From Squalus acanthias (Eukaryota), in assembly GCA_030390025.1 (NCBI GenBank), contig CM059425.1, positions 153,636,001-153,700,000 of the forward strand: a stretch of DNA of 64,000 nucleotides, in the 5' to 3' direction. The notes beneath the pieces were generated by a model. It made no database searches. It was not told the origin of the DNA and worked only from the letters and a program-made list of their open reading frames with translations. Positions 1-64,000 of the stretch are shown here, piece by piece (positions within the stretch are counted from its first letter, which is position 1; every line of letters begins with the position of its first letter). A program made the translations under genes and the position numbers.

Positions 1-225
1 CTAAGCTCGCTCTGAAAAGTGAGCATGCACCAGACTGACAGAGATGCTGTCAGCACTTCTTAAAGGAACACACACATCTTTCAGGTAAGTTTACATTTAA
101 GCTTTTGGGCTGGGTTTTTTATATTTTATTGAAGTAGTGGCTTGGTGCAACACATTATAAAGATTTTAAAATGTGCAGGGAGTGCAGGGAGTGCTGCTGA
201 ATGCTTGCAAGGCCTCGGATGAAGA

Positions 226-340
226 CAGAAAATGCTGGAAATACTCAGCAGGTCAGGCAGCATCCATGGAGAGAGAAACAGAGTTCACGTCTCAGGTCGA
301 CATGCTGCCTGATCAACTAAGTATTTCTAGCATTTTATGC
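226..340. repeat. Penelope-terminus-derived inverted repeat (~38-bp arms) inside the Harbinger
   Basis: CAGAAAATGCTGGAAATACTCAGCAGGTCAGGCAGCAT ... ATGCTGCCTGATCAACTAAGTATTTCTAGCATTTT. The same sequence forms the Penelope end at 35700-35767 and 51715-51830. Confidence 0.8.
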
Positions 341-894
341 TGTCATTTCACACTTACAACATCCGCTTGGATAGGGAAGAGGAAAACGCAGGAGAGGAAG
401 ACGCAGAAGAGGAAGACGCAGAAGAGGAGGATACAGAAGAGGAGGAAGCAGAAGGAAGGATGCAACGCAGACAGCCCCTTTCTGGCCGGGATAACCGGGA
501 TGGAATCATCCATCTGCGTACCAGTGAACACAACCCCAATTCCAATATCAACATTTGTGCCACACCTTACCTTCCCTCTGTTACTGACCACACAGCGACA
601 TCTTGGCCACAATGCTGAAATAAAAGCCACCACAAAGCAAACTTTCCAATCCAACTTCATACATCTATCCATCCAATATGACATGAAGAAATCAACTAAT
701 CACCCTTATGCATTCCCTTAGTGACTGTCTTCTGCATGCCTTTGCCTATCCTAGTGATGTCACGCAGTGCTACCCCAGTGGCTGCAGCATGGCTGCTGGA
801 AGCTGCTGACTTTCAGTGGGGGACACTGCAGATGGCCTTGCAGGTCAACCTTGAGGAGCTGGTGGCTGGGAGTGTGAAATTGAGTGATGACATT

Positions 895-920
895 TCTTCT
901 TCTTCTTCTTCTTCTTCTTC
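895..920 (+). repeat. (TTC)n microsatellite
   Basis: Direct reading. Confidence 0.9.
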
Positions 921-1326
921 ACTCTCCTCTCCCTCTTCATGGTCAACCACTGGCTAGGCAGGCTGCATTTCTTGGGTGTGTGAAATGAGGAAGGCATAAG
1001 GGTGGAGTTGTGGTGAGGGGAGGGCGGGAAAGCAAGAGGTGCATGCCAGAAGGAGGATAATGTATGAGGATACCCGCATCTTGTATCCTTTCAGCCCTGC
1101 CGCTGACCAAGGGCTCAGCCATGCCCCTGCCAAGAATGACCTGCACCATCTCCTCCAAGGGGGTGAGGTGAGGCTAGGATTGGGAAGTGTGCCTCATGTT
1201 TTCTACATATTGTTGGTAGGCGAGTGATTTTGCGGGGCGGGGCGGGGGGGGAGTCGTGCATTGTGAAGTATGTGAGGCTAGTGGTGCAGTTGGTAGGAGA
1301 TGGCTTTTGAAGGTGTTTTCACTGAC

Positions 1327-1555
1327 ATTGACCACTGGTCTGAGGTCATGAAGCTTCTTAGGGCACTGGAGCCAAGTCGTGGGGGTGACATTGCTGGCAG
1401 TGACGGCCTCAGTGATCTGGTCCCACATCGTTCTTTCTGGAGGGCCTCCTGGCCCCTGTGGGTACAGGACCTCTCTTGCAGTGTTGACCCCCTGCACAAA
1501 GCTGGAGTGCTGCATGTGAGACACTGGGTGCCCCTTCCCTGGCTTGCTGAGCCAT
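1327..1555 (-). pseudogene. Harbinger Myb/SANT-like protein exon 1 (frameshifted)
   Basis: MAQQAR...VQGVNTAREVLYPQG...MWDQITEAVTASNVTPTTWLQCPKKLHDL, followed by donor GTCAGT; matches the trihelix W..I...V......R...QC.KK..DL pattern. Confidence 0.8.
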
Positions 1556-2102
1556 TTGTCTTAGTGCTGAAGCACTTTTCCCATTTTTTTAGGAGCAGAA
1601 GGGAACTCAGCTTTAAGAGCTGAAGACTCCAATTTCGGAATTATTTGTAACGTTAATTTTTTTTTCAGAAGACACTTGAGCTGTAAGTGCTAAAAACTTT
1701 TTATATGATTTTTATTTTTTTCATTTTAGAAGGCAGTTCCCCTTTAAGGGACTGACACTGCTTTCTGAAATGACAGCCTTGCTTTAAGCGAAAGCTGTTC
1801 TTGCTGCAATGACGCTACAGCCGCACTACATTGGGTCTCCTGCTGGGACTACCACCACGAAAACGGTCTTGCATGGTACGTTTAGCGCTGGGCTATTGTT
1901 AATTAGCAACCAGCACCAATATCCCAGTCCTGCCAGCGCCATTAATTTTGGCGGCCATTAACTCCAGCTCTCCAATTTTTAGCCCCTTGTATGGAATATG
2001 GTCGTAATAATGTTTATACTGGAATATTTGGAGTGCGCAGTGACATGAACATTTTGCACTGCCTCATGAAGCAAGTGAATGGTCTCTTTCATTATTCTCT
2101 AG

Positions 2103-2285
2103 GTGTATGGGGGGATGTTACAGGTTCAGTGCTTTTCAGCTGTAAAAGATGAGCTTCCCTGGTCTTCTGTTGTAGACTCTCTAGTTTTTCTGGTGCAATC
2201 CAGAGATCGCCCCATGTATGATCCAGACATAATTGTCGAGCCTGCCCACGGCTTAACATTAATCAACGCAGAGTCCTGGATCTAA
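2103..2285 (+). CDS. Probable last coding exon of an unidentified host gene (...VYGGMLQVQCFSAVKDELPWSSVVDSLVFLVQSRDRPMYDPDIIVEPAHGLTLINAESWI*)
   Basis: Pyrimidine-rich acceptor TCTCTTTCATTATTCTCTAG|G, then a 60-codon open frame to TAA in non-repetitive sequence with protein-like composition. Protein not recognised. Confidence 0.55.
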   Translation: MYGGMLQVQCFSAVKDELPWSSVVDSLVFLVQSRDRPMYDPDIIVEPAHGLTLINAESWI

Positions 2286-2619
2286 TGTCTTGTGGTGCTG
2301 TTGTGTGTGTGCTTCTGGTCCATCATGTCATTTTCAGCAGATACATTCCCTTCTTTAGAAATGCAGACAGTGCCTTAGAACAACTAATTGGCAGTGAATG
2401 TGGTAGACACATCTGTGAAGATTTGACAGGTGGGGACAATTTTCAACTGCTGGTGTACATCGCTTCGAATCTCATCAGAATGATAATGCCCTCAAATATA
2501 TTCACAGCTCCAGGTGCAGATTTGGGGCTGATTATAGTGGTGGGTGTGAAAAACATCATGCAAGTGTAATTTAAAAGCATTGGGACAATAGAGTAACAAG
2601 AATTCTGAAAGCCTTTAGA

Positions 2620-2927
2620 AATTCTCTAAAGGAGTGCTCCTCCAGGGCCCACAACCAAAGAACTGGCCTCCGCTGCCGCAGACTCAGCACCAGCACCCCC
2701 CACCTTCCACTTGTGAAACCTTGCGAGTTGGGCCCGGCAGCTGATCCCACCACTTACCTGCTGCCTCCGGGCCATGCAATTTTCCACCACTTCTTGCTAA
2801 CTCCCGCTCAGAACGGGTGGGAAATTGGCAAGCAGGATTTACATGAGGCCCGGGAGTTAAAGTACCTTGGCCTCATTTCTGGAGCAGTGGGTGAGTTTCT
2901 AACTGGGCTGGAGTTAAAATCGGACTG
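2620..2927. mobile_element. Half of a degenerate Harbinger MITE
   Basis: GGAGTGCTCCTCCAGGGCCCAC and CACTTACCTG motifs shared with other MITEs here; ends GAGTTAAAATCGG. Confidence 0.55.
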
Positions 2928-3424
2928 TTGGTGTTTAATATTGGATTTTACTATGTATAAACTGCAGATGTGTCATGTTTTACAATAAGACTGTTACAGA
3001 AGACAAAGCACTACTTTATTAATTTTACTACTGGCACAGAAAACAATTATGGAGACAGAACATTACATCTGAGGATTTACAAGACTTTACTAGCATGGTA
3101 TGCCTTTTGGAGAGGACTTATGTATATAACTATGTCGGTACGATATCTATCTCTGACGAAAACAGACATGAGATGGCATTATTCATGTTGTTTAATAGAC
3201 TCAGGAGTAGACTAGTGTTGAGGTGCAGTCATCCTCTCTTTATTTCCTCAGCCATTGAGCAATATTTCCTTAGTGCTCATCTGTCCTGCACAATTAATTA
3301 TTGTGTTGTAGTTTAGCTCCTGCAGCTCTTTTCAGATCTATAATTTGTGTCCTAGAACTGTCTGCAGTTCTGGACACTTGTTTATTTATTAACTTTCTGG
3401 ACAATGATGGTCTGTGATTTTCAG

Positions 3425-4142
3425 TGCCTGCCTACCCTGTGGCTGGATTGGTCTCCCGCCCCCCCGGGCCCACCTCCATTGAAAAAATTGGGTGGGTTGC
3501 AGGCAGGTTAGGGTCAGGTTTGAAATTTAAACATCTTTTAGTGTGTGAGGCGCAGGCGTGATGCACGCCTGGTATTTATAGCTTACCCGTTAGGGGGCAC
3601 TAAAGCTTGGTGTTGCCTTACCTGCATCCTTTCTCCTCCTCTTCTTCTCCAAGTCAGATAAATAAAAGAGGGCTTCACATAGTGGCATCCATAATGCTAG
3701 GTGTAGGAAGCTTGTAAAAGTGCAGTCAATAAAATCCCTCCTATAAATCCCCTTCACGCAGAGTGAAGAACAGTGAGACAAATTTACTCAGAAGAACAAA
3801 TCACATTAGCTTGTTGCTGTAAACACTTTGCCACTCAAATGGCTAGTCTTGGATCTGTGGATCCCCAAATTTGAAAAATGCCCTGAGGGAGAAGAATAAT
3901 CATTTCGTAAACTATGCAAAATCATGTTGGCATCTAAGTGACATCACTTCCTGCTCATTTGCATATCATTATGAAGCTCCTGTCATATTGAACAAGACCT
4001 TCTGTCGCCCACCCCAACCTCTAACAGCAACCTGAGTGGTATGTGAACTGTATGGTGATCTGTTGGATCTCCGCCCATTTTTATGCTCCATTACACCCCA
4101 TCTGCACCTGTTTCCCAGATGTAACAGGGACCAAAATCAGCC
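3425..4142. mobile_element. Degenerate Harbinger MITE fragments
   Basis: CCCGCC/GGGTGGG motifs and an end resembling ...CCAAAATCAGCC. Confidence 0.4.
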
Positions 4143-4397
4143 ATATGGTCCTTTCTGTTTAGTGTGTGCCTTTATTTTCTTAACTTACTGCCAGAAGAAA
4201 GCTGAAACCTGGCAGAAAATGGGACACTGTTGTCTCAGCAGTAACTGGATGCATTTTTGCTCTATGCCCCTCTGTGGTTTACAGTCAAAAGAACAAAAAT
4301 AAGACCCATTTCTCTTGTACTATTGTTACCAGAACTTATTTTTTTCAAATTATTGTATATAACCTGAAGTTATCATGAAATCAGGATAAAACACACC

Positions 4398-5290
4398 GGG
4401 GGAAAAATTCAGTTGGTTGCGCCTCCCGTTAGCGCCTTAAGAGGGCGCTAATGGGGCGCAAAGCATCTAGCGCCCAGACGCGGCGATGTTTGCGCCGCTC
4501 GCAAAATTAACTAGACATTTTGCGGCGGCACTAAACACTACCGCCACGATCTCCTGCGCCGGCAGATCGTGACGTCAGTCGAGTGCGCAACGCCCCGGTA
4601 TCGTCCCGGAGCAGATATTGAGTGGCGCCCCCTGCCTTACTGCCTGACGCTAGCAACGACAGGTTGAGGGGAGTGTTTTGCAGTCATGAAGGGACTGGGG
4701 AGCGCTATTTAAAGGCGACCGCTTCCTGCCATTTATTGTTGGTGCCATTTTTGAACCACGCATTCTGAGAGAGAGAGAGAGAGACTTCTGGAGAGATTCA
4801 ACGCTGTGTGAAGGAGTTTTGGGTACTGAGCAGCACTTTGCAGGTTCATTTTGATTTGCCATTCCTTGTATCGATTTAGAAGAGATTGTGGGGGCTGCAC
4901 TCTGAGCTCTTTCCCTGGTACTCTCCATTGTTCTTTCCAGCAGATTTGATGAGCAGGTCTCTCCAGGCCGAGATTCAAGGCTGCAATGAGCAGGATGTGG
5001 ATGGAAAGCAAGATCAACCCTCCCCTTTAAGAACTGGCCAGTGCCATTGTGTGTGTGTTCCATTGCTGACTGACATCACATGAGCTTCGCCAGCGCTCTT
5101 AGGTAGAGCCTCGCTCCTCGGGCCTTTGCGCCTTAAGACAGGTGTGAAGCGCCTGATTTAGCGCTCCGATCACCTCCAGGGGCGATAAAAGTCAAGTTTG
5201 CAGTCGGTGGCGATAATTAACGCTAGGCACTAATCTTTGCACCCGGCCAATAATTGCGCCCCAAATGGGGCGATACTGAATTTCTCCCCC
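4398..5290. mobile_element. Harbinger MITE (TAGCGCC-motif family)
   Basis: TIRs GGGGGAAAAATTCAGT / ACTGAATTTCTCCCCC; CpG-rich; keeps the Myb ORF start (MESTRERAQ) on -; homologous to 11284-12072. Confidence 0.9.
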
Positions 5291-5633
5291 ACAGGTCCCA
5301 AAATCCATGGCCATTCCTGGGTACTCCTGCCATAACTTTGGCAAGAGTCTGTTGGAATGGCTTGAATCCAGGGTGGGACCCAGATATGTCAGCTTCCTGC
5401 CTTGGTCTGCAGTTTCCAGGTGGCCTTGAGGGAAGAATCTTCTGCCTGTCCCTTATAAGCCCATTGGTGCCGAAGGAAACCGGGACTCCCGAGGTCGGGG
5501 GCTTGTCTTTATTTGATCACGGGATGTGGACAATGCTACAAGGTCGCATTTATTGCCCACTCCCAACAAAGCTGGTATATGTTCAAGTCAGGATGGTGTG
5601 TGACAGGGAGGTTACTTGTGCTGGTGTTTCTAT

Positions 5634-6408
5634 GGACTCAATATTCACGGGGCTGTGTGTTCGGTGTAGGTGGGTGGGGAGGAGGAGTTATGGATGGGAA
5701 ACCCGGAATTACGGGTTTCCCGAACGTCCTGCAGTTTTTAAATGCAGGACATCTTTTAAATTTTTTCTCCAGGTTTCTCAGACAGCCTGATTGACAGGCT
5801 TGTCGGGCTGGAAAGCCTGCAGCACAAGGACCCATCAAGCAAAATGCAGGTAGGGAGGCATAGAAAGATTGCGGTTTGGGGGTCTTGTGGGGCTGGGGGG
5901 GCGGAAGGGAGAGATAGCTGGGGGGAGATCATGGTCGGGGGGAGAGCGTGGTCGGGGGAAGAGCGTGGTCGGTGGGAGATTGTAGTCGGGGGGTAGATAG
6001 TGGGAGATGGAAGCACGATCGCACGGGGTGGGGGGAGTCTACAGGGTAGCTTGTTGGGCCTGGAGGAAACACTCCTGCTCCTCCTGGTCCACAAGCAGTG
6101 CTGTAAAGGCACTTACCTTATGGATTCAGCCCTTCTCGCCTCCTTTTACCTGCCGGGTTTCCCAAGGCCCGGGAAACCTGGCCAGCATGAGTTAAAAATA
6201 GAAACACTTAAAATGAAGCCATGCAGCCTCCTTAAAAGGTTTCAATGGCCGACCCACCTCCTGTGAGTGGATTGGTTGCCTTCCCTCGTTGCGCCTCCGC
6301 TAAAACCGGAAGTGGGCAGGTTCTAGGTGGGTTGGGTTCCTGTTTGAGATTATTAACTTTTTAACTTCCGACCCAAAGCCACCCATGTTAGGGGTTAAAA
6401 TTACCTGG
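5634..6408. mobile_element. Harbinger MITE (AACCGGAAGTGGGCGGG family)
   Basis: TAT target duplication at 5631-5633 / 6409-6411; homologous to 10230-10869, 18408-19186 and 24652-25502. Confidence 0.8.
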
Positions 6409-6660
6409 TATGATTTTGCTGCTCTTGTCCTTCTCATGGCACAAGTGGTGGGGTTTGGAGTTGTTGTCAAAGTAAATCGTCCACCCTGCCATCAGCTGTG
6501 TACCTGTGGGGGAAGGGATAGAGATTGAGACCCGAGGCAGGGGCGCTGATTAAGCAGATTGCTCTCTCCTGGGTGGTGTTGAGCACTGATCCAGGTCAGT
6601 GATGAGTATTCCCTCACATGCCTAACTTGAGTCTTGTAGATGGTGGAGGGGCTTTGAGAA

Positions 6661-6772
6661 AGAAAAGAAAGAATTGCATTTATATAGCTCCTTTCATGAC
6701 CACCTGATGTCCCAAAGCGTTTTACAGCCAGTGAAATACTTTTTGAAGTGTAGTCATTGTTTTAATGTAGGG
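6661..6772 (-). mobile_element. Deu-SINE (SacSINE1-like) 3' tail
   Basis: Reverse complement of the tail at 17700-17800. Confidence 0.75.
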
Positions 6773-7461
6773 ATGAGGAGATAAGCCACTGTTGCACAGT
6801 ATCCAGCCTCTGCCCTGCTCTTGTAGCCACAGTGTTGGTATGGCTGGTCCAGTTCATCATCTGATCAATGGTGGCTCCTAGAATGTTGATAGTTGAAGAC
6901 TCAGTGATGGTAGGTGCTGTTGAACATTAGGGGATGTAGTTGGGCCTTTCCTTGTTGGGGATGGTGATTGCCTGGTTCAGATTTGGTGCCAAACCTGGAT
7001 GTTGTCCATGTCCCAAGACATACCGTAGCTCATGAATGTTGTAGGATGACATGGGCTGCTTCAATTTGTGTGACCTCAGCCCTCACAGAAATTATGCGGT
7101 AACCAGGCGCTCCTCCCCTGCCAACCAGCGGTTATGGTTATGGCGCCTACCTGGTGGTCCAAGTCAGGATCAAGGCCTGAGCCCGCAAAGAGGAGCACAA
7201 CTTTCTTTTACATTTTTCAGTGCAGCCCCTTACAGAAGCATGGATGGCCGTGACTGGTATTGAAATGAAGGGGCCACCCTGCATCCTACAAACGAGCAGA
7301 CGTCCTGGGCAGATGCCTCAGCACGTATGCCAGAATGCACCACCCCGTGGATTTTCAGTGCCACAATTTAAAAGAAAACCTAGAGTTGGCCTGATGGATG
7401 GCGACACCAGCCGGTGTCGTATTAAGCCATACTGATGAGAAGGTGCGAAGCTCGATATATA

Positions 7462-9190
7462 GGCCGAGAAATTTGGGGGTATACCGCCAGCCGTTAAGGC
7501 CCGTTTTGAAGAAAAAATGGTGGCCGCCTTGCTTCTGCCTGCTTCCGGTGGGTTCCGCGGCGGCCCCCATTTTCAGCAGGTCGGCAGCGCTGCAGTTGCC
7601 TGTGCTCATTGCAGAAATGGAAATGAAGCAGATTGTGACATCAATGAATGTGCACCGTCGTCGCTCCACTATTCGCCATCGTCGCTCCACTTACCGCCCT
7701 CTCTTAATCACAACCAGCTGACCAAGTGTTCAGCAGCAGGAAGGAGCCTCCAGCAGCGTTATTTAAAGGGATCATCAACAACAACTTGCAGCTGACATGG
7801 TTTCTCAATTTGACTCACTCTGTGTAACTTTCTGCAACTCCAGCAGCTTCCTAAACTTGTTTCAAGTTCCTGAGATGACAGGGAGTGTTGGTACAAGTGG
7901 AGAACGCCTGCATTCTCATTTAAAGGCTTCTGCTCACAACACTTGCTCACAGTCTTGGGGGCTCTACTGGCAGCCCCCTCGCGCTTGAGTATCTTCGGGA
8001 GAGGGAGCAGAGGCAGCGAAGAAGAAGGGAAGATGCTCGCAGAGGGAGGAGGAGGAGGGGCAGGAGGGCTCTCGGCAGGAGGCCTTACCAACCTAGGGTC
8101 TTCCGAGAGCACTTCCCCTATCTCCACATAAGTGAGGAGAAGTGTATTAGGAGGCTTTGCTTCACCAAGGAGGTGGTCACAGAATTCTGTCACCTCCTGC
8201 AACTAGACCTACAGCCTCAGAGAAGGGTGAACCCGGCTCTCCCAGTGGCGCTCAATTTTTTCACCAGCAGATCATTCCAGTCTGCAGCAGGAGACAGAGC
8301 TAACATCTCCCAGTTCGCCGTCCATCGCTGCATCCAGGAAGTCACAGAGGCTATCTACTCCAGGAGAAGGGAATACATTGGGCCAGATATTCCGACCCCC
8401 ACGGGTGCATACGAGGTGTGTACGCACCCATAGGGGCCTCACAAGTGCCGGTTTCAGGCATGCGAAGTGCATGTGCTAAAACCCGGCACTTCCGATCTGT
8501 CAAGAATCCTCTTGACAGATCGGACGCCTGCCCAGGAGAAGGGCCTCTGCGGGCGGAGAGTTCCGCTTTCTGCAGAACCTCCGCCCTCTGAAATCTCTTA
8601 AAAATCTTACGCCTGGTAAGGCCTGCTTTTACCAGCATAAGAGTTTAAAAAAATAAAAACATAATTTTTTTTCCCACTCATTTTTAATTTAAAAATACTT
8701 TAAAAAAGATACGTTTATTCTTAGCCCCGTAAAAAACTTTAATTATTTTTTTTTTTAAATTAAATTTTTGTTTAAAATATTTAATTTAATGTAATTTTAA
8801 TTAATTTTAAATACGTGATTTTAAAAAAATGTATTTAATGTTTATCTGTGTTTTTTAAGTGATCCCCATTCATACTTTTGACAGATCCGTGCGTAGAGTC
8901 CTGTCAAAAGTGTGCAGGGGGATTCCCTTCTTTGATTGGTTCCCCATGGCCCACGTGATCCCAGGGGCGCTTGCAAAAAGCCTGGGCCCCTGGGATACCT
9001 GGGCCTCTGCGCATTTCGTAGAGCAGAGGCCCAGGATCGGAAGTCTCGGGACCTACGGAGCCAGCCGGTAAGTGCGTAGATTTTTTCCGATCGGAGGCAT
9101 CCGCCCGTAGGAAGTCTCCAATCAGAAAATCCGGCCCAATGTCTTCTCTCTGAACAGAGAGAAGCAGGATGTGCGTGCATGTGGGGTTTG
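7462..9190 (+). mobile_element. Harbinger 5' part with transposase N-terminus, interrupted by MITE 8380-9137
   Basis: TIR GGCCGAGAAATTTG; TATTTAAAG at ~7760; VTEFCHLLQ...LNFFTSRSFQSAAGDRANISQFAVHRCIQEVTEAIY (HARBI1-like HTH); resumes as REKQDVRACG after the insertion. Confidence 0.85.
8380..9137. mobile_element. Harbinger MITE with AT-rich core
   Basis: TIRs GGGCCAGATATTCCGA / TCAGAAAATCCGGCCC; flanks ATT/AAT; host transposase continuous across it (compare 26500-26555). Confidence 0.85.
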
Positions 9191-9593
9191 GGGGGAATGG
9201 ACTAGACAAATTGGGAGAAATAAATAGAGCATGATTTAAAATGCAAGTTAGGAAGAAGTTTGCATTAATGTACTGATATCCTTGATCAGTCACATAGTAT
9301 TAATATTTTCTAATGTTCGTTCAATGGCTTTTTAGGTCACTGTCGCTCCAGATCCAGAAAAATAGCATGCAATGCTCTCTCTATCGAGGCACAGCTCCAA
9401 ATGACAACATACTTTAATCTCATGTAATTACACATATCATAATGCTAACTCCATGAAATTGAACATAACCCCCATGTTATTATTTCAGAGCATTTGTCAT
9501 TGCATCTGACCTCTATCTTTAGTCTTGCTTTGCTGAATCAAACCAACTGAATTTAGCTTCCTTTAGCAAGGATCTGTACTTTATCTAAATTAT

Positions 9594-10111
9594 GGGGCGA
9601 TTTTAACCGTATCAGTCTGCTGGGAACCGGGTCCCAGGGCAATTAAAATCACTGAGCTTACTTACCTGCCCTCGAGTTGCCTGGATCCTGTCGACCACAA
9701 TTTTTATGAAGGCATCTGGATTGGTCCCTACACCGCCCGCCTGCCCGACTGCAATTTTTCTCAAGCCTCTGCGTGTAAGCATCTGTCGCTTTTACAGCAG
9801 GCTGAAGCAAGTCAGAAGAGGATTTGGAGATGAAGAGGCCCTGAAAGGTAAATTGTTACTTCAATAGGAAAGCTTAGGATTCCCGTGCCCCGGACTCCAC
9901 CCCCGACGATATGATCCCGGAACCCCCGACTCCACACCTACCTGCATACTGATGGGTGGCCATGGGCTGCCTAATTTTCATGAGACTGGCAACCATTTCC
10001 CGCATGGTAATGAAGTCTGGCAGTTAAAATATCCATGGCCTTTTGTTGCTGTGGGTTGGTGGGAAATTAACTGTCTCCAATGGAAATCTGCTGAGAGTTA
10101 AAATAGACCCC
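9594..10111. mobile_element. Harbinger MITE
   Basis: TIRs GGGGCGATTTTAAC / GTTAAAATAGACCCC. Confidence 0.7.
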
Positions 10112-10229
10112 AAACTCTCAGTTCTTCAGACACGGAAAAGAAACTGGACATCAGATGCAATTTGAGAATCCAGAATCAGCAAAGAATTAATCAGTAAATA
10201 AGAAACAAAAACACAAATAAACGCTTCGA

Positions 10230-10869
10230 CCATGCAGGCCTGGCTGGCGGGCGAGTAAGCCTGCGGCACCAGGCCGCGGTGAGGAGGGAGGGAGGGATGG
10301 TGGGTGTTCGGAGGTCAGGGGCTGGAAGGGAGTTCGGGGGCCAAGGATCGAAGGCCGGGGGGGTGGGGGTGGTGGTAGCGGTCGGGGGCCAGAAGGGGGA
10401 TCAGAGGTTGGAGGCCTCATGGGGGAGATCGGAGGCCTCTGGGTGGAGTTTGGAGGCTGGGGTCGGGGGTGGGGGGGGAGGTCGAGGGTAGATCGTAAGG
10501 GTCGGGGGGCTGTCAGATCACGGGGTTTGGCAAGGCAGGAACACTGGATCCAGCAGGTAAGTGGGAAGGCACTGACCTCCTGGATCAAACAGCCCTCGCC
10601 TCCCTTTAGCTGGCAGGCTCCCCAAGGCATGGGAAGCCCTGCCGCCCAGTTACATTTCAAATGGTGGACCAACATGAGGCACAGAGCCTCGCTATAATAT
10701 TTAAAGTGCCAGCCCTGCCTCCTGTGAGAGGGTTGGTTGCCTACCCAACCCGCCCCCCCATCCCGCCTCCATTAAAACTGGAAGTGGGCGGGTTGGAGGT
10801 GGGATGGGGTCGCCTTTAACCTCCCACCCAACCCCAACACATCCATTTTTGGGGGTTAAAATTCCCCCC
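10230..10869. mobile_element. Harbinger MITE, left-truncated (family of 24652-25502)
   Basis: Colinear with ~24800-25502; ends GGTTAAAATTCCCCCC. Confidence 0.8.
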
Positions 10870-10935
10870 ATGGAGTTAGGTCACAGATCTCATTAAATGG
10901 TGGAACAGGCTCGAGGGGCTAAATGGTTCCTGGAA
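10870..10935 (+). mobile_element. CR1 3' tail fragment
   Basis: GGAACAGGCTCGAGGGGCTAAATGG matches the CR1 tail at 62170-62260 (reverse complement). Confidence 0.6.
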
Positions 10936-11192
10936 GAGTAGTGAGACAGACTCCTGCATTCAATGAAATAAAGCAAATTAAATGAATATAAACAGGCTTT
11001 CAGTTTATTAGAGCAGAGCCTATTTGGTGAGATTGAGTGGAGCACAGTTCAAGTGGTCTAATTCTTAAATGTCTGCCCCTTCAACAAACAAAAGGGTGTG
11101 GGGAGTTCAAATTAATAACCAAGACCTGTGAATATACCAGCAGCAGCTATTAGCAAGCTCCTGAATCTCTGATGCCTAAACTTCGAAATTAA

Positions 11193-12701
11193 GGGGGAGA
11201 AATTACCCTAATGGGCCATTTGGTGCGCTAAGTCAAAAATGTTTGACAAATTAGCACCAGGTGCTAACCTTTTCAAACATTTGGGGGGGAAAATTCGATT
11301 GGTTAGCGCCTCCCTTTAGCGCCTCCGGGGGGACGCTAACGGGGCGGTAGGAATGTAGTGCCCGAGCACGGCGATTTTAGCGCCGCTCGCGAAATTGACC
11401 AGTCGTTTTGTGGCGGCGGTAGTGTTTAGCCCGCAGATCATGACATCAGTCAAGCGTGCAACGCCCCGGTAGCGCCGCAGACCGGATATTGAGTCGTGCC
11501 CCCTGCCTTAGTGCCTGCCGCTAGGAACGACAGGTAGAGGGGAATGTTTTCAAGTCGGGAAGGGGCTGGGGGAGTGCTATTTAAAGGCGGGCACTTCCTG
11601 CCTTTTCTTGTCGGCAAAATTTTTGGTTTTAATGCTGTCCTAAGGAGTTTTGGCCCTCAGCACCACTTTTGAGGTTCCGAAGCGCCGAGCTCTTTCCCTG
11701 GGCCTATCCATTAGTGCTTCCAACACAATTGCTTTTGAGGTCTCTCCAGGCCGTGATTCAAGGCTACAATGAGCGGGGAGTGGCTGTCCAGCAAGATGGC
11801 CCCGCCTCTTTAAGAACTGGACGGCGCCAGTCTGTCTGGCTTCCATGGTAACTGACATCGCCTGAGCTTCGGTAGCGTTCTGAGGTAGCGCCTCGCTCCC
11901 TGACGTTTGCGCTTTAAGAGAGGTGTGTAGCGCCTGATTTAACGCTCAAATCACCTCCAGGGGGCGATAGAGGCGAATTTTGCAGTCGGAGGCGATAATT
12001 AGCGCCGGGTGCTAAACGTTGCGCCCGGCCGATATTAGCGCCTCAAAATGGGCAATATCGAATTTTTCCTCCTTGAGAAATTCCCATTTTTTGCTCCAAG
12101 AGGGAAGTGGAGCTAAATCAAGCGCTTCACTTGCCTCTTGGAGTGCAAGAGGCGGGGAATGTCCCGATCCGGGGCGATGTGCTCAGCAGTGCCACACGTG
12201 GACACACATGGCGCTGCCGCGTTGCAGGGGCTCTTCCCTCAATTAAAAAGAAGGGTTCCCCGCTGTGAGCTCTGCATTTTGTTTTCGCATCTGCTGGAGC
12301 ACCGGGGTGCGGGAGTGCCGTGTGATCAGCTGGGCTGACCGAGCGCGGCACTCAGCCCACGTCTGGTACTCAGAATTTTTTTTTAAATTGGCGATTTTTT
12401 TCTTGTCGGCCGGCCACCGTGCCTTTAAATGGCGCCCTGCAAGCGGCCGACCTCACTGTTTGCGACCCCTGCAGCAGGCGGTAACATCGCCCGGCGCTGC
12501 TGCGGGGCGCGAGGAGGAATTTTTCACCCGAGGCACTACCGGGTGCTGCGCAGAAGATCGGGGCGATACCCGGTAGCGCTGCCGCTAACCTCCTGCGGAA
12601 TTTCGTGGGAAGCGCGGTTAGCGCCTCGGGGGTTGGGGGGAAGCCATTTGCGCCCCGTTAGCGCCTCCCACTGGAGGCGTAAATGAGGGAATTTTGTCCC
12701 C
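11193..12701. mobile_element. Harbinger MITE (outer), containing a nested MITE
   Basis: Perfect TAA TSD (11190-11192 / 12702-12704); TIRs GGGGGAGAAATT / AATTTTGTCCCC. Confidence 0.9.
11284..12072. mobile_element. Harbinger MITE (inner; family of 4398-5290)
   Basis: TTG TSD; TIRs GGGGGGAAAATTCGAT / ATCGAATTTTTCCTCC; Myb start MDRPRERARRF on -. Confidence 0.9.
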
Positions 12702-12989
12702 TAAATCTTTAACAGGCGACTGATCAACTCGTTCATGCCTGAATTGTTTAATCAACTGCACTACATCTTCAAAACAAAACTGACGTGCCAGTCAAGTGAT
12801 TAACTTGAACTGGAATTCAAACGAAGAAGAAGAAGAAGGAGAAACAAGAGGTTACAAGCCTGGCAGGCTGATCAGTCCAGAGCTTACAGTAGCACAGAAA
12901 TGTAGCAGGCAGCAGACTGAAATGTTCTGACAACTGACCATTGAACAACACCCAAAGTAAGATACCCAAAGGCCTAATAAGTAAATACA

Positions 12990-13130
12990 TGTGGCTGAGC
13001 CTTAAAGACCGAATGGAGCCAGGTTTGTGCTGAGTTAGCTGATCTCAGCAGGGGAAGCAGTTGGAGGTGCTGCAATGCTCTCCGTGCCGTTGGGTTACGG
13101 AGGGTTCCTTCCCCTGATTGCTGCCCACAC
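12990..13130 (+). mobile_element. Old SINE-like fragment
   Basis: TGTGCTGAGTTAGCTGATCTCAGC motif; weakly related pieces at ~42245-42275 (-) and ~43875-43950. Confidence 0.3.
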
Positions 13131-14049
13131 TGGAAGGTGCACAGGTGTGAACTTTGGGTGCGGACATGATCAAGCTTGACTCTGAAGCCTTCCATATAGA
13201 ATAGCTTGGCTGCACTCAATGAGGCAAATGTTGTGAGACCCTTTGCTATCAGCAGGGCCTCGTACACATTAAGTGAGGAGTGCAAAATCATGGTGCATTG
13301 CCTGTGATTTTCTGTCCACACCCCAGCAAGGAGAAGAGAGAGAGAGGAAAAAGGGAAGAAAAATGAGGGGAAATAATTTTTATAAAATAATATTACTGCA
13401 AGCAATGCTTTATTTAACCATGCAGAATTCTCAGCGTGCAACAATAGCCCCTTATATACATCAAAGAGTATGACAGCGGTTGAACAGAGAACAAGTCATT
13501 TGTTTTGTAGACATACTGCTGCTCTGCTCAAAAGGTAATAATCTAAAAAGGTATGTATTGATCTCTCATCCAGCTGCAATCTTGTAAAGGTCACAATGTA
13601 CTTTGCAGTCCTTCTGTGGTTTTATTATTATATACAATACATAGTGTTCCAGTTACCAGCTGCAGGATGAGGTTAGTTTGGGTGAATTGGAAAGGTCTAT
13701 GTGGCAGTAATAACTTTCATTATAGCATTAGAATATCCTTCATTATATTATTTGATGCCACAACCTGCTTTTCTAAAAATTCAGACCAGTTAACATTAAT
13801 TTCAATGCAATTTATTTTAGTAAGTCTCATTAAGAAATGTCTATTTCATCCACATTTATTTTTAGATTAAAGCAGTTGCTGGCAACAACCTGTATTCAAT
13901 ATGTAAATATTTCTGTTTCCTGTTAATTGCATGTTATTAGTGCCACAATTATATTAGCACAAGAATAGCCATGACCTAAAGTTAATCCTTTAATTCATTC
14001 GCAGCTGTCGTACATTGCTTTTATCTTTCTTGCACTTTTCTCTCTTAAC

Positions 14050-14560
14050 TCTCCTCTTCTGGAGGTGGTGATTCATGCTGGGGCAGAGTTCCTTGGTTAC
14101 AAAGGCATTGCAAGTGATCTGGCATATCAGCCATTCATCGAGCCCTTTCCTGTCCTCACATGGAGTACATACACGTACACTTTCCGGCAGAGGTCATTGG
14201 AAAAACATCAGGAGCAGAAACCATGCCTTATTTTGTCCCTTTCCATTCTGGAGATACTGAGGCCAATGTTGTTATCTGTTCAGCACATTCTAAAGTTGCA
14301 GTTCCCTGCTTTCATCGATCTGGAGAAGTTTCTCAATACAGACCTGGTAGGGTGTACAGAACAGTTGTGGCTTCGGGTGTGTTGCATGATTTTGCACTGC
14401 AGAAAAAATTCCTGAAGAGGAAGGTAAGGCAGGAGTGGGCCCACAGCATCCATTGGATCGGCATCAGTGGCTGGGGGACCGGGGAGACTCGAGGAAGTGG
14501 AGTGAGACATATTCCTCAGCAACTAATAACAATTACATTCTTCAATCAATAAATAAAGAG
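14050..14560 (+). pseudogene. Degenerate Harbinger transposase C-terminal (DDE) region
   Basis: FLGYKG resembles LLGDKGY; PCFHRSGEVSQYRPGRVYRTVVASGVLHDFAL resembles RCLDRSGG.LQY.P.RV..I...C..LHNFA; AATAAA at ~14548. The element probably continues to ~15580. Confidence 0.7.
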
Positions 14561-15711
14561 CTGGCCCTCTCTTGCTGCCCTTGCAGTCAACCCAACACTG
14601 TGTCCTTTTACAGACCAACTTTTCCTTATTTTACCTTATCCCCCCTCTCTAACTGAAAGCCCCCGAGGATACTAAAATACAGAATCCAAACGATAAACAG
14701 TCACCTTTCCAAACACTGGACTTTGTAGCACTAATTCCTTTTAATGTGCAGCCAACATGTTCAATGTGTCTTTTTTCCACACCATGCTTTTCTTTGGTTC
14801 TCTCATGCTGTCCATAAATCCATTCTGGTGCTCTGTCTATGCATCACCTGAGGACCAGAGATGCCAGAGGTATTTGACTGCACTTTAATTTCAAGAGCCT
14901 CTTGGGACTCAGGGCTACTGAGTCCCAGAAGGCCCTTGCTACAAGGTGTGTCAACACTGCTGGTGCATGGGCAGCTTGATCCATCTTTTTCCACCTAAAA
15001 AGGCTGACTTGAAAGCTCACATGTGTTGCCACCAGGAGTTAGGGCACCATCATGAAGGCAGAACTTCCGAATGGCCTTCCAAATAGGGACAGAGCTTCTG
15101 GCCACCCCAAACAAGACCATCAGTGTAGGAGGGGCCCGGGGTGGTGCAGGGTCTACCAGGCCAGGGGTTTCTGTGTACCTGGTATGGCGTCGAATCAGCA
15201 GGCTGGTACCCTGAGTGAGATCAGGTTTACTGGCCCACTGAATGGCAGGAATGGGATTCACTTGAGGGTGAAGAGCTGGGTTGTGGCCTCCAACCGGAAG
15301 AGGAGGAAAACTTTTAAGAATTTTGTGACCGAATAGGCAGTTTTTTTTCTTACCGGGGGTCCTAGCCCAGCTGGTGGTGCCAGGATTCCAGGTGATGGAC
15401 ACCCAAGATGAATCCAATTTGATGCAGGTGCCTGCCAGGGCTACTTAATTTAAGGGACCTCCCCAACTTTGGCAAGGTCAGCGTTGGGGGTCCCAGTTGG
15501 TACATCCTGGCATTTGCACTTGGAAGTTGGCCCCGTAGGTTTTCGACCCTGCTATTTCCTAGATAATTTCTTGCTCTGTAAATTAACTAGTTTGTTGTCT
15601 TCCTGGTTCCCACCTCAAGCCCTCTTCATGAAATGTACCTATGAAGTCAGATAAACAACTTGCTTCTATTTCTGCAGCTTGTTTGTAACCATTAACTAAG
15701 AAGAATATCAT

Positions 15712-17066
15712 GGGCTAGAGTTTCAACTTGGGGCACAATCAGCGATCTGGGCGCAAATTGTGCTCAAAGTTGTGTTAGTTTTCTGAATTGAATAATTTGC
15801 TCAAACTCATTTGCATATTGCCGAATGTAAATTCTTCCATGAACTAGCGCAATCAAGCAGCATTTTAGAATCTGTTTTTTTTAAATTTTTCATTAAAAAT
15901 ATTCTTTGATATATTTAAGAGTGGTAACCTGGTGCAGTTTGATTAATACAGCTGAAAATGGGTTTATAAGAAAATAAGAAATAGGAGCAGGAGTAGGCCA
16001 TTTGGCCCCTCGATTCAATAAGATCATGGCTGATCTTCTACCTCATCTCCACTTTCCCGCCCGATCCCCATATCCCTTGATTCCCTTAATATTCAAAAAT
16101 CTATCAATCTCTGTCTTGAATATACTCAATGACTCAGCCTCCACAGCCCTCTGGTGTTGAGAATTCCAAAGATTCACCACCCTCAGTCCTAAATGGCCGA
16201 CTCCTTATTCTGAGACTGTGACCCCTGGTTCTAGACTCCCCAGCCAGGGGAAACATCCTCCCTGCATCTACCCTGTCAAGCCCTGTAAGAATTTTGTATG
16301 TTTCAATGAGATCACCTCTCATTCTTCTAAACTCTGAGTAGACTAGGCCTATATTCTCTAATGTCGCCTCATAGGACAATCCCCCATCCAAGGAATCAGT
16401 CTGTTGAACCTTCATTGCACTCCCTCTATGGCAAGTATATCCTTTCTTCGGTAAGGAGACCAAAACTGTACACTATACTCCAGGTGTGGTCTCACCAGGG
16501 CCCTACATAATTGCAGTAAGACGTCTTTACTCTTATACTCAAATAATCTTGTAATAAAGGCAAACATACCATTTACTTTCCGAATTGCTTGCTGTACCTG
16601 CATGTTAACTTTCAGTGATTCATGTACAAGGGCACCCAGGTCCCTCTGACCACCAACATTTCCCAATCTCTCACCATTTAAAAAATAAGTATTTTAATCA
16701 GTGTCTAGTCCCCCTCCTGTGAGTAACCTGATTTTAAATCACTGAAAATGACTAAAAAACTGTACAGAACCATTTACTAGTTTCATTGGTGCACTCTAGT
16801 CAGTTTCTTAGTAAATTAAAAAAATTAAAAGCTTTAAAATGTGCCTTGCACTTTGTGATTAATTTACCCTGGAGGCGTGGTCAGTTTTGTGGGCGGGGCC
16901 GGCTTCCAGCGCGATGTTTTTTAAACTAGCGCAAAAGATCACGGAAACTCGATTTGCACTGGACGTAATTTGCGCTTCAAAATTCCTCGATCCTTTACGC
17001 TGGATTGGCCGATTTTAGGCGAATTGTGCTGGAAAAACTAGTGCAACCCAGTGGAAACTCTACCCC
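15712..17066. mobile_element. Harbinger MITE interrupted by CR1
   Basis: CAT TSD; TIRs GGGCTAGAGTTTCAACT / AGTGGAAACTCTACCCC; uninterrupted relative at 36862-37293. Confidence 0.85.
15968..16680 (-). mobile_element. CR1 LINE 3' fragment
   Basis: LVRPHLEYSVQFWSPY and RRMRGDLIETYKIL, plus the CR1 tail. Confidence 0.95.
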
Positions 17067-17384
17067 CATAACTTTATCTCCCTTCCTGTAGACATGGACC
17101 AGGCTTCTGCTCTGGGTCATTTCCCTGCCATTGGGAATTCAGTGGGTCTGGAATTCACAGATATGATCCTGTATCCTACTATATTGGAGTACTCTGTATT
17201 GGAGCACCGTCATGCTTTGATTCCCACACGGTTTAATAGGGTAACAGTTACCAATTATGCAACTCTTGAACTAGAATTCAGTAGAATGAACTAGAAAGGT
17301 AGGCTTGTTACAGAAATTGACAATTTCTGCGTACTCCGAACTCAGGGAACTCAGAAATAATATTAATAATTATTTGTGTCAACT

Positions 17385-17803
17385 GTGTCAGCCGTGGCTC
17401 AGTGGGTAGCACTCTCGTTTCTGGGTCAGAAGGTTGTGGCTTCAAGTCCCACTCCAGGGACTTGAGCACAAAATCTAGGCTGACACTCCAGAGTCTGCAC
17501 TGTCTTTCAAATGAGACGTTAAAACCGAGTCCTCATCTGCCATCTTAGGTGGACGTAAAAGATCCCATGGCAGAGTTATCCCCAGTGTCCTGGCCAGTAT
17601 TTATCCCTCAACCAACATCACTAAAACAGATTATCCGGTCATTATCACATAGCTTTTTGTGGGAGCTTGCTGTGTGCAAATTGGCTGCTGCATTTCCTAC
17701 ATTACAATAGTAACTACAATTCAAAACTACTTCATTGGCTGTAAAGTGCTTTGGGACGTCCTGAGGTCGGTCATGAAAGGTGCTAGATAAATGCAAGTCT
17801 TTC
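17385..17803 (+). mobile_element. tRNA-derived Deu-domain SINE (SacSINE1-like), near full length
   Basis: A box TGGCTCAGTGG; B box-like CTTCAAGTCCC; Deu core GGTGGACGTAAAAGATCCCATGGCA; L2-type tail GGTGCTAGATAAATGCAAGTC. Confidence 0.85.
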
Positions 17804-18407
17804 CTTTTTCCTCCTTTTTGAGCGATATTGCAAAGGCTTAAGATAAGAGCATAAAGTTAATTCCCTGACCCTGCACTACCAGCAGGAAGCTGCATTCACA
17901 GGGAGCAGAGTCAGAGAATTGGGCCCATAATGTTGTAGCTCGATCTCAGGCTCTCTGTGTGACCAGCAGAACCCTGTTGAATTTCAGCTCGCTTATCTCT
18001 AGTGTCACTCAAGCTTTGCTACTTTTTAACCTGTGCTCTACAGTTCTACCCTCACAGATCTGGGTGAATCTACTAATCCAGACAACAGCTAATGTCATAC
18101 AATAAAGATGATAGAACAGATTCCGATTAGGATTAAAAAAGAATTTGGATAGAAGTATGGCATCAAAGCAGATCAACGTTAATAAAGTCTGAGTAGATCG
18201 GTTTTAGATAGTGCATTCACTCCAGGTTTACTCCTGAATTAATTTGCATTGGCCCTATATTAACCATCCAGGTTTATACCTAAAATGGTGCTCTGGCATT
18301 GATTCCTGACAATACATATGTCTGTAAGAGCAGTATATATATGGGATGCTTGTGTTCCATTTTCCAAAGATGAATTAGCTTTTTTGGTATTGATGTGGAG
18401 AGTTTGT

Positions 18408-19186
18408 GGCCCGATATTTACGGGGAGGCGGGAGGGAGCGGAGGAAGGGGGGTGTTGTAGCAGCCGGGAATCCCGGAAATGCAGGTAACGCGGAGGTCCT
18501 GACGAATTTAACAGCAGGAGCACATTTGAAATTTTTTTATCCGAATCACGGCTGGCAGCAGGCCAGATTAAGAGGCTGACTGGCTGTCAGGCGGGAAGGC
18601 CAGCGCTGAAAGGCTGCAGCCGGGGAGTGAAGAGGAGGAAGGGAGGGAGAGATCGGGGGGGAGGTGGGATGGGTGGACGGAAGACATCGCAGAGTGGATA
18701 TTTTGTAAGTTGAGGGGTTGAAGTGATCGCGATGGGTGAAGACATTGAGGGGGGAGATTGTGGGTCGGGAGGGATCGTGGAGGACGGCGGACCGCGGGGA
18801 GGGAAGCAGATAAGTTTGAAGGGCTGGGGGGAAGCACTTCTGCTCCTCCTGGCCCACAAGCGGTGATGGAAAGGCATTTATCTGCTGGATTCAGCCTTCC
18901 TCACCTCCTTTCAGCCGCCAGGTTTCCCGCACCCTGGGAAACCCAGTCTGCAGCTGTTAAATCTAAATGGCTGCTAAAATCTGAGGCACACAGCCTCATT
19001 AACATATTTAAATTACGGACCTGCCTCTCGAGAGCGGGTTACTTGCTCGCCCCTCAGCCCGTCTCCGTTAAAACCGGAAGTGGCACGTTCAAGGTGGGTT
19101 GGGGTTGGGTTACAGATTTTTGAAATTTTAACCTCCCCCCCACTCCCATCCTCTCCCGCCTGTCATAGGGGATTAAAATTCCCCCC
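18408..19186. mobile_element. Harbinger MITE (family of 5634-6408)
   Basis: Ends GGCCCGATATTTA / TTAAAATTCCCCCC; colinear with 5634-6408. Confidence 0.85.
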
Positions 19187-19659
19187 ACATGTCTCAATTG
19201 ATCCAATATTGCTTCATATTTTCCATATAGTTGGAGCTTTGTGCTTATTCTCCTTTACTACTAATTTAGTCATATTTGGATACAAAATTGCAGTGACTAC
19301 AGTGCTCAAGTAATAATCAGACTGCTGTGGGAATTATTTATTATTGTTGCTGAGGATCCGTAACTAATAAACTGCTATGCCATGCTTTTTGATAAGATTG
19401 ACCAAAGTCAGGTCAACAGCGTGGTAAAAGCATATTGACAGTGTTTCATAGTTCAGTGGATAATATTAATGCGATTTTGCTGTTATATTGAAAATGCTAG
19501 AGCAAGCTTAAGGGTTATCAGAAATTGGAGAAGGTGCCAAATATAAATCATTACTATCGTTGAAATATTGTATTGTGGTTGGGTATAATTTAAATATTTG
19601 AGTAGAGGTAATAGAAATTGTAGCCTGCGGTATCATGTCTCTAGCAGCATTACGGATGT

Positions 19660-19872
19660 TGGCCAGGACACCGGGAGAACTCTTTGCCCTGCTTCAAATA
19701 GTGTCACGGGCTATTTTATATCCAACTGAACAGGCAGATGGGACTTTGGATTTAACTGGGCAATTTAAACCGATGGGATGGGTTCAGCCACCTGTTTTAC
19801 ACCCCGCCTGATTTCACTTTCTACTGAAGTCACTGGAAAGTATATTACCCCCAGTGTCTCATCTGAAGGGCA
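19660..19872 (-). mobile_element. Deu-SINE core fragment interrupted by a ~95-bp mini-MITE (~19757-19853)
   Basis: Reverse complement of the Deu core resumes as GTCTCATCTGAAGGGCAG after the insert. Confidence 0.5.
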
Positions 19873-22309
19873 GATTTTAACTGTAAAATGCACTTTAACT
19901 ATCAAATGCGCAGAAACAACACACAAAATGTTGACATACTTGAAGAATCTGGAGAAACTGCGCAGCTCAATTCATGAAGAAAACCTTTATTAAATAACTG
20001 TTAGATACATGGGAAAGAGTGAATCTAGTTATTAGGCCAGTTATTTGTGGACTGGTTGAGCCAAGACCTTTGTTGTCTGTGTCCTAGATTTTAAAACGAA
20101 GGAACTCATACTCAATAGGGCACACACTGAAGTTAATCTTTGCTTTGCAGGTAGGAGCTTCAATTTACTGCAAACTGTCTGCGGAGCTCCTTTACTGGTG
20201 AAATGAATTTGATCTTATGTAAAAAAAAAAAAGGCAATTCTTTCCTAACTAATTTCAGTGAGGTCACTTAGTGCTTCCAACACAGAAAGAGAAAATCATT
20301 AATTTCTCTACTAGACTAAAGCAGTTAGACACAGCAATTGTAACCACTTAAAATGAAATAATAGCAAGCGAAAATAATACAGCGCTGAGGAACAAACTGC
20401 TAGGGGTACATCTTTTCCATTCAGATTTTAATTCATTTACATTTCTGGAAAATTACTCTCAACCAGAAGCAAGCGTTGAATGAAATTGAAAAACTTTCTG
20501 TCTCTCTGCAGTTTCAACTATTTTTAACCACTTTACTGGCATTTTTCTATAAAGGTCTAGTGGAAAGCAATTTAAGAAAATCCTACTTTTCCAGCATCAC
20601 TTGAAAGCTCCCCAAAAATATGAAAAATGATGGCTTGTTATGACATATGAGAGAGAGATAGCTCAAAATTAATAGTTTCATTTTAAATGTCAAAATGTAC
20701 TCTGTTACTGTCACAGGGCTAGAAGACACAAATCTGAAGTTAACATGCCTCACTAAAGCCAGAGTGAAAGAATTTCTTTGATAGAATACCGGTAGAAACA
20801 AATACTACTCTGTCAATTATTATCTTTAAAAAGAGCTGCATAAATATCTGATTAACAGGATTAATGGTCATAAGAATTAGTATGAATAAAGATGATCAAA
20901 GTAATACGATAGTTCCTGAGCTGCTGAGAGTATGGAAATATCATTCCAAAGATAGAATCATAAAAACGTACAGCACAGAAAGAGGCCATTCAGCCCATCT
21001 TACCTGTGCTGGCTCTTTGAAAGAGCAGTTGTGCTCAGTCCCACATCCTTGCTTTTTGTCCGTAACCCTCATCCTCGAGTACCTGTCAAACTCCCTTTTA
21101 AATTATATATGGAATCCCAGATCCCGACAACTCTCCGAGTGAAAAAATTCTCCTCATCTCCTCTCTAGATCTTTTGCCAATAATTTTAAATCTATGACCT
21201 CTGGTTATTGACCCACTCGCCAGAGGGAGTAATTTATCTCTATCTACTCTATCAAAACCTCTCATCATCTTGAAAACCTCTATTAGGTCACCTCTTAACC
21301 TTTTCTGTTCCAGGAGAACAGTCCTAACTTTTCCAACCTCTCCTCATAATTGAAGTCCCTCATCGCTGGTAACATCCTGGTAAACCTCCTCTGTACCCTT
21401 TCTAAGGCCGTTACATCTTTCCTGAAGTGTGGTGCCCAGAATTGTCTACAATACTCCAGCTGAGGCCTAACCAGTGATTTATAAAGTTCTAGCATGATCT
21501 CTTTGCTTTTGTACTCTGTTCCTCTATTTATAAACCCAAGTAACCCATATGCTTTTTAACCACCTTATCAACTTGCCCTGCCAACTTTAAGGATTTGTTT
21601 TTATGAACATCAAGGTCTCTCTGTTCATCTACACTTTTCAAAATCATGCCATTTATATTATACTGCCTTTCCATATTAGTCTTCCTAAAGTGTATCACGG
21701 TACACTTCTCCGCATTGTTACCTTTAAATCATCCACATCCTTTGTGAAGACAGATGCAAAGTACTCATTAATACTTTAGCCATGTCCTCTGCTTCTACAT
21801 GAAGATTTCCCTTTGGGTCCGTAATAGGCCCAACTTTTTCCCAAGCTATCCGCTTACACTTTTGTTTATAAAATGTTTTAGGGTTCATTTTAATGTTGCC
21901 TGCTAATCTTTTCTCGTAACCTCTCTTTGCCTCCTGTGTTAATTTTTTCAATTCCCTCCTGTACTTTCCATAATCTTCCTAGTTATTAACTGAATCTTGC
22001 TCCTGACATTTGTCATAAGCCTTCGTTTTCTGTTTTATTTTAACTTTTATTGCCTTTGTCATCCAGGGCGCATTAACTGTGGATGCTCTACCATTTCCCG
22101 TTGAAGGAATATGCCTAGTTTGTACCTGAACTATCTCTTCCCTGAATGCCCTCCATTGCTCCATTACTGCTTTACCCTGCAAGCTCCTTTTCCAATATAC
22201 CTGTGCTAGGTCCCTTGTTACATTTAACAAATCCATTCTGGTTCTCCTTGATTCCCTTTGGGTCCTTAATAGGCCCAACATTTTCTCTAGTAAACCACTT
22301 ACACTTTAT

Positions 22310-24183
22310 GGCCTAGAAATTCAAGACAGCTGGAAACCTGCCGGTGGCACCATGGGCCTCAGTTAATGGTCATTGAAATTTGTAGCGCAGGCAGCACCGG
22401 TAAATTGGTGCTGCTTGGTAATTAACATTAGCGCAGCGCTAAACACACTGTGTAAGACTGGTTCTCCTGGCAGTAGTCTCAGGAGGAGGCCCAATGTAGC
22501 GTGGCCGTAGCATCATTGCCGCAAGAACAGCGTTTTCTTAAAGTAAGACTGTCATTTTAGAAAGCAGTGCGGTCCCTTAAAGGGGAACTGCCTTCTAAAA
22601 TGAAAACAATAAAAATCATTTAAAAATAGGCAATTTTTAGCCCTTAGAGCTCAACTGCCTTCTGAAAAAAAATTAACATTAAAAAGAAGTCCCAAATGGC
22701 AGTCTTCAGCTCTTAAAGCTTAATTGCCTTCTGCATCTCAAAAAATGGGAAAAGTGCTTCATCACCAACACAAATGGCTCAGCAAGCCAGGTAAGGGCAC
22801 CCAGAGTCTCGGACGCAGCACTCCAGCTTTGTGCAGGGGGTCAACACTGCAAGAGAGGTCCTCTACCCACAGGGGCCATGAAGCCCTCCAGAAAGAACGA
22901 TGTGGGACCAGATCACCGAGGCCATCACTGCCAGCCGTGTCACCCCCACAACCTGGCTCCAGTGCCCAAAGAAGCTTCATGACCTCAGACTAGTGGTCAA
23001 GGTCAGTGAACACATCTTCAAAAGCCGTCTCCTACCAACTGCATCACTAGCCTCCCACACTGCTCAATGCACGACTGCCACCCCGCGCCCCCCCCACCCC
23101 CATCACTCACCTACCAACAATCTGTACCAAACATGAGGCACACCTCCCATTCCTAGCTTCACCTCACCCCCTTGGAGGAGATGGTGCTGGCCATTCTTGG
23201 CAGGGGCATGGCTGAGTCCTTGGCCAGCGGCGGGGATGAAAAGATACAAAATGTTTGTATCCTCATACGTTATCCTCTTTCTGGCATGCACATCTTACTT
23301 TCCTGCCCTCCCCTCACCACAACTCCACCCTTGTACCTTCCTCATTTCACACATGCAAGAAATGCAGCCTGCCCAGCCAGTGGTTGACTAAGAAGAGGGA
23401 GAGGAGAGTGAAGAAGAAGAAGAAATATTGTTACTTGATTTCACACTCCCAGCCACCAGCTCCTCAAGGTCAACCTGCAAGGCCATTTGCAGTATCCTCC
23501 ACTGAAAGTCAGCAGCCTTCCACCAGCCAAGCTGCAGCCACTGGAGCAGAACTGCGTGATATCACTAGGATAAGCAAAGACACACACAAGGCAATCACTA
23601 AGAGAATGCATAAGGGCGATTAGTTGATTTCTTGATGTCATATTGGATGGATAGTTGTATGAAGTTGGATTGGAAAGTTTGATTTGTGCTGGCTTTTATT
23701 TCAGCATTGTGGCCAAGAGGACACTGTGATGGTCAGTAACAGAGGGAAGGTAAGGTGTGGGACTAATGTTGAAAGGGAAATTGGGATTGGGGTCACTGGT
23801 ACCGCAGGCAGATGATTCCATCCCGGATATCCCGGCCAGAAAGGGGCTTGCTGTGTTGCCTCCTTCCTTCTGCTTCCTCCTCTTTTGTGTCTTCCTCTTC
23901 TGTGTCTTCCTCTTCCCTCTGTGAGCAGATGCTTGAAATCTGAAATAAAAGCAGAAAATGCTGGAAATATTCAGCAGGTCAGGCAGCATGTCGACCTGAG
24001 ACGTGAACTCTGTTTCTCTCTCCATGGATGCTGCCTGACCTGCTGAGTATTTCCATCATTTTCTGTCTTCTCAGAGGCCTTCCTTCACCATCCAAAGCCT
24101 TGCAAGCATCCAGCAGCATTCCCAGCACTCACTGTACATTTTAAAAACGTTTAACATGTATTGCACCAAGCCACTACTTCAAT
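22310..24183. mobile_element. Harbinger derivative, inverted copy of ~128-1986
   Basis: TIR GGCCTAGAAATTC; Myb exon on + (22774-23001, donor GTCAGT); same Penelope hairpin at 23952-24066; other end missing. Confidence 0.9.
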
Positions 24184-24651
24184 TCCCTCTTGTACTTTAC
24201 ATAATCTTCCTGGTTGTTAACTGAATTTTGCTCCTGAATTTTGGCAAAAGGCTCCTTTTTCTGTTTTATTTATCTTTTAATTCTTTTGTCATCCAGGGCA
24301 CATTAGCTTTGGATGCTCTACCTTTCCATTCAAAGATAATGCCTAGTTTGTACTTGAACTATCTCTTCCCTGAATGCCCTCCATTGCTCCATTACTGCTT
24401 TACCCTGCAATCTCCTTTTCCAATATACCTGTGCTAGGTCCCTTCTTAAATCATTGGAACTAGTTCTTCCCAGTTTAGCATTTTTACCTTTGAGATTTTC
24501 TGGTCTCTTTCCATAATTACTTTAAACTGAATTATGTTGTGGTCACTGTTAGCTGGATGATCTTTTACTGTAACACACTCCACTTGTCCTACTGCATTTC
24601 ACAAAACCAGATCGAACACTGCTTCCTTCCTTTTTGGACTGGAGACATATT

Positions 24652-25502
24652 GGCCTGAATTTTAATGGGAAGGCGGGTTGGGGACTGTCAGGAAACCCGG
24701 GAGAACAGGTTTCCATCAGGTCCTGCCAAACTTAACGGCAGGGCCTGATTTGCATGGGAAACCTCTTTCCCACCTGCAGCCAGCCAAATTGAAAGGCTGG
24801 CTGGCTCTGGGCGAGTAGGCCTGCGGCACTAGGCCACAGAGAGGAGGGATGGAGGGATCGCGTGAGGGCCGGTGGAGCGGGGGGGGGGGGCGGGGAGGGA
24901 GGGTGACAGTCGGGGGCCAGGACCAACATGGAGGGGTCGGTCGAGTGAGGATCGGGGGCCGGGACCAGCGTGGGGTGGTTGGGTACGGATTGGGGTCCGG
25001 ACGAGCAGGATGGGAGGTTAGGGAATGATTGGAGGCGGAGGAGCAGATCGGGGGCCAGAGCAGCAGATCGCGGACTAGAGGAATGGGGTCGGGGCGAGGC
25101 CTCGTGGAGTGGATCAGAGGCCTCGTGGGAGCGTCTTTGATATGGCCGGGGATGGTTTAGGCAGGGACGCTGGATCCAGGAGGTAAGTATAAAGGCACTT
25201 AACTCCTGGATCCATTAGTCCTCACCTTCAATTAGCTGGCGGGTTTCACAAGGCCTGAGAAACCCGACCAGCTAAAGTTAAATTCAAAATGGAGGTTAAA
25301 GCAGAGGCTTCCAGCCTCATTATAATATTTAAATAGATGACCCGCCTCCTGGGAGTGGGTTGGCTGCTCGCCCTCGTCCCGCCTCTGTTAAAACCGAAAG
25401 TGGGCGGGTTGGAAGCGGGTTCTGGTCGGGATTCAGATTTTTAACACTTTAACTTCCCACACGACCCCAATCCACCCGTCTTTTTAGGTTAAAACTCCCT
25501 CC
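24652..25502. mobile_element. Harbinger MITE
   Basis: ATT TSD; ends GGCCTGAATTTTAA / TTAAAACTCCCTCC. Confidence 0.85.
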
Positions 25503-26071
25503 ATTAATCGATAAAGTTCTCCTGTGCACATATCAGAAATTCTTCTCCTTCTCTACCTTAAGTACTATGGGGTAGAATTCGTGTGTTTAGCGCCATACGT
25601 TAGCGCCATGAGCTGACGCTAAAATTCCGTTCAGTGCTCTACCGCCAGCTGATGGCGATTCAAGCGCCACACGCCATATCCGTCCTGCCGGTAGCACTGC
25701 CGCTAAACTCAATTGCCAGGGACATCGCAGTCACGGAGATCATGACATTAGTGAGTGTGCAACACTCACTTGACGCCCAATCTCCCAACTTCGTTTTGGC
25801 CATTGAACTTACTGACTGGAGAAAGTAACGACAGGTTGAGGTGGCATGCAGCAGCAGGAAGCCGGCTGCAGTGACCCTATTAAAAGGGATCATCACCAGT
25901 CACTCGCACCTGACAGGGTTTTGAACTTTGAGTGGCTGTGTGCTACTTCTTGCAACTGCAAGAGTTATCTTTATTTATTTCAGGTTATTTAGTCTCAGGG
26001 AGTGTTCTGGCAAGTACAAAACTCCATACTTATTTTTGAAATGCTTCAACTTACAGCATTTGCTAAAAGTC

Positions 26072-26645
26072 ATGGGGGCTGTACTGGCAGTCGACCTCGC
26101 CCTCCAGGATCTACAGCGGAGGGAGTGGAGGCAGCGAGAAAGATGGCAACATGTGCACAGAGGGAGGAGGAGGGCCAACAGGGCACGCAACAGGAGGCCT
26201 TCCCCTCCTAGGGTCTTCTGACATCACTTCTCCTACCTTCAATTAAGCAAGGAGCAGTGTATTAGGAGGCTTCACTTCACCAAGGAGGTGGTCACAGAAC
26301 TCTGCCACCTCCTGCAACCAGACCTCCAGCCTCAGACCAGGGCAACCACAGCTCTCCCAGTGGCAGTCAAGGTCACCGTCACACTCAATTTCTTCGCCAG
26401 CGGATCCTTCCTGTCTGCAGCAGGAGACATAGCTAACATCTCACAGTTCGCTGTCCATCACTGCATCCGGGAGATCACTGATACTCTCTACACCAGGAGA
26501 AGGGATTACATTGGCTTCCCAATTACCAGAGAGAAGCAGGACGAGCGTGCATGTGGCTTTGCCAGGATAGCGGCCTTCCCCATGGTGCAGGGCGCCACCG
26601 GCTGCACCCACGTGGCTTTGCGGGCACTGCATAACAATCCTGGTT
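26072..26645 (+). pseudogene. Harbinger transposase N-terminal half
   Basis: MGAVL...PPRVF*...CIRRLHFTKEVVTELCHLLQ...LNFFASGSF...ISQFAVHHCIREIT...FPMVQGATGCTHV (GAIDCTH motif mutated); in-frame TGA at 26219; truncated. Confidence 0.9.
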
Positions 26646-27099
26646 AGGGACCAAAAATGAGACCTCGCTCATTGGTGCCTTCAGGGACAGGCTGCTCGGA
26701 TGCTTGCTGATTATCTGAAAGCAGAAAGGCACAAGAGTCATGTTATGGTGAGAGGAGGGGGCAGGAAGGTAGAAATGCATGCATAGAGCATGATTTGCTT
26801 GAAAGTGAGAAAAAGATTGTGGGCTCAGGAGGAAGTGGGATGTGAGAAGACGGATTAGGAATGAATATACCGTTTGACATAAGAAAACTACTAGGCACTT
26901 GGTCTAAGCGTTAAACAAAGCTTTAATCAACTGTTTTTCAACATGGAGATTTAGTTGTGTCCTTCACTAGTTCCTGTTAAGGAATGTCCTGAGCAAGCTG
27001 GGCCCATGCCCGAGTATTTATACTCTCCCTGGACAGCGTCACCAGCAGGCCGCCCAGTATTACTTCATAAGTCATTTCACATGAATGACAAGATTCATG

Positions 27100-27743
27100 T
27101 CACCGTTGTTGTCCCCAAGAGGGTCAATGTCGCCGGTGGCCATGGTGCCGATGATCTGGCACCCAATGATCTCCAGAACTCTCGTCTCCAGCGGGCTCAG
27201 CCCTTCAACCTGGGCTTGGCCCCTGCCTGTCCACTCCTGCTCACGCCGGTTGTGAGCCACCTATGCCTGCAAGAGAAAGGAAAGTGTGTGAGTGAGTGTG
27301 GTTCAATGTGTTTGGGTGATGTGCCTGCCATAGTTGAATAACTGTCACTGTGTTCAAGTTGTGAGATGTGCGTGTGAGTGTTGATAGGTAGAGATTGTTG
27401 GTGGGTGAGTGCTGGGGGGGGCGGGGGTGGTGCATTGAACAGTGTGTGAAGCTTGTGGTACAGATGGTGGTATGCAGCATTTGTTGAAGCCTTCACTCAC
27501 CCTGACCACCTGTGTGATGTTGTTAAACTTCTTCCTGCACTGGGTGTGGGACTTGGGGACCACAGTGCTGTCCGTGATGTGCTGTGCCACCTCCCTCCAC
27601 ATAGTGCGGCAAACTTGTGGCGAGGGCCTCCTGCCAGTTGCCCGGTACAGGACCACCTGCCTTCTCTCCACCACAAAAGCCAGTGCCTCCTAAGCTTCAT
27701 CCGAGAACCTCCGGGCTCTCTCCCTGGAGTGACAATCTGCCAT
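27100..27743 (-). pseudogene. Harbinger Myb/SANT-like gene, two exons (27743-27501 and 27266-~27100)
   Basis: MADCHSRERARRFSDEA*EAL...MWREVAQHI...TQCRKKFNNI, donor GTGAGT, acceptor TTCTCTTGCAG, then A*VAHNRREQEWTGRG...LSPLETRVLEIIG; two TAG stops. Confidence 0.85.
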
Positions 27744-29719
27744 CAGGATTTGTCAATAACTGTTCCTTCTCTTGTCCTTCTTCTTTTTCTTCTTATGGTT
27801 GTTGGGGCAGCTGCACACCCAACAATGCTGAGAATGAGGTGCTGCAGCATCAATGAACCTCCCCTTTAAGTAGTGAAAAAGTTTGCGGCAAATATTACTT
27901 GCAATTGGACTGCCCCCGATATTGGTCCACCTTTTCAGTGTAACGCCAATGAGCTTGAGTTTTTAGACTATAATCATGACTATAATCATTTTACTGAGGA
28001 GTGAGCATGAATTTTACGTGTATCCTAGACGCTTTTCAGGTTGCGCAGCTAAACCAAAATCTTCGAATATTATTACGCTATTTTTGTTACATGCCGTTGA
28101 AATTTGCCAACAAATTTGCTCATCTATCTCCTTCTCACTGTCTGGGGTTCGATAAAAGCTCCCAACAATGTAACAACTCAAGCCAAATAGATTCAGTCCT
28201 AGTACCAACCAATAAATTCTATCTAGTTAGTACTGTAATATCATCCTTAATCAATACTGCCATGCCCCCTCCTCTTTTTCCTTCTCTATAATTCCTGAAT
28301 ATTTGGTAACCAGGAATATTAAGAACCCATACCTGCCCTTGTTTGAACCATGTTTTTGTTAATGAAACTACGTCATAATCCCATGTAGTAATTTGCACCT
28401 GCAGCTCACCAACCTTATTAGTTACACTATGGACATTGACATACATACAATTCAAGACCTCCTTTGTCACTTTTGCTATTTTCCTCAATCTGGTCCCCGC
28501 AATTTTTGGGATATTCCAAATTTTACCGCTGTTTACATCTCTCTGCCCTCTGATCTCATTTCTGCCCCTTTCTGCTATTTCCTGGTTCCCCTCTCCAGCC
28601 AAATTAGTTTAAACCCTTCCAAACAGTACTAGTCAACCACTCAGCGAGAACATTCATCCCGGCTTTGTTCAGTTGCAAATCGTCCATCTTGTGAAGGTGC
28701 ATCTTCCCCCAGAACTGGTCCCAATGCCCCAAGAATCTGAAATCCTGCACCACTTCTCCAGCCACGCATTTATCTGCACTATCTTCCTGTTTCTATACTC
28801 ACTAGCACGTGGCACAGGGAGTAATCCTGAGATTACTACCTTTGACGTCCTTTTTTAATTCTTTTTTCTAGCTCCTGAAACTCTGCCTGAAGGACCTCAA
28901 TACTTTTCCTATCTATGTTATTGGTTTCAACATGGACCACGACTTCTGGCTATTCCTCTTCCCCTCGCAGAATGTCCTGCACCCGCTTGGTGATATCATT
29001 TACCCTGGCACCAGGGAGGCAATATACCATTTGGGAATCACGATTGTGGTTACAGCAATGCCTGCCTTTGCCTAACTATCAAAACCCCTATGAGTACTGC
29101 ATTTCTAATTTTCTTTTCCCCTCTGTGCAGTCAAATCTCTCGTGGTGCCAGGGGTTTGATTCTTACTGCATTCCTCCAAGGAGTTGTCACCCTCTCCTGC
29201 ATTCAAAACTGAAAACTGGTTAGCGAGTGCCACTGGCTTGGTGTTTCCTGTACTGCCTGTGTTTTCCTTCTACCCTGTCTGGTGGTCACCCATTCCCTCA
29301 CCCTCTGCACTGTCTGTGGCAGTGGGGTGACCGCCTCCTGGAACGTACGTTTGAGGAAAGTCTTAGGCTCCCGGATCTTACTGAATGGCGGAGCAGGCAT
29401 GAAGGGCCGAATGGCCTACTCCTGCTCCTATTTCACTGAGTCACTGCAGTCACTCCAGCCGCTCATCAAGCTTCGAAGCTTGGAACTTGAGCTCGAGCAA
29501 CTGGCAGCACTTCCTGCACTCATGGTTATTCAGGACCATGAAGTGTCCTGGAATTCCCACATAGAACAGAATGTGCATGCAATGGATTCCCGCTGGCCTG
29601 CCACGATAGTCAATCCACTGACCTTTAAATCACTAAGACCCTGATGACTAAAACACTTGACACTGAACTCTAAAAATCTAAGACACTGAAGCCTAAGACA
29701 CTGAGATACTGACCTACAA

Positions 29720-32617
29720 AAACATAAGAACATATGAAATAGGAGCAAGAGAAGGCCATTCAGCCCTTTGAGCCTGCTCCCTCATTCAATAAGATCATGG
29801 CTGATCTTCTACCTCAACTCCACATTCCCACACTATCCTCATATCCCCTGATTCTCTTAGTATCCAAAAATCTATCAATCTCTGTCTTGAAAATACTCAA
29901 CGACTGACCATCCACAGCTCTCTGGGGTATAGAATTCCAAAGATGCACAACCCTTTCTCCTCATCTCAGCCCTAAATGGTTGACTCCTTATTCTGAGACT
30001 GTGACTCCTAGTTCTCGAATCCCCAGCCAGGGAAAATATCCTCCCAGCATCTTCCATGTCAAAGCCTGTAAGAATTTTATATGTTTCAATGAGATCACCT
30101 CTCATTCTTCTAAACTCTAGGGAGTATAGGCCTAGTCATCCTCACCAATCTGCCTGTCACAGAAGCATCTGTCCATGACAGTATTGGTAGCAGTGACCAC
30201 CGCACAGTCATTGTGGAGACGAAGTCCCGTCTTCACACTGAGGACACCCTTCATTGTGTTGTGTGGCACTACCACCATGCTAAATGGGATAGATTCAGAA
30301 CAGATCTAGCAGCTGAAAACTGGGCATCCATGAGGCATTGTGGGCCATCAGCAGCTGCAGAATTGTATTCCACCACAATCTGTAACCTCGTGGCCTGGCA
30401 TATCTCTCACTCTACCATTACCATCAAGCCAGGGGACCAACCCTGGTTCAATAAGGAGTGTAGAAGAGCATGCCAGGAGCAGCACCTGGCGTACCTAAAA
30501 ATGAGGTGCCAACCTGGGGAAGCTGCAACACAGGACTACATGCATGCTAAAAAGCGGAAGCAGCATGTTATAGACAGGGCTAAGCGATCGCACAATCAAC
30601 GGATCAGGTCAAAGCTCTGCAGTCCTGCCACATCCAATCGTGAATGGTGGTGGACCATTAAACAACTAACGGGAGGAGGAGGCTCCATGAATATCGTCAT
30701 CCTCAATGATGGAGGAGCCCAGCACGTGAGTGCAAAAGACAAGGCTGAAGCATTTGCAACCATCTTCAGCCAGAGGTGCCGAGTGGATGATCCATATCGG
30801 CCTCCTCCTGAGGTCCACACCATCACAGAAGTCAGCCTTCAGCCAATTCAATTCACTCCACGTGATTTCAAGAAACGGCTCAGCGCACTGGATACAGCAA
30901 AGGCTATGGGCCCTGACAACATCCCGGCTATCGTGCTGAAGACTTGTGCTCCAGAACTAGCCGCGCCTCTAGCCAAGCTATTCCGGCGCAGCTACAACAC
31001 TGGCATCTATCCGACAATGTGGAAAACTGCCCAGGTATGTCCTGTCCACAAAAAGCAGGACAAATCCAATCTGGCCAATTACCGCCCCATCAGTCTACTC
31101 TCAATCATCAGCAAAGTGATGGAAGGTGTCATCGACAGAGCTATCAAGCGGCACTTACTCACCTATAACCTGCTCACTCATGCCTAGTTTGGGTTCCGCC
31201 AAGACCACTCTGCTCCCGACCTCATTACAGCCTTGGTCCAAACATGGACAAACGAGCTGAATTCCAGAAGTGAGGTGAGAGTGACTGCCCTTGACATCAA
31301 GGCAGCATTTGACCGAGTGTGGCATGAAGGAGCCCTAGTAAAACTGAAGTCAATGGGAATCGGGGGGAAAACTCTCCACTGGCTGGAGTCATACCTAGCT
31401 CAAAGGAAGATGGTTGAAGGTCAATCATCACAGCCCCAGGACATCGCTGCAGGAGTTCCTCAGAGCAGTGTCCTAGGCCCAACCATCTTCAGCTGCTTCA
31501 TCAATGACCTTCCCTCCAACATAAGGTCAGAAATGGAGATGTTCGCTGATGACTGCACAGTGTTCAGTGCCATTCACAACTCCTCAGATAATGAAGCAGT
31601 CCATGCCCATATGCAACAAGACCTGGATGACGTTCAGGCTTGGGATGATAAGTGGCAGGTAACATTTGCGCCACATAAGTGCCAGGCAATGACTATCTCC
31701 AACAAGTGAGAGTCTAACCACCGCCCCTTGACATTCAATGGCATTACCATCGCCGAATCCCCCACCATCAACATCCTGGGGGTCACCATTGACCAGAAAT
31801 TTGACTGGACCAGCCACATAAATACTGTGGCAACAAGAGCAGGTCAGAGGCTGGGTATTCTGCGGCGAGTGTCTCACCTCCTGACTCCACAAAGCCTTTC
31901 TACCATCTACAAGCCACAAGTAAGGAGTGTGATGGAATACTCTCCACTTGCCTGGATGAGTGCAGCTACAACAACACTAAAGAAGCTCGATACCATCCAG
32001 GACAAAGCAGCCCACTTGATTGGCACCCCCTCTACCCCCTTAAACATTCACTCCCTCCACGACCGGAGTACCATGGATGCATTGTGTACCATCTATAAGA
32101 TGTACTGCAGCAAACCACCAAGGCTTCTTCGGCAGCACCTCCCAAACCCGTGACCTCTTCCACCTAGAAGGACAAGGGCAGCAGGTGCATGGGAATACCA
32201 CCACCTCCAAGTTCCCCTCCAAGTCACACACCATCCTGACTTAGAAGTATATCGTCGATCCTTCATCGTTGCTGGGTCAAAATCCTGGAACTCCCTGCCT
32301 AACAGCACTGTGGGAGTACCTTCACCACACGGACTGCAGCGGTTCAAGAAGGCGGCTCACCACCACCTTCTCAAGGGCAATTAGGGATAGGCAATAAATG
32401 CTGGCCTTGCCAGCGACGCCCACATCCCATAAACGAATAATTAAAAAAAAGTCTACTCAACCTCATCTCACAGGACAATCCTCTTATCCCAGGAATCAGT
32501 CTAGTGAACCTTTGCTGCACTCGCTCTAAGGCATGTATATCCTTCCTTAGGTAAGGAGACCAAAACTGTATACAGTACTCCAGGTGTGGTCTCACCAAGG
32601 CCCTATCTAATTGCAGT
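29720..32617 (-). mobile_element. CR1 3' fragment (29720-30137 + 32451-32617) interrupted by a + strand LINE
   Basis: RGDLIETYKIL and VRPHLEYCIQFWSPY in the two halves, which join across the insert with an AGTC-like duplication. Confidence 0.9.
30138..32450 (+). mobile_element. CR1/L2-group LINE, 5'-truncated: APE C-terminus, RT and 3' tail
   Basis: DSIGSSDHRTV; KAMGPDNIP; NYRPISLLS; DIKAAFDRVWH; GVPQSSVLGP; FADDC; few stops; tail GCAATAAATGCTGGCC...A-rich. Confidence 0.95.
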
Positions 32618-34934
32618 CTAAAACTGACCTCTGAAATACTGAGATACTAAAATAGTAAAAAGTTAACTAAAAATACTGGAAATGATATTTATAAATCTAA
32701 AACACAATGGAAACTACCATCAATCAAATTTCAACAATGAAGAAATGAACAATTTAATAAAACAAACTAACAAATGAATACTTAACTGTTACCCACCAAT
32801 CTTCTCCCTCCGCGGCCATGACATCACTTTTAAATTTTGTTTTCAGTTTTCTGCATTGAACTTACGCACATACTCTGACTTTGCCCTCTAACATCGTTTC
32901 CACTCGCCCGCTCTCTCCGCTCTCACTCTCTCACTATCCAAGATGGAGGTATAATGTAGGACATAACTTCAGTTAGACCTTCAGGAGTCTTACCCTCTCT
33001 AGACCTTTTCATTGCAAACTGTCAGCATGACATTGGCCATCTCAATGTCTCTGCTCCCCTCACTCCAACCTACCTCCCTCTGAACTTGCAGCACTCCGTT
33101 CTCTCAGATCCAACCCTAACATTGTCATTAAACCTGCTGACAAGGGTGGCGCTGTTGTTGTTTGGCGAACCGACCTCTACCTTGCGGAGGCTGAACGCTA
33201 AGTCTCTGACACCTCCTCCTACCTTCCCATGGACTATGACCCCACTACCAAACATCAAGCCATCATTTCCAAAACTGTCACTGACCTCATCTCCTCTGGA
33301 GATCTTCCCTCCACGGCCGCCAACCTCATAGTCCCCCAACCCCGCATAGCCCGCTTCTACTTCCTTCCCAAGATCCACAAACAGGACTGCGCTGGTAGAC
33401 CCATTGTTTCAGCCTGTTCTTGCCTCATGGAACTAATTTCTTCCTATCTCAACTCTATTTTTTCTCCCTTGTCCAGTCTCTTCCCACCTACATATGCGAC
33501 TCTTCCGATGCCCTCCGCCACTTTAACAGTTTCCAGTTTCCTGGCCCCAACTGTCTCCTTTTTGCCATGGCCATCCAATCTCTTTACACCTCCATCCCCC
33601 ACCAGGATGGCTTGAGGGCGTTCCGCCCAACCAGTCCCCATCCACCACCACCCTCCTCCACCTGGCTGAACTTGTTGTCACATTGAACAACTTCTCCTTT
33701 GAATCCACTCACTTCGTCCAAATAAAAGGTGTTGCTATGGAAACCCGCATGGGTCCTAGCTATGCCTGCCTTTTCGTGGGATATGTGGAACATTCTTCGT
33801 TCTAGTCCTACTCAGGTCCCCTCCCTCACCTTTTTTTCTGGTACATTGATGACTGTATCAGTTCTGTTTCCTGCTCTTGCCCTGAACTGGAAAATTTTAT
33901 TCACTTTGCTTCAAACTTTGACCCATCCCTCACCTTTGCATGATCCATCTCCGACTCTTCCCAACCCTTGCTCGACTTCTCTGTCTCTATTTCTGGGGAT
34001 AGGCTATCGACAAACATCCACTATAAGCCCACAGCTACCTAGACTACACTTCCTCCCACCCCGCTCCCTGTAAGGACTCTATTCCATTCTCCCAATTTCC
34101 TCATCTCTGTCGCATCTGTATTGACGATGCCACCTTCCATACCAGTGCTGCCGACATGTCTTCCTTTACCTTAACTGAGGATTTCCCTTTACCGTAGTTG
34201 ACATGGCCGTCGACCATATCCGTTCCATCTCCTGCACTTCTGCTCTCACCCCTTCCCCTCCCTCCCAGATCCATGATAGGGTTCCCCTTGTCCTCACCTT
34301 TCACCCCACCAGCCTCCACACTCAATGGATCATCCTCTACCATTCCCGCCATCTCCAGCGTGATCTCACCACCAAACACATCTTCCCCTCCCTTCTCCTT
34401 TCAGCATTCCGAAGGGCCGCTCCCTCTGCGACACCCTGGTCCACTCCTCAATCACCCCCAACACCCTCTCCCCTTACCATGGAACCTTTCCATGCAAGCG
34501 CAGGAGATGCAACACCTGCCCTTTTACCTCCTCCCTTCCCACTGTCCAGGGCCCCAAACACTCCTTCCAGGTGAAACAGCGATTTACTTGTACTTCTTGC
34601 AATTTAGTATACTGTATTCGCTGCTCACGATGCAGTCTCCTCTACATTGGGGAGATCAAACGTGGATTAGGCGACCGCTTTGTGAAACACCTCCATTCAG
34701 TCCACAAGCGTGACCCCAAGCTTCTGGTCGCCTGTCACTTTAATTCTCCGCTCCACTCCTGCTCTGACCTCTCTGTTCTCGGCCTCTTACATTGTTCCAA
34801 CGAAGCCCAACGTAAGGTTAAGGAACAGTACCTTATCTTTCTATTAGGCAATTTACAGCCTTCTGGACTCAACATTGAGTTCAACAATTTTAGACCATAA
34901 CCTCTGCCCCTATTTTTTCAGATGATAGCTGTTG

Positions 34935-35450
34935 ATAGAAACATAGAACATAGAAAAATAGGAGCAGGAGTAGGCCATTCAGCCCTTCGAGCCTGCTCCG
35001 CCATTCAATATGGCCATGGCTGATCCTCTCTCTCAATACCATATTCCCGCTCTCTCCCCATACCCCTTGACGCCTTTTGTGTCTAGAAATCTATCTCCTT
35101 CTTAAATATATTCAGTGACTTGGCCTCCACAGCCTTCTGTGGTAGAGAATTCCACAGGTTCACCACCCTCTGAGTGAAGACATTTCTCCTCATCTCAGTC
35201 CTAGCCAGGGGAAACATCGTCCCTGCATCCAGTCTGTCTAGCCCTGTCAGAATTTTATACGTTTCAATGAGATCCCCTCTCATTCTTCTAAGCTCTAGTG
35301 AATACAGGCCTAGTCAACCCAATCTCTCCTCATACGACAGTCCTGCCATCCCAGGAATCAGTCTGGTGAACCTTCGCTGCACTCCCTCTATGGCAAGTAT
35401 ATCCTTTCTTAGGTAAGGAGACCAAAACTGTACACAGTACTCCAGGTGTA
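34935..35450 (-). mobile_element. CR1 3' fragment inserted in the Penelope element
   Basis: RGDLIETYKIL...FTQRVVNLWNSLP, plus tail. Confidence 0.92.
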
Positions 35451-35667
35451 TACCCATTTACACCTCTTCTAGACCCATCTTTTGTTTCTTTACTTGTCCT
35501 ATTACCATCTCCTTTTGCTTTGTACAATCATACCTTTTGTCATTTAATCACTCCTGCCTTCATCCGTATCACAGACTGTTCCTTTTTTTCTTTCCTCCCC
35601 TCCCTTCCCCCCTTTCACTGCCCCTGCACCTGCTTAAAATTTGCTACATCTCTAACTTTTTCAAGTT

Positions 35668-35702
35668 CTGACAAAAGGTCATCAACTTGAAACTTTAACT
35701 CT
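35668..35702 (+). ncRNA. Degenerate minimal hammerhead ribozyme motif in the Penelope terminus
   Basis: CTGACAA-AAGGTCATCAACTT-GAAAC versus core CUGANGA-stem II-GAAA. The core is mutated, so it is probably inactive. Confidence 0.5.
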
Positions 35703-35894
35703 ATTTCTCTCTCCACAGATGCTGCCTGACCTGCTGAGTGTTTCCAGCATTTTCTGTTTTTATTTCCTTCAGGAGTTTTGATTGATTTAATTTTGGATAA
35801 ACATTACAGACTCTTTCCTTGGGTTATTAAATGGGTTGAGAGAGAATATTTAGAGAGGATTGTGTATGCTCTGTGGAAGGAACTGGCTCAATGG

Positions 35895-36050
35895 AACAAA
35901 TGGCCAATCATCTCAGCCCCGGAACATTGCTGCAGAAGATCCTCAGGGCAGTGTCCTTGGCCCAGTTATCTTTAGCTGCTTCATCAATGAAATTCCCTCC
36001 ATCATAGGATCAGAAGTGGAGCTTTCAGCTCCATTTGCAATGCCTCAATG
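35895..36050 (+). mobile_element. RT fragment of the 30138-32450 family
   Basis: GQSSQPRNIAAEDPQGSVLGPVIFSCFIN. Confidence 0.8.
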
Positions 36051-36084
36051 AAGCATGAACTGGGAAAGCTCTTCTGCTCTTCAA

Positions 36085-36195
36085 ATGTACCAGAGTGTCA
36101 GTCTAGATGATGTGTTCATGTCCTGGAGTGGGGCTTGAATGCACAACCTTCTGACTCAGTGGTGAGAGTACTAACATTGAGTCAAGCTGGCACTT
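36085..36195 (-). mobile_element. Deu-SINE head fragment
   Basis: Reverse complement of 17385-17490. Confidence 0.65.
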
Positions 36196-36361
36196 AATGT
36201 GTTATGGTTGAGTGTATGCCTGTGCATCAGTAAGTGAGAAAGAGGATAAGACATAAGACCAGGTTGATACAACCTCTCAGCAGGGATGAGGCCTGTGGGT
36301 TCATCATCTCCTGACCTTCTCAATGCACTCATAGGCAAGGATGTTTAGTGTAGCCTCCTTA

Positions 36362-36861
36362 AAGTGATGCATTTTGGAAGAAAGAACAAGAAGAGGCAAT
36401 ATAAACTAAATGGTACAATTTTAAAGAGGGTGCAGGAACAGAGGGATCTTGGGGTTCACATACACAAATCTTTGAAGGTGGCAGGACAAGTTGATAAGGT
36501 GGATAATAAATTATACGGGATCCTGGGCTTTATAAATAGAGGAATAGAGTACAAAAGCAAGGAAGTTGTGCTAAACCGTTACAAAACTCTGATTAAGTGT
36601 CAGCTGGAGTATTGTGCCCAATTCTGGCCACCACACTTTAGGAAGGATGTGAAGGCCTTGGCGAGGGTGCAGAGAAAATTTACTCGAATGATACCAGGGT
36701 TGAGGGACCTCAGTTATGTGGAGAGACTAGAGAAGCTAGGGTTGTTCTCCTTAGAGCAGAGAAGGTTAAGGGGAGATTTAATAGAGGTGTTCAAAATTAT
36801 GAAGAAAGAGGAGATTTTTTTTATGCAGCGTGTTGTTATGGTCTGGAACATAATGCCTGAT
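36362..36861 (+). mobile_element. CR1 RT C-terminal fragment
   Basis: QRDLGVHIH...LEYCAQFW...RRLRGDLIEVFK. Confidence 0.92.
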
Positions 36862-37293
36862 TAAGCTCTTTTTTAAGGCGCAAGAGCATTAGTTGGCACA
36901 TTTACATTTATGTAGAAACTGACTCGTGTACACCAATGAAACTCATAAATGGTTCTGTATGGTTTCTTAAAGTAATTTTCAGTTATTTAAAATCAGGTTA
37001 CTCACAGGTGGTGGTCTAGACACTTTTATTAAAAATGCTTATTTTTTGTGATAAACCCATTTCAGCTGTATTAATAAAACTGCACCAGGTTACCATACAT
37101 CAAGGAATATTTTTTAATGTAAGGAAAAATAATTATGTGCTATTACGTTGCCCAATTACACTGGTTCATGGAAGACTTTACCTTTGGCAATATGCAAATG
37201 AATTTGAGCGGAAACTTGAACCATAACTATTGCAATTTCAAGTGCAATTTGCGCCTGGATTGCCGATTGTGCCCGAAGAGGAAACTATACCCC
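36862..37293. mobile_element. Harbinger MITE, partial (inverted relative of 15712-17066)
   Basis: Colinear reverse complement; ends GAAACTATACCCC. Confidence 0.8.
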
Positions 37294-38015
37294 GACATCT
37301 ATTGCATTCTCTCTATTTAGCCAATCAGTTATTTAAAAAAAAAACTCTATTAAATTTGTCAAACATGATTAGTATAGGCTAAATGTGCCCTGCCTGTATT
37401 TGATTAGATTGACTACCCTCCAGTCTCCTAGTTTTATTATATGCCTTCCTTTTAAGTTTCAGTTTAGTTTTAATCTCTTTATTTATCCAGAGAACTCTAT
37501 CCTTTGATACACCTTTTTTTGCATTATGAATTAAAATGATTTGTTTTTGCAAACACACTTCTTTGTTATAGATTTTAATATGACATTATTGTTTGACAGG
37601 AGAACAAGCAAATAAGACTTAATGGGGATTGACCCATAAAGCCCAGGAATGTGCTTGGTACCATCTATTTCTAGAATACTTGTAGTGCTTGCTCTGTTTT
37701 TCGACCTTGAGGTATATAAACTCCTGAGCTTCATATTCCACTGATTAAAAGAATATGGCAGGACTCGTGAGTATCATGTGAAATTCCTTTTGACTGAACT
37801 TTATGCCTCCAGCACACTGCCTGGATGTTTTCATTCAGAAAATTATTTGGTGGAAGTCTTGATGATATTAGACATTCTTTTCTGTGCTTTTTTTGGAGCA
37901 CAAAACCATATTGTAAAATCCGTTTGCGACTGACTGCAACTTGTTCTGTGTATCTTGTGGTCAGTATTCTCAGGTGCTGGGCAGCCAAACCAGAAAGGTT
38001 TGTTTTAGTTTGGTA

Positions 38016-38151
38016 CCGGTGAGCTCCATGTTAAACTTGCGGGCTGCTGCAAGCCTGCGCTTGCTCCTCCTCTCGGTTGCAACCCCACCGGACTCTCATT
38101 GCCCCTGGTGAGTTGCCTCTGGGGCTGCGATTGGCACCTGGAGCTCACCGG
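38016..38151. mobile_element. Putative 136-bp TA-flanked MITE
   Basis: TA|CCGGTGAGCTCCA ... TGGAGCTCACCGG|TA, perfect inverted ends. Confidence 0.5.
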
Positions 38152-38681
38152 TAATAAACAAATGAGGCCGGTGGACCCATTTCACATGGTCCTGCCACCG
38201 AGCTCTTCTACACCATGATGTGCAGTTGTCTCCCTCAACTTTGTATATAGAGCTTTGGAGAAATAACGCACTGATCCAACTGTACCATGACTTCACACAG
38301 GACCCTCTTCAGCTAAGACCAGCTCAGTTCATGCATTCTGACAACACATCTGGAACTGTATACTTGAAACTTACACATTCTTGGACCTAGTTTTGTTCAT
38401 CTCTGCAGTTAAGGTATTTTATACAAATTAAAGTTGTTTTGTTACAATGAAAAGAAAATCCTTGTCCTATTTTTCATAGATTCTGTAAATATTACAACAA
38501 TACCAATATCATTTAATCTGAGGAGGCAATGTCCAATTCTCTTTCAGACAATAAAAAAAAGAGAATCGTCTTTTGACTTAATTCAGTAGTAATAGATATA
38601 GATGTAATAAAATATTGCAAAGGCAGTGAGAGTGGTATATGATGGTCTGGTACATTGATAAAGTGCAGTATAATGGAATAG

Positions 38682-38846
38682 TTAGACCTGAGTTGACTTG
38701 TGATTCCCCAAACACTGATTTCCTGATCTTGACTGTCTTTTTAGGAAGAAGTGCCAAGTGTCAAATCTGTTGGGAGATCGTTCTATAGAAGGATTGGCAG
38801 ATACTTGGGAAAGATCAGGGAATGGTGGATGTTGCAGGGGGAACCT
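38682..38846 (-). CDS. Possible terminal exon of an unidentified - strand gene (...FPLQHPPFPDLSQV...NHKSTQV*)
   Basis: Strong acceptor TTTTTTGTTTTGCTTTCTGTTTAG|G and an open frame to TAA; no recognised homology. Confidence 0.25.
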   Translation of the reverse strand, partial: RFPLQHPPFPDLSQVSANPSIERSPNRFDTWHFFLKRQSRSGNQCLGNHKSTQV

Positions 38847-40553
38847 AAACAGAAAGCAAAACAAAAAATCATGGAAAAGACTTGTCATATATCTATCATG
38901 AATTATGACTGTTCCACACTCTGATATAAACCATTGTGCATCATTACTACTGCAAGATCCATTATTTCTATTGCTGTAATTCTCCTTTCTGGTATTCACC
39001 TCTAGTAACAAATAGATTCCAATTCCCTTTTGGCACACTTATAGTGTTCCTAACTGTTTGTAGACCAGTACAAGCACACTGCACAGAGATAATTCCTCTG
39101 ATCAGGCAAAGCAGAATTTCACACATGTATACTTAAAAGCATGCAGAGTGCTCTGCTCTTTGAACTCCATTGCTGGTGAAATATGTAAGTTGAGATTGTT
39201 GGCTCATTACGCCCCATAACACTTGACCTCGGCCCATAATGGACAAAATTGATGGTGCAGGAAACTCTTGGCAGAAAGGTGGGCGCTTCATTACCATATA
39301 AAACTGAAGGTTAGATGACATCAAAAAGTTGTCCCTGCTATCTCCTGGTACTACACCAGAGGTAGAATCATTTATCAGCAAGCCCATGTACAAGGGATGT
39401 CCAGGATTTGGATATGGAATAAGTATTAAAAGGACAGGAGAAAATGAATTACTGGTTTTCAAGAATCCTTTGTAAGAATTTTTGTGCATTTTTAATACAT
39501 TTTCCCCAGTAATTGCGAAGACTTTGGCACTGCCATATTTTGATTAAGTCTTGAAATGTGGTGAGTGGTTTTTACTGTGGTGTTCCCACTATTTTTATGC
39601 TTTCAGGAGGAAGAAAAGGAGGAGCAATGGAGGATGCTGGAAGGTAAGGTTGCATCACCGCAGGACTAGATCCACCTGATGTGACCCTCTCACTGCAGAC
39701 AGAATATGATTTCAGGTGCAAAATGGAGAAAATAATATCAATTTCACCGTGCCAACACCCTTGCCTGAACTACATTGGAAGTACGTCCAACACCATATTG
39801 GTTTGGGTGATATTGAGATGTCTCTGAAACAGGTGTGTGGCCCCTTGTGTATGCTAATGAGACCCCTAACGGCTGTTTTATGATTCCGCACTGGAATTCG
39901 GCAAAACTGAACTCCAGGAATGCTTCGCTTAATTTTTCGGGTTCTTCTGTGGCATAACCAGCTGTTGTTAAAGGGACTTCTGGAGGCTCTCTGGCTCCAT
40001 AACAATGCTGTGGGCCGCTACTGGCCAGGCACGCCCACCTCCCATTTGCCTCCCCTCCTCCTACCTGAGGCCCGCTGCCATCAGAACCAGCTCAAATTAG
40101 TGTGGTTCAAACCGGCGAGCTGTCTCTGGATGTTCAATTGGTATCCGCAACTTGCCAGAATTGTGGAGATGAGGTCCAATGCCCAATTTGGCGGAGTCAT
40201 GGACCTCCGACTTCTGGGGAGTGTATCGAATGTGTCACTGATCTTGCACCTGAAACGGGGCCATAACCAATTTATATTTGAACCTCAGGCTAATCTGTTC
40301 ATCTGAACTCTCTGGCTCCGCTCCATTGTGTGTATCCTCCAAGTCATTGTTTTTCTTCCGAAAATGTATCATCTCACACTTGTCACTTGTTTCCCAGTCC
40401 ACTAATGTTTTTCTGAGATCTTTACACCCCTTTTCGCTGTTTGTCAAACTCTCTACTTTTGTGTCATTGGCAAATTTCAATACCATAGTAAACATCTATT
40501 TTTTTTCCAATTTCCAGAAATTGAAATCGCCTTTAAACTGGAAAATAACATAA

Positions 40554-40867
40554 GGCAGAGAAATTGACTTTACAGTATGTTACATTAGTTCAGCTCAGTA
40601 TTGTTCCAATTAGTTCTAGATTTACCTTTAAGCCATGGAGAGGTAGGAAAGCTTGTATTGGATATCAGGCGAGCACCTGATGGGGATAATATTGACTTTT
40701 TGAGATAGTGTAAAATGGGCAATAGCGAATTGGCAGCCCGTTTTACATCTCTCCCAATTATTACTTCCTTTGAAGTCAAAGAAAATAAAAATCGAGAGAG
40801 AGATGTAAAATGGGCTGTTGACTTGTATTGCCCGTTTTATACTATTGCATAAAGTCAAGTCTACCCA
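40554..40867. mobile_element. Old Harbinger-type MITE
   Basis: Imperfect TIRs GGCAGAGAAATTGACTTTA / TAAAGTCAAGTCTACCC. Confidence 0.5.
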
Positions 40868-41829
40868 TCAGAGTTAGATTGTGACGAGTGTGAAGCTGGG
40901 TGGTGTGAAGAGCATCTCTCCAGGTAGTCTCATATTGATAGTAAAACAATGACCTCATGTTAGTTTGGCACAGTTTTACTGCAATTATTCTGCTCGCCGT
41001 TCATTAATGCAATGTGAAAACCATTGTGCACTGACACGAGGCATGCAATCGAGCTGCTCAGTTAGATGTTATTTGCAAGCTGTAAAGGGTCACAGAACAC
41101 AAGAGGATTAGTACAATGACAATATATTGGGATCATTATTCAAATTAATACAATTGTGAAGAAATGTCAGTACCACTAAATGGTAATCAATTCACTGTTC
41201 TCTACTCCAACTTCCAAGCCTTCAAAAATTAACTGATTTGAAAAGAAATGCTTTCAACAGACTGCATGAGTTGTCCAATTAAAAAGAGCGTAGCTGTACA
41301 ATACTGAAAGGAAGACATGGCTTCACAATGTCTAGCTGAGGATATCCTTTCCAGCTGTTCACTAGTTTTTAGTCAGAATAGTTATTAGGTGTTATGTTTC
41401 ACATGTGGAAAGAAGTGCTGTTGGCATAAAGTTGTCCACACTTTTAATAAAATTTCAAAACCCTTGACTCCAATCTATACGGAACTTGGAACTAATAAGA
41501 AGAACACATCCAATAAATTATGTGATTAAATCTAATTTGCATGGGCACATTATGGTAATTTGAAACAGGTTGTTGTGCTCTATATATCTTTATTAAACCT
41601 CCAGGGTTGATTTCTGTTATGCTAAATAGGAAAGCATGTTACCGTAGCATTTTAATTAGACCAAATTTGCATACACAGATGAGGTAAACTACCATATTCT
41701 CTATAATTTATGTTGCAAATGGTTGCTACTGAAGTAAAGTACCATAATGTTACTATATTTAATTGTTTTGTTTGGAGCTGTTTTTCTCCCCGATCCTCAA
41801 ATATACCTCCTGTATTCTACTACTCTTCT

Positions 41830-42137
41830 CCAGTTCTCCAATTCTGGCCACTTGCGCATCCCCGATTTTAATCGCTCCACCATTGGCGGCCGTACCATCG
41901 GCTGCCTAGGCCCTAAGCTCTGGAATTCCCTCCATAAACCTCTCCGCCTCTCTAGCTCTCTCTCCTCCTTTAAGACACTCCTTAAAACTTACCTCTTTGA
42001 CCAAGCTTTTGGTCACCTGTCCTAACATCTCCTTATGTTGCTCAGTGTCAAATTTTGTTTAATAATGCTCCTGTGAAGAGTCTTGGGATGTTTACTATGT
42101 TAAAGAGACTATATAAATACAAGTTGTTGTTGTTGTT
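41830..42137 (+). mobile_element. L2 LINE 3' end
   Basis: GGRTIGCLGPKLWNSL...FKTLLKTYLF; tail CTATATAAATACAAG(TTG)n. Confidence 0.88.
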
Positions 42138-43076
42138 AGGAGGGCTGGACAGATTGATCTATCTCCCGGTTAGTGCCAATCACAGAGTAGCTGCTAGGAA
42201 ACGGGGAGTTTTCTTTCTCTCCCTATGTCTTAATACCTCATCTCCACCCAGCTGAGATTGGCAATTCACTGACTGGGGAAGCCTAGGTATGAACATTTTC
42301 ATACAGTTCCGTGCTATGATAAACTCACACCAATCACTTCATACTTGATGAAAGACTGATTTATCTGAAGATACCTTTATGAAACAATTTGCTGCTGCAT
42401 GGCACTGTAGTCTTGAGGGGAAAACACCACTGCTTATAAACACAGAAATATCTCAGCTTCTTCAGCAAAAGAATGTTTTTTGAAAAGTTCAAAGGTACTA
42501 TCAGTTTGAAACATCATAATTGCATAAGTACTCCTGTGGGGAATTCAGACTGTTTGATTGACGAACATAATCTGAGATTTTGTCCTACAATCAGACAGCC
42601 TGAACTATATATACGCACATACACACTCTCCCACGCACCAGAACTGAGATGTTAAACATGTCAATGCGGTGACTGTGGCTTATGCCTTTACTTATCATAT
42701 TACAAAAAAATTATATTTCTGACAGTTTGTTCCATCATAAACATTTATATTTACACTGGAACACAGAAATTATTTAATATGCAATTGTGTTGTGCATTTA
42801 TGTAGTTTAATCTACTTTTAGTACTGTTATTATTTGCACTTGGTAGTGTTGAAGGTGCAATTGTTCAACCACCGATAGAATAGGAAACGCCTGGGTTCAT
42901 TTTCCATGTTAAAATATGCAATTTTTTAATGGCACGAATCAGAGATTCCAGCACTTGTGGCTTTACTAACAACATTAAGTACATATACACATAGTACATT
43001 TTCATTTCCTGCAGTCTTCGGAAGCCACACAAGTAGGTGGTGACATAATTTTTCTGCTCTATGTAACTGTGCCATA

Positions 43077-43719
43077 GGCAGAAAAATTACATCTTTCTAT
43101 GAAAAGGTGATGAACTTCCGCATCTGCCAATTTCTCATAACTTCAAGAAATGTCCCTCGCCAGCTCGCTGGTGAAGAGGATTTAAATTTCGGACCAGCAG
43201 CGGCCTTCAGGTAGGTCATGGAAGTGGGTGTGCTGGGGGCGATCAGGAGGGGGGTTAGGCAATTGGGAAGGGGCTGAGTGGGGGCTGCCAATAGTCTTTA
43301 GGTCTGCTGTGGATCTGAGAGCTGCAGTCCTGCTCCTCTCGGCTCCACATTCAGATAAATATATTTTTTTAAACTTATGTTTTCGGTGGTGTCCTCCAGC
43401 GGTCCTCTTAAGACTGCTGGTTCGGCCGCATGTAGACTGGGTATCCTCAATTCAGCAGGTCTGACTCTGGCTGCTTTCAGGGCAGCCCAATTTCAAGAAG
43501 CACCCTGAAACAAAAGTTAGGCCCCCTATTTGCTTATATAAAGGGCCTAACGCCTATTTCAGATGTGGCCCTGGATGCCTATACTTCAGCCTTTACCAAT
43601 ATGGCGGGCAGCACACCTCCAGCACAGAATGTGTGTGTGCACGCTGCACATCATATTGCAAGCTTAAGTGCCCATTTTACGCCTGTAAAACAAGCGTGGC
43701 GTCAGCAAATTTCTTGGCC
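43077..43719. mobile_element. Degenerate Harbinger MITE
   Basis: Ends GGCAGAAAAATT / AATTTCTTGGCC; shared internal motifs. Confidence 0.6.
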
Positions 43720-45299
43720 ATTGTCTACAGCAGCAAAGCATCAAATTTAACTGCAGAATCAGTCTTGTAGCAAATTGTTGTGCAAAACGATAACAGGTCT
43801 GCATAATGTGAATAGCATCATTAAAAGATCTTATGGAGTTAGGAATGTTACTTCAGGTTTGATAACTCATGAAGTTGAGCTCCTGATCTCAACTGAGCTG
43901 CTGTGGCAATGTGGTGAGTGGAAATTGGAGGATTCCCCAGAAGGGTAAAGGGAAAATCTGAAGTCAAGTCAACATATGGACACCACTATTCCTGACCTCA
44001 GCCCAGGAACTCCCCTACTCTCTACCCTCAGCACAAATACTTTACGCTTCCAGGTGCTAAATAACAGGAAACCAACCCCAATCCTTGCTTCAACTCAAAT
44101 TGGTCTTTATGTCTTGACCCATCCCTGTTCTAGGTACCACTGCATCTGACTGCTCTGCTCACATCCATGTGATTCATTCCTCAATATGCTATTCCAGTCC
44201 CCAACCCTTAGCCTGGACTACCCATGAGCAACAACACAGGATATCTACTAGAATATTAAAAAAATAGTCTCACCTCTAGAAATAAATCCACAGGGCTATA
44301 TATTTTTTAGTTCGTCTATAAAGATTGTTTGTGCAGATCTGAGTCTGCCTGAAAACTTTGCAGTGTGGCAAGCTCAAGGGTAATCGAAGTGTAAGAAATA
44401 TCCTTTGATCGCCATAGATTACCATCTCCAGGGATCACCGTGCAATATAATTCACAGCAATATAATTCTGCTTCATTTTGCCTCCTCAGGAAATTTTATA
44501 AATAATTTCTGCTCTGGATTCTTCCCTCTAGTCTGACTTTCCACCTGACTTGAGTTTCCATTTCAAATACAGAGTACTATCCATTGCTATTTCATGGTTT
44601 CTTTGAGGAAATTAAAATAGTGTTTTTTTTGTGGTGAGCCTCTTTTATTTTCTACCTTTTTCACTACAAGTGCAATAATTACAATTCAGAAGAAGTAAAA
44701 CAGCAATAATTCATTAGCATGATACACATGGGCACATAAAGAGACTTCCTCTCACACCTCACCACACTCCCAAATGAATTTTGAAAATAAAGTATCCACA
44801 TTAGCTGATGTGTGTAAAATAGGATAATATGGTGCTGAGAATGAAATACAAGGCAGTAATTTTATCAAGCAATTCTAGGCTACCATAAATCATGAGAGCA
44901 TAGCTTGAGTGATTTATGAATGTCAACAAAACCTAGTGATGAAATACTGCTACAAAGGAATGGTGCACTGATTCAACATGTTACTGTGACAACCTATAGT
45001 ACAACAATGGAAAGACACAAGCTTGATGATATTCCCCTCTCCACTCTGCTGTTTCCAATCTTAGCCAGAATGTTTTGGGGACAAACAAAAGGCAACCAGC
45101 TGCTTCCCTACAGTGAAAAGGGAAAATTAGAGGGAGGATCATTAATGGTCATTTTCATGTGCCTTCCAGAAACAGACATTTCACAGAAGACTGAAGGCCC
45201 TGTGACATTCAGTGAAAGGAAAATGAGATAAAAAAAGAATTTCATGCCTTTAAAAAAGATTTTGTATTTCACTTCATTGCTATATATAAGTTAGAATTT

Positions 45300-46290
45300 G
45301 AAACAATGTGTTCTCAGAATGTAGGTGATTCTGGCAAAGCCCCATTTATTGCTCATCTCTAGTTGTCTTGAGAAGATAGTGGTGGTCCTTCTCCTTGAAT
45401 CGCTGCAGTCCTTGTGGTGATGGTGCTCCACTGTGGTATTAGGGAGGGAATTGCAGAATTCTGACCCAGCAGGAACAGAGATGTATGCCAAGTCAGGATG
45501 GCATGTGACTTGAAGGGGAACTTGGAGGTGACGGTGTTCCCACAACATTGCTTCTCTTGTTCTCCCTGGTGGTAGAGGTTGCAAGGTTGGGAGATGCTGT
45601 TGAAGTAACCTTGGTGAGTTTCTGCAGTAGATCATAGATACTGCAGCCACAGTGCGACAATGGTGGGGGAGATGGATATTGAGTCCATTGGCAGGGGTAC
45701 CAATCAAGTGAACTGCTCTGTCCTGGATGATGTCAAACTTCTTGAGTGTTGTTGCAGCCTCACCCATTCAGGTGAGTATTCCATTACACTTCTGACAATC
45801 CTTGTAGGTGGGTGAGTGGCTTTGAATGGTCAGGAGGTGAGCCACTCATCTCTGAGTACGGAGCCTCTGTCCTGCTGTTGTAGCCACAGTATTGATATGG
45901 CCAATATGTTCAGTTAGCTCCTGGTCAATGCTGAGGACTCCCAGGGCCTCTTCCACCCAACTCTGCCTCCACCTCTGGTGGGTCTATCTTGTCGGTGGGA
46001 CAGGACATACCCAGGGATGGTGATGGAGGAATCTTGGATGTTGACAGAGAGATATAATTCTGCGAATATGACTATGTCAGGTTGTTGCTTAAATAGACTG
46101 TGGGATAGTTATTCCAACTTGGCCACAGCCCCCAGATGTTAGTGATGAGGACTTCTCAGGGTTGAAATTGCCTTAGTCTCATTCTAGTACGTTGCCTGGG
46201 TCGTTCCCAATAGGTCGGTCTGATTTTCTTATTGAACTTCGTAGCAAATGTTTACAACTGGGGGGATTGCTAGTCCACTTCAGAGGGTAA
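45300..46290 (-). mobile_element. Internally deleted copy of the SINE-headed LINE (5' part and APE start fused to RT end and tail)
   Basis: 45300-45930 matches 31787-32440 (reverse complement); 45924-46290 matches 63060-63459 (reverse complement); shared GTCAATG at the junction. Confidence 0.8.
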
Positions 46291-47079
46291 ATTCTGGCCA
46301 GCCTCACTTTAGTCATCTTTCTCAAGCCAGAGAGGTGTTTTTTTTCTCTTCTGCTCCCTTGACTTATGGACATGGGAGACAGCATTGACTCAATCAGTCA
46401 TCTCCTGCCATGCTAGTTGCACAGAGAACTATTCTATGATTCTATGATTCTATGGGCTCCCCACAGCCTCAACTATGACAACACACCTCTGCTGAAGCTG
46501 TTCCAAGAGACAATCCAAACTATCTTCATCAAAGGGGACAGTTCTGGTTATGTTTCTTTGCCATCTTCCAATCCTGTCCTTGAAGATTTACTGCAGTCAA
46601 AAATGGATCCTTTTAGTTTGATCAACAGCCCTTTAAAAGCTGTTGCTCTGCAGATATCCTGTCCCCTGTCATATTCTGATCAAACGCATAAGCTTACTTA
46701 AGCACGTCAGCTGAACATTCTAGTAATATGAAGTCTCACAGTAGTATCGTGGTCTTGGAGCAATTTCAGCCAGAATCACTGAATTGGCTCCATAGTTTAT
46801 CTTCTGAATGCAACTCATGAGTACAGAAGGTGAGTGAATTTTGTAGATTACCAAGTATTCTATTTTTACAATCAATGTGAATGTGAAGTAAAATTTGATG
46901 AACATTTCATTTTAATGTTGGATAAATATCATGGAACTTTTAACTCCAGATGATTTGGTTACCACCATAAAGGGCACTGTCACCCTTCAAAAGTGTCCTG
47001 CCAATCTCCATTAATTTGGCAGTGCACAATGTCATGACAGAATTCACACTTGTCATTGTGACTGTGTAAAAAAGTTAAA

Positions 47080-47838
47080 GGGCTGGATTTTGTCTTGGGG
47101 TCAGGTTGGGGTCGTGTCATCCGCATTTCGTGTTATCCACCCGCCTGAAATTGGATGTGGGAGATTGATGCAATTTTCACTTAATTGGGCAATTGAGATC
47201 CAGCATGACCCATGAACCAATTAGTGGTTTCAGTCTGAAAGTTGCCTCTGATGATGTCATCATTGTAGGTCAGAGACTGCCTGGTCTGGTCTCAGAGATT
47301 GCCTGGCCTTTGCTGTGAGAGGACCTGGATGCAAAATGCTGCAGGGAGAGAGAGAGAGAGGAAGAGAGAGAGAGAGAGAGAGAGATTTTTCCATCCAGGT
47401 CCTCCAAAGGCCCCAGCAGTCTCTGAAGACATTCAATGCAGCAGCATCAGAGGCGACTTTCAGACCTAATGCTACTACTACCTTCATCACATCTCCGTTG
47501 TAATAGTGGACCTGCAGCTGATAGTCAACTATCCACTTGTGCTCCCGCCAGGTTTCACTGGCGTGTTTCACATCAGGCGTGCTTCACATCAGAAAAGGGT
47601 TAAACTAGCTAAAACATTTCAAAATGGCATTACAGAGCCAATTTAGGGCTTGTTAAGGGCTTTAATGGCCTCTCCCACCTCTTGGAGCTGGGACGGAGTC
47701 AGGAACACCGCACACAATTTTATCAAAATTGCGTGGAGGCGGGTTGGAGGCGGGATGGGATCGGGACCCCCGAATCTGCAACTTTAACCCCCCACATGCC
47801 TCCAAACCCGACTCCACGGGTCATTGAAAATCCAGCCC
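47080..47838. mobile_element. Harbinger MITE with internal (GA)n
   Basis: AAA TSD; perfect 12-bp TIR GGGCTGGATTTT. Confidence 0.9.
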
Positions 47839-48304
47839 AAACTGTTTATAAAATATGAAATATGAAGAAGTAAGATGGTTCCAAACAACACATTTATTGT
47901 AATATGAACTTTCTTAATTGACAAAATGGCAGTTTTAAAATGGAAATTTTGCAGCAGGATATTCCATTAATCTAGTCCAAAATCACCATAACAAAGCTAG
48001 ATGTCTCTAAAAGTTCTTATCAGCTGGAAGTAAAGAAAGAAACCCTGGAGAACAACAACAATAGCTTGTATTTATATAAGGACAGGTAAAACAACCATAC
48101 ATTTTGATAACTTGTCATGGATTTTATTTAAGTTTCTAGCTCCCTGGCTTTTTAACATTCTGCATATAATAACAATATAACTTCAGTGCAGGCTTTCTAC
48201 CAACTGCTGGTGACAGGGACTCTTACCCTCTCCTTCGTTTCTCAATTGGTGATTTTGAAATGCTGTTATTCGTACAGTGCTAATGAGTCATGGAAATAGA
48301 TATT

Positions 48305-48550
48305 CAGCTTATATATTTATTTATTTATATAATACACATATATATAAAGATAGATAGATAGATAATTAGACAGATAATATACAAATATATACAAATATAA
48401 ATACATATATAGCTAGAAAGATATATATATATATTGACATAGGAATAATATCTATATATAAATAGATAGACAGATAATGTGCAGATATATCTATATCTAT
48501 ATATCTAGATAGACATACAGATAATATATATCGATATACATAGATACATG
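48305..48550. repeat. (TA)/(GATA) low-complexity tract
   Basis: Direct reading. Confidence 0.85.
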
Positions 48551-48954
48551 TACATTCACACAGGGAGTACTACCTCAGCTGGTACCAGGATCAAGGCGTG
48601 GAAGTTTAGACCTAATGCTCACAACTGAATAAATTGTGCTAATGGGAGACGATTCATTAACCAAAATGTATTGAACTGACTATAATCCCACACAAGTGAT
48701 TTAATAACCTTTATTATGCTGCTCATGTGATGGACTCAATCCACTGCACAAAGAAGATTATTCCAAGTCCATAAAATAAATTCAATTGAATAACAATATA
48801 ACCAGGATGATATCCTGAGCTGTTTGACTACCATATTGGAAATATTCTGTTCAAAATATTTGTGCTTTTATGATATAAAGCATATTTTAACAGTCGCTGA
48901 GGACCCAAGGGAATGGTCCCCAGCATAAGGCTTATTTGAAGCTCTTAACCATTG

Positions 48955-49600
48955 ATAGAATTTTAAACTGCCCAGTTAAACTGGAGTGAAGGACTTACCC
49001 ACTGGCTTCCCAACCTGACTTACCTACTGGCTTCCCGGCTGACTGAAAGTTTAAATTGCAGACAGGCAGGGCCCTTCTTTAAATATGCAGATTGAGCTCC
49101 GATGGCATCAAGGGCTGACTGCAAAATTAACCTGAGGGCAGAGTGAGAAAACATTGGTGACTTTGCTGGCAGGCTAAAGCTGTTGGGAAGTGGATCCAGA
49201 ACCAGTGGAGGCCCAGAAGAGTACATTTTAAAAATTATTTTTGTATCCTTGTGGGCCAGGAAGAGCAGGAGTGCTCCTCCAGGCCCCACAAGCAAACCTT
49301 GAAATTGCCCTGCCCCAGATTTCTATCCTCCTGTCCTGACCATGATCCCTGTCAGATCCTTCTCCTGAAGACTTACCTTAGTGCTGGAAACCATTCCCTC
49401 TGGTCCCTGGTGGCGGATTTGTGCCGCCCAATTTTAACTGCCGGGCAGTTGCTTCCCGCTGACATCCCAAGCCGTTTTGGTTGGGAAGTTGGCCTGCAGC
49501 CTGCTAGTGAGGCCCAGCCATTAAATTGCTCCCCCCCCCCCCACTGCCGCTCCCGGATGGCCCAGCCGCTCGCTGTTTCTGCCCAGGACTTAACTTCAAA
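48955..49600. mobile_element. Degenerate Harbinger MITE
   Basis: GTGGGCCAGGAAGAGCAGGAGTGCTCC and ACTTACCT motifs. Confidence 0.55.
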
Positions 49601-50304
49601 CTACATGAGTCACTGGACACTGGTATATTGTAAAATTATTATTTTTAATGATTTCTATGTTTAACTCTGGATGCTGCATGCTCCAGTATTCAATTGAAAG
49701 ACAGTACTGACAATTGCCAAATAATGCAGTAAAATTATTCAACAACTCTTGTTGCATGTAATGGCCAATTGCATCGTATGATATTACATAAAGAGCAATT
49801 AACCCTACAAATTAAATTTACTGAATGTGGAAGCACTATTCTTTCCTTTCCTGATTATTTATATTTATCTCTGGATCTGAACTTCTCAGGTTATTCAGGG
49901 CGTACTTTATTATAATACAACAAGATTTTAGCAGGGGGTATGCTAAAACACAGGAGCCTTGCAAATCTGGGGGCCGCGATATTGGCGGTTATGTTGGCAT
50001 TATGCCCACTGGTGCCCTCTAGTGTTGACCCCGCTGTAGATTGCTGGCTCAGTGGGATGACATCCAATTTCAAGGGCAGGTGGGTGTAGGGGGGAGAAAC
50101 TAGAAAGGGAGTGACAGTTCAGAGCTCGGGTTCTGGGGGGAGGTTTGGCTTGGCGGGCAAGGAAAAGAGGGGAAAGCAGCAGAGGCAGCTATCCATGAGA
50201 TATCCATGAGCTCCTTGCACTTGTTGTTCATACATTGGTGGAGCAAGATTGTCAAGGGACTTAGAAACAAGGATGATTAAATCAATTAGCTGGGACACAG
50301 GGTG

Positions 50305-50960
50305 GGGTGATTTTCAACAGCCCCTGAAAAACGGGGGCCAGCAATTTAAAAATGGGAGGACACCTCTGCTGCTCCATTAATGCCCAAGGCCTGCCTGATG
50401 CAATTTTCAGGCAAGATGGTAAATGGGCAACCAGCCCACACACCTGAAACTGGTAGGCAGCTGCTTAAATATGCCAATTGGGGTCTTATGCTGATTCTAG
50501 GACCCTGATTGCGCATTTCAGGTACAAATGGACAGAGCCTGTTTACGCACTGTCTGCCCAGTTGCATAAGTCATTGAGCGGCCTAATCAGTGGTCTTGAA
50601 AGGGAATGCTATGGAAGCTCAAAACATGGCCCGGAAAGCTTGTAATTTTTGTTTGGGCCCAAAAGGAGCAGGAGTGCTCCAGAAAAACACCATCCCGCTG
50701 CAGGCCCATTCGAGAATCCTCCCCAGGATCACCTCCACCAACCACCTCTTCCCTTTCCTCCCTGGCCCAACCAGCCTGACAGCTCAGTGTGAGAGCTGAC
50801 CAGAACCAGTGAGTTGCAGCGGGGCACCCGCTTGGAACCCAGAGCTCACTGGTGGCCTGCTAATGAGGTTTTGACCACAAAATAGCTTGGGTCTCACGCC
50901 AGCACCAATGGCTGCTCAACCGACTTCACGCCCGTTTTGGGTGCTACTTGATAATCGCCC
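50305..50960. mobile_element. Harbinger MITE
   Basis: TIRs GGGTGATTTTCAA / TTGATAATCGCCC. Confidence 0.65.
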
Positions 50961-51414
50961 TGGGGAATTAACGAATCTTGCCATGGATACAAGGTGATAG
51001 GAAATGTTTCAGTCCTTAACACGAGGGCTACATTTGACCAGATCATTATTGTTTCATATCTGTCATAAACTATTTTTAAATCATTAACTTTGCCCCATTC
51101 TGTATTTCTAGTGATCCTTCTTCTCTGCCTGATTTTCAGATTTCATTACAGGAATATCTTTATGTTCTCACTTTCTACTAATTTGTTTGAATGTGTTTTA
51201 CCTCAGAGCAATGCTCTTTAAGGCCATAAGTGTCGATTTTAAGAACTAGACCACTAATTAACATTACTGTATATAATTGGTACAATTGCATTGTGGTTAA
51301 GAGACTCCTTCAAGGATTAGTCATTTGGCAGTGGGCTGTCGCCTGACACTACCAGTAGCAAAAAAAAAGCCTCCCAATCCTTTGAACAGATTGCCACCAT
51401 TATTCAAATGTAGA

Positions 51415-51830
51415 TTCTTTAACAATGAATTGAGGTGGATACTTCTAAATGTGGGCATTGCTGGCAAGGCTGGTATTTATTGCCCATCACTAGATGCCTT
51501 TAACTGAACATCAAGTAGGATCAGAAGGGTGAAAGAGCATTAATAAGCCAGCTACTATAAGTAGATTTCCCTTTCTCTCTAATTTTCAACGGTAGCCGGC
51601 GCGGCTCGACGGGCCGAATGGCCTCCTTCTGTGCTGTAGCCATTCTATGATTCTATAATTATTGTATTGTCATACCAGGCAGATTTTATATGATACAATA
51701 GCAAAATACTGCGGATGATGGAAATCTGAAATAACAACAGAAAACGCTGGAAACACTCAGCAGGCCAGGCAGCATCCTTGGAGAGAGAAACAGAGTTAAC
51801 TTTTCAGGTCTGGGACCCTTCATCTGATGA
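51415..51830. mobile_element. Cluster of short retroelement ends: LINE tail (-, ~51430-51505), CR1 tail (+, ~51590-51660), Penelope terminus (-, ~51700-51830)
   Basis: Match 32370-32440, CR1 (TTCTATGA)n tails and 35665-35767, respectively. Confidence 0.7.
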
Positions 51831-52774
51831 GATTTATATGATTTATATGATTTTCATTTTATGTTATTATCATTCTTATTGCTTTCTTCTGAGACATCAC
51901 TATGACTCCAGCAGAACCTAAAAAGTCCCTTCTTCTTTCTCATTCCTCTTTAACTTCATTATTTAAATCCACTAACTTCAGTTTTTCGCTCTGATACTTA
52001 TAATGATTATAAACTAGGTTAAAATTGTTCTGTCTTTGAATTTTTCAATATAAACAGATAAAGCACTTTCTTTGTAATTTGACTATGCACAACAAAGTCC
52101 TAATATGATAGAAAGCAGTTGTCAAACTATTTAGTGTGGTTTATATTAATGGAGAAAAATTTCAAACAATGTGAGTAAGCCATTTACAGAGCAATTTGTA
52201 ATCCAAATACATTGGAGGCCCAGAGGAATGTTTCGGTTGAAACAATTTACCAATATCAAAAAGAATCCTCTTTATAGTGAGCCTGCACTGTAGGTTTATT
52301 TACAAAATGACCTGTAAATTTGTGCATGTTGTAGGATAGTTCTACCAATGGTCAGAATTGCTTCACATTTTTCTGAGATAGGCTTTGGCATCAAAATGAT
52401 CTGCTTAGATGTTGGTCGATTTGTTATAGTCAGCTCCCTTGATGGCTTTGTGGATAAATGCATTGCCTGGTATGGTATCTGCTGAATTGGTTGACTTCAG
52501 CGAGGGCAGCAGTATCGGCATTATAATTGGCCTTAGTGTGCTCAATTTTCATCTGCCTACGGCCCTGGTTTTTAGCATGAACAGGGCAGTAAGCAGAATA
52601 CAATTTTTAAAAAGAACCTACCGCTCACTTGCTGACTGAAGCCCTTCTGACTTGATTTTCAAGCAGGCCTTGAAATAGGCGGTCAGCACACCCATCCGAA
52701 AGAGGCAGAAGCCTCAATAAAATATTTAAATTCGGATGCTACGGTGTATTAAGAACCCCACTGCAATTTTGAGC

Positions 52775-54091
52775 TTCTTCTCTTCTCCTTAGGCAGTCCC
52801 TCGGAACTGAGGATGACTTGCTTCCACATTAAAAATGAGTTCTCAGGTGACTGATGAGTCCAATGCGGGACCTACAGTCTCTGTCACAGGTGGGGCAGAC
52901 GGTGGTTGAAGGGGCGGGTGGGTGGGGTGCTTGGGTTGACGTGCGCTCCTTCCGCTGTTTGCGCTTGGCTTCCGCTTGCTCCCAGCGAAGAGACTCGAGG
53001 TGTTTGGCGCATTCCCGGATGCTTCTCCTCCACTTTGTGCGGTCTTGGGCCAGGGATTCCCAGGTGTTGGTGGGGATGTTGCACTTTTTCAAGGAGGCTT
53101 TGAGGGTTTCCTTGAAGCGTTTCCTCTTCCCACCTGGGGCTCTCTTGCTATGTCGGAGCTCCGAGCAAAGCGCTTGTTTTGGGAGTCTTGTATCGGGCAT
53201 GCAGACGATGTGGCCCGTCCATCGGAGCTGATCGAGCGTGGTTAAAGCTTCGATGCTGGGGATGTTGGCCTGAGCGAGAACACTGACGTTGGTGCACCTA
53301 TCCTGCCAATGGATTTGCAGGATCTTGCGGAGGCAGCGTTGGTGGTACCTCTCCAGTGCTTTGAGGTGCCTGCTGTACATGGTCCATGTCTCTGAGGCAT
53401 ACAGCAGGGCGGGTATCACTGCTGCTCTGTAGACCATGAGCTTGGTGCTGGGTTTGAGGTCCTGGTCTTCAAACACTCTCTTCCTCAGGCGACCGAAGGC
53501 TGCACTGGCACACTGAAGGTGGTGTTGGACTTCGTCATCGACGTCTGCCCTTGTTGACAATAGGCTCCCGCGGTATGGAAAGTGGTCCACGTTGTCCAAG
53601 GCCTCATCATGGATTTTGATAATCGGGGAGCAGTACTGTGTGGCGGGGGCAGGTTGGTGGAGGACCTTTTTCTTACGGATGTTTAGTGTAAGGCCCATGC
53701 TCTCGTATGCTTCGGTGAAGGTGTTGATGATGGTTTGGAGTTCGACCTCAGAGTGTGCGCAGACGCAAGCGCCGTCTGCATACTGTAATTCGATGACAGA
53801 GAATGGGATGACCTTGGATCTGGACTGGAGGCGACGGAGGTTGAACAGTTTCCCGTTTGTTCTGTAGATTAGCTCCACTCCAGCGGGGAGCTTACTGAGG
53901 GTGAGATGGAGCTTTGCAGCCAGGAAGATCGAGAAGAGCGTTGGTGCGATGACACAGCCTTGCTTGACCCCGTTCCATACGTGAATTGGGTCTGTGGTGG
54001 ATCCGTTGGTCAGGATCACGGCTTGCATGTCGTCGTGAAACAGGCGGAGGATGGTGACAAACTTTTGAGGGCAGCCGAATTTGAGGAAGCA
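52775..54091 (-). mobile_element. RTE-clade LINE, 5'-truncated, inserted in a MITE remnant
   Basis: Stop-free RT C-terminal frame (GVKQGCVIAPTLF, YADG, QLRWTGHIV, C-terminal CPTC...H...H); (GAA)-type tail; 12-bp TSD GCAATTTTGAGC at 52763-52774 / 54092-54103. Confidence 0.95.
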
Positions 54092-54155
54092 GCAATTTTG
54101 AGCAATGAGTGGCCGAACCACCGGCCCTTAAAGGATCGCTGCAGGCCGCTCCAAA

Positions 54156-54310
54156 AACATAAGAACATAAGAAATAGGAGCAGGAGTTGGCCATACAGCC
54201 CCTCGAGCCTGCTCCGCCATTCAACATGATCATGGCTGATCTTCTACATCAACTCCACTTTCCCACACTATCCCCATATCCCTTGATTTCCTTAGTGGCC
54301 AAAAATGTTC
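54156..54310 (-). mobile_element. CR1 3' tail
   Basis: (CATAAGAA)n plus ATAGGAGCAGGAG... Confidence 0.88.
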
Positions 54311-55328
54311 CTAGGCACCAGTTTCCAATGATTTTTGTGGGTGCCAAAGGCACAAATGCGCCTCCTGACCACACAAAAATCTTCCTGCCTGCTGTCAGTC
54401 TCCCTCCTCCCACTGGGATTTACATCCCTCCAATAAGGACCCAATTCTGGCTCAGCTCTGTGGAAGAGCTGTTGGACTTCCCATCCCCCTATTGATGAGC
54501 TCTCTGTCAGCATTTGTTCAGTGCTGGCAGCTCAGTACACACATAAATGGGGTTACTGCCAAACTACTGCTGATGTTACAGCAGTGGAGCAGAAGAAACC
54601 CCAAGGAAATTTTCAGCAACTATATTTATAAAATATTCTTATGGAATGACCTTCAATATGACTTGTGTTGTAGTTATCCCTTGTCTCCACTATGTTGCAA
54701 AATTGTATTGAAGGTGCCTGACATAAACTTTCCTTTGAAATAGTTAGAGAAGGGGAAATGTTCATGTCCCAAGCACCAGCAGTACAAGCATGCACCAGTT
54801 GTGGTGGGCTGCAAAATTAGGTACTGAGTGCAAGTACCTGAAATGTGCCTGTATAAATCAGGTGCACTTACAACCTAACTTCCTGGTCTGTAACAGGAAC
54901 ATTCTTCAAGTTATGTGCCAGAGTGCTCTACCCGCCATATTCTGACTGGGTAGCATTGGGGGTGTAGGAAGCTTGCGCCATTGGATTGCTTGCACCTCAT
55001 TCGACTGTCTAAAAATGTTAATTAAGATAGGGTCCCCCCCGTCCTACATTTTCCAGTGGCAGGCTCCACTTGTATGCCATCATCATTGTGCGCCTGTATA
55101 AACCACTTGCAACCCGATTTCCTGGTCTGTAGCAGGAACATTCTTAAAGTTATGTTGCAAATGACAGTGAAGTAGCCTTTTTTTTTCATTTAGGGTTATT
55201 TATTGTTGACTTTCTGTACCATTCATTGATTTTTTTTTTAGACCACTTCTCAGTTTAATTTGATTTTGGCTTACATTTATCTATCTGCACCTAGCCTTCT
55301 GGTGAGTTGGTCTTGCCCTAGAACCAGC

Positions 55329-55932
55329 CCCGACTGTATACCACTGTGCCGCCACCTCTGGTGGGTCTGTCCTGCCGGTGGGACAGGACATACCCAGGGA
55401 TGGTGATGAAGGAGTCTGGGACATTGGCTGAAAGCTATGATTCTGTGAGTATGATTATGTCAGGCTGTTGTGTGATTAGTCTGTGGGACTAGTCTGTGGG
55501 ACAGATCTCCCAATGCTGTCACAAGTCCCCAGATGTTAGTGAGGAGTACTTTGCAGGGTCGACTGGGCTAGGTGTGCCTTTGTCGTGTCCAAAACTGATG
55601 CCTAGGTCGATGCCGGGTGGTCTGTCCGGTTTTATTCCTATTATTGTTTTTCGTAGTGGTTTGGTATAACTGAGTGGGCCAAACAAGGCTAATAGCTTGC
55701 TAGACCATTTCAGAGGGAACCATATTGCAGTGGGTCTGCAGTCACATATAGGCCAGACCAGGTAAGGATGGCAGATTTCCTTCCCTAAAGGTCATTAGTG
55801 AACCAGATGGGCTTTTATGACAATTCGGTAGTTTCATGTTCACCATTATTGATATTAGCCTTTTGTTCCAGATTTATTTGTGGTCTACTCAGATCATTAG
55901 TCCAGGCCTCTGGGTTACTGGTCCAGTAACAT
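55329..55932 (-). mobile_element. 5' part of the SINE-headed LINE (head, Meta-like domain, APE start)
   Basis: Colinear reverse complement of ~62795-63425; the B-box segment is deleted in this copy. Confidence 0.85.
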
Positions 55933-56926
55933 ACTTCCTTTCTGATTTGACTGCAGGTAACGAATGCATCACAAATTCTTCAACAAGCACCTTAAAAAGA
56001 CCTAACAAGCAAAGGATAGCAGTTTTACTCGTTTTTCTCCAATTTGTGTTAACCATTTTTGGAGGGGTAGAAATGGTCGGAACAGCACAAATGAATACCT
56101 CTTCAACACTTTCTACCTACATTACATCCACTTTTTGCTCACATCTACTTTTTAAATTAGTGAAAGCAACAATTTCAGTGCCTAGGTAGATTTGTCAAAT
56201 GTCTTTTCAAGTCTTACCCAGAACAATTATATGAACAAGGATTAATATTTATGAACGGTAGAGTTATGAAAAAAATGCAAAAATCAAGCAAGGATTTGTT
56301 ATCACTAGTGACTTTCGATTTTCATTTTCATTGTTACTAACTATATCCCATGATGACAACGCTCTCTTTCCGTCATTCAAAATGTTTCATTCCATGCTCC
56401 ATCAAGAGCTGGCACTCATGCTGTAGAACACATCAATAAGGACGAATAACTCAAAGTTTTACAGTGAAAATGAGTATAAAGCAATGTATATTTCCAAAGA
56501 CCAACAATGTAAAAGTCCTTACATCTAAATTTTTATTTTGTTATTTTTATAAATTATATATGCTTTGTGCTTTTTAAATTGTGCCTCCTAAGGCTAGCAT
56601 ATTAAAATATGGCATTAGCAAATAGTCAAAACATGCCATTACACTCAATGATAAATTAACTATAGTTATTGTTGAGAGGGGTCATTAGGCTTGATTGATG
56701 AAAAAATATATTAACATATGTTCACACTGTGTTCGAATGATAGTATTAACTTTCACATAATTTGCCGCATACAATATTTTGCTAATGAATTTTGTCAGCT
56801 AAAAGGTTGGATGAAATGTTATGATGATACAACTAAACGTTACTTTTGCACTAGAATTTCCTGTCAGGCACTTCTGATTGTCACACTATGACCTTTTTGG
56901 TTACTGCAACAACTCATAGAATCATA

Positions 56927-57656
56927 GGGCTCGATTTTGTCATGGGGCGGGCTGGGGTCGTGTCATCCGCTTTTCGTGTTAGCCGCCCGACTCCAATTGG
57001 ATGTGGGAGAATTATGCGATTTTCCCCGAATTGGGCAATTGAGTTCCAGCATGTGGGAACCCATGACCCAATTAGTTTTTTCAGTCTGAAAGTTGCCTCT
57101 GATGATGTCATAATTGCTGCTGCATTTAAGGTCTGCAAAGACTGGGAAGCTTTTGGTCTTTGCTGTGAGAGGGACCTGGAGGCAAAATGAGCAGCAGGAG
57201 ACCTAAGTCTGCTCCCAGATTCTTCACCACCACCACCACCACCACCACCACCACCACCACCACCACTGTAATGCCTGCTAAAAGTTCCCCCATAATGATG
57301 ATTGATCAAATCTCCTTTTTAATGTTGGAGCTACAGCTGATAGTCAGCAATCCAAGTGTGCTACCGCCAGGTTTCTCCGTCGTGTTTCAGAGGAGGCGTG
57401 CATCACATCGGAAAAGTGTTAAAATCAGAAGGCCTCTCGAAATGGGATTATAGAGGCAATGAAGTGGTTGTTAAGGGCCTTAAGGGTCTATCCCGCCTCT
57501 TGGAGGCGGGACGGAGACGGGATCAGAAACCACGCATTTGGGAAAATTGCTCGGAGGCGGGATGGAGGCGGGGTCGGGCCCGCCCACCATTTTTTGCAAT
57601 TTTAACACCCCACATGCCTCCATTCCCGCCTCCTCGGGCCTGGCAAAATCGAGCCC
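56927..57656. mobile_element. Harbinger MITE with internal (CAC)n, inserted in a CR1 tail
   Basis: ATA TSD; perfect 13-bp TIR GGGCTCGATTTTG; homologous to 47080-47838. Confidence 0.92.
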
Positions 57657-58047
57657 ATAGAGTCACAGAATTTTACGGCACAGAAGGAGGCCATTTGGCC
57701 CATTGTGTCTGTGCCGGCTGAAAAAGAGCTATCCAGCCTAATCCCATTTTCCAGCTCTTGGTCCATAGCCTTGTAGGTTACGGCACTTCAAGTGCATATC
57801 CAAGTACTTTTTAAATGCGATGAGGGTTTCTGCCTCTACCACCCTTTCAGGCAGTGAGTTCCAGACCCCCACCACCCTCTGGGTGAAAAGATTTCTCCTC
57901 AACTCCCCTCTAATCCTTCTACCAATTACTTTAAATCTATGCCCCCTGGTTATTGACCTCTCTGCTAAGGGAAATAGGTCCTTCCTATCCACTCTAGGCC
58001 CCTCATAATTTTATACACCTCAATTAAATCTCCCCTCAACCTTCTCT

Positions 58048-59205
58048 TGAAGGGATAATTCCCAGTCCTAGCCCCTTTAGGTCTACCCCAGATCAGGCGT
58101 ATTCCCCAGACGTTCACTTTCAACTAAAGTTTGAGGTAGCCGAATCCTAAAGTTGCTTAATTGGGTCTAAAGGTCCGGACTATCTCTCCCTAAAGGAAAG
58201 GAACAACCTGAAAATGTTACCGTCCTCCAGACAGCACTTTTAATAAGTTTAGCTAGACTGTAACCTTCCAGATATTATGAGGGTCCGGAAAACTCCCCCA
58301 GAATTCTGCAACTCCTCACCAAAGAGTGTACAGAGATTGAGTTTGCGAGTTTGATACAGAAGTCTTATGTGAGACAATTCTAAAAATATATAGATTTATT
58401 AAAGAACTGACATGTATTTTACAGTTGGTGATTCAATCGCAACATTAACAGTTCCAAAAAGAGAAAGCTTACAATTCTTTTATCAGAGATCCTTATTCTC
58501 AAATCTTAACTTCGCTACAGTTTTACAGTTCTTAAAGTTTATTCAGGATATCCACCAAAATCAAATACAGTACCTTGATCCCCGAGATACAAAGAGTTGT
58601 AGACTTACAGAGCTGCCTCTGAAGCCTGAGAATCGCTTTGCCCCTTTACAGCGAATCTATTCTCCTATTTGAGAGCTCAATATTTATAACCTTTTCCAGT
58701 GGTATTCCTTTAAGGTTTTCTGCTGATGTAAGCTAATTATCTCTAGTAATTTTTCTGCTGACCCCTGCAATTCTTACAGTCAGATCAGCTGGTAGCATTA
58801 CAGAATTATGTCTCTACCCTCCGTAGGTGTTCCAAGTTTAACACAAAAATGGTGTGATGGCAGGTGTTTCTTTTACTTGATGTCATTTTTACGAAGGCAT
58901 ATGTTTCTTAATTTTATGTGCCTCTTTACGAAGTGTAACTTAGAACACCTTAACCAGGATGCACCATTGTCTTCTTTCCAAAGATTCAGACCGCCAGGAG
59001 CCTCCAACCTTCTGTTTCAACAAGGTTATTGATTCAGTGTCAACAACCATCCCATCCCCATAGCCAGAATGCTGTTAACAATACAGCTTCTCCATTGTTA
59101 GGTTTTTAGATTTCCAAACCCAGTTTGTCATGTTTTAATAAGACCAGAATTCTTTCATAGAATGGTGTATTTTTCTGAATAGGTTTTATGGCTTATTCCT
59201 TCACA
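58048..59205 (-). mobile_element. Solo LTR, 1158 bp (ERV- or Gypsy-type)
   Basis: TG...CA ends with TGAAGG/CCTTCA inverted repeat; 4-bp TSD CTCT (58044-58047 / 59206-59209); on -, TATAAATA at 58688-58681 and AATAAA at 58400-58395. Confidence 0.8.
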
Positions 59206-59767
59206 CTCTGTTCCAAAGAAAACAACCCCAGCCTATCCAATCTTTCCTCATAGCTAAAATTCTCCAATCCTGGCAACACCTTGGTAAATCTCCTCTGTAC
59301 CCTCTCTAGTGCAATCACATCTTTCCTGTAATGTGGTGACCAGAACTGTACGCAGTACTCTAGCTGTGGCCTAACTAATGTTTTATACAGGGGAAGCATA
59401 ACCTCCCTGCTCTTATATTCTATGCCTCGGCTAATAAAGGAAAGCATCCCTTATGCCTTCTTAACCACCTTCTCTACCTGTCCTGCTACCTTCAGGGATC
59501 TGTGGACATACACTCCAAGATCCCTCTCTTCCTCTACACTTCTCAGTATTCTACCATTTATTGTGTATTCCCTTGCCTTGTTAGCTCTCCTCAAATGCAT
59601 TGCCTCACACTTCTCCGGATTGAATTCCATTTGCCACTTTTCTGCCCATCTGACTAGTCCATCGATATCTTCCTGCAGTCTACAGCTTTCTTCCTCACTA
59701 TCAACCACATGGCCAATTTTCGTATCATCTGCAAACTTTTTAATCATGCCCCCTACGTTGAAGTTTA

Positions 59768-60412
59768 GGGGCTAGAAATTGGGTTGCTTTGCTAACGGTG
59801 CAAATGCCCTAGCGCCCGGGCGCGGTGCCACTAACGCCTCCCGCAAAATTCAGCAGGAGGTGAGTGGCAGCGGTAGCCGGTAGCACCCTGCACTGCTATG
59901 TCGGCGATGATGTTGCGTTCCGCCGCAAACTTCCCTTGCGCCCCTTGACCTATCACCGATATGTGTGACAGGATCAGGGGGCGGTTTTGCAGCGGTGGTA
60001 GTGGGTGGCGGCGCAATTTAAAGGGCAGGTGTCGGGCGGCCATTTTTATTTTGACTGACTGCCAGCACCTGCCCCCTTTCACATTTGTATGCGGGGTGCC
60101 AGCTGCGATCGCTCAGCCCAGCACTCCTCTTGAGTGCCAGGCTGTTTACATGGCACCCCGCTCCCCGGTGGTCTGACAGGGCCCCAGTGCGTACAGCGCT
60201 AGGCCCCTCCGCTTTAATCAGGGGGGGAGGCCTGCAATGACATGGCTGCTGCACGTAGCGCCGCGACATTGAGTAGTTGCACCCCAAGGAGGAGGTGGAG
60301 AGCTTCCAGTAGCGCTCCACCTCCTTCTTGGAGTGCTACTACTGAATTTACGGGGTAGGGGTGCTAAATTTTTTGGGGCGCTAATTCTGAGGCGCTACCC
60401 AATTTTCCCCAC
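59768..60412. mobile_element. Harbinger MITE (TAGCGCC-rich)
   Basis: TIRs GGGGCTAGAAATTGGGT / ACCCAATTTTCCCC; interrupts a CR1. Confidence 0.85.
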
Positions 60413-61134
60413 ATAATCATTGAAATATACTACAAAAAGCAAGGAACCTACTACTGATCCTTGCGGAACCCCACTGGAAACAGCCTTCCAGTCACAAAAA
60501 CACCCGTCGACCATTACCCTTTGCTTCCTGCCACTGAGCCAATTTTGGATCCAACTTGCCATTTTCACTTGGATCCCATTGGCTTTTACTTTTATGACCA
60601 GTCTGCCATGTGAGACCTTGTCAAAAACCTTGCTAAAATCCATGTAGATTTGGTTAGTGCTGGGGCTGTTGACGTGAACATGGTAAAAGCTCCATCTTGC
60701 ATCTTGCAGAAAGACATTGGTGCATTTCTTGCCATTGTGCAACATGTCTTTGAAATCAAAGACCAATTCTTGAACATTCTCCACAATTTTGATCTCTGCA
60801 ATTTATGGAGTGCTCTACCTGTTTGGTGACTATCCTGCTGATGACCTGTATTTTTGTGCTGAAGCGTGTCCACTAGCTCCCACATACATATTTCCTGTTC
60901 TTACAACTGCTGTCCCTGGAGGCCTGGAATATTCAATTGGTCTTTCCAATAGGCCTCCCTCAATTCGCAGTTTCTATTTTCTCTGCTCTTAAGGTGTCAA
61001 TTTGCAGAAGCTCCAATGTGTATGCCGAAGGTGAAATCATAGCTCTGCAATAAACAAGCAGTAAAATTAACTTTCATATTTTAAAAATCCAAAGCGACAT
61101 GTCGCAGAGAACAGATAAATTGACCCAACATAAT

Positions 61135-61915
61135 TGGCCAGATCGTGCTGGCAAAATAATGGTGTGTTAACAATGCATGTCATTTTTAATGTGTAAATCA
61201 GCCAACAAGCTCAGGGATTAAGATATACGTCATGAGTTGCGAATCTCCAGAACTTGCTGGTCGATTTACGCCTCTCTGCCGTTTGCTTTGCACAAACGGA
61301 ATCTCGCTCTTAGCCTCCCCGTTATTTTTAAGAAGTTGTTGGATTTTATCATTAATTGCCCATTAAATTCACTGCAGAAAGTTAGGGCTGGCAATCAAGA
61401 GCGTAAGAATCCTTTTAACAATGTGATAATTGTTAATGCAATGCCAATCAACCTCTCTTGCCCATAAAGGGAACAATTTAAACTGTTCAGACTCATTCCT
61501 GCCAGTAGTAAATTCTCCTTCGAGATTTAAACATTTTAAAATTTTACTTTTTAAATTTTTTTTTCTTACTTTTCCTTTTTAGAACTTTTTCTCTCTCTTA
61601 ATCCAATCTTTATTTCTTTCCTTTTATTTCTCTTTCTGTACCTGATTTGACTTTAATTCACCTTCACTAATTCACTCTCCTTCTCTGTCATTACTCTGTT
61701 TCTTTCTCAAAGCTTAAATCTCATTTGTTAAGGAGATAGGCTGTTGGTCCCTCCATTCACTTAGGTCCCAAGTGCCCTGTTACCCTCGCTATGCTGTTAT
61801 CAGCTCGCATTTCCAGCAAGTTACGGCGCAAAAATTGTTCGAGCTGAAGGATGCAGAAAAAAGTCTAACTAACGGTGTATGCTGCGAGATGCCCTGCTCC
61901 AGCAAGATTTGGCCC
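61135..61915. mobile_element. Harbinger MITE with T-rich core
   Basis: TIRs TGGCCAGATCGTGCTGG / CCAGCAAGATTTGGCCC. Confidence 0.75.
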
Positions 61916-62151
61916 ATATGTTGGAGATTGCCAAAAAAAACAGAACCAGGGAACAGGCTCAAGCTAAGAAGAGGAAAGGTACACATACAGATTTTTTAGG
62001 CAGAGGGTGGTGAAACACATAAACATTTGGGATAGATTTTCCAGGTATGGAGTGGAGGCAGGTAGTGTGAAAAATTTAAAGGAGAATTGGATAAATATTT
62101 GAAGGAGTGCGGAATTGAAAGGTATTAGTTCTTGAGCCCATTTTGTGGCAG

Positions 62152-62772
62152 CCATAGGAACATAGAACATAGGAACAGGAGTAGGTCATTTAGCCCCTCG
62201 AGCCTGTTCCGCCGTTCAATGAGATCATGGCTGATCTGTGACCTAACTCCATATACCCGCCTTTGCCCCATATCCTTAATAATTTTGGTTAACAAAAATA
62301 TATCAATCCCAGATTTAAAATTAACAATTGATATAGCATCAATTGCCATTTGCGGAAGAGAGTTCCATAGGTCTACCACCCTTTGTGTGGAGAAATGTTC
62401 CTAATTTCACTCCTGAAAGGTCTGACTCTAAATTTTAGACTCCACAACCAGCGGAAATAGTTTCTCTCTATCTACCATATCTGTTCCCCTTAATATCTTG
62501 AAAACTACAATCAAATCACCCCTTAACCTTTTAAATTCCAGGGAATACAACCCTAGTTTGTGTAATCTCTCCTCATAATTTAACCCTTGGATTCCAGGCA
62601 TCATTCTGGTAAACCTACGCTGCACTCCCTCTAAGGCCAATACATCCTTCCTAAGGTGTGGTGCCCAGAACTGCTCGCAGTACTCCAGGTGTGGTCTAAC
62701 CAGGGCTTTGTATAACTGAAGCATGGCTTCTACCCCCTTGTATTCTAGTCCTCTAGATATAAAGGCTAGCAT
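62152..62772 (-). mobile_element. CR1 3' fragment
   Basis: LVRPHLEYCEQFWAPH...RLRGDLI, plus tail. Confidence 0.93.
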
Positions 62773-62774
62773 CT

Positions 62775-63592
62775 GGGAATGGTAATATAGTGATTATGTT
62801 ACTGGACCAGTAATCAAGAGGCCTGGATTAATGATCCTGAGAGACATGAGTTCAAATCCCACCATAGCAGCTAGGGAATTTAAATTCAGTTAATTAAATA
62901 AATCTGGAATACAAAAGCTAGTATCTGTAATGGTGAACATGAAACTATCAGATTGTCGCAAAAACCCACCTGGTTCACTAATGTCCTTTAGGGAAGGAAA
63001 TCTGCCACCCTTACCCAGTCTGGCCTATATGTGACTCCAGACCCACAGCAATCTGGATCCCTCTGAAATGGCCTAGCAAGCTATTAGCCTTTATGGCCCA
63101 CTCATTTGTAAGAAACTGCTACGAGAAACAATAATAAGAACAAAACCAGACGGACCACACGGCATCGACCTAGGCACCAGACATGACAACGGCACACCCA
63201 GCCCAGTCAACCCTACAAAGTCCTCCTCACTAACATCTGGGGACTTATGCCAAAATTGGGAGAGCTGTCCCACAGACTAGTCAAGGAACAGCCTGACATA
63301 GTCATACTCACAGAATCATACCTTTCAGCCAATGTCCTAGACTCCTACATCCCGATCCCTGGGTCTATCCTGTCCCACTGGCAGGACAGACCCACCAGAG
63401 GTGGCGGCACAGTGGTATACAGTTGGGAGGGAATGGCCCTGGGAGTCCTCAACATTGACACCGGACCCCATGAAGTCTCATGGCTTCAGGTCAAGCTTGG
63501 GCAAGGAAACCTCCTGCTGATTACCATCTACTGCCCTCCCTCAGCTGTTGAATCAGTACTCCTCCATGTTGATCACCACTTGGAAGAAGCAC
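62775..63592 (+). mobile_element. 5' end of the SINE-headed LINE: tRNA-like head, Meta-like domain and APE endonuclease N-terminus
   Basis: Decayed A box ~62783-62793; B box GAGTTCAAATCCC at 62848-62860; central domain 62951-63050; KVLLTNIWGLMPKLGEL...PDIVILTESYL...DRPTRGGGTVVY. Confidence 0.85.
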
Positions 63593-64000
63593 TGTAAAAT
63601 TCGCAAATTATCGCGATTCAAAAATAATGAGAGAGAGATACAGTTTCGTTCAAGTAGTTTTATTTCAGCGAAATGCTGTCATGTTTCAAAACGGACACAA
63701 GAAGCCTGTAAAATGGCCGCCGCACCTCGTGGCAGAAGTTTCTAGAATTTTCAGTAGACAGACAAGATGGCGTTCGAATAAACATTTCAGAGTAAGATTG
63801 GATAATACTCTGCAAACATTGGTAAAGACAGGATGCAACCTGTCTGCATTCGACACAATAGCAAAGATATAAGTGCTGGAATCGTTTTCCATGTACAAGT
63901 GAGGACTATTGTACTGGGCAATCAGAGGCCCATCCAAAAGACATCAATACGCAAATTCCCCGCAGCTCTACAATGAGAGAGCCATTCGCGGGTGCTTACA
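63593..64000. mobile_element. Possible short LTR inserted in the APE ORF
   Basis: The LINE frame breaks at TGTAA; the window ends TTACA; CpG retained; AAGATGGCG motif; TSD cannot be checked. Confidence 0.35.

Follow-up and report, generated by a model that had tools for sequence, protein, structure and literature searches.

The window, a 64,000-nt stretch of Squalus acanthias DNA, contains copies of a ~3.3-kb element that consists of a tRNA-like head, a 5′ UTR of ~330 nt, a single APE-RT frame and a poly-A tail. We propose, with a probability of roughly 60%, that this element is an autonomous Zenon LINE that RNA polymerase III (Pol III) is likely to transcribe and that sheds SINEs. Zenon is a LINE family that is abundant in sharks and rays.

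The copy at 62775-63594, whose features all lie on the forward strand, is a broken front end that corresponds to the first 818 nt of the element. The tRNA-derived head occupies 62775-62866 at the 5′ end and comprises an A box, an anticodon-like arm, an extra hairpin at the position of the variable arm and a T arm that contains the B box. As an earlier, sequence-only reading had noticed, the A box (62783-62793, recognized by its sequence) is decayed in this copy and is followed at 62848-62860 by the B box GAGTTCAAATCCC, which is identified by its sequence and by the pattern across heads. Within the 5′ UTR, a conserved central block spans 62954-63082; it is not a Meta domain and is also kept in SINE-sized derivatives. 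An A-rich spacer and an 83-nt leader (63120-63216, with ACA at 63140 in this copy) lead to the APE endonuclease start of the single APE-RT frame at 63217-63594, which matches the family frame at 85% and the Pfam Exo_endo_phos model with an E value of 0.007 (2.5e-10 in copy L041). The block quoted in the earlier reading is present at 62954-63052, and the APE motif VLLTNIWGL lies at 63220, 168 nt past that block and 445 nt from the 5′ end; in the family, APE lies 441 nt from that end. This position confirms that there is no room for ORF1 upstream of APE.

What defines 62775 as the 5′ end of the element? In an alignment of 37 heads, the first inner columns agree at 80-90% and the ten upstream columns at no more than ~40%. 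The A box begins 8 nt inside this end, a spacing shared with Pol III units. On the other side, the window copy is interrupted after 63594 by another repeat (63595-63700), which also abuts sequence in another locus, L030 (78%, 109 nt). CR1-type LINE 3′ ends on the reverse strand flank the Zenon copy at 62150-62772 of the window and do so at many other places, and the host CR1 frames in the retrieved loci represent several families.

A search of the 3.7-Gb host genome with 62775-63250 as the query yielded 10,940 first-look candidates, 40 of which were scored and 30 retrieved. Twenty-six of the 29 non-self loci begin within nt 1-4 of the element, and in none of the 29 does the match extend beyond the 5′ end by more than 25 nt. 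Likewise, 26 of the 29 run on in the same strand into the 3′ body, and copies of the head-APE junction thus do continue toward RT. Longer stretches were taken for 20 of these loci, mostly ones running into the body, and 14 of the 20 reach an A tail: six at 3,252-3,308 nt, six shortened by deletions and two lengthened by insertions. All 14 copies that have both ends finish in A-rich sequence, which indicates a poly-A tail and not a microsatellite tail, and no target-site duplications were seen by eye in them. To guard against a bias from choosing copies by their heads, 29 copies were picked by APE alone. Nine of them reach the first 14 nt of the element, three reach the tRNA part and 17 are cut further in. 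No two of these 29 copies share adjoining sequence (one flank consists of N), and they therefore reveal no second 5′ end and no ORF1. An upstream ORF1 or a longer 5′ UTR is rejected, as neither occurs in any head-selected or APE-selected genome copy. A SINE inserted by chance in front of a 5′-truncated LINE could produce the same order of parts, and short elements made of head and tail are indeed common. However, the junction is identical at dozens of loci on many contigs, and no SINE tail or poly-A separates the head from APE; such nesting is refuted by the copies and is almost certainly not the explanation. The earlier proposal of a ~3.3-kb autonomous LINE with a tRNA-derived A/B-box head and one APE-RT frame, without ORF1, is supported.

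The window contains further copies. On the reverse strand, 55329-55933 contains a head fragment without the B box, the central block and the APE start (element nt 21-62 and 120-651). The junction was said to recur at 55329-55932, and it does so at 86%, but this copy has neither the B box nor the initial 20 nt. An old, 73%-identical copy without a tRNA head lies at 45310-46287, also on the reverse strand, and joins nt 294-683 to nt 2642-3301 through an internal deletion. Its portion at 45924-46287 begins at element nt 294; the region at ~45930-46290 had been read as tying the head-APE junction to the RT and tail, but on its own this copy does not display a head-APE junction. Because this copy is only 73% alike and headless, it makes a weak link to RT, and the genome copies instead connect the head to the RT and tail. 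A 5′-truncated copy of the same family on the forward strand (30136-32463; 95%) covers element nt 994-3329, from the end of APE through RT and the 3′ UTR to the poly-A, and has no TTTT in 2,293 sense nt. An older head-bearing subfamily was sought from the 73% copy and from a copy at 6472-7070, and only the main family or short pieces were returned; no close relative of the 73% copy appeared among 40 scored matches.

The element was already catalogued: judged by sequence identity, it is the elasmobranch Zenon LINE listed at full length in PMC13343379. That study presents Zenon LINEs from five elasmobranchs, the coelacanth and the hagfish, all without ORF1 and all poly-A tailed, and its elasmobranch set comprises SquAca_Zenon-1, -2 and -3 and the CarCar, ScyCan, RhiTyp and HypSab Zenon-1 consensuses. 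In a comparison by eye over the first 400 nt of each supplement row, SquAca_Zenon-1 is a near letter-for-letter match to the window family, and the elasmobranch consensuses display no sequence difference from it in this visible part. SquAca_Zenon-1 measures 3,314 nt, compared with 3,252-3,308 nt for the window family, and the elasmobranch Zenons share with it a single ORF, the lack of ORF1 and a poly-A tail. The Zenon assignment is based on this identity with the published consensuses. A FastTree RT tree, which holds no named Zenon, places the family apart from host CR1 and among unnamed relatives; the best named RT matches are lancelet and lepidopteran proteins, and the APE-side protein search gave three matches only. 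Since all the Zenon elements in PMC13343379 lack ORF1, the lack of ORF1 is not special to this element, and there is no evidence for the earlier idea that the central block replaces ORF1.

The LINE itself is thus known, whereas searches of the open literature turned up no description of its tRNA head, its avoidance of T runs or its SINE offspring. The words tRNA, polymerase, promoter and start codon have no occurrence in the main text of PMC13343379, and the accessible part of that paper makes no mention of SINE derivatives of elasmobranch Zenon. Searches of the open literature for a Pol III-driven or tRNA-headed LINE likewise yielded nothing relevant; Repbase, Dfam, SINEBase, subscription journals or bioRxiv supplements may describe these features. 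The same head opens the published consensuses of all five elasmobranch species, with the A and B boxes kept (by eye), and its extra hairpin carries two compensatory stem changes across them (by eye). Neither the hagfish row nor the coelacanth row, both of which are poorly resolved, has it within the first 400 nt. In 163 metagenome, viral and MAG loci, the best blastn match to the head or central block had an E value of 0.33, viral contigs gave no match and a relaxed ARAGORN search gave noise. Many bacterial and archaeal MAG records (L294-L373) carry intact eukaryotic LINE frames that represent host contamination.

The family-majority head aligns colinearly, and best, to the host tRNA-Ser(AGA), with a z value of 7.0 that exceeds all 500 shuffles. 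The alignment score of 45 compares with a maximum of 33.5 among 79 other windows of the element. The tRNA derivation suggested by the sequence-only reading is thereby borne out for the family, with a weak signal per copy: the Rfam tRNA model matches the head in 6 of 20 copies at 22-28 bits (gathering cut-off 29), with no match elsewhere in 69 kb and none in the decayed window copy, and ARAGORN calls a tRNA at the head in 2 of 28 copies. The A-box pattern is intact in 21 of 37 heads, the B-box pattern in 26 and both in 16. The head does not fold better than shuffled sequences, and its acceptor stem is unpaired. As the head was compared with host tRNAs of eight ARAGORN labels, which sample few isotypes, tRNA-Ser(AGA) is a tentative donor. 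In BivaCORE-SINE1, a bivalve SINE (PMC4824008 supplement), the anticodon-like loop of the head is identical to that of the shark head and the variable region is likewise long, which hints at a similar tRNA-Ser-type donor. Three host contigs (C889, C2208 and C29) contain long tandem arrays of tRNA genes (Ser, Lys) with a spacing of ~1.7 kb.

Pol III terminates at runs of four or more T residues in vertebrates. The sense strand of the family majority contains no TTTT (3.96 expected, P 0.016) and only seven TTT runs (20.3 expected, P 0.0003), and runs of A, C or G are not depleted. When codon usage and amino acids are fixed, TTT is still depleted (5 versus 11.4 expected, P 0.005), and the absence of TTTT is not significant (0 versus 1.9 expected, P 0.11). 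In 15 Zenon copy segments, TTTT occurs 10 times against 59.6 expected, a 42-kb count that is not independent because the copies share one ancestor; in 19 host CR1 segments it occurs 85 times against 60.9 expected. Thirteen of the 15 TTTT positions in full copies are private. A comparison set of 163 related loci from public contigs provided 99 frames of at least 600 codons, with a median TTTT ratio of 1.23 and a lowest TTT ratio of 0.66, compared with 0.28-0.42 in the Zenon family. As a point against the Pol III reading, the TTTT ratio falls below 0.3 in two of the 99, in which no head was seen, one of them lacking its 5′ end. Two distant LINE frames from eukaryote DNA in MAG records (L342:3929-5977 and L295:34-2893) have one TTTT against 9.6 and 3.9 expected, respectively, and neither displays an A/B box pattern, L295 being without its 5′ end. 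The depletion of sense T4+ runs, which had been put forward as a sign of Pol III read-through, is thus present in the family and favours such read-through. Taken together, the tRNA-like promoter boxes and the missing terminator runs make it likely that the element is produced by Pol III.

Alternatively, Pol II may transcribe the element from its 5′ UTR or by read-through, and the head would then be a captured tRNA or SINE relic whose A and B boxes are TFIIIC sites only or serve the SINE derivatives. T runs may have been lost in that case through premature 3′-end signals, RNA decay or RT slippage. All characterized APE-type LINEs are taken as Pol II units (PMC5786205), and the elements derived from Zenon in Lepidoptera lack a Pol III promoter (PMC6740152), which means that a Zenon without ORF1 can do without it. 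The nonsignificant absence of TTTT at fixed codon usage also accords with Pol II, and a capped RNA would account for translation. However, the host CR1 LINEs are under the same Pol II constraints and have no T-run loss, the 5′ end is spaced from the A box as in Pol III units, and both boxes persist across five species. We therefore consider transcription by Pol II less likely.

How would a Pol III transcript be translated? The majority of 14 copies contains one stop-free frame of 973 codons. In 44 head-bearing loci, shared variants have a pN/pS of 0.19 (30 synonymous and 19 not), compared with 0.84 for private variants (P 6e-7). Purifying selection thus acted on this frame while the lineages carried the head, and the head-bearing masters needed their own protein. 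The first in-frame Met is located at codon 287, with no earlier in-frame AUG. At the leader start, 83 nt before APE and behind the A-rich spacer, 20 of 50 copies have ATG and 28 have ATA, and this site is out of frame with APE in 45 of the 50. The upstream ATG, which is also present in six of the seven published elasmobranch heads (PMC13343379), would suit a Pol II transcript, but 30 of 50 copies have lost it, and it does not lie in the APE frame. A programmed -1 frameshift from the upstream ATG was considered, given that the offset is retained in 45 of the 50 copies, and is not supported: most copies carry ATA at the site, no slippery heptamer is evident, and the shared leader variants, although few (n = 6), are synonymous in the APE frame in five of six cases and in the ATG frame in one of six. 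We infer a non-AUG translation start from these sequences.

The lack of an in-frame AUG near the 5′ end can also be accommodated by a division of labour, in which the Pol III RNA is copied, the protein comes from a distinct Pol II transcript or from a rare helper that has a different 5′ end, and the head-bearing copies are mobilized in trans. Such dual use would reconcile the T-run loss with the need for translation. However, no other 5′ end was found in the 29 APE-selected copies, and the purifying selection on their frame means that the head-bearing lineages depended on their own protein, which makes dual use improbable.

The sequence-only reading had compared the central block to the conserved domain of MetaSINEs and proposed that the LINE had captured a MetaSINE as its promoter or was a LINE-side source of the Meta domain. 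In the MetaSINE superfamily (PMC4824008), a tRNA-derived head is likewise followed by a conserved block, and Zenon LINEs mobilize Meta SINEs in bivalves (PMC11481361). However, the Meta domain is 66 nt long and directly follows the tRNA part, whereas the block in the shark element lies ~90 nt past it; in addition, MetaSINEs are short and non-coding, whereas the shark element is 3.3 kb long with a selected ORF. By eye, the block is unlike both the Meta consensus in print and the Meta members from hagfish and bivalves (PMC7245038 and PMC4824008), and the head copies in the window, scanned for two core Meta motifs with as many as two mismatches allowed, contain neither. Since a Meta domain is not supported, neither proposal is supported, and we regard both as very improbable. 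By eye, the Deu domain shares 10 nt with the block at the Deu start and no likeness thereafter, and the UCON3 rows and the bivalve CORE rows are unlike it. A conserved structure or IRES was sought in the block, and its predicted fold varies by window and copy, with a z value of -2.4 in one window of copy L043 and +1.1 in the window copy. We interpret the central block as part of the Zenon 5′ UTR.

In addition to full-length copies, the family has numerous SINE-sized derivatives. Seventeen of 28 non-window loci picked by the central block are deletion elements of 261-524 nt that retain head and tail and have no ORF. They combine a tRNA-derived head with A and B boxes and a 3′ tail common to the partner LINE. 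The 260-520-nt elements (L132-L158, L116 and L120) have more than 10 different junctions, some of which are shared (element nt 345/3190 in three loci and 328/3209 in two), which points to several SINE subfamilies in the making. For two other organisms, 39-53 contigs depart from the element at nt ~327 and resume at the last ~70 nt of the tail; on this junction pattern they would represent one fixed-junction SINE family there, and they are silent on the strand, start or level of transcription. That junction has no exact match in the Squalus acanthias genome.

These derivatives resemble Persaeus, a SIDE of lepidopteran Zenon (PMC6740152), in which an ORF1-less CR1-group parent likewise sheds internal-deletion derivatives that retain its 5′ and 3′ parts. 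Persaeus has neither tRNA homology nor a Pol III promoter, whereas the shark derivatives carry the tRNA head and thus qualify as SINEs. A small-RNA head joined to LINE 5′ and 3′ parts is also the plan of Bov-tA, AfroSINE and other RTE/Vingi-type SINEs (PMC5786205). In that type, the head was added after the LINE deletion, and only RTE and Vingi supply bodies; in shark Zenon, by contrast, the protein-coding LINE already has the head, and a single deletion gives rise to a SINE. Zenons also mobilize bivalve SINEs (PMC11481361), and the shark SINEs described in PMC3747384 (HE1, SacSINE1 and SINE2-1_CM) have other partner LINEs.

In the mechanism that we propose for Zenon, TFIIIC would bind the A and B boxes, and Pol III would read through 3.3 kb to the A tail because T4+ terminators have been purged. 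The uncapped RNA would be translated by a non-canonical route, perhaps with the aid of the central block or the A-rich leader. The LINE protein would then bind the 3′ stem-loop and use target-primed reverse transcription to insert copies. Elements that lose internal sequence but retain both head and tail would become SINEs at once, as they would already carry a Pol III promoter. We know of no natural precedent for a translated Pol III RNA of 3.3 kb. The full scheme, a protein-coding and self-mobilizing Zenon with a 3.3-kb Pol III RNA, uncapped AUG-less translation and a standing supply of SINEs, is tentative, at slightly less than even odds.

LINEs and SINEs are usually divided into Pol II mRNAs and Pol III non-coding RNAs, respectively. 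If our proposal is true, a LINE with an ORF under selection would be driven by a type 2 Pol III promoter and would provide a natural case of a long Pol III RNA that is translated, and Zenon would be a compact retroelement of 3.3 kb with one protein and an unusual translation start. The birth of SINEs by ORF deletion would be a one-step process, unlike that of the head-capture model, with many intermediate stages in one genome. The promoter boundary between LINEs and SINEs would be erased, and new SINE families would arise by single deletions.
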